Shown: one piece after another, positions 1-64,000 of the stretch
How positions within the stretch are numbered: the stretch's first letter is position 1
Layout: the number at the start of each line of letters is the position of its first letter
From: an uncultured delta proteobacterium
GTDB taxonomy: Bacteria > Myxococcota_A > Polyangia > Polyangiales > Polyangiaceae
NCBI GenBank assembly: GCA_963782055.1
Contig: CAWAIF010000003.1
Coordinates: 3,424,001-3,488,000 of the forward strand
Direction of reading: 5' to 3'
DNA: 64,000 nucleotides
Made by a program: the position numbers and the translations under genes
Notes under the pieces: model-generated
Told to the model about the DNA's origin: nothing
The model's input: only the letters and a program-made list of their open reading frames with translations
Databases searched by the model: none

Positions 1-61
1 CCCTATGACTGTTGAAGGGGGGTCATGGTCACCAGGGCGGGCCACGGCGGCGCAGTCGAAG

Positions 62-187
62 CGTGGGCGTGTGGGCAACGTGGGTACCCACGCCGTGTGC
101 CCACCCGTCCACGCCCCAAGCGTGGGCGTGGGCACGCAGGGGGGGTATGGGGGGGAGTTGCCCACGCCCACGCTCTTGCCCACGGGC
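62..187. repeat. Iteron-like GTGGGC/GCCCAC cluster, putative replication origin of the element
   Basis: GTGGGC at 63, 71, 122, 128 (GTGGGT at 80) and GCCCAC at 99, 160, 166, 178, in both orientations, directly downstream of the primase-helicase stop. Confidence 0.6.
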
Positions 188-191
188 AGGG

Positions 192-2288
192 TCAGAGACA
201 CCTTGTCACCTCGTCGGGCAGGCGCGTCCGGTCGATGGTCAACGCCGTGCTGCCCTTGTGCTTGGCCTGGAGCAGCGCCGGGCCGAGGCAGGCCACCGCC
301 GGTGCCCACCGCCGAGAGTTGTCCGCCACGGTGGCGAGCCGCGCCTCCCGGACGCTGCAGCCGTCGTGAGCCAGGACGTACGCGGCGACGGCGCCGGCGT
401 CGGCGGTGATCTTCGCGACCTTCGCCTGATCCTTCCGGGCCGCCTTCTCCTCGCGTTCGGCGGCGCGCCGGTCCTGCGCCTCGGCCCACGCCGACACGAT
501 GCGACCGCCGCGGTCCTCCGGCTCCCGGTAGGAGAAACCGGTGAAGCGCAAGGGCGACCAGGACGCGCCGGTCGCGCGGCCCTTCGCGGTCGCGAAGATG
601 ACGTCCACCCCCTGCCCTTCGACGAAGGTCTCCGACACCTTGAGCAGCATCGAAACGCTGTCCGCGCTGAACTCGATCTCGCCGGATTCCTTGGCCGTGC
701 CGACCAGCACGTCCGGGTTGCGCAGGCGGCGGCGGATCGGCGCGCCGTGCTCGTCGGCGTCGAAGTCGAGCCCGGCCGAGGTGATCAGCCTGTCGGTGTC
801 GTACTGCGCACGCCCGATGCTGGAGACGACCAGCACCACCGCGCCGAGGCGCACCGCGACGTCACGGGCGAAGTACGCGGCCCGCCCGATACGCTCCCGC
901 AGGTCGAGCGCCCGACCGTCGCGGGTCTCCTCCCCGATGATCTGCAAGAAGTCGAGCACGACCAGGAACGGACGCGAGCCAGGCCCTTTTGCCTCCGGGT
1001 ACTTCGCGCGCATCGCCTCGGCCACGCGGCCGAGCTCCGACACGGGCCACCCCTGCGGCCTGGAGAAAACGAAGTGCAGCGGGAGCCCTTCGAGGCGAGG
1101 CGCGACGGCGCGGATGCTCTCCAGGTACTTCGGCCCGGCCTGCCCGGTGTAGACCTTCGACCAGGGCACGCGGGCTTCCTCCCCGAGCAGCCGTAGGGCG
1201 ACCTGGAGCTCCTCCAGCTCCAGGGTGATGTACGCGGCGGGGAAGCCTGCGCGCGCCCCGTGTAGCGCGACCTGGAGCCCGAGCGCGGTCTTTCCAAGAC
1301 CGGTCCCGGCGTTCAGGAAGTGCACGCCCGACCAGAGTCCGCCGCCGAAGTGCGGGAGCAGGCTCGGCCACGGGAGTGGGATCGGCTTCTCGTCGCCGTT
1401 GGCCCGGCGTTCCGCGCGGACCAGCGCGTCCGGGATGATCTCCTCCAGCGTGACCAGCGCCGGCGGCGGTGCCTCGTCCAGGTACGCGCGCCCGGTCGGG
1501 GGGTGCGGCTCGCACTCGTCGGTCTCGCCCTCCAGCCCGACGAGCTGCTCGAGCGTGCCGCCGGCGGCGAGCAGGTCGGAGACGTCCTTGTGTGGCGAGG
1601 GGCACTCGAGCACCGACACCGAAAGGGCCGCGCCATCGAGCGAGGCGGCCACCTGGCGCGCATGGTCGCGCCCCGGCGTGTCGGCGTCGGCGATGATGAT
1701 GACGGCGCGTCCTGCGAGCACCTGGCGAGCGTGTGTGGCAACGAAGCGCCATTTGCCCGCGCCCATGGCGGCAGTCGTCGCGGTGTAGCCCTTGGCGGCG
1801 AGCGCGTCGGCGTCCTTCTCGCCTTCGACGATGTACACCGGCCGGTCGCCGTCATCCTCGAGCAGCTCGGGAAGGCGGTAGAGCACGCGCTCCACGTCGC
1901 CCAGCGAATGGATCCAACCCCCGGCGCCGTCCGGCTTGCGCTGGCGGAAGTCCTTCGGCTCGTAGCGCACGGCCTGGTAGAGCAACTCGCCGGCCGCGTT
2001 GCGGTAGTCGTACGTCTTGACAATCTGCCGAATCTGCGAAACCCGAGCGGCACCATGCGACGTGCCGCACTTGCAGCTCCCGTGCATCCGATGGGCGTAG
2101 GTCGGCGGCGTCGCGTTGCTCGCGTCGAGGCTGCCCGCGTGCTCGTCGCTTGTACAATGCACGTAGTCACCATCGGCCGACGTGAAGCCGGCGCAGCGCT
2201 TGCCCTTTCCGCGCGGGTCGCCTTCGGCGCCGTCGCAGATCGGGCAACGGTTCGTCTTCGTGTGCCGCAGCCTTGCCGGAACGCTCAT
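192..2288 (-). CDS. Primase-helicase: N-terminal Cys-rich Zn-binding region, TOPRIM domain, DnaB/SF4 helicase
   Basis: CPIC motif; TOPRIM IVEGEKD and DAD; Walker A AGTGLGKT; Walker B VVLDFLQ; KESGEIEFSAD resembles DnaB RESGSIEQDAD. Start MSVPARL overlaps the upstream stop (ATGA). Confidence 0.85.
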   Translation of the reverse strand: MSVPARLRHTKTNRCPICDGAEGDPRGKGKRCAGFTSADGDYVHCTSDEHAGSLDASNATPPTYAHRMHGSCKCGTSHGAARVSQIRQIVKTYDYRNAAGELLYQAVRYEPKDFRQRKPDGAGGWIHSLGDVERVLYRLPELLEDDGDRPVYIVEGEKDADALAAKGYTATTAAMGAGKWRFVATHARQVLAGRAVIIIADADTPGRDHARQVAASLDGAALSVSVLECPSPHKDVSDLLAAGGTLEQLVGLEGETDECEPHPPTGRAYLDEAPPPALVTLEEIIPDALVRAERRANGDEKPIPLPWPSLLPHFGGGLWSGVHFLNAGTGLGKTALGLQVALHGARAGFPAAYITLELEELQVALRLLGEEARVPWSKVYTGQAGPKYLESIRAVAPRLEGLPLHFVFSRPQGWPVSELGRVAEAMRAKYPEAKGPGSRPFLVVLDFLQIIGEETRDGRALDLRERIGRAAYFARDVAVRLGAVVLVVSSIGRAQYDTDRLITSAGLDFDADEHGAPIRRRLRNPDVLVGTAKESGEIEFSADSVSMLLKVSETFVEGQGVDVIFATAKGRATGASWSPLRFTGFSYREPEDRGGRIVSAWAEAQDRRAAEREEKAARKDQAKVAKITADAGAVAAYVLAHDGCSVREARLATVADNSRRWAPAVACLGPALLQAKHKGSTALTIDRTRLPDEVTRCL

Positions 2289-2473
2289 GCGGCCCCCGCG
2301 CACGGCACGCACAGCACGACGACGGGCCGGTCCTCGGCGTCGACCACAAGCGCCCGGTGCGCAGGGCACAGGCGCTCGCCGCAGGCGGCGCACCGGCCAC
2401 CCTGCAGTAGCGCCAGGCGGGCCACGGGCGCGCGGAGAGAGGCAGCATGGGCACGGCGGGCGGCGCGGTTCAT
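2285..2473 (-). CDS. Small Zn-finger protein (CxxC...CxxC)
   Basis: LQGGRCAACG...VLCVPC; ATGA overlaps at both ends. Confidence 0.6.
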   Translation of the reverse strand: MNRAARRAHAASLRAPVARLALLQGGRCAACGERLCPAHRALVVDAEDRPVVVLCVPCAGAA

Positions 2474-2808
2474 CGGCTCGCCCCCAGGCGGCGGAGGGCG
2501 CGCTCTACGTCGGCCTCGCCCTCCACGGGCGCCACCACCCGCGGGCCGCGGGCGCGGAGCCACGCGTCGACGGAGGCGCGTGGGGCGAGCCACCGGCGGC
2601 CGACGCGGACCGCGCCGCCGATCTCCCCTCGCCGGCAAAGGCTGTAGAGTACACGTTTCGACGCGGGCACCTCTCGCGCCACGTCGACGAGCTCGTCGCG
2701 CGGGGACAGGAGGGCGGCGACGCGCGGAGCGAGGGCGGCGGCGAGCGCGTCGAGTGCGACGGCGGCCGGGTCGGACGCGGGCGGCGGAGGAGCGGCGCGG
2801 AGGCTCAT
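2470..2808 (-). CDS. Excisionase-like/HTH_17 DNA-binding protein
   Basis: SKRVLYSLCRRGEIGGAVRVGRRWLAPRASVDAWL is a typical Xis-like winged HTH; ATGA overlaps. Confidence 0.7.
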   Translation of the reverse strand: MSLRAAPPPPASDPAAVALDALAAALAPRVAALLSPRDELVDVAREVPASKRVLYSLCRRGEIGGAVRVGRRWLAPRASVDAWLRARGPRVVAPVEGEADVERALRRLGASR

Positions 2809-3026
2809 CTCGCCCTCGCGAGGTGGATCACCTGCGCCCCCGGTCGGCGCGCGATGGCGGCGGCCGCCGTCTCGATCCAGTAGCGGGTCGTCGGTCGCGC
2901 GTCCCCGGTGAGGTAGGAGCGCAGCGTGGACGGGACGACGGCGAGCTCGCGGGCGGCGGCGGCGGTGCCCAGGCGCCGGGCGAGCTGCACGACGTCGCGG
3001 GCGGGCTCGTAGGTGGTGGCATGCAT
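2805..3026 (-). CDS. Small Cro/XRE-like HTH protein
   Basis: TAAAARELAVVPSTLRSYLTGDARP; first gene of the coupled operon. Confidence 0.65.
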   Translation of the reverse strand: MHATTYEPARDVVQLARRLGTAAAARELAVVPSTLRSYLTGDARPTTRYWIETAAAAIARRPGAQVIHLARAR

Positions 3027-3028
3027 CG

Positions 3029-3049
3029 ACGCGGAGCATGCATCCGCGT
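3029..3049. promoter_or_regulatory. Inverted repeat, candidate operator upstream of the Cro-like gene
   Basis: ACGCGGA-gcatgca-TCCGCGT, 3 nt from the start codon at 3026. Confidence 0.4.
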
Positions 3050-3060
3050 ACCCACGTAGG

Positions 3061-3089
3061 GGGGGCGTCCGCGGAGGACGCCCCCTTTT
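3061..3089. terminator. Strong hairpin between element ORFs
   Basis: GGGGGCGTCC-gcgga-GGACGCCCCC followed by TTTT on the + strand. Confidence 0.5.
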
Positions 3090-3753
3090 ACTCGGCGTTT
3101 TTGCGCATCTTCTGGACGCGCCGCTTCGCGTCTTCCGCCTTCACCACGACGCCAATCTCCCTGCAGACTTGCTCGAGCACGTTCCACTTGCTCAGTCCGG
3201 GGCCGGGGACGAAGGACTCCACCAGCGCGTCAGCCGACTTCAAGGTGAGCTTCTCCGCGTGCTCCGGGTAGTGCTCCGCGAACTCCAGGCGCAGGATCCG
3301 CCCGAAGGATCCGAGTTGCTGCGCAGCGCTCAAGAGGGCGGCCGCTCCCTCGCTCGGATGGTCGCTGCACTTCGCCTCGGCGGCCAGGGCTAGCGCGTGC
3401 TCCGCACACACGGCGAGCCGCGCGGCGATCGCGGTGGGGCTGTCGCCGGCCTCGGTGAACAATCGGTTCGCGGCCGCTACGACTTCGAGGGCCTCCTCCG
3501 CGTAGTCCTCGCCGCGCTCGCCCAGCGCCCGGCGGACGTAGGCGATCCTCGCCTCCAGCATGTCGAGTTGCTCCCTCGCCAGCGATGCGGTGCGGCCCCT
3601 GCTCCTCTCGTAGTTCTGCACGCGTTCCACCAGGCGCGCAGCGCGAGCCGGCGGCGGCGCGCGCGCGATCTCGTCCCGGAGCCGCTGCGCTGTCTGCTCG
3701 CGCGGTGCCCCTGTCGCGTTGCCGACATCCGCCTTCTTCGCTACTCTTCGCAT
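3088..3753 (-). CDS. Hypothetical helical protein of the element
   Basis: 221-aa ORF with protein-like composition; no motif recognised. Confidence 0.6.
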   Translation of the reverse strand: MRRVAKKADVGNATGAPREQTAQRLRDEIARAPPPARAARLVERVQNYERSRGRTASLAREQLDMLEARIAYVRRALGERGEDYAEEALEVVAAANRLFTEAGDSPTAIAARLAVCAEHALALAAEAKCSDHPSEGAAALLSAAQQLGSFGRILRLEFAEHYPEHAEKLTLKSADALVESFVPGPGLSKWNVLEQVCREIGVVVKAEDAKRRVQKMRKNAE

Positions 3754-3820
3754 GTCGAACCTCGTCCGTTCGTCCTGCGCCAGGGGGCTTGCCGGCCCGC
3801 CTGGCGCTTCCTTTTGGAGC

Positions 3821-4042
3821 CTACGTCTTCCGTCGCGCGTCAGCCAACACGGCCACCGTGGCCCGCTTCGTGCTCCGCCGCACTTCGATCAAGGCGAGGG
3901 CGCGCGCGTCGTCGCCCTCGTCCAGGGCGAGCTTGATCGCCACCACGAGGGCGTCGTCTGCCGTGCCAATGGCGTGCCAATGGGGGTCCCGAGGCGTCCC
4001 CACCGTCCCGACGGTAGGCGAAAAAGCCCGAGTAAACGGCAC
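3821..4042 (-). CDS. Possible small hypothetical protein next to att (start uncertain)
   Basis: C-terminal half ADDALVVAIKLALDEGDDARALALIEV is amphipathic; N-terminal half overlaps the direct repeats. Confidence 0.3.
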   Translation of the reverse strand: MPFTRAFSPTVGTVGTPRDPHWHAIGTADDALVVAIKLALDEGDDARALALIEVRRSTKRATVAVLADARRKT

Positions 4043-4073
4043 TTCGGCACCTGCCGGTACACCCTCACTTCGG

Positions 4074-4118
4074 CTTTTAATCCGTAGGTCGCGGGTTCGA
4101 GTCCCGCTCGGCCCACCA
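4074..4118 (+). tRNA. 3' half of tRNA-Lys(TTT), att-site duplication, not a complete tRNA
   Basis: CTTTTAA anticodon loop, TCCGT, AGGTC, T-arm GCGGG-TTCGAGT-CCCGC, acceptor TCGGCCC-A-CCA. No matching 5' acceptor strand or D-arm upstream. Confidence 0.85.
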
Positions 4119-4123
4119 CGCGC

Positions 4124-4747
4124 TCACTTGAACCCGGTCAAGTGCACGACGTACCACTCGCCGCGCCAGGAGATCATCGAGCTGACCCCCAGCACGCGCG
4201 GGCGGCCGTCCACCTCGTAGCGCAGGCGCGTGCCGTAGACGCGCCAGTAGCCGAGCTTGTTGCCCTCCTCGCCGGGGTCCACCCACCGCGCCAGATCGGG
4301 CACGTCGATGCCCACCAGCTTCGCCTCGGTGGCGTCGCGCCCGAGCTTGGCGTGCGCGGCGTGGATGTCGCGCGCGAAGTTGGCGACGAGGCGGTGCTTC
4401 CAGTCGGAGTCGGGGTAGGGGATGGCCTTGACCTGCTCGTACGCCGTCTTCGGGAAGAAGAACGCCATCGCGCGCGCGGGGTCGTCGTTGACGACGCCCT
4501 CCCAGAGCGCCTCGACGCGCGCGTGGAACGCCGGCGCGGCGGCGGACGGGCGCTCGCGCGTCTGCGGCAACACCCCCGGATCCACGTCCGGCGCCGCGTC
4601 GTGCGCGGCGTCCGCGACGCCCGCCTCCCGGACCGCCGGCGGGGGCATCGGTGACACGGAGTCGGCCCCCGCCTGGCCGTGCCAGGTGGGTGGGTCCCCG
4701 CGGGAGCAACCCACGAGAATCACGGCGAGAAAGAAATGGAAACGCAT
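4124..4747 (-). CDS. Hypothetical lipoprotein
   Basis: MRFHFFLAVILVGC lipobox, low-complexity linker, globular C-terminal domain. Confidence 0.75.
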   Translation of the reverse strand: MRFHFFLAVILVGCSRGDPPTWHGQAGADSVSPMPPPAVREAGVADAAHDAAPDVDPGVLPQTRERPSAAAPAFHARVEALWEGVVNDDPARAMAFFFPKTAYEQVKAIPYPDSDWKHRLVANFARDIHAAHAKLGRDATEAKLVGIDVPDLARWVDPGEEGNKLGYWRVYGTRLRYEVDGRPRVLGVSSMISWRGEWYVVHLTGFK

Positions 4748-4837
4748 AGACCGCGGGGTGCCCCGTCCAACTGTAAGAGTCGTTGACGTTGGGCGTTTGG
4801 ACCGATAGCACTTCCAAGCGCCCTGGAGGACTTCCCC

Positions 4838-5293
4838 ATGAAGAGGCTCTTTTCGACGGTCGTTGTGGCGATGGTGGTGGTCGGCGTCACGGCGACGGCC
4901 TGCAAGCACGAGGATGACACCGCGGCGGCGGCCACGCCGAGCGCCAGCGCGAGCGCGTACCCCGGGTACCCGCCGCCGCAGCAGGGCTACCCGCCGCAGC
5001 AGGGGCAGTACCCGCAGCAGGGCTACCCGCCGCCCCAGCAGGGCTACCCGCCGCAGCAGGGTACGGTGGCGCCCCCGCCCACCGCCACCGCCCCCGCGCC
5101 CTCCGCGACGATGGCCGTCCCCAACCAGATGGCCTTCCCGTGCTCCAGCGACGCCAACTGTGGCCTCGCGCACTGCAACACCCAGTACGGCAAGTGCGCG
5201 TTCCCCTGCGTCAACTCCGACGTGGACTGCATCTCCGGCGCGCAGTGCAACACCGCGACCGGCCTCTGCGTCCCGAAGGTCGGCGGCCAGTAG
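4838..5293 (+). CDS. Lipoprotein with GYPPQQ repeats and a Cys-rich C-terminus
   Basis: Signal peptide ending ATAC; repeated QGYPPQQ; 8 Cys in the C-terminal module. Confidence 0.8.
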   Translation: MKRLFSTVVVAMVVVGVTATACKHEDDTAAAATPSASASAYPGYPPPQQGYPPQQGQYPQQGYPPPQQGYPPQQGTVAPPPTATAPAPSATMAVPNQMAFPCSSDANCGLAHCNTQYGKCAFPCVNSDVDCISGAQCNTATGLCVPKVGGQ

Positions 5294-5297
5294 ACGG

Positions 5298-5337
5298 CCT
5301 CACCCCCGGCCCCCTCTCCCCGCGAGGGAGAGGGGAG
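5298..5337. repeat. REP-like palindrome between convergent genes
   Basis: CCTCACCCCCGG-CCCCTCTCCC-cgcga-GGGAGAGGGG, resembling CCTCACCC-type REP elements of GC-rich bacteria. Confidence 0.55.
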
Positions 5338-5350
5338 AAGCGCGGAGGGG

Positions 5351-6928
5351 CTAGTAGCTGGTGATGAAGGAGTCCATCTTCGGGTTGGCTGGCCACACCA
5401 GCTGGCGGACGGAGCGGTCGACGCACGCCGCCATCCCGGAGTTGGGCGGCGTGGTGTAGACGCTCACGCCCACCGCGCGGCCCATCTTGATCGCCACCTT
5501 CACGGTGACGTGCATGCTGTCGGGCACGCCGCACGAGTTGAGGAAGCCGCCGTTCTTCATCGGGCCGGCGAGCTGCGTGTCGGTGAGATCCGGGCCGCCC
5601 TGCGGGCCGCCGATGTTGATCTCCTGGTTGTTCTTGGAGAGCGCCGCCTCGTAGCTCAGGCCCCCGGGGAAGCCGCCCCCGCCGCCGTGGCCGCCGCCCG
5701 CGTGGTGCCGCTTCTGGCCCTTGATGCTGCCCGCCGGATCCAGGGCGAGGGCGTTGTTGTCGTCGGCGATCTTGATCTTGTCGTTGCGCGCGCCCACCGC
5801 CTTGAAGATGAAGACGCCCACCACCGCCACCAGGGCGACGACGATGGCGATGCCGATCGTCGACTTGGCGACGCCGGCCGTCTTTTCCTCCTGGGCGACC
5901 CGCGCCACTTCCTTCTTCTCGGCGACAATCTCGCGCTTGAGCGCGGCCTGCTCGGCGAAGGGGGCGAACTCCTCCCAGTCCTTGATGGGGTGCGACTGGC
6001 CGGAGATCTCGTCCCGCAGGCCGTGGTCGAGCGTGAACGTGTTGGAGGTGATCTGCTGGAGCAGCTCCACGGCGGTGAAGGGGCCGTGGTCCATCTTGTC
6101 CTTGCTCACGACGTAGCGAGGGCGCGGGTCGCTCTCCAGGCGCTCCTTCAGCACGCCGAGGCGCTGGGTCGGATCGTTGTTGGACTTGGGCTGCGGCGCC
6201 GACGGGCGGACGTTGCCGAAGGGGTCGGAGGTGTCGATGTTGGGCAGGCGCGCGGGCTGCGGGATGCCGGGCACCTCCGGCGCGGCGTCCAGCGCGGGCG
6301 CGGCCTCCGACGGGGGGAGCATGGAGAGGCGGATGTCGACGTCGAAGCTCTCAGTGTGGTCCAGCCGGGAGGTGTCGACGTCCGGCGGCGGGATGCTCTT
6401 CATCGGCGCGACGTGGTGCATCGCGGAGGCGAGCGCGCCCAGATCGTCCGGGCGGTGGGCGGGATCGCCCACCAGGGCCTTCGCCAGCAGTCCCTCCATC
6501 GCGTCGGGGATGGTGGGGTCAATCTCCTTGGGGCGGCGCATGGCCGGGCCGATGTGCTCGCCGGTGACCAGCTCGTAGAGCAGGGCGCCCAGGGAGAAGA
6601 CGCTGGCGCGGGCGTCGCCCGGGGCGAGGGTCTGCTGGAGCTCGGGCGCCATGCACATGCGGTCGCGCGGGTTGGTCGGCACGAGCGCGAGCGCCGGCTC
6701 GAGGCGGGCCAGGCCGTCGGGTCCCGGGGCGATGGCCGAGGGATGGACGTAGTGCTTCTCCCCTCTGTCGTGCCGTACCTTGAGGTCGAGACACAGGGGG
6801 ACGATGATCGCGATGGCCTCATCGAGCGAGAAGCGACGTCCTTCGCCTTTGCGCTGATCGAGGAGGGTACGAAGGGTCACCGTGGGCGCTGCGCCGCGGG
6901 CGCTCGACGCCACAGTCGCTGCTGTCAT
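5351..6928 (-). CDS. Pseudokinase + GYF_2 + TM + AgmX/PglI (TonB-C-like) C-terminal domain protein
   Basis: Kinase C-lobe motifs CMAPE and SVFSLGALLYELVTG but no HRD/DFG; GYF_2-like HGPFTAVELLQQI; TM IGIAIVVALVAVVGVFIF; C-terminal VTVKVAIKMGRAVGV...ACVDRSVRQLVWP. Confidence 0.75.
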   Translation of the reverse strand: MTAATVASSARGAAPTVTLRTLLDQRKGEGRRFSLDEAIAIIVPLCLDLKVRHDRGEKHYVHPSAIAPGPDGLARLEPALALVPTNPRDRMCMAPELQQTLAPGDARASVFSLGALLYELVTGEHIGPAMRRPKEIDPTIPDAMEGLLAKALVGDPAHRPDDLGALASAMHHVAPMKSIPPPDVDTSRLDHTESFDVDIRLSMLPPSEAAPALDAAPEVPGIPQPARLPNIDTSDPFGNVRPSAPQPKSNNDPTQRLGVLKERLESDPRPRYVVSKDKMDHGPFTAVELLQQITSNTFTLDHGLRDEISGQSHPIKDWEEFAPFAEQAALKREIVAEKKEVARVAQEEKTAGVAKSTIGIAIVVALVAVVGVFIFKAVGARNDKIKIADDNNALALDPAGSIKGQKRHHAGGGHGGGGGFPGGLSYEAALSKNNQEINIGGPQGGPDLTDTQLAGPMKNGGFLNSCGVPDSMHVTVKVAIKMGRAVGVSVYTTPPNSGMAACVDRSVRQLVWPANPKMDSFITSY

Positions 6929-7035
6929 GGTAGCTGAGACTACGGCAGCCCGGGCGTTCCCTCAATGGCGACCGAGCGCTTTTCGGAGCGTTTCGCTCGG
7001 CGAAATCGGCTGCTCCTGCACGATTGCGCTCGTGC

Positions 7036-7060
7036 AAAAAAAAGGGGCGGCCTTCGGCCG
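7036..7060 (-). terminator. Possible intrinsic terminator after deaD
   Basis: On the minus strand CGGCC-GAA-GGCCG, then CCCC and T8, just after the stop. Confidence 0.45.
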
Positions 7061-7064
7061 GAGC

Positions 7065-9134
7065 TCAGGCCTTGGGCTTGGCGGGCTCGGCGATGACCGT
7101 GCGGCCTCCGATGACCTGCCCGGCGAGGGCGCCGATGGCGCGCTGCAGGTCCTCCGGCCGGACGCCCACGAAGGAAATGCGGTCGCGGATGCGGATGCGA
7201 CCGGTGTCCTTGCGCTCGATGCCGGCGTTGTCGGTGAGGAGGCGCTGCAAATCGGAGGCGCGGGCGCCATCGCGGCGGCCGATGTTGACGAAGATCTGGG
7301 TGAAGCCCTCCTCGGCCTCCGGCTCGGCGCCGCGCGAGCGCTCCTCGCGGTGCGCCTTGCCCTCTCCCTCGGGCCTGGGGTCGCGGGGGGCGCGCTTGAG
7401 GGTGACGGGCTCGGAGTCGGCCGACTCCTCGCGGTAGCTCGGCAGGGGCGGGGGCTCCTGCTCCACCTTGCCGAGGATGGGCTTGTCGTCGTCCTGCTCC
7501 GGCGGGGGCTCCCACTCGGTGTAGGAGGCGTGGGGGGCGCGGCGCTCGCCGCGGCGATCGGTACGGCCGCTGGAGGACCGCAGGGCGGGCGCGGCGCGCG
7601 GGCGCTCGCCGCGTCCTTCGGCAGGCGTGCGGGCCTCGTGCTCGCGCGGCCGGCGGGGCTCGTGCTCGCGCGGCGGGCGGGCCTCGCGCTCGCGCGGCGG
7701 GCGGGCCTCGCGCTCGCGGGTGGCGCGGGGCTTCTCGACCTGCACCGGCGGGGGGTTCTTCGCGCGGCGGGCCTCGGCCGCGGCGACGCGAGGGTCGTCC
7801 TTGCGGGCGCCCAGGTGGTCGCGGAGCAGGCCGGCGACGATGACCTCGCCGTCGGCGTGGGTGAGCAGGCGGCGGGCGAGGGCCAGGTCGTCCGGATGCA
7901 CCGGTCGCGCGCCGTACGCCTCCGAGAACATGGCGACGAGGTCCGCCTCCTCCCGCGTCTTCATCTCCATCGCGGAGGGGAGCTGCTTCTCGATCGGGCG
8001 GATCTTGTAGGTGAGGCGCATCAGGTAGAGCGCGCCCATGTCCTTCGGGCCGATCATGCTGATGGCGGTGCCGGTGCGGCCGGCGCGGCCGGTGCGGCCG
8101 GTGCGGTGCACGTAGTACTCGGCCGACTCGGGGAAGTCGGCGTTGATGACGTGCGTCAGGTGCGAGATGTCGATGCCGCGGGCGGCGACGTCGGTCGCCA
8201 CCAGGAAGCGCAGCTTGCCCTCGCGCGTGCGCTGCATGATGCGCTCGCGCTCCTTCTGCTCCAGGTCGCCGTTGAGCCACTCCGCCTCGTAGCCGTTGCT
8301 CTTGAGCAGCTCGGCCAGGCGCTCGGTCTCGTCCTTGGTGTTGCAGAAGATGATCGCGCTCTCCGGGTCCTCGACCTCCAGCACGCGAACCAGCGCGCCC
8401 CGCTTGTCGCCGCCGGGGACCAGATAGACGAAGTGCTGGATCTGCAGCGCGCCGACCTGATCGCTGGAGAGGGTGATGAACTCCGGCTCCCTGAGCTTGT
8501 TGTTGGCGAGGCGCTCGATGTCCGGGGGGATGGTGGCGCTGAAGAAGAGGCCCTGCCGCTCCTTGGGGAGCGACTCGACGATCTCCGACAGCTCCTTGGC
8601 GAAGCCCATCGAGAGCATCTCGTCCGCCTCGTCCAGGACGAGGATCTTGATGTTGGAGGTGTCCAGGGTGCCGCGGCGGATGTGGTCCAGCACGCGGCCA
8701 GGCGTGCCGGAGACGATCTGCGCGCCGCCGGCGAGGGCCTCGACCTGCGGACCCATGGCGGCGCCGCCGTAGATGGCGATGAGCTTGGTGCCGCGGAACT
8801 GGGCGAGCTGCTCCAGCTCGCGCGTGACCTGCAGGGCGAGCTCGCGCGTGGGCGTGAGGATGAGCGCCTGCACCGCGGCCAGGTTCTTCTTCACGAGGCA
8901 GTCCAGGATGGGCAGCCCGAACGCCGCTGTCTTGCCGGTGCCGGTGCGGGCCTGCACGACGAGGTTCTTGCCGCGCGTGGCCGGCTCGAACACCGCGAGC
9001 TGCACGGGCGTGGGGTGGACGTAACCCATGGCGTCCACAGCCTTGCGGATGTCGGCGGAGAGGGGCAGCTCGTCGAAGGTGGGCGCGGTGGCGCTCTGGG
9101 TGGTCTGGGTGGTCTCGGTGGTCTCGGTGATCAT
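7065..9134 (-). CDS. deaD: DEAD-box RNA helicase (CsdA/DeaD type) with DbpA RNA-binding domain
   Basis: PTPVQ, ARTGTGKT, PTRELA, LDEADEM, SAT, HRTGRTGRAG; C-terminal IFVNIGRRDG. Confidence 0.9.
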   Translation of the reverse strand: MITETTETTQTTQSATAPTFDELPLSADIRKAVDAMGYVHPTPVQLAVFEPATRGKNLVVQARTGTGKTAAFGLPILDCLVKKNLAAVQALILTPTRELALQVTRELEQLAQFRGTKLIAIYGGAAMGPQVEALAGGAQIVSGTPGRVLDHIRRGTLDTSNIKILVLDEADEMLSMGFAKELSEIVESLPKERQGLFFSATIPPDIERLANNKLREPEFITLSSDQVGALQIQHFVYLVPGGDKRGALVRVLEVEDPESAIIFCNTKDETERLAELLKSNGYEAEWLNGDLEQKERERIMQRTREGKLRFLVATDVAARGIDISHLTHVINADFPESAEYYVHRTGRTGRAGRTGTAISMIGPKDMGALYLMRLTYKIRPIEKQLPSAMEMKTREEADLVAMFSEAYGARPVHPDDLALARRLLTHADGEVIVAGLLRDHLGARKDDPRVAAAEARRAKNPPPVQVEKPRATREREARPPREREARPPREHEPRRPREHEARTPAEGRGERPRAAPALRSSSGRTDRRGERRAPHASYTEWEPPPEQDDDKPILGKVEQEPPPLPSYREESADSEPVTLKRAPRDPRPEGEGKAHREERSRGAEPEAEEGFTQIFVNIGRRDGARASDLQRLLTDNAGIERKDTGRIRIRDRISFVGVRPEDLQRAIGALAGQVIGGRTVIAEPAKPKA

Positions 9135-9300
9135 CAGGTGTGGTCGTCTCGGGATGGGCTCTGCAGCGGCTCCGGGCTCCGGCGGACTGTTCGGCGGTCG
9201 GCCTCGATTCCTGCGGCGGCCTCGGGGTCATAGCGCGAAGAAGCCCGCCGATACAGGTGTACTTCTGGTGGAAGAGGCAAAATCGCGCTAGTTGGGCTGC

Positions 9301-9750
9301 ATGGCCGAGGAGGAAGCTGCCCGGCGGGGGCGGCGCTACCGCAACATCGCGAGCATGGTCGTCCTTGCGGTCGCGGTGGCGTTCGTCATCTCGACGGCGT
9401 GGCAGATCACCGCCTCCCTGTTCGGTCTGACGGACGAGCGGGTGGCGCCTCACGGCCCGCCCGCGGCCTGCGTCGAGGGGATCCGGGGGCTCGCCGCGGG
9501 GCTGGACCGGGCGTCGGTCGCGGCGGCGAGCGCGCGGACGGAGGAGGAGGCGCGCCAGACGTTCGCCACGTCGGTGAAGGCGCAGTGGACGGGGGCGCCG
9601 GCCGTGGAGGCGGCGTGCGCGGCGGACCGCCACGGGACCGACGCCTACACCGCGCTGCTCCGGCTGCGGCGGGTGATGGAGACGGAGACCGGGGACGGCG
9701 CGCGGGCGGTGGCCCCGCTGCGGGCGGAGCTGGAGGGCAGGCTCCACTAG
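9301..9750 (+). CDS. Hypothetical membrane-anchored protein
   Basis: N-terminal TM helix and two Cys in the soluble part. Confidence 0.7.
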   Translation: MAEEEAARRGRRYRNIASMVVLAVAVAFVISTAWQITASLFGLTDERVAPHGPPAACVEGIRGLAAGLDRASVAAASARTEEEARQTFATSVKAQWTGAPAVEAACAADRHGTDAYTALLRLRRVMETETGDGARAVAPLRAELEGRLH

Positions 9751-9819
9751 CCGGTCGGTAGGGCCGGCGGCCAGACGGGGCAGGGGCCTCTCCCCGCGAG
9801 ATCTTGCCTCCAGCGTCGC

Positions 9820-9896
9820 ATTGCAAGCATGCGTGCAATCGGACGCTTGGGCCGTGGCGGGGTGGCTTGACGGGTGGGAGGCTTCTCCTACATAGT
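9820..9896 (+). promoter_or_regulatory. Palindrome plus a sigma70-like promoter upstream of the polyprenyl synthase
   Basis: ATTGCAAGCATGCGTGCAAT at 9820-9839; TTGACG at 9867 and CATAGT at 9891. Confidence 0.4.
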
Positions 9897-9992
9897 CTTC
9901 AAAACATTTTGAAGGATTCGAGCGCGAGCCGTCGGCGCGCCCGAAGGACTGGAACCGACCCAGGCCGACGCGGCGGGAAGGTCGTGCACTCG

Positions 9993-11030
9993 ATGGAACC
10001 TGCCCTGGGCGCCAGCACCCTCCGCGACACCGCTACGCTGGAACGCGTGGGACCCCGGACGGCCATGCGCCTGGCAGAGGTGGCGGAGCTCTTCGCAGCC
10101 GACATGGCGTACGTGGAGACGGCGCTGCGCGCGGAGGCGCGCGAGGGCCTCTCGCCGGCGGTCGACGCGGCCTCGCACCTGCTCGAGGCGGGCGGCAAGC
10201 GCGTGCGGCCCCTCTGCGTCCTGCTCGCCGCCGCGTGCTTCGGCGATGTCCTGCCGCCCGCCACGCGCGACCTGGCGCTCGCCTCCGAGATGGTTCACCT
10301 CGCCACGCTCCTCCACGACGACGTGGTGGATGACGGGCAGGAGCGTCGCGGTCAGGCGACCGCCCGCCGGCTCTGGGGCAACGCCGTGAGCGTGCTCGCG
10401 GGCGACCTGCTGCTCACGCACGCGCTCGAACGCACCGCCGCGGCGTCGCCCGGCCCGACGCTGGACGACCTCTTCAAGACGCTGCGCCGCCTGGTGGACG
10501 GCGAGATCGTCCAGCTCCGGGGCCGCACCGAGCTGGATACGCGCGAGGCGACCTACTTCACCATCGTGCGCGACAAGACGGCGTCGCTCTTCGCGTGGGC
10601 GGCGCGCTCCGGCGCGCGCGCGGCGGGGGCGCCGGAGGCGGCGGTGGCCGCGCTGGGCGATTTCGGGTCGCACCTGGGCGTGGCCTTCCAGCTCGTCGAC
10701 GACGCGCTCGACTACGCCGGCGAGGCGCGTCACACCGGCAAGTCCCTGCTCGCCGACCTGCACGAGGGCAAGCTGACCCTGCCGCTCCTGCGCGCCGTGC
10801 AGGCAGCGCCGGCGCTGTTGCCGCTGCTCTCCGCCGCGCGCGGGGGCGACGAGGTCGCCTCGGCCCGCCTGCTCTCGGCCGTGCGCGAGTCGCGGGGCGT
10901 GGAGGAGGCCAAGACGCTCGCGCGGAAGGAGACGCAGGCGGCCCTCGCCGCCCTCGCGCTCGTCCCCGCCTCGCGGGCGCGCGAGCTGCTCGCCTGCGTC
11001 GCGGAGGAGCTCGCCGGCCGCATTGCTTAA
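9993..11030 (+). CDS. Trans-polyprenyl diphosphate synthase (IspB/HepT family)
   Basis: GGKRVRP, FARM LLHDDVVD..ERRG, KTASL, SARM FQLVDDALD. Confidence 0.9.
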   Translation: MEPALGASTLRDTATLERVGPRTAMRLAEVAELFAADMAYVETALRAEAREGLSPAVDAASHLLEAGGKRVRPLCVLLAAACFGDVLPPATRDLALASEMVHLATLLHDDVVDDGQERRGQATARRLWGNAVSVLAGDLLLTHALERTAAASPGPTLDDLFKTLRRLVDGEIVQLRGRTELDTREATYFTIVRDKTASLFAWAARSGARAAGAPEAAVAALGDFGSHLGVAFQLVDDALDYAGEARHTGKSLLADLHEGKLTLPLLRAVQAAPALLPLLSAARGGDEVASARLLSAVRESRGVEEAKTLARKETQAALAALALVPASRARELLACVAEELAGRIA

Positions 11031-11075
11031 GTGTGGTCCGGGCGAAACGGGCGCGTGTATCTTGCACCCAGGCTC

Positions 11076-11663
11076 ATGAGCCACGACAAGCGCGCGCTTT
11101 GGCCCAGCGAGGTGCTGGTGACCGACATCGTCGGCCGCCTCATCGAGTTCTGGGGCTTCAAGCGAAACATGGGGCGGGTGTGGGCGATGCTCTACCTGTC
11201 ACCGGACCCGCAGAGCGCGGAGGATCTGCGCCACGCCCTGCGGCTGTCCAGCGGCGCGGTATCCATGACCCTCTCCGAGCTCTCGCGCTGGGGGGTGGTG
11301 CGAAAGGTGTGGCTCGCGGGCGAGCGCAAGGACTTCTACACGGCGGAGGTGCAGCTTTGGAAGATGATCTCCCGCGTGTTCAACGAGCGCGAGAAGGCGG
11401 AGATCGACGTGGCGATCGAGTCGTTCGAGGAAGCGCTGGAATCGCTCGCGGCGATGCGCGACCAGGCGACGCGCAAGCACGGGGCCGAGCGCGCGCAGCT
11501 GCTCGCGCGCATCGACCTGCAGCGCGAGCGCATCGAGCACCTGCTGGAGCTGGCCCGGCTGGGCAAGCGACTGCTGGACGCGCTGCTCTCCACCGCCAAG
11601 CTGGACGCCGAGCCGCTCGTGCGCTTCTTGCTGGGGCGGCAGCAGCGCTCTCCCTCGCGCTGA
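11076..11663 (+). CDS. GbsR/MarR-type winged-helix regulator
   Basis: WGFKRNMGRVWAMLYLS, LSSGAVSMTLSELSRWGVV, GERKDFY. Confidence 0.8.
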   Translation: MSHDKRALWPSEVLVTDIVGRLIEFWGFKRNMGRVWAMLYLSPDPQSAEDLRHALRLSSGAVSMTLSELSRWGVVRKVWLAGERKDFYTAEVQLWKMISRVFNEREKAEIDVAIESFEEALESLAAMRDQATRKHGAERAQLLARIDLQRERIEHLLELARLGKRLLDALLSTAKLDAEPLVRFLLGRQQRSPSR

Positions 11664-13045
11664 CGACGACCCTCGCGCGCGCCGACCCGCCGCCCATCAC
11701 CGACAACCACTACTCCATCGAGCTGTTCCAGGGCCCGGTGCTCGCCTCCTCGCGCATCCTCGGGCTCGGCGGCGCGTACGTGGGCGTCGCGGAGGGCGAG
11801 GACGGCACCGCGTCCAACGTCGCCGCCCCCGCGGTGCGCGAGGCGTACAGCGTGCACCACGTCGAGCTGGAGCCGGAGGGGAGCGTGTACTTCCCGGGCG
11901 CCTTCGCCGGGACCGACTTCGAGAACCGCGGGTCGGTGGCCTCGCGCCGGGCGGCGGGCGTGGAGAACTTCCTCTACGTCGGCGGGGGGATGCTGCTGCA
12001 GGTCGGGCCCTTCGGCGCCGCCGCGACGCTCGACTACCAGCGCTACGACGTCATCCCGCCCTCCGGCGGCACCGCCCTCGGCCTGGAGGTGCTGCGCGGT
12101 CACCTCATCGCCGCGTGGGGCTTCTTCCATCACCAGCTCGCCCTGGGCGCCGGGCTGCACGTCGTGACGATGTCCCTCTCGCAGACCGGGCTGCCGCTCT
12201 CCCCCCCGAGCGGCGTGGGCCCGGAGGTGGGCGCGTTGCTGCGCCTCGACGGGCAGCCATGGCGCCTCGGCGCGACGCTGCGCGGCCCGGTGCAGGGCAG
12301 CTTCGGCGCGAGCGGCACCGCCGGCGCCGACGGCATCCGCCGGTCCGACGGCTACGTGCTGCCCGACGCCGTGGTGGTCCCCGCGCAGCTCGAGGTGGGC
12401 GTGGCGGTGCAGCTCGGGCCGCGCCCGCTCAACCCGCCCTGGACCGATCCGGCGGATCTCTCGGCGCCGGTGCGCGCGCGTATCAACCGCGACCGCGAGG
12501 CCCGCCAGGCGAAGCGCGACGCCGAGCTCGCCCGCGTGCAGGACCCCGACGCGCACGAGGCCCTCGCGCGGGAGCTGGAGGAGACCGAGCGCGCCATTCG
12601 CGTCGTGGAGGACGCCCGCATCGACGCCGAGGAGGCGAGGCTGCTCGCGCAGGCGCGCGCGCGCTACGCCAACTGGCCGCGCCCGCACGTGCTCGTCGTC
12701 GCGAGCGTGCTGGCGACGGCGCCGGTGGGCGACGCCGTGGCGGTCTCCAGCTTCCTCGACCAGGTGCGCGAGCCGTACGGCCGCGGGTGGACCGCCTCGG
12801 TGCGCTACGGCATCGAGGGCGAGCCGATCCCCGATCGCTTTCGCCTGCGATTCGGCGGCTACCTCGAGCCCTCCCTCTTCGAGGACGGCGGCGCGCGCCA
12901 GCACTTCACCTTCGGCGGCGACGTGAAGCTCTTCTCCTTCGACCTGTTCGGGATCCTGGCGCCGACGGTGTGGCAGCTGAGCTTCGCCGGCGACGTGGCG
13001 CCGCGCTACTCCAACTGGGGCCTCAGCCTCGGCGTCTGGCATTAG
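11610..13045 (+). CDS. Outer-membrane beta-barrel protein (FadL-like N-terminus); start codon not identifiable
   Basis: Signal-like LLAGAAAALSLALTTTLARA; RILGLGGAYVGVAEG..SNVAA; C-terminal strand WGLSLGVWH. Confidence 0.7.
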
Positions 13046-13108
13046 CGGTCTGCCAACGAGTCTCCCGCGTGGAGGGTCGCTCTCGCCGGAGAGCCCGTGC
13101 CCCGCCAA

Positions 13109-14140
13109 TCAGTTCAGGGCGCTCGTCGCGCGCTTCACCTCGGCGTCAGGCTCGAGGAAGACCGCGGTGATCTCCCGCTCCAGCGCCGCCAGCAGCTCGT
13201 CCTCGAGGTGCTCGACCGCGCCGGCCGCGCGCTCCACGTTGCGCTGGTAGACGAAGATGCGGCAGCGGCGCGCGTCGGGCGAGCCGCCGAGCGTCGCCTC
13301 CTGAAGGGCGTCCGGCGGGGGAGGGGAGTCGATGATCATGAGCGCGCGCGGGTCGACGCCGTCGACCACCAGCTCGGCCCCGGGGACGTCGACGACGTAG
13401 ACCTCTGCCTCCCGCACGTAGCGGCCGAGCAGCGCGTCCAGCTTGCGCAGCGTGCCCTCCACCAGCGTGGCGAAGGTCTCCGGCGAGGGCGCCCACGCGG
13501 GGCCCTCGCGGCCGACGTCCAGCGCGCGCGCGCGGAGGAAGGCCTCGGTCGCGCCGCGGGTGTCGCCGCGCTCGTCCCGCACCAGCCCCAGGTAGTACTG
13601 GGCATCGGCGTGGGCAGGGTCGCGGTGGGCGGCGTCCTCGATGAGGGGGCCGGCGCGCTGCATGTCGCCCAGCTCGTAGTAGGCGCGGCCGATGAGGAAA
13701 GTGTAGTTGGCGTTGTCGAACGGCCCCTCGGGCAAGAGCTTCATGATCCGCTGCGCCTCCTCCATGTCGCCCTTGGTCATCAGCGCGTCCACCTTCAACA
13801 GCAGGCAGTCGGCGATCTCTTCGGGGGTCTCCGCCAGCTCGTACGCGTCGTCGCACATCCGCACGGCCTCGTCCCAGTCGCCCATCGGGTGCATGAGCAC
13901 CTCCGCGGCGTTGAGCATGGCCTCGAAGTAGGTCTCGTCGAGGGCGATGGCCTGGCGGTAGTGGTCAAGCGCTTCCTCGGCGTCCCCGGCGAGGGCGGCG
14001 GTGTAGCCGAGGAGGTTGTGCACCTCCGGCGACTGCGGGTCCAGCTCCAGGGCGCGCTTGGCGCAAGCGGCGGCGCCGACCGCGTCCCCCTTCTGGGCGA
14101 GGTCCCAACCGCGATCAAGCGTGGCGCTGAGCTGGTCCAT
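13109..14140 (-). CDS. TPR protein with a degenerate Zincin_1-like C-terminal domain
   Basis: Several TPRs (ALELDPQSPEVHNLLG, HADAQYYLGLV); RIFVYQRNVER followed by ALEREITAVF where HExxH is expected. Confidence 0.75.
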   Translation of the reverse strand: MDQLSATLDRGWDLAQKGDAVGAAACAKRALELDPQSPEVHNLLGYTAALAGDAEEALDHYRQAIALDETYFEAMLNAAEVLMHPMGDWDEAVRMCDDAYELAETPEEIADCLLLKVDALMTKGDMEEAQRIMKLLPEGPFDNANYTFLIGRAYYELGDMQRAGPLIEDAAHRDPAHADAQYYLGLVRDERGDTRGATEAFLRARALDVGREGPAWAPSPETFATLVEGTLRKLDALLGRYVREAEVYVVDVPGAELVVDGVDPRALMIIDSPPPPDALQEATLGGSPDARRCRIFVYQRNVERAAGAVEHLEDELLAALEREITAVFLEPDAEVKRATSALN

Positions 14141-14208
14141 CCCCGCTGCCGCTTACATTTCGCACTCTAGGCGTCGCGTCAAGCCCGCGTTTCGCCCCCG
14201 CAGTGCGA

Positions 14209-14572
14209 TCACCGGTAGGGCGCCTGCGGCACGGCGGCCCGCAGGGCGTCGACCCAGGCGTCGCGGTCCTGCACCACGAAGCGCTCCCGGCGGCCGTCGC
14301 GCATGAGCACGACGAGCTGGTTGGGGACGATCGCACAGCGAGCGGCCACCCTCCGTCGCGGCGACGTGCTCCAGACGCAGGCTGGTGTCGCCGCCGCGGA
14401 CGTTGACCGCGTGCGGACGGAAGTGCAGCCGCCGGTTGGTCAGCGTGAGCCACCCGCCGACGGCCTCCATGCCGCGCCAGTGGTTGGCGGGGCCGGCGTG
14501 GAGGACGAGCTCGTCCGCGGGAAAGGAGGGCAGGGCCCCGCCGAGCATGTGGAAGCGGTCGGCGCTCATCAC
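14209..14572 (-). pseudogene. GRAM/PH-like domain protein split by a 1-nt frameshift
   Basis: ANHWRGMEAVGGWLTLTNRRLHFRPH in one frame; AIVPNQLVVLMRDGRRERFVVQDRDAWVDAL in another, switching near 14335. Confidence 0.7.
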
Positions 14573-14642
14573 GGCGTGAGCTTGCCACGCGCGCCGCTGG
14601 CCGCCCAGCCCGGCGTCGGGTCGCGCAACAATCGCGTGGGGC

Positions 14643-16367
14643 CTACTCGTCGTGCACGACGACGCGGGTGCCGGGGTGCTCCGGCGTCGCCCAGACCGCG
14701 TGCCAGCCCTGCGGGAGCTGCGGCTCCGTCCAGTTGAACAGGGCGCGCGCGTCGTCGGGCGAGAGGTTCACGCAGCCGTGGCTCTTCTCGTGGCCGAAGC
14801 TGTTGTGCCAGAAGGCGCCGTGCAGCGCGTAGCTCTTGTTGAAGTACATGATCCACGGCACGTCCTCGATCGAGTAGGGGCCGTCGCTCGCGACGTCGCC
14901 GTCCATCGTCGCGGCGATGTGCTTCTCGCGGATGCGGAAGGAGCCAGCCGGCGTCTTGTGGTCCTTCTCCTTGTCCTTCTTGTCTTCCCTGCCGGTGGAC
15001 ACCAGGGTCGCGTAGACCGGCTTGTCGCCGATGAAGGCCACGAGGGACTGGTTCTTCAGGTTGACGTCGATCCACTTCTCGCCGGGGGCGAGGTCGCTCG
15101 GCGGCGGGCCGGGGTGCATCACCACAATCTCCCGCTCGCGCAGCCAGTAGCCCTGATCGGTCTCCTGGTAGTAGACGCCGCCGACGTTCTTGCGCTGGCC
15201 GGTGAGGCCCACCGGCGTGTAGCGCGAGACCTGCTCGTCGGAGCGCTTGGCGTGCTCGAAGTCGTCGCTCAGCGTGTACTTGTGCGCGTGCACCCAGGAG
15301 ACGAAGGCGAGCGGCAGGTGCGTCGGCGGCTTGTCCACCCAGTACGGCGGGGCGGCGCCGCCGTCCTGCGCGACCGCGGGTGGGTAGGAGGGCGGGGTGT
15401 CGGTGTTCAGCCACACGCCGTGGAAGTCGGTGAGCTGCTTGGCGACGAACATCCGGTTGTACGGCGCGACGAAGCCGTAGGTGGTCTTCCACCACCGGAC
15501 GTGATGGACCTTCATCTGCTTGTCCAGGCTCACGTAGAAGCCCTTGACCATGCGGCGCACGATGATGGGGTCCTCGCCCTTGAGATCATCGAGGGTGACC
15601 TGAGGCTTGCCGCCGTCCCAGTCGCGCAGGTACCAGGGCACGCCCGCGTCGTCGTCGTCCTCGTCGATCCCGAAGGCCACGCCGAGCGCGCTGCCCTGGT
15701 TGTTGACCGTCGGGTCCACACCGGCGTCGTAGTCGACGTAGGGGTTGTCCTCCTCGATCTTGGGCTTGGGCTTCTTGACCAGCCACGGCTCGTACTGCAG
15801 CCGCTGCTCGCGCGACGGCACGGTCCGGTAGAGCGGCGTGCCGTTGCGGACGTTGTAGGCGTAGTCGTAGGGCAGCCCGCGATCGAGGAAGGGCGGGTGG
15901 GGGGCGTTGAGCAGGCGCGGGTGGTTCAGGTCCATCGACGCGTACTTGGCGCAGACGAAGCCGCCCTGCACCAGCTCGTACCAGCCCTCCTTGCACTTGG
16001 AGTTGACGTGCGGCTCGGGGAAGACGGGGACCTTGGCGCCCTGGCGGAGGTAGCCGATGCGCATCGGCCCCTGCGGGCGATCGTCGTGGCGGCGCCGCTC
16101 TTCCTCCTCCTTGGTGGGCCAGTCCATCTCGCTCATGATGGGCGTCTGCATGAAGAGCGCGCCGATGAGCGGGTAGGTCTCGCCGGCGTCCGCCGGGGCC
16201 GCGACGTGGTGGATGACCGCCGTCGTCGCGGCGGTGGTGGGGGCCGCGCCCGCGTCGCTCGCCCGGGGCGGCGGGGCGGGCGGCGCGCCTCTGGAGTCGG
16301 TGCAGCCCTCCGCCAAAGCGACGGCGGCGAGCATTCCGAGAGTGCAGAACACGAGCGAACGGGACAT
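14643..16367 (-). CDS. L,D-transpeptidase (YkuD family), probable lipoprotein
   Basis: WIDVNLKNQSL, VSTG, HGAFWH...SHGCVNL catalytic motif; N-terminal AEGC. Confidence 0.9.
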   Translation of the reverse strand: MSRSLVFCTLGMLAAVALAEGCTDSRGAPPAPPPRASDAGAAPTTAATTAVIHHVAAPADAGETYPLIGALFMQTPIMSEMDWPTKEEEERRRHDDRPQGPMRIGYLRQGAKVPVFPEPHVNSKCKEGWYELVQGGFVCAKYASMDLNHPRLLNAPHPPFLDRGLPYDYAYNVRNGTPLYRTVPSREQRLQYEPWLVKKPKPKIEEDNPYVDYDAGVDPTVNNQGSALGVAFGIDEDDDDAGVPWYLRDWDGGKPQVTLDDLKGEDPIIVRRMVKGFYVSLDKQMKVHHVRWWKTTYGFVAPYNRMFVAKQLTDFHGVWLNTDTPPSYPPAVAQDGGAAPPYWVDKPPTHLPLAFVSWVHAHKYTLSDDFEHAKRSDEQVSRYTPVGLTGQRKNVGGVYYQETDQGYWLREREIVVMHPGPPPSDLAPGEKWIDVNLKNQSLVAFIGDKPVYATLVSTGREDKKDKEKDHKTPAGSFRIREKHIAATMDGDVASDGPYSIEDVPWIMYFNKSYALHGAFWHNSFGHEKSHGCVNLSPDDARALFNWTEPQLPQGWHAVWATPEHPGTRVVVHDE

Positions 16368-16583
16368 CGTACGGCCGAGTCTTCCTAGTACCCCCCTTAC
16401 GACCTGTCGATCCAGTTCTTGGCAGACAGACCGGGGGCGGCGAGCGGGGCGGGCAATTGATGTGGGCGTTGGGGGGCTGGGCATGGCAGGCTACCGCCGT
16501 GCTTGCGACGGCCGTGCCCGCGGGCGACAAGGAACATCCTGGGGATTTCGACGGTCCTTGGGGTGTGACGTCAAGAGGCAGGC

Positions 16584-18029
16584 GTGTCTGAACGGACGCA
16601 GCCCGTGGGTGAGGGAGGGCGGGAGCGCAGTCCTTTCGCCGTCGCGGAGGGGGCCGCCTCGACCGCGCCCACCGCTCCCCACGCCACGCCCTCCGACGAC
16701 CCCGCAGCCCAGCAGACGGGGCCTGCGCGCTTCTGGAGCAAGCGGCAGGTGCGGCGGGGGATGGTCCTCGGCATCGTGCTGTCGGCGGTGTTCCACTACC
16801 TCATCAGTCCCTTCTCGGTGATGCCCGACGGCCCGCCCATCGACCTGCACGATCAGGAGGGCGAGCTCAGCATTCCGGTCGAGATCCTGGAGGACACCCC
16901 GCAGAAGGCGGAGACGCCGGCGCCCACGGCGACGGGCACGACGAGCAGCGTGGTGAAGGGGCCGGGGGACGCAGGGATCGACCGGGAGGTGCCCGACGCG
17001 CAGCCGGACGTCGTCGCCAACGCCGTGCTCGACGCGGGCGCGCCGCGCGACGCCGCCCCCGAGGACGCGGCTGTGGACGCCGAGGAGGCGGATGGCGCGG
17101 CGGTGGCCCTGGGCGGCGACGGCGGGGCGGGGACCGTCGCCGGACGGGACCCGCGGGCGATCCTCGGGGTCGTCGGCGCCGTCTCCAGCGACCCGGCGAA
17201 CGTCACGGTGGCCATCAACTTCCAGGTCATCCGCAAGCACCCCGAGGCGGCGCGGCTGGCGCCCATCCTGGGCGCCATCCCGCAGTGGCGCCAGTTCATG
17301 TCCGCCAGCGGCGGCACCGCGCTCCTCGACCCGCTGCACGACGCCGACTGGATGACCATCTGGGGGCCCTCCTTGCTGCACACCGAGCGCGACGCGGTCT
17401 ACGTGCAGTACTCCGCGCCCGACGCGGTGGTGGACGGCGTCATCGCCAAGGTGGCCAAGGGCTACGAGAAGGGCGGCCCGATCAACCTCCACGTGCGCGG
17501 GGTGAAGGCGTGGAGGGCCTACGCCGATCGCGCCGAGCGTGTCTTCATCCGGCCGCGCTCGCACGTGGCGATGATCGTGCCGTCCTCCCACGCCGCGGCC
17601 TTCGCCCGGGCCATCGCCGCGCACCCGGTCAACGCGCACTTCCGTCCCGGCGAGGCGCTGAGCTTCCGCGCGCTGCGGCCCGGGGGCTCCACCAACCTCA
17701 TTCCCTCCAGCATCTCCGAGCTGCGGATGTGGATCGTGCCGCGCAACGCCGACAGCGGCGCCGATCTCTACATCGAGGGCGACTGCCCCGACGCCGCCTC
17801 CGCGCAGCAGGCGGCGGAGAGCCTCAAGAACACCCTCCGGCAGAAGAACTCCTTCGGCGTGCGCATGCTCACGGCGGGCCTGCTCAACAACGTGGAGTTC
17901 TCCAGCGACGGCGCGATGGTCAAGGGGCACCTCTCGGCGTCCAAGGATCAGATCGACGCCATCCTCGGGCTGGCGGCGGGGCAGGTGGGCGCCACGCTCC
18001 CTCCGCCCGCCCCCGCCGCGTCGCATTGA
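16584..18029 (+). CDS. Hypothetical single-pass membrane protein
   Basis: TM GMVLGIVLSAVFHYLI, acidic DA-rich linker, globular C-terminal domain. Confidence 0.75.
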   Translation: MSERTQPVGEGGRERSPFAVAEGAASTAPTAPHATPSDDPAAQQTGPARFWSKRQVRRGMVLGIVLSAVFHYLISPFSVMPDGPPIDLHDQEGELSIPVEILEDTPQKAETPAPTATGTTSSVVKGPGDAGIDREVPDAQPDVVANAVLDAGAPRDAAPEDAAVDAEEADGAAVALGGDGGAGTVAGRDPRAILGVVGAVSSDPANVTVAINFQVIRKHPEAARLAPILGAIPQWRQFMSASGGTALLDPLHDADWMTIWGPSLLHTERDAVYVQYSAPDAVVDGVIAKVAKGYEKGGPINLHVRGVKAWRAYADRAERVFIRPRSHVAMIVPSSHAAAFARAIAAHPVNAHFRPGEALSFRALRPGGSTNLIPSSISELRMWIVPRNADSGADLYIEGDCPDAASAQQAAESLKNTLRQKNSFGVRMLTAGLLNNVEFSSDGAMVKGHLSASKDQIDAILGLAAGQVGATLPPPAPAASH

Positions 18030-18033
18030 GAGG

Positions 18034-18684
18034 ATGGGAATGAATTCAGCCCTCCGCTCCGTGCGCGCGCCGATCCTGGTGCTGGTGGCCCTGGCGGCGA
18101 TCGCCCTTCCGCGCGCCGCGCGGGCGGCCACCTCGTGCGAGGAGCTGGTGCGCTCCGGCCGCGCGCACGAGGCGGCGGGCGAGCCGGAGGTCGCCCTGCG
18201 GCGCTACACCGAGGCGGTCACCCTGGATGCCACGTGCGGCCCCGCGTACCTCGGCCTGGGATCGCTCCGGCTGCGCATGGGGGACGCGCGGGAGGCGGAG
18301 CACGTCTCCGACGTGGCGCTGGAGCACGTCCCGGCCCTGCGTGGCGCCTTCGAGCTGCGCGCCCGCGCGCGCTGGGCGCAGGGCCGGCAGGACGACGCCG
18401 AGTCGGACATGCTCGCCTACGCCGAGCGGGCGAGCGACCCGCGCCAGACGGTCGCCGCGCTGGTGGAGCTCGCCGCCTGGTACGACAAGACGCGGCGAGT
18501 CCCGGCGGAGCTGGCGTGCTGGCGGCGCATCCTGGCGACGGTGCCCCCGGACGACGCGGCGATGGTCGCCCGCGCCCGGACGATGGTGCGGGCCCTGGAG
18601 ATCTTCCTCGGCCCGGCCGACCCGGTCACCAGCCCCTCCCGGCGCGATCTGGTGCGGTCGGTCGTCGCCGCCGCGGCGCGCTGA
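18034..18684 (+). CDS. Secreted TPR protein
   Basis: Signal peptide ending ARA; TPR-like YTEAVTLDATCGPAYLGLG. Confidence 0.75.
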   Translation: MGMNSALRSVRAPILVLVALAAIALPRAARAATSCEELVRSGRAHEAAGEPEVALRRYTEAVTLDATCGPAYLGLGSLRLRMGDAREAEHVSDVALEHVPALRGAFELRARARWAQGRQDDAESDMLAYAERASDPRQTVAALVELAAWYDKTRRVPAELACWRRILATVPPDDAAMVARARTMVRALEIFLGPADPVTSPSRRDLVRSVVAAAAR

Positions 18685-18691
18685 GGCCTCG

Positions 18692-18838
18692 CTACTTCTT
18701 CTCCGGCTCGGCGTCCGGCGGCGGGGAGAGATCCTCGCGCGTCGGCGCCTTGGCGAGCACCCACGCCACCCAGATCACCAGCGCGCCGATGACGGCGGAG
18801 ACGACGTAGTAGAGGGGACGCGGGTCGGCGGGGAGCAT
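18692..18838 (-). CDS. 48-aa single-TM small protein (absent from ORF track)
   Basis: MLPADPRPLYYVVSAVIGALVIWVAWVLAKAPTREDLSPPPDAEPEKK; fills the gap downstream of FKBP. Confidence 0.65.
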   Translation of the reverse strand: MLPADPRPLYYVVSAVIGALVIWVAWVLAKAPTREDLSPPPDAEPEKK

Positions 18839-18884
18839 GGGATTGCCATACCACGATGCCCGCGGGAGGGCACCGCAGCGCGCG

Positions 18885-19343
18885 CTACTTGACGTCGACG
18901 AGCTCGATCTCGAACTTCAGCCCGGCGTTGGGCGGGATGCTCGGCGGCTGACCCTTCTCGCCGTAGCCGAGGTACGCCGGGATGGTCAGCTCGCGCTTGC
19001 CGCCCACCTTCATGCCGGCGACGCCCTGCACCCAGCCCTTGATGACGCTGCCGTCGGCGAGCTTGAACTCCGCCGGCTTGCCGCCGTGGTCCTTGGAGCT
19101 GTCGAACTTGCGGCCGTTCATCAGGGTGCCGGTGTACTGCACCGAGACGGTGTCGCCGACGTGCGCCTCCTTGCCGGTGCCCACGACGACGTCCTTGATC
19201 TCCAGCTTGGCCGGCCCGGGCGGGAGGGGCTCGCCCTCGGCCGGCTTGAAGTCGCTGTTGTTCAGCTCGTCGACCTTCTTGGAGCAGCCCGCGAGCGCCA
19301 GCGTGAGCGCGGCGAGTGTCGTGAGCAACAGGAGTCTTCGCAT
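18885..19343 (-). CDS. FKBP-type peptidyl-prolyl isomerase lipoprotein
   Basis: LAGC lipobox; VQYTGTL, KFDSS, VIKGW, IPAYLGYG, IPPNAGLKFEIEL. Confidence 0.92.
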   Translation of the reverse strand: MRRLLLLTTLAALTLALAGCSKKVDELNNSDFKPAEGEPLPPGPAKLEIKDVVVGTGKEAHVGDTVSVQYTGTLMNGRKFDSSKDHGGKPAEFKLADGSVIKGWVQGVAGMKVGGKRELTIPAYLGYGEKGQPPSIPPNAGLKFEIELVDVK

Positions 19344-19428
19344 GGCCGCCTTAAAGCACGGACGGCCGCCACCGCAAGCCCGCTGTGCCGGGCATCGTGC
19401 CCCACGGCCGCGACGGGCGGCGTCTCGC

Positions 19429-21267
19429 CTACACGCTCTGCGCTTCCTCGATCGCGTCGCTGCGGCGCGGGCGCTTGTTGATGGAGAGGATGGCCTTGCG
19501 CACCCGGACGGCGTCGGGCGTCACCTCCACCAGCTCGTCGGCGTCGATCCACTCCATGGCGGTCTCGATGGTGAGCACGCGCGGGGGCGCGAGCAGCACG
19601 TTCTCGTCCTTGCCGTGGTTGCGGACGTTGGTGAGCTTCTTCTCCTTGATGACGTTGACGTCGGCGTCGTTGGGGCGGTTGTGCTCACCCACGATCATGC
19701 CCTCGTAGACATCGACGCCGGTGCCGAGGAAGAACTCGCCGCGCGGCTGCAGGTGGTGAAGCGCGTAGGGCGTGGAGACGCCAGCGCGATCCGACACGAT
19801 GGCGCCGGACTGGCGCTTCATCATGGGGCCGCCCCACGGCTCCCAGCCCTCGAACATGGTGTTGAGCAGGCCGGTGCCGCGCGTGGCGGTGAGGAACTCC
19901 CCGCGGAAGCCGATGAGGCCGCGGCTGGGCACCCGGTACTCCAGCCGCGCGCGGCCGTAGCCGGGGTTGGACATCTTGACCATGCGGCCGCGGCGCTCGC
20001 CGAGGCGCTCGGTCACCACGCCGATGAACTGCTCCGGCACGTCCACCACCACCAGCTCCACCGGCTCGTGCGGGGCGCCGTCGATGGTCTGCGTGACCAC
20101 CTCCGGGTTGCCGAGCTGCATCTCGTAGCCCTCCCGGCGCATCGTCTCGACCAGGATGGCGAGCTGCAGCTCCCCGCGCCCGAGCACGACGAAGGTGTCC
20201 GGCGAGTCGGTGTCCTGCACGCGGATCGCCAGGTTCCTGCGTGTCTCGCGCTGCAGGCGCTCGCGCAGGTGGCGGCTGGTGAGGAACTTGGACTGCTTGC
20301 TCTTGCCCGCGAACGGCGAGGTGTTGACGCCGATCTTCATCTTGATCGTCGGCTGCTCGACGTGGATGCGCGGGAGCGCGCGGGTCTCCCAGCCGGGGTC
20401 CTGGTCGACGATGGTGTCGCCGACGTAGACCTCCTCGATCCCGGCGATGCACACGATCTCGCCGGCGCGCGCCTCCTGCACCGGGGTGCGCTTGAGGCCC
20501 TCGAAGACGGAGAGGACCTTGATCGCGCCCTTGACCGTGTGGCCGTCCTTCAGCACACCCACCGGCTGGTTGGCGCGCGCGGTGCCCGCCACGACGCGGC
20601 CGACGGCGAGGCGGCCGGTGTAGTCATCGTGATCCAGGTTGTTGACCAGGACCTGCAGCGGCGCGGTGTCGTCGCCCTTGGGCTCCGGCACCGTCTTCAG
20701 GATGAGGTCGAAGAGCGGCTCCAGCGTGGTGGAGGGGTCCTCCAGGGAGGACTTCGCCACGCCCTGCTTGCCGATGGCGTAGATGACGGGGAAGTCGGTC
20801 TGCGTGTCGCTCGCGTCCAGATCGCAGAAGAGGTCGAAGACCTCGTTGAGGACGTCGTTCGGCCGGGCGTCGGAGCGGTCGATCTTGTTGATGACCACGA
20901 TGACGGGGAAGCCGAGCTCGAGGCACTTGCGCAGCACGAAGCGTGTCTGCGGCAGCGGGCCCTCCGCCGCGTCGACCAGCAGCAGCGCGCCGTCGGCCAT
21001 GAGCAGGGTGCGCTCCACCTCCCCGCCGAAGTCGGCGTGGCCGGGGGTGTCGACGATGTTGATCTTGGTGCCCTTCCACCGGACGCTGGTGTTCTTGGCG
21101 AGGATGGTGATGCCGCGCTCGCGCTCCAGATCGTTGGAGTCCATCACGCGCTCGGCGACCACCTCGTTGTCGCGGAAGGTGCCCGCCTGGCGGAGCATGT
21201 GGTCGACGAGCGTCGTCTTGCCGTGGTCGACGTGGGCCACGATGGCGACGTTGCGGATGGAAGGCAT
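19429..21267 (-). CDS. typA: Translational GTPase TypA/BipA
   Basis: [59 protein letters not shown]. Confidence 0.97.
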
Positions 21268-21357
21268 GGCGCGCAGCTTGTAGCCGCCCGCCCCGGGTCG
21301 CGCAAGCGCGCGATCGGGCAAGGGCGTCACGGCCGAGGTGCCGCGAGGGCTACCGGG

Positions 21358-22533
21358 TCAGGGGTAGCTCGGGATGGGCGGGTCGTTGGGGAAGGCCAGG
21401 ACGTGGAGGCCGTAGCCGTCCACGCCTGCGTCGGACAGGAAGGCCTTCTGCGGGTCGCCCACCACCACGAAGGTGTAGTTGGAGTTGGCGGTGAAGTACT
21501 GGTCCGCACCGACCAGCTGCCCGGTGGTGCTCGCGTAGATGAAGGTGAAGGGCACCGGGAAGGTGGCGATCGGGGCGCCACCGTCGGGGTTGACCGCGCT
21601 CAGCACCAGCGCCGCGTTGCTGGCGGGCGGCAGGCTCAGGGAGGCCGCCGGCGCAGGCTTCAGCTGGGCGTAGTTGACCGGCGCGTTGTTCGGCGTGATC
21701 GGCTCGTAGACCACCCCCGCGTCGCTGCCGGCGTCGATCTCGGTCACGCCGGCGAGCAGGCCGGTGAAGAGCTTGGGAGACAGGTGCGCGACCTGGGCCC
21801 CGGACTTCTGCGTGTCGGCGATGATACGGTCGAGGTCGAAGATCTTGATGGCGACGTTCCCGAGGGTGCTGTCGTAGTCGGCGCCGCACGCGATGACGTT
21901 GGCGTTCGGGTCGGCGCTGGTCGGGAGGCAGCCGGTGGCGGCCAGGAGCAAGGTCTTGCCGGGCATGAAGGTGCCGGATGGGATGGGCGGCAGCTTCATG
22001 TAGTCGACGTTGGCGGTGAGGCCGCCGTCGCCCTGGAGCAGGGTGTCGCAGGCCACGGGGGCCACGCCGCCATCGGCGGGGGCCACGTCGCTCGCCACCT
22101 TGGACGCGATGATCACGTAGGGGACGATGACCTTCTGCGAGAGGTCCGCGCCGAGATCGGGGAGGGGCCCGCCGGTGCCTGGAAAGAGGCCGGGGAAGGG
22201 CAGCGAGCCCTCCGTCTTGTCCGGCAGGGGCGGGAAGGGCGCGATGACGGCGTCGGAGCCGTCGGACTTGGTGCCCACGGCGAAGCAAATGCGCACGGGG
22301 GGCACGTCGGGGGAGGCATGGACGACCAGGATCTTGGCGCGAGCCGGGCCGGCGTCAGCGGCGTCGCTGCCGGTGTCCGTGCCGGTGTCCGGGACGCCGT
22401 CGTCGATGACGTTCATGTCCGACCCGGCGTCCTGCGGGGTGGAGGTGTCGTCGCCGCTGCAGGCGGCTGTCCCTGCGGTCGCCGCCCCCGCCACCGCCGC
22501 CACGAAGCCCCACGCAAGCCACTTGTTCTTCAT
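21358..22533 (-). CDS. Lipoprotein with a DUF4397-like domain
   Basis: TAAC lipobox, DAG/DTG linker, KILVVHASPDVPPV. Confidence 0.75.
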   Translation of the reverse strand: MKNKWLAWGFVAAVAGAATAGTAACSGDDTSTPQDAGSDMNVIDDGVPDTGTDTGSDAADAGPARAKILVVHASPDVPPVRICFAVGTKSDGSDAVIAPFPPLPDKTEGSLPFPGLFPGTGGPLPDLGADLSQKVIVPYVIIASKVASDVAPADGGVAPVACDTLLQGDGGLTANVDYMKLPPIPSGTFMPGKTLLLAATGCLPTSADPNANVIACGADYDSTLGNVAIKIFDLDRIIADTQKSGAQVAHLSPKLFTGLLAGVTEIDAGSDAGVVYEPITPNNAPVNYAQLKPAPAASLSLPPASNAALVLSAVNPDGGAPIATFPVPFTFIYASTTGQLVGADQYFTANSNYTFVVVGDPQKAFLSDAGVDGYGLHVLAFPNDPPIPSYP

Positions 22534-22841
22534 CGGTCCTCTTCCCACGCGGCGAGAGCTGGTGCTCCCCGCCAAGGTTGAGCTGGAGCCATAGCGCAAG
22601 TGTTGCCAACCTGCTATCGGGTTGTTCCAACCACCCCCACCCTGAACGCACCATTGCAAGGGTGCTTGCACTCCGACGATCGGCGGCCGACCGGCGGGGA
22701 GGGGCCAGCGCGGCTGGGAGTCGGCAGGCGTGTTCCGGCGCCGTCGTGGTTGCTCGTACACGCGCCGTGTCGGCAGGCCCGCGACCCACCCCGGAATCAC
22801 TGGCCTTTTTCGGCGGCACGGGACTTGATGAGGCACTGACC

Positions 22842-25800
22842 ATGCGAGGTGTGCGCGTCGGATTCGTCCTCATGGGGCTGGTGCTGTTCACGAGCTGCCT
22901 GCAAGGCAGCCCCGGCGTCGTGCCTCGGGCCCCACGGACGCTGGGCCTGGGCACTGAGGATCCCGACCTGCCCTCGCGGAGGCCGTTCGGGGTGACCTTC
23001 GCCGGCCCGAAGGGACCGACCGTCGATGCCTCGGTCGTGACTGTGCTCTTCAACCGGCCGATGCATGCGCTGGAGATCGCGGAGGAGGCGTCCCCGCCGC
23101 CGATCCACATCGAGACCGCCGCAGGGGGGAAGGTGGCGGGGACCTGGCGATGGGTCGGCACCCACGCGGCCCGCTTCAGCCCCGTAAAGGCCCTGCCCCG
23201 CGCGACCGAGTTCCACGTGACGGTGCCCGCCGGCACCCGGGCGGTGGACGGGGCGACGATGAAGGACGCCTACGCCTTCTCCTTCTCCACGCCCCGCCCA
23301 GAGCTCGTCAATGTCTCGCCGTCGAGCGACCACCTGTCGCCCTCCGCCAGCTTCGAGCTGCGCTTCAACCAGCCGGTGGATGTCGCCGAGGCGCGGGGCC
23401 ACGTGAGCCTGCTGGTCGCGGGCAAGTTGCGCGCGTTCTCCGTCCGCCGGCCGCAGCCGGACGTGCCGGAGCTGGTCCAGCTCTCCCCCACCGCCGCGCT
23501 GCCCCTGGACACCGACGTGGATGTGGTGGTCAGCCCCGCCCTCGTCGGGATGGAGGGGCCGCTGACGGCGGGCACCCCCCACACCGTGGAGATGCGCACC
23601 TATGGCCCGCTGGAGATCAAGCGCCACACCTGCTCCACCGATACGCCACACGGCCGCTGCGCGGCGTTCTCCGGCGTGAGCATCGAGCTCACCAACGACG
23701 TGCCGGGCAAGGAGTTCGCCGCGCACGCGCGCATCGAGGGGCCGACGGTCGCCCGCGTGCACCACGCGCCCGACTACAGCTCCACCTACTGGACGCTGGG
23801 CAACGACCTTCGTCCCGCCGCTTCCTACCGCCTGGTGATCAAGGCCGGCATGAAGGACATCTACGGCCAGAAGCTCGCCCACGACGTGGTGTGGCCCTTC
23901 CAGACCGACGACGAGTGGCCGGCGCTGGACGTGGGCCTCACCGGCGGCACCTTCGAGGCGCGCGGGACCCACGCGGTGCCCGTGACCTCGCTCAACGTCG
24001 CGAAGTACGACCTGCTCACCGTGCCGCTCGACGAGGCCGGCCTGATGCACCTCCTCTTCACCGACCGCTCCTCCGGCCTCTACGACGTGGCGCGCGGGCT
24101 GCCGGGTGCCAAGGTGCAGACCATCGCGCCGCGCGCGGCCACCAACGCCGGGAGCACGCGCTCGGTCGCCCTCGACCACGTGCCGCCGCACGGGCGAGGC
24201 CCGATGGCCTTCGGTGTGCGATGGCCGTCGCGCGGCGGCTCGAGGGACGACCTGCGCCTGGTGACCATCACCGACCTCGCCATCACCGCCAAGATGAGCC
24301 GCTTCGGGGGCCTGGTCTGGGTGACCCGCCTCTCCGATGCCCGGCCCGTCGCCGGCGCCAGCGTCTCCATCCGCACTCCCAGCGGCGAGGCGTTCGGGGG
24401 CAAGACCGGATCGGACGGCGTGCTCGCGGTGCCCGCCGACAGGTACGCCGCCGTCGACGCCGAGGGCCGCGTGGACGAGGATGCCGTGATCGTGGTGCGT
24501 GACGGCGACGACTGGGCGTACCGCCGCATGAACGACGACGTGAGCCCGTGGTCGACCGGCGTGTACACCGACCTCACCGGCGCCACCGACCCCTTCGGGA
24601 TGCTCTTCGCCGACCGCGGCATCTACCGGCCGGGAGACACCGTGCGCCTCAAGGGGCTGGTGCGCGTGCCGGAGCCGCGCGGCACGAGCACGCCGCGCGG
24701 GCGGGAGATCGGCGTCACGGCGACCGACTCGCAGGGGCAGAAGCTGCTGGACACCAAGGTCAAGCTCGGGGCCTTCGGCGACTTCGCGCTGGATATCCCG
24801 ACGGCGCGCTCGACGCCGCTCGGGTACCTCGACATCCAGGCGATCACGCCGGACGCCCCGCGGAACCGCTGGGGCGGCTCCACCGGCCACATCGCCTCGA
24901 CGTCGGTGCGGCTGGCCGAGTACCAGCCCTCCGAGTTCAAGGTGGGCGTGGAGACGAGCAAGCCCTCCTACGTCCGCGGTGACCCGGCGAGCTTCACCGT
25001 CCACGGCGACTACCTCTTCGGCGCGCCGATGGGCGGCGCCGGCACGCGCTACACCGTGACGCGCGGGGAGACCAGCTTCACCCCGCCCGGCGCCGAGGAC
25101 CTCGTCGTCGACGACGGCACCTACTACGACGGCCTGCCCGACGCGCCGTCGCGCGCCACCGAGCTGGACGCCAAGGAGGTCAAGCTGGACGCCAAGGGCA
25201 CCTTCGGCGCGAACATGGCGCTGGCGCTCCCCGGTCAGCGCGGCCCGGAGGTCGTCACCGTGGAGGCGGAGGTCACCGACCTGACCCGCCAGAGCATCGC
25301 CGGCCGCTCCAGCGTGGTGGTCCACCCGGCGGACTTCTACGTCGCCGAGGAGCCGCTCGACGGCTACTTCTTCGACAAGGGCAAGCCCATTCGCGTCGGC
25401 GTCGCCGCGATCACGCCGGAAGGCGCGCACCGCGCCGGGACGAAGGTGGACGTGGTCCTCATCCGCCGCACCTGGCGCACCATCCTGCAGCGCACCGGCG
25501 ACACCGGCGCGCGCTACGACTCGCACGCCGTCGACGAGATCGCCGGCCGGTGCAGCGTCACGACGACCGCCAAGCTCGCCGGGTGCGCGGTGACGCCGCG
25601 CGCGGGCGGCTACTACATCCTTCGCGCCGTCGCGAAGGACGCGAAGGGCAACACCGTCGGCGCCAGCCAGTCGGCGTACGTCCTGGGCGACGAGGGGAGC
25701 ATCGGCTGGGACACCGACGACGCCAACGTGGTCAAGCTCACCCCCGACCGCAAGTCGTACGAGGTCGGGCAGACCGCGCGCATCCTGGTCAAGAACCCCT

Positions 25801-28529
25801 TCCGGGCCGGCCAGGCGCTCGTGACCGTCGAGCGCACAGGCGTCTACACCCGGCGCACCGTGAAGCTGGTGGGGCCGATGCCGACCATCCGCGTGCCCAT
25901 CACCGCCGACCTGCTGCCCAACGCCTTCGTCAGCGTGCAGCTCGAGCGAGGCCGGGTGGCGCCGCGCCGCGGGGGGGCCGACGTCGGGGCCCCGCAATTT
26001 CGTGTAGGATACACGGAGCTGAGCATCGATCCCTCGTCGCGCCGCCTGAAGGTGGCCGTCACACCGTCGACGAGGCAGGCCCACCCGGGCGACCAGCTCG
26101 ACGTGGCGCTGCGCGTCGCCGACGCCGCGGGCAAGCCGGCGCGCGCCAGCGTCACGCTCTATGCCGTCGACGAGGGCGTGCTCATGCTCACCGGCTACAA
26201 GACGCCCGACCCCTTCCCGGTCTTCACCGCGCCCCGCCCGCTCGCCGTCTTCACCCTGGAGTCGCGGCAGGACCTGGCAGCGGTGTTCCGCTCCTCGCTT
26301 GGCCAGGGCGGTGGCGACAAGGGCGGCGACGGCGGCGGCGGCGGTGACGACGGCACGCCGGTGCGCTCCGACTTCCGCACCACCGCGCTCTTCCTGCCCA
26401 GCCTGGTCACCGGCGACGACGGCGTGGCGCACGCCCGGTTCAAGCTGCCCGACGGCCTGACGACCTACCGCATCATGGCGGTGGCCGCGGGCGAGGACGA
26501 TCGCTTCGGCTTCGGGCAGTCGAGCGTCACCGCGAGCCGCCCGCTGATGGCGCGCCCGTCGCTCCCGCGCTTCATGCGCGCCGGCGACACGCTGCAGGCG
26601 GGCGTGGTCGTGAGCTCCAAGATGCCGAAGGCCGCCGGCGTGGACGTGACCATCGACGCCAAGGGCGTGCAGCTCGCCGAGCCGGCCACCAGGCACGTCT
26701 CGCTGCCCGCCTCCGGCAGCACGGAGGTGCGCTGGAACCTGGCCGCGCCCACCGCCGGCCGCGCCACCTTCGCCTTCACGGTGAAGGGCGGCGGCGAATC
26801 CGACGCCGTGCGCGTCACGCGCGAGATCTCCACGCCGACGGTCATGGAGGCGGTGGCGCTGTACGGCGACACCGAGAGCTCCGCCGGCGAGCGGCTGGGC
26901 GACCTCTCCTCGGTGCGCAAGGACGTGGGGGAGCTGGACCTGCGCCTCTCCTCCACCGCGCTCGTGGGGCTGGACGACGGCGTCGAGCAGCTCGTGCAGT
27001 ACCCCTACGGGTGCACCGAGCAGCTCACCAGCCGGCTGGTGCCGCTGGTGGTGCTGCGCGATCTCGCCAGGGACTACGGCATCAAGCTCCCCGGCGACGT
27101 GGACGCCCGGTCGGACGAGGCCGTCGCCAAGATCCTGAAGAACCAGCGGCCGGACGGCGGGTTCGGCTACTGGCCGGACTCGCCGGAGTCCAGCCCGTGG
27201 CTCACCGCCTACGCGCTCTGGGGCCTTTGGCTGGTGCAGCAGCACGGGCACGTCGTGCCCGCGAAGGCGATCGAGGCGGCGAAGGCCGCGCTCGGCCGCG
27301 ATCTCCAGAGGTGGGACGGCATCTGGCTCGCGGCGGACGCCTTCGTCCTGGACGTGCTGGCCGAGACCGGCTCGCCGGATCCAGGCGCGATGAACCGCCT
27401 CTACGACTCCCGGGACACGCTCCCGCTCTTCGCGCGCGCGCTGCTCGCCCACGCGATGCTCGTCTCGAGCACCTCGCCGGACTCGGCGAAGGAGCTGCTG
27501 CGCGGTCTGGAGAACCACCTGCGCGTCGACGGTCCGGGCGCGACGGTCGCCGAGAACCTCGGCGATCGGTACGCGCCGCTGCTCGACTCGGAGGCGCGCA
27601 CCACCGCCATGGTGCTGCGCACCCTGCTCACCGAGGACCCACGGCACCCGCTCGCGGCCCGGCTGGCCAAGGGCCTGCTCGCCATGCGCAAGGGCGGCAC
27701 CTGGCGCTCGACGCAGGAGACGGCGTGGGCGCTCATCGCGCTGGACCAGTACCGCAAGGACCAGGAGAAGAAGGCGCCGGACTTCACCGCCAAGGTGCTC
27801 ATGGGCGGCCGGCAGGTCGCCTCCGGCGAATTCCACGGGCGCAGCCTGGCGGCGCCCAGCACGTCGGTGGCGATGGGCCAGCTGCTGGCGAGCTCGGCGG
27901 GCGGCGAGATGCTGGGCTTCCAGGTGCAAGGCGACGGCCGCCTCTTCTACGAGGCTCGCTTGCACTACGCGCGCAAGGACATGCCCACCACGCCGCTGGA
28001 CCGCGGCTTCGCGGTGACCAAGGCGATGCGCAGCCTGCGCCCGGAGGACCTGCGCGCCGCGCTGGCCACGGTACCCAGCAAGGGCGTGAGCGCCGCGCGC
28101 GCGGGGGACCTTGTGCTCGTCGACCTGGTCGTCGTCTCGGCGGACCCGCAGGAGAACGTCGTCATCGACGACCCGTTGCCCGCGGGCCTGCAGGGCGTCG
28201 ACACCTCCCTCGAGACGACGGCGTCGGACATGGGCGCCGCGGTCGACGCCGGCGGGGAGGGAGACCAGGTGGACCAGGACGACGCCACCTACGACCACGT
28301 CGCCGCGGGGAACGCCTTCGGCTCGGTCTGGTACCACCGCGAGATGCGCGACGACCGCGTGCTCACCTTCGTGGAGCACATGCCCGCCGGCATCTTCCAC
28401 TTCCGCTACCTCGCGCGCGCCGTGACGCCCGGGCGCTTCCTCGTGCCGCCCACCAAGGCGGAGGACATGTACGCGCCGGAGGTGTTCGGGCGCACGGCTG
28501 GCGCGGTCTTCCAGGTGGCCGCGCCGTGA
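22842..28529 (+). CDS. Bacterial alpha-2-macroglobulin with N-terminal Ig-like domains
   Basis: FTSC lipobox; DRGIYRPGD, AVDEGVL, VRSDFRTT, thioester YPYGCTEQ, WRSTQET, AEDMYAPEVFGR. Confidence 0.93.
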   Translation: MRGVRVGFVLMGLVLFTSCLQGSPGVVPRAPRTLGLGTEDPDLPSRRPFGVTFAGPKGPTVDASVVTVLFNRPMHALEIAEEASPPPIHIETAAGGKVAGTWRWVGTHAARFSPVKALPRATEFHVTVPAGTRAVDGATMKDAYAFSFSTPRPELVNVSPSSDHLSPSASFELRFNQPVDVAEARGHVSLLVAGKLRAFSVRRPQPDVPELVQLSPTAALPLDTDVDVVVSPALVGMEGPLTAGTPHTVEMRTYGPLEIKRHTCSTDTPHGRCAAFSGVSIELTNDVPGKEFAAHARIEGPTVARVHHAPDYSSTYWTLGNDLRPAASYRLVIKAGMKDIYGQKLAHDVVWPFQTDDEWPALDVGLTGGTFEARGTHAVPVTSLNVAKYDLLTVPLDEAGLMHLLFTDRSSGLYDVARGLPGAKVQTIAPRAATNAGSTRSVALDHVPPHGRGPMAFGVRWPSRGGSRDDLRLVTITDLAITAKMSRFGGLVWVTRLSDARPVAGASVSIRTPSGEAFGGKTGSDGVLAVPADRYAAVDAEGRVDEDAVIVVRDGDDWAYRRMNDDVSPWSTGVYTDLTGATDPFGMLFADRGIYRPGDTVRLKGLVRVPEPRGTSTPRGREIGVTATDSQGQKLLDTKVKLGAFGDFALDIPTARSTPLGYLDIQAITPDAPRNRWGGSTGHIASTSVRLAEYQPSEFKVGVETSKPSYVRGDPASFTVHGDYLFGAPMGGAGTRYTVTRGETSFTPPGAEDLVVDDGTYYDGLPDAPSRATELDAKEVKLDAKGTFGANMALALPGQRGPEVVTVEAEVTDLTRQSIAGRSSVVVHPADFYVAEEPLDGYFFDKGKPIRVGVAAITPEGAHRAGTKVDVVLIRRTWRTILQRTGDTGARYDSHAVDEIAGRCSVTTTAKLAGCAVTPRAGGYYILRAVAKDAKGNTVGASQSAYVLGDEGSIGWDTDDANVVKLTPDRKSYEVGQTARILVKNPFRAGQALVTVERTGVYTRRTVKLVGPMPTIRVPITADLLPNAFVSVQLERGRVAPRRGGADVGAPQFRVGYTELSIDPSSRRLKVAVTPSTRQAHPGDQLDVALRVADAAGKPARASVTLYAVDEGVLMLTGYKTPDPFPVFTAPRPLAVFTLESRQDLAAVFRSSLGQGGGDKGGDGGGGGDDGTPVRSDFRTTALFLPSLVTGDDGVAHARFKLPDGLTTYRIMAVAAGEDDRFGFGQSSVTASRPLMARPSLPRFMRAGDTLQAGVVVSSKMPKAAGVDVTIDAKGVQLAEPATRHVSLPASGSTEVRWNLAAPTAGRATFAFTVKGGGESDAVRVTREISTPTVMEAVALYGDTESSAGERLGDLSSVRKDVGELDLRLSSTALVGLDDGVEQLVQYPYGCTEQLTSRLVPLVVLRDLARDYGIKLPGDVDARSDEAVAKILKNQRPDGGFGYWPDSPESSPWLTAYALWGLWLVQQHGHVVPAKAIEAAKAALGRDLQRWDGIWLAADAFVLDVLAETGSPDPGAMNRLYDSRDTLPLFARALLAHAMLVSSTSPDSAKELLRGLENHLRVDGPGATVAENLGDRYAPLLDSEARTTAMVLRTLLTEDPRHPLAARLAKGLLAMRKGGTWRSTQETAWALIALDQYRKDQEKKAPDFTAKVLMGGRQVASGEFHGRSLAAPSTSVAMGQLLASSAGGEMLGFQVQGDGRLFYEARLHYARKDMPTTPLDRGFAVTKAMRSLRPEDLRAALATVPSKGVSAARAGDLVLVDLVVVSADPQENVVIDDPLPAGLQGVDTSLETTASDMGAAVDAGGEGDQVDQDDATYDHVAAGNAFGSVWYHREMRDDRVLTFVEHMPAGIFHFRYLARAVTPGRFLVPPTKAEDMYAPEVFGRTAGAVFQVAAP

Positions 28530-30979
28530 ACGCGCGGCGCGCACTGGACCTGCTGCGCGCGGCGTCGCGCGCGCGGCTCGGACCGCGGGGGCGGCGCGCG
28601 GCCCGCGCGGTGTGCGGGGTGCTGCTCGCGCCGGTGCTCGCGCTGATCGTCGCGGCGGCGCTCACCCCGCTCCCGCGCGAGCTCTCCGTCGCGGAGTACG
28701 GACCGTCCCTGGAGATCGACGCGCGCGACGGCTCGGTGCTCAGGGAGATCCGCGCTGACGACGCCACGCGCGCCCGCTGGGTCCCCCTCGCGGAGATGGG
28801 CCCGGAGGTGCCGCGTGCGATGATGGCGGCGGAGGACCTGCGCTTTCGCTCGCACCCGGGCGTCGACCCGCTGGCGGTCGCGAGGGCGACGGCCGGGACG
28901 GTCCTCGCCGGGCACGTCGTCTCCGGGGCGTCGACGCTCACCATGCAGCTCGCGCGGCTGGTGCGACCGCACCCGCGCACGCTCGCGGGCAAGCTGGGCG
29001 AGATGGCCCTCGCGCTGCGGATCGAGGCGTCGCTCTCCAAGGACCAGATCCTGGAGCAGTACCTCAACCGCGCCCCCTTCGGCCCCGAGCTCCGCGGCAT
29101 CGACGCGGCCAGCCGCCACTACTTCGGGAAGGCCCCCGCCGAGCTCTCCCTCGCCGAGGCGTGCGCCCTGGCCGCGATGCCGCGGGGCCCGACGCTCTAC
29201 GACATGGACCGTCACCCGGAGCGGGTGCGGCGGCGGCGCGACCGGATCCTGGACCGCATGTTCGGGGCGGGGCTGGTCGACGCCGACCACTACCACCGCG
29301 CCAAGACCGAGCCGCTGGTGGTGCGCGGCGCGCGCAGCCACTTCGGGGCGCCACACTTCGTCCGCGCGGTGGCCGACGGCAAGCTCGGCGGTGGGGTGGC
29401 GCTCGGGCGCGCCAGCCGCGTGGTCACCACGCTCGACCCCGGACTGCAGGGGGAGGCGGAGCGCGCGGTCGCGCGCGTCGTCACCGGGCTGAGGAGCCGG
29501 CACGTGACCGCCGGCGCCGCGGTGGTGCTGGACAACGAGACCGGGGAGATCCTGGCGTACGTCGGCTCGCCCTCGTGGACCGACGACGCGCACGGCGGCA
29601 AGAACGACGGCGTGCGGGCGCTCCGACAGCCCGGCTCCTCGCTCAAGCCCTTCCTCTACGGCCTGGCGATGGACCGCGGGGCCCTGACCACCGCCTCGGT
29701 GCTGGACGACACGGCGCTTCGCATCGCGACGCCCGGCGGCGGGGACTACGTCCCGCACAACTACGACCAGCGCTTCCACGGCCCGGTGCGCCTGCGCGAG
29801 GCGCTCGCCAACTCGTACAACGTGCCGGCGGTGCGGACGCTGCTGCTCGTGGGCGATCAGGCCGCGCTCGACGAGCTGCACGCCTTCGGCTTCGCCTCCC
29901 TCACCGGGCGGGCGGACGACTACGGTCCGGCGCTGGCGCTGGGGGACGGGGAGGTGACGCTGCTGGAGCTGGCCGGCGCCTACGCCACCCTGGCGCGGGG
30001 CGGCATCACGCGGCCGGTGGTCGCGGTGCGCGAGGTCGACGGCGCGCCGGTCACGCCTCCCGGCGACTCGCGGCGGGTGATGCCGCGGGCGGTGGCGGAC
30101 GTGATCACCGACATCCTGGCGGACCGCGACGCCCGGCTGGCGTCCTTCGGCGAGCGGAGCATGCTGGAGCTGCCGGTGCCGGTCGCGGCGAAGACCGGCA
30201 CCTCCAAGGGCTTTCGCGACAACGTGGCGGTCGGCTTCACGCGGCGGGTCACCGTGGCGGCGTGGGCGGGCAACTTCGACGGCAGCGCGATGGCAGGCGT
30301 GAGCGGCATCACGGGCGCCGGCCCCATCTTCCACGAGGTGATGGAGGCGGCCTCGCGGCGCTACCCGGAGCGGCCGGGGGAGCGCCCGCTGCGCCTGCAG
30401 CCGGGCCGGGCGCCCGGGCTCGTGCGCGTCAAGGTGTGCGCCCTCTCCGGCAAGCGCGCCGCGCCGGACTGCCCGCACGCGATCGAGGAGTGGCTGCCGG
30501 CGGCGAAGGCGGACGCGCTGGACACGTGCACCATGCACCAGATCGTCGGGGTCGATACGCGCAACGGCCTGCGGGCCGGCCCCGCGTGCCCGCGAGGCGT
30601 CGTCGCCGACCGCGTCTTCGAGGTGTTCCCCCCCGAGCTCGCGGGGTGGGCCGCGGCGGCGCACCGCGAGAGCGCCCCGCGCGACTTCTCGCCGCTCTGC
30701 GGGCCGTCGCCCCGCGGCGGCGCGGCGGACGTGGCGGTGCGCATCGCCGAGCCGCTGGACGGCTCGCGCTACGTGCTGGACCCCGACGCGCCGCGCGAGC
30801 GGCAGGCCCTCACGGTGCGTCTCGTCGCGCCGGCGGGGAGGGCGCGCGTCCTGGTGGACGGTCGTCCGGTGCCGACGCAGGACCTCGTGGCGCGCTGGTC
30901 GCCGACGCCCGGAGAGCACGTCCTCCGGGCGGAGGTCGGGGGCGTGCGGAGCGAGGCGGTGCACGTCCACGTGGAGTGA
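28526..30979 (+). CDS. pbpC: Penicillin-binding protein 1C
   Basis: EDLRFRSHPGVDP, GASTLTMQLAR, QPGSSLKPF, SYN, KTGT; GTGA overlap with the A2M stop; known A2M-pbpC pairing. Confidence 0.92.
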   Translation: MNARRALDLLRAASRARLGPRGRRAARAVCGVLLAPVLALIVAAALTPLPRELSVAEYGPSLEIDARDGSVLREIRADDATRARWVPLAEMGPEVPRAMMAAEDLRFRSHPGVDPLAVARATAGTVLAGHVVSGASTLTMQLARLVRPHPRTLAGKLGEMALALRIEASLSKDQILEQYLNRAPFGPELRGIDAASRHYFGKAPAELSLAEACALAAMPRGPTLYDMDRHPERVRRRRDRILDRMFGAGLVDADHYHRAKTEPLVVRGARSHFGAPHFVRAVADGKLGGGVALGRASRVVTTLDPGLQGEAERAVARVVTGLRSRHVTAGAAVVLDNETGEILAYVGSPSWTDDAHGGKNDGVRALRQPGSSLKPFLYGLAMDRGALTTASVLDDTALRIATPGGGDYVPHNYDQRFHGPVRLREALANSYNVPAVRTLLLVGDQAALDELHAFGFASLTGRADDYGPALALGDGEVTLLELAGAYATLARGGITRPVVAVREVDGAPVTPPGDSRRVMPRAVADVITDILADRDARLASFGERSMLELPVPVAAKTGTSKGFRDNVAVGFTRRVTVAAWAGNFDGSAMAGVSGITGAGPIFHEVMEAASRRYPERPGERPLRLQPGRAPGLVRVKVCALSGKRAAPDCPHAIEEWLPAAKADALDTCTMHQIVGVDTRNGLRAGPACPRGVVADRVFEVFPPELAGWAAAAHRESAPRDFSPLCGPSPRGGAADVAVRIAEPLDGSRYVLDPDAPRERQALTVRLVAPAGRARVLVDGRPVPTQDLVARWSPTPGEHVLRAEVGGVRSEAVHVHVE

Positions 30980-31014
30980 GGTCGGCCCGAGGTCGAGGCT
31001 GCTATGATGCGAGG

Positions 31015-31659
31015 ATGGCTCGCTTCTCTCCTTTCTTTCTCCTCTTGGCGCTCTCCGCGTGCGGGGGGGTCGTGGTCGACTCCTCCTCCGACGGCGGCCC
31101 GGACGCCACGCCGAAGGACGGCGCGCTGACGGACGGGACGGCGCTGACCGACGGGTCTTCGTCCGACGGCGGCACGACGGTCACCGTCGGCTGCCCCGCG
31201 GACGCGCCCGCCCCGGGGACCGCGTGCGCACCGCCCGGCGCGCTGTGCGAGTACGGCACCGCCTTCTGGACGCAGTGCGACGACGTCTTCAAGTGCAACC
31301 CGAAGACCGACACCTGGTTCGCCCGCCCGAAGGACACGTCCCTCTGCGCGGCCGACTCGCAGTCGTGTCCGGCCACCTTCAAGGAGGCGAAGGGTACCTG
31401 CACGCCCTTCATGGACTGCGACTACCCCGAGGGATACTGCGAGTGCGTCGTGACCTGCGGTGGTCCACCGGGCGGTCCGCAGGACTACTTCGCGTGCGCG
31501 CATCCTTACCAGGGCTGCCCCTACCCGCGACCGCGCCTCGGCACCGCGTGCTCGAACGAGGGCCAGCAGTGCAACTACCAGGTGTGCTGCACCGGCACGA
31601 ACATGACGTGCAAGGGCGGCACCTGGCAGGGCCTCATCCTGGACCAGCCCTGCCCCTGA
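31015..31659 (+). CDS. Cys-rich lipoprotein
   Basis: LSAC lipobox, DGG linker, repeated CP...GTAC...CxY modules. Confidence 0.8.
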   Translation: MARFSPFFLLLALSACGGVVVDSSSDGGPDATPKDGALTDGTALTDGSSSDGGTTVTVGCPADAPAPGTACAPPGALCEYGTAFWTQCDDVFKCNPKTDTWFARPKDTSLCAADSQSCPATFKEAKGTCTPFMDCDYPEGYCECVVTCGGPPGGPQDYFACAHPYQGCPYPRPRLGTACSNEGQQCNYQVCCTGTNMTCKGGTWQGLILDQPCP

Positions 31660-31671
31660 CGCGCGCGCGGG

Positions 31672-34600
31672 CTACTTGAAGCCTAGCCGCGTGCGGGCCT
31701 CGGCGTAGCCGTCGCTGACGGTGAAGGCGATGAGCTCCTTCACCTCCGGCATGCGCGCGATCCATCCGGCGCGCGCGTCGCCCGCGGGGGGCGGCTCGCC
31801 GCGGCCGGTGGCGAAGGCGACGGCTTCCATCGCGGCGTTTGGATCGCCCACAGCGAGCAGCGCGGCGTGGTTGGCCCACGCGAGCACCGCGCCGCCGAGC
31901 GCCCCGATCTGCGGGCCCAGCGCGCCGATGACCTCCAGCGCCATGCTCCCGGTCGCGGGGTCGATCTGGCGAGGCATCGCGGACTGTACCCTGCGCGTCG
32001 CCTCGGTGAGCTGCGCGGGGTTGATGCCGGGCGGCGTCCACTGCGGCGCGAAGATCTTCAGCCACGCCCCGACGAGGATGGGCACGTCGCCCTGGCCGAC
32101 GCGGGCGAACGCCGAGCCGTGCACCTGGATGAGCTTGAGCGCGCGCAGCAGCGCGAAGGAGCGCGCCTTCTCGCTGCTCGCCTTGAGCATCGGCTCGCCG
32201 AACACGAGCGCCGGCGGGTTGGAACCGCCCGGCAGGCACACGTTGCCGAGCTGCGGCGAGACGAAGAGCTGCATGTTGGCCATGCCCACCGACTGGGCGA
32301 TGCCCATCACCGCGCGGCCGAAGGCGTCGCCCGGGTCGAGCAGCGTGGCGCGGAGCTGGCGCGGGTCGAAGGGCGCCGCCGCGTCGAGCGCGTGGCCGGT
32401 CCGCGCGAGCAGGCCGCGCGCGGCGGGCGTCATGGCCTCCGGCGCGATGAGCTCGTCCAGCCTGGGGTCGAGGGCGCGCGCCTCGGCGCCGGCGATGTCG
32501 GCGGGCTCCCCGGTGAAGGCCGCGAGCGTCGCCGCCACCGCGCGCGCGGCGTCCGTCTTGCCGCGGATGTCGTGGACGGTGGCCATCGTCTCGAACAGGG
32601 CAGGGGAGAAGCGGCCCGCGGCGAAGGCGCGGCGCGCGTCGCCGGCGGCGCGGTCGAGCAGGATGTTCACCGCCGGGGTCTGCTTGTGCCGCACGTAGAA
32701 CTCGGCGAGCGCGCGCAGGATGTTGACGTCGCTCGGGAACTCGCGCCGCGCCGACTCCAGCGTCTGCTCCGCCTTGCGCAGGTCGTGCGAGACGGTCTCG
32801 TAGATGCTGGCCAGGCCGATGGTGCGCAGCCGCTTGGTGGCCGGGTCCGACGCGGTGGCCAGGAGCTGCTGCTGGATCTCCATAGCCTGGGGGGCGTCGT
32901 TCTGCCGCTTGTAGACCTCGACGAGCTGCTCCTTGGCGGCGACGTCCTCCGGCGCGCGCTTGAGCACCTCGCGCAGCGCCACCTCCGCCCGCGAGAGGTT
33001 GCCGATGTGACCTGCGTAGAGGTCCCCGAGGCGGCGGTAGATGGCGAGCTGCTCCTCCGGGGAGGCGACGAGACGAGCGAGGCGCACCCACGCCTGCTCG
33101 GCACCCTCCCAATCCTCCCGCTTGGCGCACATGTCGCCGAAGGCCGTGAGCGCGCCGACGTGGTCCGGCTGCACCGCCAGCGCCGCCTCGAAGGCCTCCT
33201 TCGCGACGGCGAACTCGCCCACCTCGGCGAGGGCGCTGCCGCGCTCCACCTCCAGCGCGACGCGCTCGTCGGGGTCGAGCACCGTCGAGATGCGTCGCTC
33301 CAGCAGCGAGGCGAGCTCGTTGCGCGCGCCGCGCGCGGCGTACAGCTTGGAGAGTCGGCCGAAGATGTCCTTGAAGGCGATGTTGATCGAGGCGGCCTGC
33401 TCGAACGCCGCGACGCCGCGACCCTGGTCCTTGGCCTCGTCCACCAGGATGCGGCCGGCCTCGTACCAGGCCTCCAGCCGGTGCTCGTCCACCGCGCTCG
33501 TCCGCGCGAGGCTCTCCAGCGCGTCGGCCGCCTGCGCGTGCTCTCCGCGGCGCGTGCGCAGCTGCGCCAGCGCGCGCCACGCCGTCACGTCCCCCGGGTC
33601 CTCGCGGGTCGCGCGCTCGAGCAGCTCCAGCGCGTCGTCCAGCTTGCCGACGCGCTCCGCCGCCTCCGCCCCACGCGCCAGCAGCGCCGCCAGCTCCACC
33701 GGGCGCGACGCCCGGGCGATGAGCGCGCGGGTGGACTCCAGCAGCGCCGCGTCGTCTTCCTTCGCGCGGGCGTGCGCGTTGCCGAGGCGCAGCGACCAGA
33801 GCGACGCCGCTGGCTGCCGGGCCCCGAGCTCGGCGAGATCGCGGGTGCCGTCCCAGTCGCCGTTGCGCATGCGCAGGCGCGCGGCCACCTCCGCGTGGGC
33901 CGACGCCTCGCCGCCCTTCTGGTCCAGCATCCGCGCGATCGCCGTGAGCACGGGCTCCAGCTCGTCGTCTCGCCGCTCGCCGAGCAGGGCGTGCTCGACG
34001 TAGCGGAGGCTCAGCGCGTGGTCGGGCGTCTCCTCCAGGATGGAGCGGTGCCAGAGCAGCGCGCTGCCGGGATCGTTGCGGGCGAGGGCGTCGAGCTCGG
34101 CGAGGCGCTCGTAGGCCTCGGTCCGCGCGCGCACGTCGGGGGCGGTGCGCGCCAGGGAGAGCAGCTCGTCGGCCAGCCGGGAGGCCTCGCCCGCGGCCAG
34201 CTCGGCGCGCTCGCGGGCGATGAGCGCCAGCGGCGGCCCCTTGCCCTCCGGCGTCGCGGCCTGCGCGGCGCGCAGCGCACCCTCGCGGTCCCCGCTGCGC
34301 TCGTACTCGTAGACCGCCTCGAGCAGCAGGGTCTCGCGCGCGTCGCCCGCGGCCGCGGCCGCGCGCTGCTCCCGCCAGGCGGCGCGGTCGGGCGGGGGCT
34401 CGGGGGCCATGCGCTCGTAGAGCTGGCGCAGCGCGACGTCCTCCGGACGGGCCCGGTGGGCCTCCTCCAGCCGCTCGCTCGCCAGCGCGGGCTCCTTGTC
34501 GGCGATGAGGAGGGCCTCGCGCACGTTGTCGAAGGCGCGCTCGATCGGGTCGGCGGAGGCCTTCTGCCGCTCGCGCAGCCAGCGGAGCACCTCGTCCAGA

Positions 34601-37002
34601 TCGCCGCGCTCGCGGGCGATGCGCTCGGCGAGGAACGCCGCCACCGGCACGCCCGGCGCGCCCTCGTGGACCTGCTCGAGGGCGGGGAGGCGCGCGTCCT
34701 CCTCCGGCGTACGCCGCAGGTAGGCCTCCAGCCGCAGCAGGGCCGCGCGTACGGGATCCTCCTCCTCCGCGGCGAGCCGCTGGATGTCCGCCACCGGATC
34801 GACCGAGCTGTCGACCGCCGCGAGGGCGCGCAGGGCGGCCTCGTTGGCGGCGTCGGCGTCCAGGGCGGATCGGTACGCCGCGGCGGCCCGCTCGGGGAGG
34901 CCGGCGCGCTCGGCGATGAGCGCGGAGGCCAGGTAGCGATCCGTCCGGCCGGACTCCGCGCCCTCGCCCCACGCAGAGAGCGTGGCGCTCACCTCGTCGT
35001 GGTGGCCCTCGCGCGCGGACTCGTCCAGGCGCAGGGCCCGGGTCGTCTGCGGCGCGTGCGCGGCGAGCGCCTCGATGGCGGCGTCGATCGCGGCGGGCGG
35101 CGCGTGCTGGCCGAGGAGCCGCGCGAGCTGTGAGGCCGCGCGCGCGCCGGGCGCGCCGGCGACGCGCTCGGCGAAGGAGGACAGCACCGCGACCTCGGCG
35201 CCCGCCCCGGGGCGCGCCACGATCGGCGTGGCCGCGGCGGCCAGGGTGACGCCGTCGTCGGTGGCGGCGAGTGCCTCCAGATCATGCAGGCGCCTGTCGT
35301 CCTCGAAGCCGGCGAGCGCCGCGAGAGCCACGCGCTCGGCCGGGGAGAAGGAGCTACCTCCAGCGACGGCGCGCGCGACGATGGCCGCGTCGCCGAGCTC
35401 CATGCCGCGGGCGGCCATGGCGCGCCGCGCCAGCTCGTCTCCCGCCTCCACCAGCGGGCCGAGCAGCTCCACCGCGCGGGCGCGGGCCGTGGTGCGCGTG
35501 GCCGCGAGCGTGGCGGCGAGCCAGCGCGCGCCGCCGGCGAGCGCGGCGTCCGACGTGATCTCGCCGACACGCTCGGCGGCCGCGACGACGTCGCCCTTCT
35601 CCACCGCGGCTCGTGCGCGCCTCATGGCGTCGTCGGCCGAGGTGCCCTCGCGCGCCTCGCCGCGCTCCACCCCGCGCAGGCGCAGCGCCGAGTCGATCGC
35701 CGTCGCGAGCGTCGGGAGGCTGTCCGGCGCGCGCAGCGCCGGGCTGTTCAGCTCCCCGCGCGAGAGGGCCCTGGCGGCCCGCGCGGTCACCACGCGCGCG
35801 TCGCCCGGCGCCATGCGCGTCGCCTGCTCCAGGCGCTTGGCGGCGCCCTCGTCGTCCCCGGAGGCGCCGAGCGCCTGCGACGCGAGCAGCGCGCCGTGCA
35901 GCTTCGCCGCGTGCACGGGCGCGTGCCGGAGCTCCTCGTCGATGCTGGACACGATCGCCTCTCCGTCGCGCGGGCCCAGGCCGCGGAGCTGACGGTGGGC
36001 GAGCGCCATGTGCGGCGCCAGCTCGATCGCCTCCCGGGCGAGCCGCTCGGCGTCCTCGGAGTCGCCGGCCATCGCGCGCAGCTCGCTGGCGACGAGGAGG
36101 GTCTGCGCGCTGCCCATCTTGTCGACGACGTTGTGCGCCTCCTCCTCCAGCCAGGTGGCGCGCTCGCGCACCGCCTCCAGCATCGTCTCGTCGAGAAGCT
36201 GGACGACGGGCAGCTCGTCCTCGAAGACGATGGCGTCGGCCGGGGCCGCGGGCGGCGCCGGCGGGACCGCCTCGACCTCCGCGGTGCTCGCGAGGGCCGG
36301 CACGTCCTCGGCCTCCTCGCTCTCGGGTACGACCGCCGGCGTGGGCGGCGCCTCCTCTGCTTCGTCGAACGCCGGCGCGGTCGGCTGCGCGGAGCGCGGC
36401 GGCGGGAGGTCCTTCGGCTCCTCCAGGCCGCCGAGCAGCTGCTCCAGCTCGTCGTCCTCGTTCGTCGGGGCGGCCGGTGCGGCTGGCCGGGGGGGCGGCG
36501 GCTTGCGCGGTCGGTCGTCGAAGGGGTCGAACATCGCTCCCTCCGGGATCTCCGGCTCCGACTCCCCGGGCACCTGCAGCGGCTCCGGCGGCCCGATGTC
36601 CGGCGGGGCCGCCACGTCCACCGCGCTCGTCACCACGCCTTCCTCGTCGTCCTCCGCGCGGTAGTGCTTGCGCTCGACCGGCGCCTCCAGCTCCACCTCG
36701 ATGTCGTCTTCCTTGCGGGCGGCGTCGCCCCGGGCGAAGAGCTGGCTCAGCCCACCGCGCCGCTTGGGGAGGGGCGGGGGCGCGGGCCTGCCGGCACGCG
36801 CGGCGATCTGGGCGCTGGCGGGGTCGATGGTGGGCGCCGGCGGGCGGTAGAGCGGCTTGGAGGCGGACGGCGCCGCGGGCGCGGCCGGTTCCTTCGGCGC
36901 GGCCTCCTTCTCCTCGTCCTCGGCCGGGTCCTTGTCCCACTCGGCCAGGGCGGCGTCCCAGTCGAAGTCCTGAAGGGGGCCCTTCTTGTCGTCGTCGGTC
37001 AT
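31672..37002 (-). CDS. Giant TPR-repeat protein B
   Basis: MTDDDKKG start overlaps the upstream stop (ATGA); acidic Pro-rich N-terminus, many TPRs, C-terminus ELIAFTVSDGYAEARTRLG. Confidence 0.8.
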   Translation of the reverse strand: MTDDDKKGPLQDFDWDAALAEWDKDPAEDEEKEAAPKEPAAPAAPSASKPLYRPPAPTIDPASAQIAARAGRPAPPPLPKRRGGLSQLFARGDAARKEDDIEVELEAPVERKHYRAEDDEEGVVTSAVDVAAPPDIGPPEPLQVPGESEPEIPEGAMFDPFDDRPRKPPPPRPAAPAAPTNEDDELEQLLGGLEEPKDLPPPRSAQPTAPAFDEAEEAPPTPAVVPESEEAEDVPALASTAEVEAVPPAPPAAPADAIVFEDELPVVQLLDETMLEAVRERATWLEEEAHNVVDKMGSAQTLLVASELRAMAGDSEDAERLAREAIELAPHMALAHRQLRGLGPRDGEAIVSSIDEELRHAPVHAAKLHGALLASQALGASGDDEGAAKRLEQATRMAPGDARVVTARAARALSRGELNSPALRAPDSLPTLATAIDSALRLRGVERGEAREGTSADDAMRRARAAVEKGDVVAAAERVGEITSDAALAGGARWLAATLAATRTTARARAVELLGPLVEAGDELARRAMAARGMELGDAAIVARAVAGGSSFSPAERVALAALAGFEDDRRLHDLEALAATDDGVTLAAAATPIVARPGAGAEVAVLSSFAERVAGAPGARAASQLARLLGQHAPPAAIDAAIEALAAHAPQTTRALRLDESAREGHHDEVSATLSAWGEGAESGRTDRYLASALIAERAGLPERAAAAYRSALDADAANEAALRALAAVDSSVDPVADIQRLAAEEEDPVRAALLRLEAYLRRTPEEDARLPALEQVHEGAPGVPVAAFLAERIARERGDLDEVLRWLRERQKASADPIERAFDNVREALLIADKEPALASERLEEAHRARPEDVALRQLYERMAPEPPPDRAAWREQRAAAAAGDARETLLLEAVYEYERSGDREGALRAAQAATPEGKGPPLALIARERAELAAGEASRLADELLSLARTAPDVRARTEAYERLAELDALARNDPGSALLWHRSILEETPDHALSLRYVEHALLGERRDDELEPVLTAIARMLDQKGGEASAHAEVAARLRMRNGDWDGTRDLAELGARQPAASLWSLRLGNAHARAKEDDAALLESTRALIARASRPVELAALLARGAEAAERVGKLDDALELLERATREDPGDVTAWRALAQLRTRRGEHAQAADALESLARTSAVDEHRLEAWYEAGRILVDEAKDQGRGVAAFEQAASINIAFKDIFGRLSKLYAARGARNELASLLERRISTVLDPDERVALEVERGSALAEVGEFAVAKEAFEAALAVQPDHVGALTAFGDMCAKREDWEGAEQAWVRLARLVASPEEQLAIYRRLGDLYAGHIGNLSRAEVALREVLKRAPEDVAAKEQLVEVYKRQNDAPQAMEIQQQLLATASDPATKRLRTIGLASIYETVSHDLRKAEQTLESARREFPSDVNILRALAEFYVRHKQTPAVNILLDRAAGDARRAFAAGRFSPALFETMATVHDIRGKTDAARAVAATLAAFTGEPADIAGAEARALDPRLDELIAPEAMTPAARGLLARTGHALDAAAPFDPRQLRATLLDPGDAFGRAVMGIAQSVGMANMQLFVSPQLGNVCLPGGSNPPALVFGEPMLKASSEKARSFALLRALKLIQVHGSAFARVGQGDVPILVGAWLKIFAPQWTPPGINPAQLTEATRRVQSAMPRQIDPATGSMALEVIGALGPQIGALGGAVLAWANHAALLAVGDPNAAMEAVAFATGRGEPPPAGDARAGWIARMPEVKELIAFTVSDGYAEARTRLGFK

Positions 37003-40000
37003 GATGGTCCCTCGAGGCCGAGGGCCCTGCGCACTTGCAGGTACGCCGGCGAGAGGACGAAGCGCAGCAGATCCTGCGCGCGCGGGTCGGCCGCCGCGGC
37101 GGGGGGCACCTGATCGGCGAGGACGGCGGAGGCGTCGCCGCACGCGACGACGGCGGCGCGCGCCTGCGACGCGAGCGCGCGCTGGGCGTAGAGCTTGGGG
37201 TCGAGCCGGCCCTGCGCGATGGGTCCGCAGAATCTCCGGGAGGGCCTTGCGCGTCCTGCGCGCGATGGCCTTGGAGACGAGCTTCTCCACCTCGGCCAGC
37301 ACCGCGTAGGGCGGAGCCTCAATCGGCACGTCTGCGATGCGGCACGCGGCGACGACGATCGCCGCCACGGTGGTCTCGTCGCGGGTGCGGAGCACGCTCG
37401 TCCCCCGCGCGAGGCCGAAGATCTCGCGCACGACGCGGGCGCGCGCCGCGACGTCGAAGGGCGCGTTGACGCTCGCTCCGACGACGATCGCCGGGGTGTC
37501 TCCGGGGACGCCCTGCACACCGAGCGGATCCTTGCCGCCCACGTAGAGGTCGAACTCCGGCAGGCCGAAGGTGCCCGCCCACGCGGCCATCTCGTTCCGC
37601 AGCGCGAGGCCCGCGCGCGGGTCGACGCGATCACGCTTGCCCACGCCGAGCGCCTGCAGCGACGGACCGAGCGCCTCCGCAAGCGTGGGCGCCAGCAGCG
37701 CGAAGAGGGCGGCGATCGGGCCGTCGTCCCCCACGCAGAGGAGCATCTGCAGGTGGCTGGGGCCGAGCGCGATCTGCGGCACCGTGCGCGGCTGCCGCGC
37801 ACGGAGCTGCGCCAGCGTCTGCTCGAGCACGGCGTCGCGGCCGGCGAGGGCGACCGCCACCGTCGCCGCGGTACCTTGCAGGCCCTGCTCGCCCAGCGCG
37901 CCGGCGACGCGGGCGAGGCGGCGGGCGGCGTCGGCGTCGGAGGGCTGCTTCTGCAGCGCCCCCAGCAGCGTGGCGCGCGCCGCGCCGAGCAGCGCTTGCT
38001 TGTCGGGCACGTCGATCTCCAGCAGCAGGTCGACCGCCTCGCCGTCGCCGGGAGCCTCCTCCAGGAGCTTGTGTACCACCACCGCGGCGCGCTCCTTGGC
38101 GCCGATGCGATCACGGTAGATCGCCATCGCCAGGCGCGCGGCCTCGATGCGGCCGGCCGCCTCCGGGCGCTCGCGCATCAGCTCCTCCAGGATGGAGGTG
38201 GCCTCTTCCCACGAGCCGGTCTTGGCGGCAGCCTTGGCGAGGCGCTCGCGCACGGGCAGGGTGGAGAGCTTGGCCTTGTGGAGCGACACCAGCACGCGCA
38301 GCGCCTGCTCCGGCTGGTCCAGCTTCTTCTCGTAGAGGTCTACCGCGGCGACACCGGCGGTCACCCGGTTCTTGGCGGGCGCCGCGTCCAGCGTGGCGAG
38401 CCGCGCGAGGCGGTCGGCGGCCTCGGCGTACATGCCGCGGCGGATGAAGATCTCGCCCGTGAGCGCCAGCGCGCCCACGTGGTCCGGCTCGATCATCGTG
38501 ACGTTCTCCAGGGCATGGAGCGCGCCGTCGGAGTCGCCCTTCTCGCGCAGCACGCGCGCCTGCTCCCAGAAGAGCTTCGCCACCTCCGGCGGGTCGTCGG
38601 TGTGCTCCAGCCGGACCTGCATCAGCTCGAGGAGGCGGTCACCATCCTTGCGCGCGCGCACGCGGCGGAAGAGCTTGTCGAAGGCCGTGGGCCTGCGGGC
38701 GTCACGCTGGAAGCTGGCGGCCAGGGCCTCCTCGCCCGCCTGCTCGTTGCCGATCTCCAGCCAGAGGTTGCCCGCCTCCTCCCAGAAGGTGGCGCCGCGC
38801 GTGGCCGCCCCGCAACGCCCGCCCAGCTCCTGCGCCGCCACGGCCTGCAGCTCCTTGTTGCCCTGCGCCTCCGCCGCCGTGCGCAGCCCCTCCCACGCGG
38901 TGAGGTCGTCGGGGTTGGCCTGCGTGACCGCGGTGAACGCCTCCACCGCGCCGTCGACATCGCCCGCGACGAGCAGCGACCAGCCGCCCATGCTCATCGC
39001 GTGCGCCTGCGCGTCCTCGCCGAGCACCGTGCCCAGGTTGCAGAGCGCGGTGGCGCGTCGCCGCGGGTCGCATCCTGGCGGCGCCAGCTCCAGGTTGGCT
39101 AGGCGCGCGGCGTTCGTCTCGCCGCCGAGCAGGTGAACGGCGGCGGGGGAGTCCGCGCGCAGCATCGCCGAGAGGGCGGCGCTCGCCTCGAGGGCGTCGT
39201 GCGCCTCCGGCTCGAGCGACGACGCCAGCGCGTGCCGCGCCGCCGCCTCCGCGACGGCGTCTCCGGAAGACGTCGCGCTCACCAGCCACTCCAGGGCGGC
39301 GCTCGCCCCGCCGCCCACGTCGAACCAGCCCTCTGCTGCGGCCGTCGCGGCCTCGGCGTCCTGCTCGCGCTCGGCGCGGTAGCGCTCGGCGCCGGCGAAG
39401 GCGGGCGCGCCGGCCTCGGCGATGCGGGCGAGGGCGCCTGTGAGCAGCGCAGGATCGGGCGAGGCCGGCGGCCAGAGCACGCGCGCCAGCGCGCCGGCGA
39501 TGGCGAGGTCGCGTCCGGGCATGCCCTCCTCCACCTCGGCGAGGGCGTCGGCCGCGGCGTCGGCGTCGGAGGCGGCGAGCTCGGTCGCGAAGCGCTCGAG
39601 CGCGAGCAGGCGCGTGTCCCCGCCACCCTCCTTCGCGCGGGCGATGGCCTTGCGGCGTCCCTCCACGCTGTCCGGCTCGATGGCGCGAGAGGCCCACCCG
39701 AGCAGCACGCGGGCCGGGTCCGGCCGCAGGGCATCGGGGTCGGCAGGGATCTTCTCCGCCGCCATCTCGAAGTCTTCCAGCCCGACGTGCTTGTCCCCCG
39801 CGCGCCAGCGCAGCAGGCCGGCGAAGAGGAGCTGCGAGGCCGCGGCCTGCGGGTCCTCCGTCGCCGCGGCCGCCTCCTCCGCCACGATGGCGGCGGCGGT
39901 CGGGTCGCCCGCGGCGAGCTCCATCTCCTGCAGCAGGCCCACGACGAGCAGGTCGTCCTTCTGCCCGGCGAACAGATCGCGCAGCACCTCGCGCGCGGTG

Positions 40001-41808
40001 TCGGCGTCGCCGCCGCGCTCGGCGCGCAGGGCGGCGATGAGCTTCAGCGCGCGGGCGAGGTCCGGGTCGGCGTCCAGCGCGGCGAGCTCACGCCACGCCG
40101 CGGCGCTCGCGGCGCCGTCGCCGCCGGGCAGGAGCGCTTCCAGCGCTTGGCCCAGCCACGCTCCGGACGGCAGCGCCGCCAGCTCGGCGAGCGCGCGCTT
40201 GGCTCCCTCCTGATCGTCGCGCGCCAGCCGGGAGCGCGCGATCTCGAACCAGAGCTGCGGCAGCTCGGCGTCCGTCGCCCCGCCCACCACCAGCCGGCGC
40301 GCCGCCTCGTCCTGCCAGGTGGCGTCGCCGGAGACCATCGCCAGCATGCGTCCGAAGCGGGCCACGGTGGCGGGCGCGACGCCGTACATCGCCGCCTGGC
40401 TGAGCGCCGCCTTTGCCGCCGCCACGTCCCCCGCGCGGATGCCCCACACGAAGGCGGAGAGCAGCAGCAGCTTGCCGCGCGCCTCGTCGGTCGCGAGCGC
40501 GTCGGCGGACGCCTCAATCTGCTCGGCGAAGCTCGTCGCGTCGCTCGAGCCGGCGAGCAGGTCGAGCTGCAGCGCGCGTGCCGGGATGCTGCCGGGGTCG
40601 GCCTTCGCTGCACGCGTCACGGCCTCCAGCGCCTTGCCGGCGTCGCCGTTGCCCGCGGCCTCCTCCGCGACGCGCATGGCGAGCGCGGCGATCGTCGGGC
40701 CGTCGGTCTCGGTGGCGAGCCGTCGCTCGGCGAGCGACGCGGCAACGGCCGAGTCCCCCACCGTCTCCGCGGCCCGGATGCGCGCGGCCAGCAGCGCGCG
40801 CACCACCAGCGGGTCGGCCTCGCCCTCCGGCTGCTCCGCGCCGGCGAGCAGCTCGAGCGCGCGATCCAGCACCGTCGCGGCGCGCCCGGCGTCACCGCTC
40901 AGCCGCCACACGTCCGCCGCGCGCAGGTACGCGTCAGCGATGAACGCGCGGTCCCGCAGCCACTGCGGCACGCCCAGCTCGTCGCCGCGCTCGGCGTTGC
41001 TCATCGCCTCGGCGATGAGCGCGGCCTGTGCCTCCAGCGCCTCCGCGTAGGCGGTCGCCCGCGTCCTGGCTTCGTCGGTGCCCGGCAGACCGGGCTCGGT
41101 GCGCGCCAGACGCTCCGCCGCGACGGCCGCGGCGAAGGTGGCCCCGGAGCCGAGCGCGCGCGCGTCCCCGAAGCGCTCGAGGGCGCGGTCCACCTCGCCG
41201 GCGGCGGCCGCCATGCGGCCGAGGTCCAGCAGAAGCAGCGCCTTCCAGCTGGCCGAGTCGGTGCGCTTGGCGCGCTCGGTCATCGCCTCCTCGCGCAGCG
41301 CGGCGTCGCCGAGGCGCGCGGCGACCAGCTCGAGGGCGAGGGCGGCCGTCGCCGTCTCGGGGAGCGCGGGATCCTGCTCGCCGACGCGCAGCGCCTCCAG
41401 CACCACGCCCTTGGCCGCGTCCACGTCGCCCTGCACGTCCTCCAGGTACGCCGCGCGCATCACCAGCGCGCGCGCCTTCTCCGCGGGCGTGACCGCGGCG
41501 CGGTCCAGCGCGTCGATCACCCGCCCGAGGTTCTTGAGCGAGCGACGTCGCTCCAGCAAGCGCACGAGCGCCTCCAGCGGCTCGCGGAAGGTGGGGTCCG
41601 CGTTGAACGCGGCGAGGTAGTCGCGCGCGGCCGCGGGCTCGTCGCCCTCGCGCTCCGCGACCTCCCCCGCCTCCCCGAGCAGGCGCGCCTGGCGTGCCTT
41701 GTCCGGCGCTCGCGTGATCTCCGCGCGGAGCCACTCGGCGTCGGCGGCGCTCGGGTCAGCAGCCCCGTCGTTCTCGGGAGTGCTCGGATTGTTTTCGGTG
41801 TCGGACAT
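36999..41808 (-). CDS. Giant TPR-repeat protein A, with a 1-nt frameshift near 37231
   Basis: TPR repeats; natural C-terminus DLLRFVLSPAYLQVRRALGLEGPS lies in a shifted frame; span is 4810 nt = 3n+1. Confidence 0.75.
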
Positions 41809-41871
41809 GCGCTCGTCGTCGAGTCGTTCGGGCTGCACAAGCGTGCGGACCGACGACGGGGTGTTGGACCG

Positions 41872-42159
41872 TCACAGGAGCTGGTTCAGCTTCTCGTTGA
41901 TCTTGCCTTCAATCGTACCTTTCATGACGCGAAGCATGAAGGGGAGGTCGACCGTCACCCGGACCGCCTTGTCGCTGACGTGGACGTCCCCGCTGGTCCC
42001 CTTCGCCGCGCCGCTCGGCGCCTCGAAGCGAATGGTGTCCCCCGACCACCGCCAGGTGAGCCCGAGCTTCGCCTCCATGCTCTTGGCCAGCTCTTCTGCC
42101 TTCTGTCGGGCCGCGTCCTTGGAGAGGGTGTGTGCGCGCGTGATGTCGATCGTGGCCAT
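41872..42159 (-). CDS. Polyhydroxyalkanoic acid system family protein (PHA_gran_rgn)
   Basis: IDITRAHTLSKDAAR...WRWSGDTIRF...KGTIEGKI. Confidence 0.85.
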   Translation of the reverse strand: MATIDITRAHTLSKDAARQKAEELAKSMEAKLGLTWRWSGDTIRFEAPSGAAKGTSGDVHVSDKAVRVTVDLPFMLRVMKGTIEGKINEKLNQLL

Positions 42160-42180
42160 TTCTCTACCTTGCTAGGAGTA

Positions 42181-42771
42181 TCATTCGAGGCGCTTGACGA
42201 TCCAGTACCCCCTCGGCGTGTCTATCGGGCCGCTCACGGCGCCAACGGGCAGTGTAAACAGGACATACTCCGGAGCCGGCTCCAGGATCCCGCGATAGAC
42301 GCGGCCCACGTCGTCGGTCGAGCCGTCGTCGCCGAGGCGCACCGCCGCGTGGAATTCCTTCTTCGCCGTCCCGGCGAGCTGCTTGGCCAGCTCGAGGGCG
42401 GCCTGCTTGCTGCGGCCGTGGCTGGGCGCGTCCTCGGCGCCGACGTAGGTGATCAGCACCACGCCGAAGCGCACGCGGCGCGGGGCGGAGTCGGGCAGGG
42501 GAGGCACGGGCGTGCCGTCCAGCATGTGGTAGCCGACGCCGCCGTCCATCCGCCGCTCCGGCGTCGTGAAGACGGGCAGGTCCAACAGGTCGGCGTCGGT
42601 CACGTCCGGCGGGGGCAGGTCGCCCGCCTCCAGCGCCAGCACCAGGCCCCCGTCCGCGCCGGCGTCCTGTGCGGCGGCCGACGGGTGCCAGCCCTTCATG
42701 GCCTGGGCGGCGAGCCCCACGGCGAGCACGACGACGGCGAGGCCGAGCAGGACCGAGAGCCAGCGCTGCAT
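42181..42771 (-). CDS. Parvulin/PpiC-type peptidyl-prolyl isomerase
   Basis: N-terminal TM; VLITYVGA...RSKQAALELA; FTLPVGAVSGPIDTPRGYWIVKRLE. Confidence 0.8.
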   Translation of the reverse strand: MQRWLSVLLGLAVVVLAVGLAAQAMKGWHPSAAAQDAGADGGLVLALEAGDLPPPDVTDADLLDLPVFTTPERRMDGGVGYHMLDGTPVPPLPDSAPRRVRFGVVLITYVGAEDAPSHGRSKQAALELAKQLAGTAKKEFHAAVRLGDDGSTDDVGRVYRGILEPAPEYVLFTLPVGAVSGPIDTPRGYWIVKRLE

Positions 42772-42777
42772 CGACGG

Positions 42778-43311
42778 CTAGGTCCCCGAGCCTTCCGCCG
42801 GCGGGGGGATGTCCTCCTCCGCGGCGGGGGGCGGCGGGCCGTACTCTTCGTAAGGACGCATCGTGGCGGGCGGCGGGTCACCGTACAGCTCGAGCTGTGC
42901 GGCGAGCCAGTTCTCCCGCGCGATGAGCGTCTTCAGGCGGGCGGCCGCCTCGGTCGCGGTGGGCTCGGCGGCGTCGGTCATCGCCTTGGCGATGGCCTCC
43001 TGCACGTCGGCGAGGTCCTTGCGCACGATGACGGGATCGATCCCCGGCCGCTCGATGTACTCGTCGGCGAGCAAGAGCACCTTGTCGTGCCCTGCCTCCA
43101 CGAAGCCGCCGCCGACGGCGCACCGCTTCGTCTCCCCGCCTTGCTTGTAGCTGACGATGCCGGTCCGCAGCGCGGCGAGGATGGGCAGGTGGCCCGGCAG
43201 CACGCCGAACTCGCCCTCCACGCTCGGCGCGGTGATCTCGTCGGCCTTCGTCGCGAGGGCGCGCCCGCGCGGCGTGACGATCTCCAGCTCCAGCTTGCTC
43301 TCGTCGGCCAC
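42778..43311 (-). CDS. atpC: ATP synthase epsilon subunit
   Basis: LELEIVTP, GEFGVLPGHLP, VGGGFVE; directly follows atpD. Confidence 0.93.
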   Translation of the reverse strand: MADESKLELEIVTPRGRALATKADEITAPSVEGEFGVLPGHLPILAALRTGIVSYKQGGETKRCAVGGGFVEAGHDKVLLLADEYIERPGIDPVIVRKDLADVQEAIAKAMTDAAEPTATEAAARLKTLIARENWLAAQLELYGDPPPATMRPYEEYGPPPPAAEEDIPPPAEGSGT

Positions 43312-43318
43312 GGCGCGC

Positions 43319-44863
<1,545 letters not shown>

Positions 44864-44959
44864 TCACGTCGGGTCCAGGGGAGGGTCTGCGGTCCGACCG
44901 AAGACCAGCCCACGGCCCGGAGGGCACGTAGGGTCAACGGAGGCTGATATGAATCGGTC

Positions 44960-45811
44960 ATGCGCCCCGGACGAGTCACCTTCGTGCTCCTCGCCGCGAC
45001 GGTCCTGCCCGCGCCCGCCCGCGCCCAGGTCGCCGCGCCGCTCGTGGTCGCCAACCACCCCCCCGACTGGGCGCCGGAGGTGCACGACCAGAACGAGGTG
45101 CAGGCGGGCGACGAGCTCCGCTTCACCCTGCGCGCCGTCGACCCCGACCACGACCCTTTGACCTACACGGTGTCCGGCCTGCCGATGGGCGCCAAGGCGG
45201 AGGCGGGCGACGGCTCGGTCGTCGTGACCTGGCACACCCGGGAGGCGGACGTCGGCGTCTACCCGCTCACCCTCGCCGTCACCGACGGCAGGACGCGCGT
45301 GGAGCGCCGCGTCGACATCGTGGTGGAGGAGAGCGAGGAGAGCTACGTCGTGCCCGGGGTCGGCTACAGCCTCTACCTCCCCAACAACCTGGACCGCCTG
45401 GGCGCGTTCAACGGATTCAGCATCGAGTTCGTGGGGCTGAGCTGGGTCCACCAGAACGAGCAGCACGGCCCGAGCCACGGTCGCGTCTACTTCGACCTGG
45501 ACGTCCTCTTCGCCGGCAAGACGGGGGTCGACTCCGCGTTCCTCCCGTACGCCGGTTTCGATCTCTCGGTGGAGCGAAACCCCGGTCGCCGCTTCCTCAT
45601 CCCCTACTTCGGCATGGAGGGCGGCGTCCTCTTCCAGGCCCAGACCGGCACGCTGGGCATGCTGGTGCCCTTCGCCGGCCTCGACTTCTACGCCCGCTCC
45701 AGCGTCCAGATCGGCATGAAGGCGGGCTACCTGCTGCCCTTCACCTCGGAGCAGTTCGAGGACGTGCGCGGCCTGCGGGCCAAGCTGACGCTGGACCTCT
45801 CCTTCTGGTGA
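44960..45811 (+). CDS. Secreted Ig/cadherin-like domain plus a small outer-membrane beta-barrel
   Basis: Signal ending ARA; NHPP..AVDPDHDPLTY..GLPMGA; amphipathic strands ending LTLDLSFW. Confidence 0.75.
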   Translation: MRPGRVTFVLLAATVLPAPARAQVAAPLVVANHPPDWAPEVHDQNEVQAGDELRFTLRAVDPDHDPLTYTVSGLPMGAKAEAGDGSVVVTWHTREADVGVYPLTLAVTDGRTRVERRVDIVVEESEESYVVPGVGYSLYLPNNLDRLGAFNGFSIEFVGLSWVHQNEQHGPSHGRVYFDLDVLFAGKTGVDSAFLPYAGFDLSVERNPGRRFLIPYFGMEGGVLFQAQTGTLGMLVPFAGLDFYARSSVQIGMKAGYLLPFTSEQFEDVRGLRAKLTLDLSFW

Positions 45812-45866
45812 CGCGCCTCTTGACCCCCGCCGCGACGCGGGCCATGCCACCTGGTCGCCTGAAGCC

Positions 45867-47816
45867 TTGATCCCTCCCGAGACCATCGCCCTCATCCGCG
45901 AGCGGACCAACATCGTCGCGGTCATCCAGGAGAGCGTCCCGTCGCTGAAGAAGCGCGGGCGCTCGTGGGTGGGCCTGTGTCCGTTCCACAAGGAGAAGAC
46001 ACCGAGCTTCCACGTCAACCCGGACCGCGGCTTCTTCCACTGCTTCGGCTGCAAGGAGGGCGGCAGCGCCATCGACTTCCTGATGAAGCACGACGGCCTG
46101 ACCTTCCCGGAGGCGGTGCGCGATCTGGCCGAGCGCTGCGGCATCGAGGTGCGCGAGGAGGACCGCCCCGCGCCGGAGGCGGACCGGCAGCGCAAGCACA
46201 AGGACGATCTGTACGGCGTGCTGCAGGTGGCGGCGACGTTCTACGAGCAGATGCTGCGCGAGCACCCCGACCGCGCCTATGCGGTGGAAGAGCTGGAGAA
46301 GCGCGGCGTGGCGGGCGCCGACGCCGCCGACACCCTGCAGGCCTTCCGGATGGGCTACGCCCCCGGCGCGTGGGACGCCCTCGCGCAACACTTGAGGGGT
46401 CAAGGGATCTCCCCCGCGCTCGCCGAGCAGGTCGGGCTGCTGGTGCCGCGGCAGCAGGGCAGCGGTCACTACGACCGCTTCCGCCACCGCCTCATGTTCG
46501 CGGTGGTGGATCCGCAGGGCAGGGTGGTCGCCTTCAGCGGGCGCGCCCTGCGCGATCTGCCCGCGGAGCCAGGGGCGGCGCCGCGCGACCCGCCCCCCAA
46601 GTACATCAACTCCCCGGAGAGCCCGATCTACACCAAGGGCAACCTGCTCTTCGGGCTCTTCCAGGCGCGCCACGCCATCCGTCACGAGGACCTGGCGGTG
46701 CTGGTGGAGGGCAACTTCGACGTGGTGAGCCTCCACGCGCGCGGGATGACGAACGTCGTCGCCCCGCTCGGCACCGCCTTCACCGACGAGCAGGCGAAGC
46801 TGCTCCGCCGCTACGCCGGCAACGTGGTGCTCTGCTTCGACGGCGACGCGGCGGGCCGCAAGGCCACCGCCCTCGCCCGCGGGCCGCTCCGGGCGGCGGG
46901 TCTCGGTGCGCGCGTGGCCGCCCTGCCCGCCGGCTCCGATCCCGACGACCTCGCCCGCACCCGCGGCATCGACGCGGTCAAGGACGCCGTGGCGCAGGCC
47001 CGAGGCCTGCTCGAGTTCTTGCTGGAGGACCTGCTCGACGCCAACTTCAACAACGCCGACGCCTACGAGAAGTCGGCGCGCGTCCAGCACGTCGGCCGCG
47101 TGCTCGCCGAGGAAGACGATCCGCTCGTCCGGAGCACCCTCAAGCTGTACGTGGACCAGCTCGCCGGCCGCCTGGACCTGGTGACCCGCGATCAGGGGGG
47201 CAGGGGAGAGCGCTCGCCGGAGACCTTCCGGGCGCTGGAGGGGGCGGTGAAGCGCGCCCTCGCCCAGGCGCAGGCGCGGGACGCGCAGCGGGCGCAGCAA
47301 CCTTCGGGCCAGCGGCCCATGGCCCCGCAGCACGCCCGCGTTTCGTCGAGAAACCCGGGGGGAGCGGCGCGCGGGGCAATCGTCGGCGCGCTCATCGAGT
47401 ACCCCGAGCTGCTGACTGACCCTGGGGTGGAGGTCGCCTGCCAGCTGCTCGAGGGCGACTCGGCCCGTACCGTGGCCGCCCTGGCGGCCTGTACGAAAAG
47501 TTCGCCAGAGGGGGAAAAAACGCTAGACAGTGCTGAGTTTCTTGCGCAAATGCCTCCCGCGATCCATGCCTTTGCGGCCCAAAGGCTCGCGGCACCGCGC
47601 CTCGAGTCGGTGGACGAAGCGCGTGAGGTCGTCCTCTCCAATGCGGACAAGCTCAAGAGCATGATGGTGGAACGGCAGGCGAGCGAGCTGTCTCGCGAGC
47701 AGCGTCAAGCGGCGGACTGGGAGGCGGAGATCGAGCTCGCGCGTGAGGCCGAGCTGCAGGCGAAGGGCGCCCGAGGGCTCGGGCGGAACGACAAGGGTGG
47801 AGGAAGCGCCGGCTGA
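45867..47816 (+). CDS. dnaG: DNA primase
   Basis: CPFHKEKTPSF..FHCFGC, DRFRHRLMF, KYINSPE, VEGNFDV, FDGDAAG, DPDD. Confidence 0.96.
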   Translation: MIPPETIALIRERTNIVAVIQESVPSLKKRGRSWVGLCPFHKEKTPSFHVNPDRGFFHCFGCKEGGSAIDFLMKHDGLTFPEAVRDLAERCGIEVREEDRPAPEADRQRKHKDDLYGVLQVAATFYEQMLREHPDRAYAVEELEKRGVAGADAADTLQAFRMGYAPGAWDALAQHLRGQGISPALAEQVGLLVPRQQGSGHYDRFRHRLMFAVVDPQGRVVAFSGRALRDLPAEPGAAPRDPPPKYINSPESPIYTKGNLLFGLFQARHAIRHEDLAVLVEGNFDVVSLHARGMTNVVAPLGTAFTDEQAKLLRRYAGNVVLCFDGDAAGRKATALARGPLRAAGLGARVAALPAGSDPDDLARTRGIDAVKDAVAQARGLLEFLLEDLLDANFNNADAYEKSARVQHVGRVLAEEDDPLVRSTLKLYVDQLAGRLDLVTRDQGGRGERSPETFRALEGAVKRALAQAQARDAQRAQQPSGQRPMAPQHARVSSRNPGGAARGAIVGALIEYPELLTDPGVEVACQLLEGDSARTVAALAACTKSSPEGEKTLDSAEFLAQMPPAIHAFAAQRLAAPRLESVDEAREVVLSNADKLKSMMVERQASELSREQRQAADWEAEIELAREAELQAKGARGLGRNDKGGGSAG

Positions 47817-47909
47817 AGGCCGGCATGCGTCCGCGTGCGCGCGGGCGGAGACGTGGCAAGGTCCGTGTGGAACGGACGTGCGGGGCGACCCCAGGGAGCA
47901 TCGAGAAGC

Positions 47910-49730
<1,821 letters not shown>

Positions 49731-49857
49731 GGCCGGTCAGGTCGCAGGTCCGAGGGGCGGCACGCGCCGCTCCTCGGAGCCCAGGTCCATCGGGCGGGGT
49801 GGGCCCGGCGCTACGCGTCGGGCCTGCGGTGTCCTCGGGAGCTGGCGCGCGTGGCGG

Positions 49858-50250
49858 TCAGTTGGTCTGGGGATTCGCTGCGGGCGGGGGCTTGGCGGCC
49901 TCGGCCTTGGCGCGGTCGCGCGCGCCCATGATGCGCTCGACCTCCGCGTCCATCGTGCCGCGCAGCATCTTCGACCACATCACGAAGTCCGCCATGAGCG
50001 ACCACGCCGGGTACTTGAAGGTGGCCGGGCGGTTGCGCTCGATGAAGAAGTGCGAGACCCACGCGGGCCCGTAGCCGGCGAGCGGGGCGATGGCGAGCAG
50101 CCAGCGCTTGCGCAGCAGCACCGACGCGGCGACCGTGCCCATGGCGAGGCTGGTGCCGACGAAGTGGAAGGTCCTCGTGCTCTTCTTGGAGTGCTCGCAC
50201 ACGTAGTACGGCCAGAAATCCTCGAACGAACCGATGCGCTCCTTGCTCAT
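49858..50250 (-). CDS. DUF962/Mpo1-like membrane protein
   Basis: SFEDFWPYYVCEHS..HFVGT..GYGPAWVSHFFIERNRPATFKYP. Confidence 0.85.
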   Translation of the reverse strand: MSKERIGSFEDFWPYYVCEHSKKSTRTFHFVGTSLAMGTVAASVLLRKRWLLAIAPLAGYGPAWVSHFFIERNRPATFKYPAWSLMADFVMWSKMLRGTMDAEVERIMGARDRAKAEAAKPPPAANPQTN

Positions 50251-50298
50251 GGTCGCCAGCATGGCCGCGGCCGCCGGCTTTGTCTACCGTCGGTGCTC

Positions 50299-50934
50299 GT
50301 GACACCCGCGCCCTCCCGTCCCGCCAGCCCGGGCCGCGCGCCGCCTGCGCGCGGGCGCAGGTGGCGCGGTGCACTCGTGCTCGCCGCGCTGGTGGTGGGC
50401 ACCGCCTCGTGCGAGCGGGGGTGTCTGTCGACGTGGCTGAAGCACAGGGGCGTGGGGGCCCCGAAGGAGGATCCCATCGCGCGCACCGACTGCCCTCCCG
50501 GGCTGGCACGGTGCGTCGAGTCGCCGGCGACCGGCGCACCGGGCGCGCGGGTGGGGAAGGTGGAGCTCTCCGAGGGAGAGTCGGTCTGCAGCACGTGCGC
50601 GTGCCCCTGGCACACCGCCGTCACCTGCGAGGGGGGGTGCGCAGCGGCAGGAGTGGTGCTGGTGCGCGAAGCCAGGGACGCCCGCGGTCTGTGCGCCAGC
50701 CGCCCCGGCGACGCCTTCTTCCGCACCCCCCCGGCGAGCGCGCCGCCGGTGCGCTGCGACGCCCACGGCGAACGCTTCGTCTGCCGCGGCGCGGTCGTCG
50801 CCGCCTGCCCGGGTGCCGAGGGCGTGCCGGTGGCCAACTGCGACTACGGGTGCGTCAGCGAAGGGGAGACCCTCGACGACCCTGCGGTCGACGTGCGCGC
50901 CGCCACCGCGCTCCTCTGCAAGCGATCGCCATGA
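50299..50934 (+). CDS. Cys-rich lipoprotein (start uncertain)
   Basis: LVVGTASC lipobox-like sequence, many Cys. Confidence 0.6.
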   Translation: MTPAPSRPASPGRAPPARGRRWRGALVLAALVVGTASCERGCLSTWLKHRGVGAPKEDPIARTDCPPGLARCVESPATGAPGARVGKVELSEGESVCSTCACPWHTAVTCEGGCAAAGVVLVREARDARGLCASRPGDAFFRTPPASAPPVRCDAHGERFVCRGAVVAACPGAEGVPVANCDYGCVSEGETLDDPAVDVRAATALLCKRSP

Positions 50935-51480
50935 CGCAGGTGTCGCGGTGAGCGGTGGTGGAGGGTCCACCCCCGGCGCCCGGCGTCGATGACGCACTGC
51001 ACGAGCGCCGCGAAAGAGTGAAGCGGGCGACGCGCGTAGCGCGAGCCACACCGCCGCCGGCCGCAGGCCGCGCGCGTGCGAGCATCCGGTTCGCGCACCG
51101 AGCGCGGGGACGGGCGTTCGTTGCGCCCACGCGGTTTCGCGCTAGACTTCAAATCAAGAAGTCATTCCGGGTTTCTCTGCGGAATGACAGCGGCACGCGC
51201 GAAGCGCACGTCCAAAAAGGTGACGCGCGTGACCGCCGGATCCTACGATTCGTACTGGCCGTCTTTCGGCCGCGCCGGCGGGCGCGGCGGCGGACGGCTT
51301 CAGGAGCGATGTGCCCACGGATGAGCCGCTGGCGACGCCGCTCCCGGGCGGCCGGCCGGCGGTACGCGGTCGAGGGCCAGGGTTCGCCCTGCGCCCGCAA
51401 GCCCAGGCGTTGGCCGAGGACTTGCTTTGCATGAGAGCGATGCCCGAAAGGACGTGAGACCGCCAGGGAGGTGGCAGGCA

Positions 51481-52449
51481 ATGAGATGGGTAGGTTTCGG
51501 CGTTGTGGCGATCGCGGGCACGCTGGTCTTCGGCGTGGTCTCCGGCCACGCCAGTGAGCGGGGCTCGCGGGGACTGCCCTCGACGCCGGCCACCGTCGCG
51601 CCCGCCGCGCCCGCTGCGCCCGCCGCGCCCACCGCGCCTGCGCCCGACGCGTCCGTCGCGCCTGCACCCGCCACGCTCGCCAACGCGGGCGTCAAGACCA
51701 CCACCACGCCCTCCCTGGACGCCCCCGCTTCATGCCCGGCGGGCATGGTCGAGGTGGACGGGCAGTACTGCCCCTTCGTGGAGCAGAAGTGCCTTCGCTG
51801 GCTGGACCCGGAAACGCACATGCGCTGCGCGGAGTTCGAGCCGACGCCGCACTGCGCCACCCGCACGCTGCGCCGGCACTTCTGCATCGACGAGTACGAG
51901 TACCCCAATCAAGCGGGCGCCAAGCCGCAGGTGATGGTCACCTGGACACAGGCGCGCGACGCCTGCGAGGCCGAGGGCAAGCGCCTCTGCAACGAGAGCG
52001 AGTGGACGCTGGCCTGCGAGGGTCAGGAGCACCTGCCGTACCCGTACGGCTACGCGCGGAACGCGGACGCCTGCAACATCGACCGGCCGCACCCGGTGCC
52101 CAACGAGCGCGCCCTCGTCAACCCCAGGACGCGTGACGCGGAGATCGCGCGGCTGGACCAGCGCGATCCGTCGGGCTCGCGTGAGTCGTGCGTGAGCCCC
52201 TATGGCGTGCACGACATGACCGGCAACGTGGACGAGTGGGTCGTCAACCAGAGCGGCCATCCGTACAGGAGCGGCCTCAAGGGCGGCTACTGGGGCCCGG
52301 TGCGTGATCGCTGCCGGCCGATGACCGTCGCCCACGACGAGAATTTCGCCTTCTACCAGATCGGCTTCCGCTGCTGCGGCGACCCCGGCGTGCACACCGG
52401 CGGCAACGGGAAGGCCGCGGCCGCGGTCACCAGCCTGGCCGGCACCTGA
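51481..52449 (+). CDS. FGE-sulfatase (SUMF1-like) domain secreted protein
   Basis: CPAGMVEV, FCIDEYEYP, GKRLCNESEW, YGVHDMTGNVDEWV, IGFRCC. Confidence 0.88.
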   Translation: MRWVGFGVVAIAGTLVFGVVSGHASERGSRGLPSTPATVAPAAPAAPAAPTAPAPDASVAPAPATLANAGVKTTTTPSLDAPASCPAGMVEVDGQYCPFVEQKCLRWLDPETHMRCAEFEPTPHCATRTLRRHFCIDEYEYPNQAGAKPQVMVTWTQARDACEAEGKRLCNESEWTLACEGQEHLPYPYGYARNADACNIDRPHPVPNERALVNPRTRDAEIARLDQRDPSGSRESCVSPYGVHDMTGNVDEWVVNQSGHPYRSGLKGGYWGPVRDRCRPMTVAHDENFAFYQIGFRCCGDPGVHTGGNGKAAAAVTSLAGT

Positions 52450-52550
52450 GGTCGCCACCCCGAGGGGCCACTCCGCCGACGGGGCGCGTGGCCTTTGCGC
52501 GCGCCGTTTCCACCCGATCGCGCTACACTTTCGTCGGCGGAGGTGTGCCG

Positions 52551-54383
52551 ATGAATCGCTTGCTTTGGGGGCTGGGCTGCGTCGCCGCCCTGGCGCTGGT
52601 GGCGTGTGGTGGGGACGACAGCCGGTTCGACCAGGACGGCGGCGGCATGGATGGCGGCGGCATGGATGGTGGCGTCCCCCCCGACGACGGTGGCTTCAAC
52701 TTCGGCGACGCGACGCCAGGTGACGGCGGCGGCGTCACCAACGGCTGCAGCCCCGACCTGCGCAACGTCATCGACGGCAACGGCCAGATCCTGAAGACGT
52801 GCCCGCCCGACGAGGGGTGCTCGGGAGGCCAGTGCGTGCCGGCGTGCCAGGCCGCGGGCGAGGCGAAGGGGAGCGTCGGCTGCGACTTCATGGTCGCGAC
52901 GCCCTCCTTCTTCGCCGACCTCTACCCCTCGTACTTCTCGCCGTGCCTCACCGTCTTCATCGCCAACAACTGGCCGAAGGACGTGACGCTCACGGTCTCG
53001 CGCGCGGGCACCAGCTACGACATCAGCAAGTTCGGCCGGATCTCGCAGACGGGCGTCGCCCCCGCGCAATGGGCCGCCATCCCGACGACGGGCATCCCGC
53101 CGGGCAAGGTGGGCGTGCTCTTCATGGAGAGCAATCCGTCCAGCAACTACAAGTGTCCGGCGGGCCCGGCCCTGCTGCAGGGCACGGAGGTGAAGGGTAC
53201 CGGCCGCGGCCAGGCGTGGCACATCGCCACCAGCCTCCCGGTGAGCGGCTACGACATCCTTCCCTTCGGTGGCGCCAGCTCCTTCCTCCCCGGCGCCACG
53301 CTCCTGCTGCCGACGACGGCGTGGGGCAACAACTACGTCGGCGTCGTGCCGAAGCTGGGGAGCGGCAGCCAGGCCAACTCCGGCGGCCCGCACTGGGGAC
53401 AGGTGGTGGCGACGGAGGACAACACGCAGGTGGACATCGTTCCGACGGTCGCGCTGCCTGCCGGCACCAACGTCGTCGCGGCCCCCAAGAACGTGAAGAC
53501 CACCTACACGCTCAACGCGGGGGAGTACATCCAGTGGCAGGCCGCCTTCAGCTACGGCGGCAACCCGGCCAGCCAGCCGATGGATATGTCCGGCAGCATC
53601 ATCGCCAGCAGCAAGCCGGTCGCCTTCAACGGCGGCAACGGCTACCTGTGTCTCGGGTCGCAGACCTCCACCGGCGGCGGGTGCGACTCCGACCACGAGC
53701 AGATCCCGCCGGTCAGCGCGCTCGGCTCGGAGTACGCGGTGCTGCCGTACGAGAGCCGGTCCAACAGCGGCTTCGAGTCGGTCCCGTACCGGTTCGTCGG
53801 CACCGTGGACGGCACCACGCTCACCTACGATCCGCAGGTCAGCGGCGCTCCCACCACGCTGAAGCTGGGGCAGATGGTGGAGTTCGAGGCGAAGGGGCCC
53901 TTCGTCGTGAAGAGCCAGGACGCGCAGCACCCGTTTTACATCGGCATGATGATGACCGGCTGCTTCGTCACCAACAGCAACGGCTGCCTCGGCGACGAGG
54001 ACTACGTGAACGTGCTGCCGCCCGCGCAGTTCCTGTCCAAGTACGTCTTTTACTCCGACGTCACCTACTCGACGACGGTCTTCCCCATCGTGCGCGTCAA
54101 GACGCCGAGTGGCTTCAAGGACGTCGACGTGGACTGCATCGGCAACGTGACGGGGTGGAAGCCCATCGGCAGCGGCGGTCAGTACGAGTATGCCTACGCC
54201 GACATCGTCAAGGGCGGCCAGCCGCAGGGCAACAACTGCCAGAACGGCCCGCACACCGCGTCGAGCGACGGCCCCTTCGGCCTGACGGTCTGGGGCCTGG
54301 ACTCGGCCGCGTCGTACGGCTACCCGGCGGGCGGGAACGTGGCGTCGATCAACACGGTGTACATCCCGCCGACCCCGCACTGA
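52551..54383 (+). CDS. IgGFc-binding-protein N-terminal domain lipoprotein
   Basis: LVAC lipobox; ATLLLPTTAWGNNY, VVATEDNTQV, SSKPVAFNGG, DHEQIPPVSALGSEY, SYGYPAG. Confidence 0.85.
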   Translation: MNRLLWGLGCVAALALVACGGDDSRFDQDGGGMDGGGMDGGVPPDDGGFNFGDATPGDGGGVTNGCSPDLRNVIDGNGQILKTCPPDEGCSGGQCVPACQAAGEAKGSVGCDFMVATPSFFADLYPSYFSPCLTVFIANNWPKDVTLTVSRAGTSYDISKFGRISQTGVAPAQWAAIPTTGIPPGKVGVLFMESNPSSNYKCPAGPALLQGTEVKGTGRGQAWHIATSLPVSGYDILPFGGASSFLPGATLLLPTTAWGNNYVGVVPKLGSGSQANSGGPHWGQVVATEDNTQVDIVPTVALPAGTNVVAAPKNVKTTYTLNAGEYIQWQAAFSYGGNPASQPMDMSGSIIASSKPVAFNGGNGYLCLGSQTSTGGGCDSDHEQIPPVSALGSEYAVLPYESRSNSGFESVPYRFVGTVDGTTLTYDPQVSGAPTTLKLGQMVEFEAKGPFVVKSQDAQHPFYIGMMMTGCFVTNSNGCLGDEDYVNVLPPAQFLSKYVFYSDVTYSTTVFPIVRVKTPSGFKDVDVDCIGNVTGWKPIGSGGQYEYAYADIVKGGQPQGNNCQNGPHTASSDGPFGLTVWGLDSAASYGYPAGGNVASINTVYIPPTPH

Positions 54384-54942
54384 GCCCACCGGTGGGACCG
54401 CGGCGCCCCTCGCGGCGCCGCGCCCGGCGCGCCGTCTCTTGATCTCGCACCCACCAGAGGCTCCCGAGGCGGTCCAGGTCGGCCGCGTCGCCGAAGCCGT
54501 CTCGAATGCGCAGGCAGAGCACCTGGAGGTGCCGGCGGGCGCGGACGCACGCGCGTTGTGCGGGCCAGCGCCGCTCGCCGGGGGCGAGCGCGCCGTCGAG
54601 CGCCAGCCCGACGTGGCCGACCAGCACGAGCCCGTAGAAGGCGCGGCGCACGCGGCCGCGCCCCTCCGGCGTCAGCGCGACCAGGATGTCGCGCCCGTCA
54701 CGCCGCCGCGTCACGAGCCCCAGCCGCTCGAGCGACCGCATCATCACGCTGATGGTGGAGCGCGCGACGCCGAGTCCGCGTCGAAGGTTGCTCTGAAGGT
54801 GAACGCGGCGCGCCCCGAGCCGGTACATCGCGTCGAGAAGGTCGAACCGCGCTGCGGTGAGCCCCATCGCCGCCAGCGCCCGCCGCGTGAGCTTCAGCGT
54901 CGCGTAGTAAGCCCGCTTGATGGTGAAGAACACAGGGTCCAT
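54349..54942 (-). CDS. MarR-family regulator
   Basis: GLTAARFDLL, LGVARSTISVMMRSLERLGLVTR, VALTPEGR; 3' end overlaps the convergent gene. Confidence 0.75.
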   Translation of the reverse strand: MDPVFFTIKRAYYATLKLTRRALAAMGLTAARFDLLDAMYRLGARRVHLQSNLRRGLGVARSTISVMMRSLERLGLVTRRRDGRDILVALTPEGRGRVRRAFYGLVLVGHVGLALDGALAPGERRWPAQRACVRARRHLQVLCLRIRDGFGDAADLDRLGSLWWVRDQETARRARRREGRRGPTGGLSAGSAGCTPC

Positions 54943-55152
54943 CCCCTCACCATCAGCACACCCCATGCCACCCCCCCCTCTCTCCAGATTCCCGCTGAAA
55001 CGTCGAATTGCAAGCATGCCTGCCGTTCGACGTTTGGTGTCCGGGGACAGGAAGGGGGGACAGGGGGGACAGGGGGGCGGGTCGTCGAAGGCGGGGCGGC
55101 TGGGGGCCTCGCCTGGCCTCGCGCGCAGGAGGAGGTCAGGGGGAGGGGAAGA

Positions 55153-57759
55153 TCAATCCCACCGCACGAGGGAGGTCTCGTACGGGTGGCTCATCGCCGC
55201 GTTCCACGGCATCACGCGCACCGCGAAGGCGTGGGCCCCGCTCTCCTGCGTCGGGATGTGGCCCGCGTACCGGTAGCGCCCGGGGCTCTCGGCGCTCTGG
55301 ACCTTCATCCGGACGAGCTCCCCGTGCGACAGCTCGTGCGAGCCCCCGGTCGGGCCGTGATAGAGCTCCACCACCACGTCCTCCGGCGCGAGCTTGCCGA
55401 GCTCCACGATCGCCGTCACCGGCACGTCGTCGCCCACCATCACCTGGTCGGCCGACTCCTTGGTCACCTGCGTGATGCGCACGCCCTCCCACCCGGCGTG
55501 CACACGCTCCTTCCACGCCGTCAGCTCCCGCGCGCCGCGCAGGTCCTCGTCGATCATGCGATGCCACAGCTTGTGGGAAGGTACGTAGTAGCGCTCGGTG
55601 TACTGCCGCACCATGCGCGCGGTGTTGTAGGCGGGCGTGAGCATGGCGATGGCGTGCTTCATCTTGCGGATCCACGCGCGCGGCAGGTCGTCCACGTCGC
55701 GCTCGCGGGCCGGCTGCGGGTGCACCATGCTTCGAGGCTCGCGCCGGAAGAAGAGGGGGACCACCTCGCGCTCCAGCAGGTCGTAGAGTAGCTCGGCCTC
55801 CACGGCGTCGCCGGTGCCGTCGGGATACTCCTCGCCGCGGCCGATCGCCCAGCCGACGTCGCGGCCATGGTCCCGCCAGGCCTCCGCCCACCAGCCGTCC
55901 AGCACGCTCGCGTTGAGCGCCCCGTTGGCTGCCGCCTTCATGCCGCTGGTGCCGCTGGCCTCGTGCGGGCGGCGCGGCGTATTCAGCCACACGTCCACCC
56001 CGGACACCATGGTGCGAGCGATGCGCATGTCGTAGTCCTCGATGAACACGACGCGCCCCGTGAGGCCCTCCTTGCGTGCGGCGTGGACGATCGTCCGGAT
56101 GAGCTCCTTGCCGCCCTTGTCCTGCGGATGGGCCTTGCCGGCGAAGACGAGCTGCACGGGGTGGTGCGGGTCGCCCAGCAGCCGCTTCACCCTGTCCAGG
56201 TCGGAGAAGAGCAGCGCCGCGCGCTTGTAGGTCGCGAACCGCCGGGCGAAGCCGATGGTCAGCGCCCCCGGGTCCAGCACCTCCTCGGCCGCGGAGATCT
56301 CCTCACGCGACTGCCCGCGCCGCTCGGCCGCGTTGCGCAGCCACCGCCGGCACAGCTTCACCAGCCGGTGGCGCCTGTGCTCGTGCACCTGCCACAGCTC
56401 CGCGTCGGGGATCTCGTAGGTGCGCGCCCAGATGTTCGCGTCGTCCGGCGTCTCCTGCCAGCGCGGGCCGAGGTAGCGCGAGTAGAGGGCGCCCATCTCG
56501 TCGGAGACCCACGAGGCGATGTGCACCCCGTTGGTGACGGCCTGGATGGGGATCTCGTGCTCCGGCACGTCCGGCCAGAGGTCCTTCCACATCCGGCGCG
56601 AGATGTCCCCGTGGAGCGCGCTCACGCCGTTGTAGTGGTCGGAGGCATGGATGGCGAGCACCGGCATCTGGAACTGCGAGGCGGTGTCCGCGGGGTCCAC
56701 GCGGCCCAGGGCGAGGAGCTGGTCCTCGGTGATGCCGAGCGCCGCGCGGTACGGCTCCAGGTACTTGCACACCAGGTCCGGGGCGAAGCTATCGTTGCCC
56801 GCGGGCACCGGCGTGTGCGTCGTGAAGACGTTCTGCGCGGTGCACGCCTCGCTCGCCACGGCGAAGCTCGCGCCGCGGTCGCGCACCAGCCGGCCGATAC
56901 GCTCGATGGCGAGAAACGCCGAGTGCCCCTCGTTCATGTGGCAGACCGTGGGGGAGAGGCCCATCGCCTCCAGCGCGTGCACGCCGCCGATGCCCAGCAT
57001 GATCTCCTGCCGGACGCGGAACTCCTGATCGCCGCCGTAGAGCGGTCCGGTGATCGCGCGGTCCTCCTCCGCGTTCTGCGCCAGGTTGGCGTCCAGCAAG
57101 AAGAGCGGCACCCGCCCCACCTGCACCCGCCAGAGCTGCGCGAACACCGTGCGATCGGGGTACGCCACGCGGATGACCAGCCGCTGCTTACCCGTGCCGT
57201 CCATCACCGGCTGGACCGGAAGGCGGTGCCAGTCGTTGATGGGGTAGCGCTCCTGCTGCCAGCCGTCCTCGTTGAGCGCCTGGCGGAAGTAGCCCTCGGC
57301 GTAGGCCAGGCCCACGCCCACCAGCGGTAGCCCCAGGTCGCTGGCCGTCTTGAGGTGGTCGCCCGCGAGCACGCCGAGGCCTCCGGAGTAGACGGGGAGC
57401 GACTCGTGCAGGCCGTATTCCATCGAGAAGTAGGCGATGCGCGCGCCGGCCGCCTCCGGGAAGTGCTTGGCGAACCAGCCCTCCCTCGAGAGGTAGCGGT
57501 CGAGAGCCTGGTAGGCCATGTCCAGGTGGGCCAGGAAGGCGTCGTCGGTCGCCATCTCGTCCAGCCGCTTCTGCTCCACGCGGGTGAGCAGCTCGATGGG
57601 GTTGCCGTGGACCTGCTCCCAGAGCTCTCCGTCGATGCGCAGGAACAGCTCCCGGGCCTCGAGCGACCAGGCCCACCACAGGTTGGTGGAGAGGGTGCGG
57701 AGCCGCTCCAGGGCGGCGGGCAGCTTCGGAATTACTGTGTACGTACGCAGGGTCGGCAT
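55153..57759 (-). CDS. glgP: Alpha-glucan (glycogen) phosphorylase
   Basis: NLWWAW, YFSMEYG..YSGGLGVLAGD, HMNEGH, FARRFATYKR, PLP site EASGTSGMK. Confidence 0.96.
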   Translation of the reverse strand: MPTLRTYTVIPKLPAALERLRTLSTNLWWAWSLEARELFLRIDGELWEQVHGNPIELLTRVEQKRLDEMATDDAFLAHLDMAYQALDRYLSREGWFAKHFPEAAGARIAYFSMEYGLHESLPVYSGGLGVLAGDHLKTASDLGLPLVGVGLAYAEGYFRQALNEDGWQQERYPINDWHRLPVQPVMDGTGKQRLVIRVAYPDRTVFAQLWRVQVGRVPLFLLDANLAQNAEEDRAITGPLYGGDQEFRVRQEIMLGIGGVHALEAMGLSPTVCHMNEGHSAFLAIERIGRLVRDRGASFAVASEACTAQNVFTTHTPVPAGNDSFAPDLVCKYLEPYRAALGITEDQLLALGRVDPADTASQFQMPVLAIHASDHYNGVSALHGDISRRMWKDLWPDVPEHEIPIQAVTNGVHIASWVSDEMGALYSRYLGPRWQETPDDANIWARTYEIPDAELWQVHEHRRHRLVKLCRRWLRNAAERRGQSREEISAAEEVLDPGALTIGFARRFATYKRAALLFSDLDRVKRLLGDPHHPVQLVFAGKAHPQDKGGKELIRTIVHAARKEGLTGRVVFIEDYDMRIARTMVSGVDVWLNTPRRPHEASGTSGMKAAANGALNASVLDGWWAEAWRDHGRDVGWAIGRGEEYPDGTGDAVEAELLYDLLEREVVPLFFRREPRSMVHPQPARERDVDDLPRAWIRKMKHAIAMLTPAYNTARMVRQYTERYYVPSHKLWHRMIDEDLRGARELTAWKERVHAGWEGVRITQVTKESADQVMVGDDVPVTAIVELGKLAPEDVVVELYHGPTGGSHELSHGELVRMKVQSAESPGRYRYAGHIPTQESGAHAFAVRVMPWNAAMSHPYETSLVRWD

Positions 57760-57904
57760 CGCGCGCAGCATAGAGCACCTGCCTCGCCACGAGCCAGGGG
57801 AAACGTAACTCAGGTCTGAGTGACGAATGTGCGGCGGCCCTCAGTTTCGCGCCCGACGCCCCGGCGGGAAGAGTGCGATCGCAGGCGGCGCGTACCCCCC
57901 GTGA

Positions 57905-58696
57905 TCAGAGGCAGACGCCGAACTCCACGCCGTTGACCACGACGGGCGTGCCGAGGCTGGTGCAGGTGCCGGTGTTGCAGTCGCTGCCGTTGACGTGACA
58001 CCACTGCTTGCACAGGGTGTTGTTGTTGCCGTCGATGATGCACTCGTAGCCAGGCGCGCAGAAGGTGGTGGAGCTGCACGTCATGGCGGTGCCCGTCGTG
58101 TAGCAGTCGGTGTCCTGGTTGGTGCTGTCGTAGACGCAGCCGACGCCCCCGCCGCCGCACGAGTTCGGGTCGGTGAGGCTGCAGTCCACCGAGCACACCA
58201 GCAGGTTCTGGATGGGGGTCTGCGCCTGGCCCTGCGTGAGCTGCTTGCAGTGGCCGGTGCCCGGGTCGCTGCAGGAGGCGCCGTCGCTCCCGCAGTACGG
58301 GCGGCACACGCCGAAGATGCAGGTCAGACCCTGGGCGCACTCGCCGGCGGTCTTGGAGCAGGCGTCGCCGATCTGCTTGCTGCCGGCGGTGACGCACGAC
58401 GAGCTGCCGTCCAGCTTCTGCTGGTCCACCTCGCACGTGCCGCCGCTGCACCCGCACTGCGGGTAGACGCCGCAGACGCTGCTCGGGGGGCTGGTGGTGC
58501 AGTTGCCGTTGTTGCCGGAGTCGCTCCCGTTGTTGCCGGAGTCGCTCCCGTTGTTGCCGGAGTCGTTGCCGCCGCCGGCGTCACCCTTGGTGATCACGCC
58601 GCCATCGTTGCCGTTCACCGGCAGGGTCACGCCCTGGGCGCAGCCGCCCACCACCACGACCAGCGCCACACTCCAGAAAGCAAGTCCGCGAACCAT
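57905..58696 (-). CDS. Cys-rich lipoprotein with NNGSDSG linker repeats
   Basis: VGGC lipobox; 21-bp repeats at about 58507-58566; many Cys. Confidence 0.8.
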   Translation of the reverse strand: MVRGLAFWSVALVVVVGGCAQGVTLPVNGNDGGVITKGDAGGGNDSGNNGSDSGNNGSDSGNNGNCTTSPPSSVCGVYPQCGCSGGTCEVDQQKLDGSSSCVTAGSKQIGDACSKTAGECAQGLTCIFGVCRPYCGSDGASCSDPGTGHCKQLTQGQAQTPIQNLLVCSVDCSLTDPNSCGGGGVGCVYDSTNQDTDCYTTGTAMTCSSTTFCAPGYECIIDGNNNTLCKQWCHVNGSDCNTGTCTSLGTPVVVNGVEFGVCL

Positions 58697-58804
58697 CTCC
58701 AACCTCACACCCCGGGAAAACGCCACGTGCCCGGCCACGAGGCCACCCCAGGCACCTGGGGCGGCTTAGCACCTCGAGCATGCCCGCGCGAGGCGCTTCA
58801 TCAC

Positions 58805-59250
58805 GGCTGTCGGCCGGCCTTCGGCCGGGCCTCAGGTGACGTGCCCTTCGGGCTGTCGGCCGGCCTTCGGCCGGGCCTCAGGTGACGTGCCCTTCGGGCT
58901 GTCGGCCGGCCTTCGGCCGGGCCTCAGGTGACGTGCCCTTCGGGCTGTCGGCCGGCCTTCGGCCGGGCCTCAGGTGACGTGCCCTTCGGGCTGTCGGCCG
59001 GCCTTCGGCCGGGCCTCAGGTGACGTGCCCTTCGGGCTGTCGGCCGGCCTTCGGCCGGGCCTCAGGCGACGTGCCCTTCGGGCTGTCGGCCGGCCTTCGG
59101 CCGGGCCTCAGGTGACGTGCCCTTCGGGCTGTCGGCCGGCCTTCGGCCGGGCCTCTGGCGACGTGCCCTTCGGGCTGTCGGCCGGCCTTCGGCCGGGCCT
59201 CAGGTGACGTGCCCTTCGGGCTGTCGGCCGGCCTTCGGCCGGGCCTCAGG
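58805..59250. repeat. Tandem array of a 46-bp multi-hairpin unit (9 full copies plus a 32-nt partial)
   Basis: Unit GGCTGTCGGCCGGCCTTCGGCCGGGCCTCAGGTGACGTGCCCTTCG starts at 58805, 58851, ... 59219; no spacers. Confidence 0.97.
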
Positions 59251-60274
59251 CCTCGACGAGCGTGACCTCGTGGACGAGTGTGCCGAGGCCGTCAATTTCC
59301 AGCTCGACGACATCTCCCGGCTTCAGCCACTGGTTGTCGGTGATCTTGGAGCCGTTGAGCTCGAGGAAGCAGCCCGTGCCGCACGTGCCGGAGCCGATGA
59401 CGTCGCCCGGATAGAGCGTCACGCCATAGCTCGCGCGCTCCATGATCTGGGCGAAGGTCCACGTCATGTCCTGCGCGTTGCCCTTGGAGACCTGCACCCC
59501 GTTCACCCGCGCGGTCATCTCCAGCGAGAAGCGGTTGCCGCTCTGGGTGTGGATGGTCTTGGTGGCGAGCTCGTCCATCGTGACCAGGTGGGGGCCGAGG
59601 CCGGTCGCGAAGTCCTTGCCCTTGGTCGGGCCGAGCGACAGCTTCATCTCCTCCATCTGCATCGCGCGCGCGGAGAAGTCGTTCATCACCGTCATGCCGA
59701 AGATGGCGGCATCGGCCTGCTGCACGCTCAGGTTCCTCCCGCGCTTGCCGACGACGATCGCCACCTCCAGCTCGAAGTCCAGCCGCTCCAGGTGGCGCTT
59801 CTGGACCTGCAGCTTGCCCGGGCCGATGACCGCCTGGTGGTTGGTGAAGTAGAACACCGGGAACTGGTCGAACTCGGGGATCATCTCCACGCCGCGGTTG
59901 CGGCGCGCCGTCTCCACGTGCTGGCGGAAGGCGTAGCCGTCGCGCATCGACGGCGGCCGCGGCAGCGGGGCCTCCAGCGTGACGGTGGACAGCAGGTGCA
60001 CCAGCGACATGCCGTCGAAGGATGAGGGGAGCTTGCCTTCGGTCAGGGTGGCGAGGATGGCGTCGGCGGCCGGGCGGGCGACGTCGGCGTGCTCGATGAA
60101 GCCGAGCACCCCGCTCCCGTACCGGGCCTCCAGCGCCGCCGTGTGGCACGGACGGCCGTGCGTGTGCTCGAACCAGGCGAAGGCATGCGCCAGATCGACC
60201 ACCACCGGGCTGGGGCCTGTGACGACGACGCCCGCGCGCGGGTGGGCGTCGATGCGGAAGGTGACGAGCTTCAT
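59246..60274 (-). CDS. Fumarylacetoacetate hydrolase family protein
   Basis: RDGYAFRQHV, LDFELEVA, NDFSAR, KGKDFAT, GDVIGSGT, WLKPGDVVELEI. Confidence 0.92.
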   Translation of the reverse strand: MKLVTFRIDAHPRAGVVVTGPSPVVVDLAHAFAWFEHTHGRPCHTAALEARYGSGVLGFIEHADVARPAADAILATLTEGKLPSSFDGMSLVHLLSTVTLEAPLPRPPSMRDGYAFRQHVETARRNRGVEMIPEFDQFPVFYFTNHQAVIGPGKLQVQKRHLERLDFELEVAIVVGKRGRNLSVQQADAAIFGMTVMNDFSARAMQMEEMKLSLGPTKGKDFATGLGPHLVTMDELATKTIHTQSGNRFSLEMTARVNGVQVSKGNAQDMTWTFAQIMERASYGVTLYPGDVIGSGTCGTGCFLELNGSKITDNQWLKPGDVVELEIDGLGTLVHEVTLVEA

Positions 60275-60369
60275 CCGGGGGGGATCCTTTCCGTGCGCCC
60301 GCGGGCTCCTGGGGGGGGCTGGGGGACGCGGGCTTGTATCGCAGGCCCCCATGGGACTAGCAAGGGCTG

Positions 60370-60849
60370 GTGTACTTACGGCTTCCGCGCGCGGCGCTGG
60401 GCGTTCTCTACGAGGTCTCGCGGCATCTGCTGCGCCGGCCGGTGGTGGGAATCGCCGCCGCAGCGCGGGTCGACGACGGCCGCTTCGTGCTGATCCGGCG
60501 GGCGGACACGGGCACGTGGTGCCTGCCCGGCGGCACCCTGGAGTGGGGCGAGACGCTGCGGTCATGCCTGCTCCGCGAGTTGCAGGAGGAGGCGGGGATC
60601 ACCTCCGGGGTGCGCGATGTGCGTGTCCTGGGCGTCTTCTCCGACCCCGGGCGCGATCCGCGCTTCCACGCGGTGACCGTGCTGGTGGCGTGCCGGGTGG
60701 ACCCGCCCTCCCGCGCGCCGGAAAATCCCCTGGAAATCCGCGAGGCGAGGCTCTTTGGCCCCGACGAGGCCCCGCGGCCGCTGGCGATGGGGATGGACGA
60801 CCTCTGGGAGCGGGCGCGCACCGGGCGGACCGACGTGGCCCTCGAGTAG
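60370..60849 (+). CDS. NUDIX hydrolase
   Basis: Nudix box GGTLEWGETLRSCLLRELQEEAG; SDPGRDPR. Confidence 0.88.
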   Translation: MYLRLPRAALGVLYEVSRHLLRRPVVGIAAAARVDDGRFVLIRRADTGTWCLPGGTLEWGETLRSCLLRELQEEAGITSGVRDVRVLGVFSDPGRDPRFHAVTVLVACRVDPPSRAPENPLEIREARLFGPDEAPRPLAMGMDDLWERARTGRTDVALE

Positions 60850-60881
60850 ATCCTCGGCCGCGCTGGCCCGTACCGAGCCCC

Positions 60882-62072
60882 ATGGAACGGATCGGGGAGT
60901 ACCTCATCAAGCGGATGGTCGGCGAGGGCGGGATGGGTCGCGTGTACGAGGCGGAGGAGCGTCTCTCCAAGCGCCGCGTCGCCCTGAAGGTCCTGCGGCA
61001 GGAGCTGCTGCGCGACGAGGACGGCCGGCGGCTGTTCCAGAGCGAGATGCAGATCCTGGCGCACCTGGAGCACCCCAACCTGGTGCGGAGCCTGGCCTCG
61101 GTGGAGGAGGACGGGCAGCTGGTGCTGGTGCTCGAGTACCTGGAAGGCAAGACGCTGCGCGAGGTGCTCAACGACCGCGGCGCGCTGCCCTGGCAGGAGG
61201 CGGTGGAGATCGTCGCGCAGATGGCGGCGGCGCTGGGCGTCGCGCACGCGCAGACGCCGCCCATCGTGCACCGCGACCTGAAGCCGGAGAACGTGATGGT
61301 GTGCGACGACGGCGTCGTGAAGGTGATGGACTTCGGCATCGCCAAGGTGCTGGAGCAGGCCCACGCGCCGAGCACGCAGAGCATCGGGACGCTGCAGTAC
61401 ATGAGCCCGGAGCAGATCGACGCGCGCCCCATCGACGCGCGGAGCGACCTGTACGCGCTGGGGCTGGTGCTCTACGAGCTGCTGGCGGGGGAGCCGCCGT
61501 TCCGCTCGGCGTCGCCGCGCGAGCTGCTCAACCTGCAGTGCACCGCCGAGCCCTCGGCGATGGAGGACGTGGAGGTGCCGGCGGGCGTCGAGGACCTGGT
61601 GTTCGACCTGCTCGCCAAGGACCCGGCGGAGCGGCCGGAGTCGGCGGAGACCGTGCTGGACGCGCTCGCCCCCCTGCGCGCGGGACGCAAGACCAAGAAG
61701 ACGCGCGGGGCGAGCTCCGGCAAGCCGGGCCGCGCGGAGAAGACGCTCCCCGCGGAGGAGGCCGACGACGCAGAGCCAGCGCCGCGCGCGGTGGCCGAGT
61801 CGCGCACGGGGGGCACCCTGGACTCGTCGCCGCCCCGCAAGAACGACACGGTGGCGCTGGTGGAGAAGGCGACCGCCCCGCGGCGGATCTCCATGCGCTG
61901 GGGCGTCGGGCTCATCGTCGCCGCCTCGCTCCTCTCCGGGCTGGCAACCTACGGCGTGCGCACCCACTACTGGGGCAAGAGCAAGACCGCGGCGAGCGTG
62001 AACGCCGACGACACGCCGGGCGGAGACGACGGCACGCCGCGCGGCGACCACGGCGCCTCGCGGGCGCGCTGA
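60882..62072 (+). CDS. Hanks-type Ser/Thr kinase with a C-terminal TM
   Basis: GEGGMGRVY, VALK, HRDLKPEN, DFG, YMSPEQ, DLYALG; TM WGVGLIVAASLLSGLATYGV. Confidence 0.93.
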   Translation: MERIGEYLIKRMVGEGGMGRVYEAEERLSKRRVALKVLRQELLRDEDGRRLFQSEMQILAHLEHPNLVRSLASVEEDGQLVLVLEYLEGKTLREVLNDRGALPWQEAVEIVAQMAAALGVAHAQTPPIVHRDLKPENVMVCDDGVVKVMDFGIAKVLEQAHAPSTQSIGTLQYMSPEQIDARPIDARSDLYALGLVLYELLAGEPPFRSASPRELLNLQCTAEPSAMEDVEVPAGVEDLVFDLLAKDPAERPESAETVLDALAPLRAGRKTKKTRGASSGKPGRAEKTLPAEEADDAEPAPRAVAESRTGGTLDSSPPRKNDTVALVEKATAPRRISMRWGVGLIVAASLLSGLATYGVRTHYWGKSKTAASVNADDTPGGDDGTPRGDHGASRAR

Positions 62073-62085
62073 TTGGGGCACGGCG

Positions 62086-64000
62086 ATGAGCGCGCAGGTC
62101 GCCACCGTCCTGGGGCGCGTGGGCCGCGCCGAGAGGGTGCTGCTGCAGGATGGCCGCGAGGCCTGGGTGCTCGACGCCGCCGACGCCTCGCTCGCGCGCC
62201 GGCTGGCGCGTCTGGGGCGGCGCCGCCTGGGAGGCTTCACCGCCGCGCGCGGGCTGCTCCCTTCGCGGGGCGACGCGCCGGTGCTCGTGCGCGCGCAGGG
62301 TCGGACCGTCGACGCGCTGGTCCGGGGGGAGCGCTTGCCCTGGCGCGAGGTGCTGGCGTGTGTCCGCGATCTGGCCAGCGCCCTCGCCGAGTGCGAGCGG
62401 CGCGGCTGGTTCCCCGGCCCGCTGGGCCCGGGCCAGCTCGGGCTGGAGCCGGAGGCGCACGTGCGGGCTGATGCGCTGGTGGGCGCGTGGCTGGGGGAGG
62501 GGACGAAGGACAGGCCGCACTCCCTCCCGTCGCCGCGCTGGACGCCGCCGGAGCAGAGCGAGGGGGCGCCCTGGGACGGCGCCGCCAACCGCTACGTGCT
62601 CGGCCTGCTGGCCTACCGGCTGATCGCCGGCGCGATGCCCTTCGCCGGGGAGAGCCTGCGCGACGACCTCGGTGAACGCAGCGAGGCAGGGGCGCCGCCC
62701 TTCGACGAGGCGATCGCCCGGGAGCTGGAGCCGGGTGTGCAGAGCCTGGTGCTCTCCATGCTCGCGCCTCGCGCGCAGGACCGACCGGCGAACGCCGCGG
62801 CGATCGTCGCGGCCTGCGCGGCGCTGCTCTCCCCGCCACGCGCCGGCGTGGCCAGTGCAACCGTCGCCGGGGCCGCCCCGGCCGCGCCCGCCGCCCAGCG
62901 GGAGGTGGCGTCGGATCGCAAGCGTGCTGGCAATCCGCCGGGGCCCGCGGCCGCGCGGCTGGGTCTCCCGCAGCTCGGCCGCCGTGGGGTCTGGTCGGTC
63001 GCGGCGGGGCTGCTCATCGCCGCCGGCGCCCTCGCCGCCCCCGGCCCGCGGACGACGCCGCGCCGCACGCCCAGGGCAGCCCCCCTGCGCGACACCGGGG
63101 TCTCGGCGTGCGCGTCGTGCCACCCGAGCGAGGTGGCGCAGTGGAAGCGCTCGGTGATGGCGCACGCATCGAAGAGCCCGCTGTTCGGCGCGCTGGAGAG
63201 CGCGGTGGAGGAGCAGGTCGGGCGCAGCTTCACCTGCCCCAACGGCGCGGGCGTCCTGCGGCGGCCCGCGACGGACGCGTGCCGCGACGAGCGCACCGGG
63301 CTGGTGGTGACCGGCACCGGCGGCGAGGGCTGGTGCATCAACTGCCACGCCCCGGGGGAGAACCTGCGCGCGAGCGCGCCGGCGTGGAGCGCGGTGCGCC
63401 AGGACGGCTCGCGCGAGCCGCTGGTCGACCTGCTGGCGCGGCCCTCGCTGGAGGGCATCTCGTGCGCGGTCTGCCACCAGACGGTGGGGCCGGTGGGCGA
63501 GCACGGCCGGCACACCGGCGCCTACGAGGGCAACCCCACCTGGACGAGTCCCTTGACGGGTCAAGTGTTTGCCTCCCGGCCGGAGGACCTCGCGGGCACG
63601 CCGGGGATCGCCAACAGCGGCTACGATCTGGAGGCGGGCCTGCTGCTCGACCGCGCGCGCCCCGGCGACCCGACGCCGCACGGCCACGCCGACGCGGCGG
63701 CGGAGAGCTACCTGCGCTCGAGCGAGTTCTGCGGCGCGTGCCACGACGTGCGCCTCTTCGGCACCGACGCGGTGGGGGTGGTGCAGCGCGGCGAGCACTT
63801 CAAGCGGCTGCGCAACGCGTATTCGGAGTGGCGGACGTGGGCGGACGGGGAGCGGCGCGCGGGGCGAAAGCCGGCGACGTGCCAGGGGTGTCACATGAGC
63901 CGCTACCCCGGCGTGTGCGTGCCCGCCCCCGGCGCGGCCGGCGACGCCGACTGCCCCTCCGGGACGCGCTTCGAGGCGCGCGCGCCAGGCGCGGGCGGCA
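62086..64000 (+). CDS. Pseudokinase-TM-multiheme cytochrome c fusion (partial, runs off the window)
   Basis: Open frame from ATG 62086 to the window end. RWTPPEQ..NRYVLGLLAYRLIAGAMPF; TM VWSVAAGLLIAAGALAA; CASCH 63109, CINCH 63334, CAVCH 63463, CGACH 63730, CQGCH 63880. Confidence 0.85.
   Translation, partial: MSAQVATVLGRVGRAERVLLQDGREAWVLDAADASLARRLARLGRRRLGGFTAARGLLPSRGDAPVLVRAQGRTVDALVRGERLPWREVLACVRDLASALAECERRGWFPGPLGPGQLGLEPEAHVRADALVGAWLGEGTKDRPHSLPSPRWTPPEQSEGAPWDGAANRYVLGLLAYRLIAGAMPFAGESLRDDLGERSEAGAPPFDEAIARELEPGVQSLVLSMLAPRAQDRPANAAAIVAACAALLSPPRAGVASATVAGAAPAAPAAQREVASDRKRAGNPPGPAAARLGLPQLGRRGVWSVAAGLLIAAGALAAPGPRTTPRRTPRAAPLRDTGVSACASCHPSEVAQWKRSVMAHASKSPLFGALESAVEEQVGRSFTCPNGAGVLRRPATDACRDERTGLVVTGTGGEGWCINCHAPGENLRASAPAWSAVRQDGSREPLVDLLARPSLEGISCAVCHQTVGPVGEHGRHTGAYEGNPTWTSPLTGQVFASRPEDLAGTPGIANSGYDLEAGLLLDRARPGDPTPHGHADAAAESYLRSSEFCGACHDVRLFGTDAVGVVQRGEHFKRLRNAYSEWRTWADGERRAGRKPATCQGCHMSRYPGVCVPAPGAAGDADCPSGTRFEARAPGAGG

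Follow-up and report, generated by a model that had tools for sequence, protein, structure and literature searches.

At the end of the 64,000-nucleotide stretch of DNA analysed here (the window) lies a gene that joins what looks like a protein kinase stripped of its catalytic residues to a multiheme cytochrome c, and the question it raises is what such a protein could be doing in a myxobacterium. The sequence-only reading of this DNA proposed a one-piece transmembrane receptor, linking heme state in the periplasm to a kinase-fold scaffold in the cytoplasm.

The fusion gene and its distribution

Translation confirms that the reading frame stays open from the ATG at position 62086 to the window end, and all of the motifs quoted in the sequence-only reading are found in it. 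Extension along the contig, which that reading had called for, completes the ORF with a stop at G000:C3:3489007, 1007 bases past the window end, giving a protein of 973 aa of which 638 codons lie inside the window. At the N-terminus a degenerate Hanks-kinase domain is followed by a linker and a single hydrophobic helix; the five CxxCH motifs come next, and a C-terminal extension completes the protein (Table 1). The reported count of five CxxCH motifs is exact (residues 342, 417, 460, 549 and 599), compared with at most two in each of 10,000 shuffles of the protein, and third-position GC is 0.82-0.97 across every segment of the gene.

Table 1. Positions in the window of the fusion gene, its parts and the kinase gene upstream.
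Feature	Position	Strand	Remarks
Intact Hanks Ser/Thr kinase, 396 aa	60882..62072	+	Pfam Pkinase E 5e-57; ends 13 nt before fusion gene
Pseudokinase-helix-pentaheme fusion gene, codons 1-638	62086..64000	+	one ORF in 49/57 related loci
Degenerate kinase N-lobe, residues ~5-80	62098..62325	+	no beta3 Lys, no alphaC Glu; absent in 4/120 listed matches
Pseudokinase C-lobe, residues 81-248	62326..62829	+	HRD replaced by PGP, alphaF Asp by Arg; 147-248 strongly conserved
Ala/Pro/Arg-rich linker, residues 249-300	62830..62985	+	unconserved, mean column conservation 0.14
Single predicted transmembrane helix, residues 301-319	62986..63042	+	basic residues precede helix
Heme motif 1, CASCH	63109..63123	+	invariant, 120/120 listed matches
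Met358, putative His/Met heme ligand	63157..63159	+	W..S.M in 120/120 listed matches
Heme motif 2, CINCH	63334..63348	+	counterpart is the active-site heme in MccSep, as described for that protein
Heme motif 3, CAVCH	63463..63477	+	CxxCH motif
Heme motif 4, CGACH	63730..63744	+	CxxCH motif
HFKRLRN, residues 571-577	63796..63816	+	basic segment; 119/120 listed matches
Heme motif 5, CQGCH	63880..63894	+	CxxCH motif

A homologue search returned 770 proteins at E <=0.001 among 8000 candidates scored, and the 120 listed matches analysed here include the query. We also compared 57 other loci, 17 from the top matches and 40 hand-picked from the searches of the family genomes and of a phylum sample, with short open frames deliberately included and three distant paralogue loci left out. 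The sequence-only reading had allowed that relatives might carry two separate genes; instead, the fusion is one ORF in 49 of the 57 loci, with three ending before the kinase part, three without the kinase part and two with it in another frame. These last two (L057 and L058), together with the breaks within the cytochrome at L030, L034 and L035, are read as putative frameshifts or sequencing errors. Given the homologue search and the single ORF at most loci, an assembly artefact or a pair of genes was rejected, and a longer fusion, seen in the single match P0392 with out-of-frame stretches, was treated as an artefact.

The search of Myxococcota for the same fusion, also suggested from the sequence, located it chiefly in one family, where the C-terminal third was matched in 95/201 genomes, essentially in single copy; outside the family, full-length matches were found in 2/372 of a phylum sample. 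Database labels among the listed matches are Polyangiaceae and Labilithrix, and an Atlas cluster of 283 members, mostly Myxococcota, carries the automatic name 'serine/threonine protein kinase'. The fusion is conserved within one myxobacterial family.

The pseudokinase, the cytochrome and the membrane between them

The sequence-only reading staked its case on a kinase fold in the N-terminal ~250 residues. Kinase homology was found there by phmmer (MARK4, E 5e-6), with the fusion-family profile (PknB, E 1.6e-14) and by profile-profile comparison with the adjacent kinase family (probability 99.4-99.8%), which supports a kinase ancestry, and signature residues of the fold are present among the listed matches (APE Glu in 110/120, alphaH-alphaI Arg in 118/120). 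The proposed loss of catalytic residues holds across the 120 listed homologues: the HRD His, HRD Asp, catalytic-loop Asn, DFG Phe and alphaF Asp each occur in 0/120, as does the HxD[LIV]K motif. The beta3 Lys and alphaC Glu occur in 0/110 and 0/112 non-gap rows of these matches, respectively, these N-lobe column assignments being less sure because the register differs between two alignments. Two of the claimed absences were overstated. The DFG Phe is indeed gone in all 120 listed matches, but an Asp or Glu stays at the DFG-Asp position in 106 of them; and in place of a missing Gly loop there is a degenerate N-lobe that keeps one Gly-loop glycine (101/107 non-gap rows of the listed matches). 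With the beta3 Lys, alphaC Glu, HRD Asp and catalytic-loop Asn absent from the listed matches, an active Ser/Thr kinase was rejected. Judged by its aligned residues, the domain is a pseudokinase under the definition worded in PMC12599244, by which at least one of the beta3 Lys, HRD Asp and DFG Asp is missing.

The N-lobe is the variable part of this domain among the listed matches, with a conservation of 0.50 and four of the 120 lacking it altogether. Residues 147-248, which begin at the P+1 loop, take in alphaG and end at alphaI, have a conservation of 0.75, equal to that of the heme domain, with 32/102 columns conserved at >=95% and family-specific invariant residues that include Trp163, Arg169, Arg192 and Gln219 (all among the listed matches). 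Ser146 and Ser149 align with Ser167 and Thr170 of the adjacent kinase, which are activation-segment Ser/Thr positions, and a Ser or Thr is found at these two positions in 91/117 and 99/117 listed matches. The MADS defence kinase MAD6 was dismissed as an identity for the domain, as NCBIfam NF047741 gives 32 bits, over the C-lobe only, against a cut-off of 460. The bacterial pseudokinase families ActPs1-3, GLW, CP1 and DYD, characterised by motifs and partner domains such as GLW at HRD, a COG3899 link, DYD and loss of alphaG, are set apart, as far as their published descriptions go, by the PGP catalytic loop, the conserved alphaG and the cytochrome partner of the fusion.

The cytochrome had been likened to the c554 type, a likeness that proves to be limited to the first heme: the Pfam Cytochrome c554 match spans profile positions 1-24 of 84, the c554 structure 1BVB scores E 0.14 and whole-chain homology is absent, so that this identity was rejected. 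A profile of 39 sequences matches Thermochromatium tepidum cytochrome c552 (5ZE8, E 2.8e-27) and MccSep (9WT8, E 7.7e-14) with c554 well behind, both of which a single-sequence PDB search with the ectodomain had missed, and the C-terminal region shows weak collinear matches to residues 278-337 and 366-418 of 5ZE8, in its Ig-like part. On these profile matches, the cytochrome is a member of the pentaheme/Ig-like PHC family. This grouping follows PMC11976967, in whose account 5ZE8 has no clear function, and takes in Geobacter MccSep/ExtKL (PMC13510729) and the PHCs of cable bacteria (PMC11976967), with which the fusion shares, as they are described there, five CxxCH motifs and a GH-x-x-P-x-G loop. 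All 120 listed matches have five CxxCH motifs. The fusion differs in carrying a pseudokinase and membrane helix where PHCs have a signal peptide, and in having, among the listed matches, a further eight invariant Cys and a C-terminal insert peculiar to the clade. Further afield, most relatives are pentahemes that stand alone, either secreted or as lipoproteins, and have signal-like N-termini; some are fused to RCC1, lectin or membrane domains.

The tetrameric MccSep, as described in PMC13510729, reduces polysulfide; it has an Ig-like stem and five hemes, of which heme 2 is ligated by Cys, and it carries a catalytic Sec. An enzyme of this type was rejected for the fusion, in which Phe718 occupies the Sec position of the AGH-x-x-P-x-G-U loop described for MccSep in 120/120 listed matches and the heme-2 Cys ligand is gone, with a Cys between heme motifs 4 and 5 (C239 in MccSep) found in 0/120. 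HFKRLRN maps to where MccSep is described as having this ligand, a mapping uncertain by one residue, and probably marks an open or His/Lys-capped heme-2 pocket. Where 5ZE8 and MccSep have a His after heme 1, 120/120 listed matches have Met (Met358 in the query), a feature shared with 49/70 representative proteins having the motif, and His532, His641 and His712 are invariant among the listed matches. From these residues, we infer that four hemes are capped, one of them by His/Met, and that heme 2 has a basic, possibly open pocket.

Between the two domains, the hydropathy of the helix at residues 301-319 is modest in the query (KD19 1.71), and a helix ahead of heme 1 reaches >=1.6 in 119/120 listed matches, query included. 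Net positive charge is higher ahead of the helix than behind it in 112/120 listed matches, and a second hydrophobic stretch, sought in the first 40 residues and past heme 1, was found in 0/120 in each case. Attachment of c-type heme takes place outside the cytoplasm, the genome carries three heme-assembly genes and the ectodomain has its eight further invariant Cys; these observations point to a kinase domain that is inside and a cytochrome that is outside. The sequence-only reading had recognised that both domains on the same side of the membrane would tell against it, and the helix and charge bias support instead the fusion across the membrane that it described, with a predicted N-in/C-out topology. 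The linker and the stalk are both long, with conservation of 0.14 and 0.32 among the listed matches, and such floppy, unconserved segments make rigid signalling along one chain unlikely.

The upstream kinase, the redox operon and loci that lack parts

The kinase encoded upstream is intact, with VA[LV]K, HRDLKPEN, DFG and YxSPEQ present in 120/120 of its homologues and a nearly invariant alphaG region. It has a helix near its C-end and then a short tail in 16/16 loci, and no ectodomain or sensor domain was found on it in these 16 loci or the 120 homologues. The gene lies directly upstream of the fusion in 53/57 loci, the other four being contig ends, and 94/95 cytochrome-bearing family genomes also match the kinase, which in the 95th is cut by a contig end. 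None of the three tested genes was matched in 97/201 family genomes. There are eight kinase-only genomes, comprising two from one genus without the three redox genes at the locus, two with double-kinase paralogues and four contig ends.

Within its own genome, the best intact-kinase match of the pseudokinase profile is this upstream kinase (E 1e-24), and trees group the two against the other kinases of the genome (FastTree support 70 with 147 kinases, 89 in another tree, and IQ-TREE 93/88 with 24 kinases), a grouping that lies below the star threshold of the tree tool and in which the pseudokinase branch is long. The best match and the tree grouping make it likely that the upstream kinase is the parent of the pseudokinase, through tandem duplication followed by fusion. 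In 17 loci surrounding unpaired or paralogous kinases, some of which are cut by contig ends, the pseudokinase was never seen with a different ectodomain.

Taken together, these data bear on the one-piece receptor as follows. The fusion, the kinase ancestry and the topology on which it was built all stand, but a single chain is probably incomplete, given that an intact kinase without an ectodomain is always found upstream and that the linkers are long and unconserved, which suggests a two-chain mechanism. Nor does the one-piece reading allow for the gene's place in a redox operon or for the three genomes in which the pseudokinase domain is cleanly absent.

Downstream, the operon continues with a cNMP/Fe-S gene, whose product combines a pair of cNMP domains with Fe-S motifs and a membrane part in which four His are conserved at >=90% across 44 such proteins and no Pfam match is found, then with a tetraheme/Fe-S/FAD oxidoreductase and a vWA protein. 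These three genes are present in 51, 49 and 32 of the 57 loci, some of the misses being contig or locus ends. Judged by these domains, electrons would be able to move between NAD(P)H and the pentaheme. No FHA domain turned up in the proteins of the fusion operon. A related trio in genome G014 includes a flavoprotein with three FHA domains.

The domain content resembles that of the ptdABCDEFG operon, which is described from genomes and transcripts only (bioRxiv 10.1101/2023.11.21.568154). As outlined in that preprint, PtdA is a pentaheme with a beta-sandwich, PtdC an FAD/NAD(P) oxidoreductase, PtdD a tetraheme, PtdE a cNMP and Fe-S protein and PtdF a ferric-reductase-like membrane part. PtdA-, PtdC-, PtdD- and PtdE-like domains all occur in the fusion cluster, matched by domain content and not by sequence, and these parts, together with a possible PtdF-like membrane part, appear in the fusion operon as three fused proteins. 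In contrast to ptd, there is no decaheme (PtdG) near the fusion, nor a further ORF with >=3 CxxCH near the locus, and the preprint's description of ptd mentions neither a kinase nor a pseudokinase.

One way to read this arrangement is as a structural scaffold, in which the pseudokinase dimerises or binds the cNMP/Fe-S or vWA-associated partners and builds a redox complex without engaging the kinase. A precedent is EssB/YukC, a scaffold for the membrane machine of type VII secretion that PMC12599244 describes as a transmembrane pseudokinase in which all three motifs are degraded; like the GLW-family proteins treated there, it has a pseudokinase and then a single membrane helix. No heme ectodomain is described for either family in that account, and the loop of the fusion is PGP rather than GLW. 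The cNMP/Fe-S gene overlaps the fusion gene by four bases (ATGA) and was also matched in 92/95 cytochrome-bearing genomes, as a scaffold would lead one to expect. However, the kinase is the more constant neighbour, never missing where upstream sequence is available, the cNMP gene lies away from the fusion in three loci, and operons without the pseudokinase keep all of their redox genes. We regard this scaffold as unlikely.

Natural variants of the locus are informative here. The pseudokinase domain is kept in 51/54 loci with upstream sequence and cleanly absent in three, which retain the kinase, cytochrome and redox genes; one of these cytochromes begins with a lipoprotein-like signal. Since two of the three are nested in starred clades of fused forms, at least two of the absences are secondary losses. 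A domain-less protein from the database branches outside the fused forms. In one genus (two genomes) it is the three redox genes that are missing together from the locus, and the kinase persists.

At conserved columns, kinases from five pseudokinase-less loci carry 9, 21, 7, 7 and 5 changes, whereas 52 other kinases, each left out in turn, have a median of 2 and at most 7. Divergence of flanking genes is not elevated in three of these five loci, the other two being without a flanking control. In the three domain-loss loci, two of which are those without a flanking control, greater divergence also affects the cytochrome and both redox proteins, so that the effect on the kinase is not specific. 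The pattern, seen in at most four lineages, suggests that constraint on the system as a whole is relaxed. Changes at Gln124 in 4/4 and at Ile153 in 3/4 pseudokinase-less lineages were discounted as site covariation because these operons diverge faster overall.

Such losses could also mean that the cytochrome is the terminal enzyme or carrier of a ptd-like chain, and the kinase part a membrane anchor with little regulatory role, left over from a duplication and fusion of genes. The repeated loss of the domain and the joint loss of three redox genes are in keeping with this, as are the stand-alone secreted or lipoprotein pentahemes among distant relatives and the few listed matches without an N-lobe. 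An anchor would not, however, be expected to hold its C-lobe under a constraint equal to that of the heme domain, with family-specific invariant residues among the listed matches, or to be kept in so large a share of the loci, and we consider this account as unlikely as the scaffold.

Function, known counterparts and significance

The reading to which we lean, if with slightly less than even confidence, is a receptor of two chains in which the fusion would be the sensing half, the upstream kinase the catalytic half, and the heme state would tune the kinase. In outline, the tetraheme/Fe-S/FAD and cNMP/Fe-S/membrane proteins would carry electrons between NAD(P)H and the periplasm, and in this way determine how far the pentaheme domain is oxidised or reduced. 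A small anion or gas might be bound or turned over at heme 2, which has a basic pocket and neither a Cys ligand nor a Sec partner. Redox or ligand state would then alter the clustering of the ectodomains, and clustering would put the C-lobe of the pseudokinase, from the activation segment to alphaG, against the upstream kinase and alter its activation, with Ser146 and Ser149 as possible phospho-acceptors. As reported in PMC13232308, alphaG mediates most trans-autophosphorylation kinase dimers, and PknB forms front-to-front dimers (PMC6213207, as described there), which makes the conserved C-lobe face a plausible contact.

In favour of this two-chain receptor, we count the constant kinase neighbour and its co-occurrence, the kinase's want of an ectodomain, the probable shared ancestry, the conserved residues 147-248, the retained Ser/Thr at 146 and 149, the nearly invariant alphaG of the kinase, the diverged kinases at pseudokinase-less loci and a tetrameric relative in MccSep, as described in PMC13510729. 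Against it, we count the three pseudokinase-less loci, the redox-less genus that keeps its kinase, the unconserved linker and stalk, tree support under the star threshold and the non-specific nature of the kinase divergence. Neither contact nor its direction can be read from gene order or from co-occurrence among kin, and no sequence feature that separates outside-in from inside-out signalling was found in the fusion system.

Signalling in the opposite direction is the alternative that then has to be weighed. The kinase would answer some other cue and phosphorylate the pseudokinase, and the resulting partner recruitment or change in assembly would turn the electron chain or cytochrome activity up or down. 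The model is mycobacterial MviN, set out in PMC12599244 as a membrane protein with a cytoplasmic Hanks-type pseudokinase that lacks all three motifs and is tied to an active kinase: it works in cell-wall synthesis, dimerises back-to-back through its N-lobe, and PknB phosphorylates its pseudokinase, which recruits FhaA but is dispensable for the core job. This dispensability, as recounted there, fits the loss of the pseudokinase from three genomes. Ser146 and Ser149 are kept among the listed matches as inside-out control would need, and the G014 flavoprotein implies that such chains can be targets of phospho-control. By comparison with MviN as described, though, the fusion has a variable N-lobe, a conserved C-lobe and a multiheme cytochrome as its attached module; its operon's proteins carry no FHA domain that was found, and a kinase without a sensor domain of its own leaves the input unexplained. 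Inside-out control seems to us rather unlikely, if more probable than the scaffold or the anchor.

For outside-in signalling through two chains there is a eukaryotic counterpart in HER3 with HER2, a receptor pair in which an ectodomain-bearing dead kinase works with an active paralogue. This is an analogy only, as the ectodomain is unrelated and the contact in the fusion system is a proposed one. The wider statement, that the locus encodes a receptor pseudokinase/kinase pair born of tandem duplication, with a multiheme ectodomain on an NAD(P)H- and cyclic-nucleotide-linked chain whose periplasmic heme redox or ligand state directly controls Ser/Thr phosphorylation, is one that we hold still more tentatively.

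The sequence-only reading did not recognise the architecture as characterised, and that impression is upheld, in that no description of a pseudokinase-cytochrome fusion was found in the literature, subscription papers being mostly outside the search. The main text of a 2025 review of bacterial pseudokinases (PMC12599244) contains none of the terms 'cytochrome', 'heme', 'myxo' and 'Polyangi'. The parts are of known kinds, and the fusion architecture is real, conserved and apparently undescribed.

Few jobs are known for bacterial Ser/Thr pseudokinases, and that review's main text names none that has a heme ectodomain. The fusion provides a handle on what the widespread ptd-like operons do and on what PHC cytochromes without selenium bind, and its natural variants without the pseudokinase, the N-lobe or the redox genes are ready comparisons. 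If the kinase part is only an anchor, the locus is still a clean case of enzyme-domain repurposing. If the two-chain receptor is true, an electron chain of the envelope would be linked directly to Hanks-type phosphorylation, and bacteria would have their own parallel to receptor pseudokinase/kinase pairs.

Gene content at and around the operon

The vWA gene directly follows the kinase at loci L092 (genome G065) and L093 (genome G127), which lack, as one block, the fusion gene together with the two redox genes (cNMP/Fe-S and tetraheme/FAD). Within one genus, the fusion and the cNMP gene are separated by an inserted opposite-strand gene whose product looks secreted. Among the flanking genes, we take the divergently read one, from its sequence, to be fumarylacetoacetate-hydrolase-like, and the 601-aa membrane protein presumably carries metallophosphoesterase-like motifs; a Pfam search of the latter returned no match.

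Features of the operon, its surroundings and other multiheme loci (L001, the operon's own locus; G000, its genome; C3, its contig)
Feature	Coordinates	Location
Divergently read gene	window 59246-60274	ahead of operon, subset of loci
NUDIX hydrolase	window 60370-60849	ahead of operon, subset of loci
DTxAL motif	window 61845-61862	kinase residues 322-327
Clade-specific insert	L001:6528-6647	fusion residues 815-854, outside window
601-aa membrane protein gene	L001:13124-14929	after vWA gene, several loci
Opposite-strand gene	L063:9596-10564; L064:9640-10470	between fusion and cNMP gene
Two additional stand-alone PHC-type pentahemes	G000:C3:3589330-3591006; C3:6800154-6801629	own genome
Multiheme cluster	C3:3619138-3627247	own genome
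Separate trio	L040:3061-9838	G014

Motifs of the kinase and the fusion protein

The juxtamembrane DTxAL motif is conserved in 103 of the 120 kinase homologues and is mostly retained in loci that lack the pseudokinase. Some membrane proteins (P0276, P0278, P0282, P0285, P0293 and P0354, and those at L095 and L096) have two kinase domains, the second of which is close to the operon kinase. The C-terminal insert of the fusion protein carries an invariant CVxC, two further cysteines and several aspartates, which could form disulfides or a metal site.

A related trio with FHA domains

Genome G014 encodes a separate trio: a membrane-anchored pentaheme, an Fe-S protein with two cNMP domains, and an FAD oxidoreductase that bears three FHA domains. 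This trio is a set like ptd, the operon similar by domain content, and has phosphothreonine readers.
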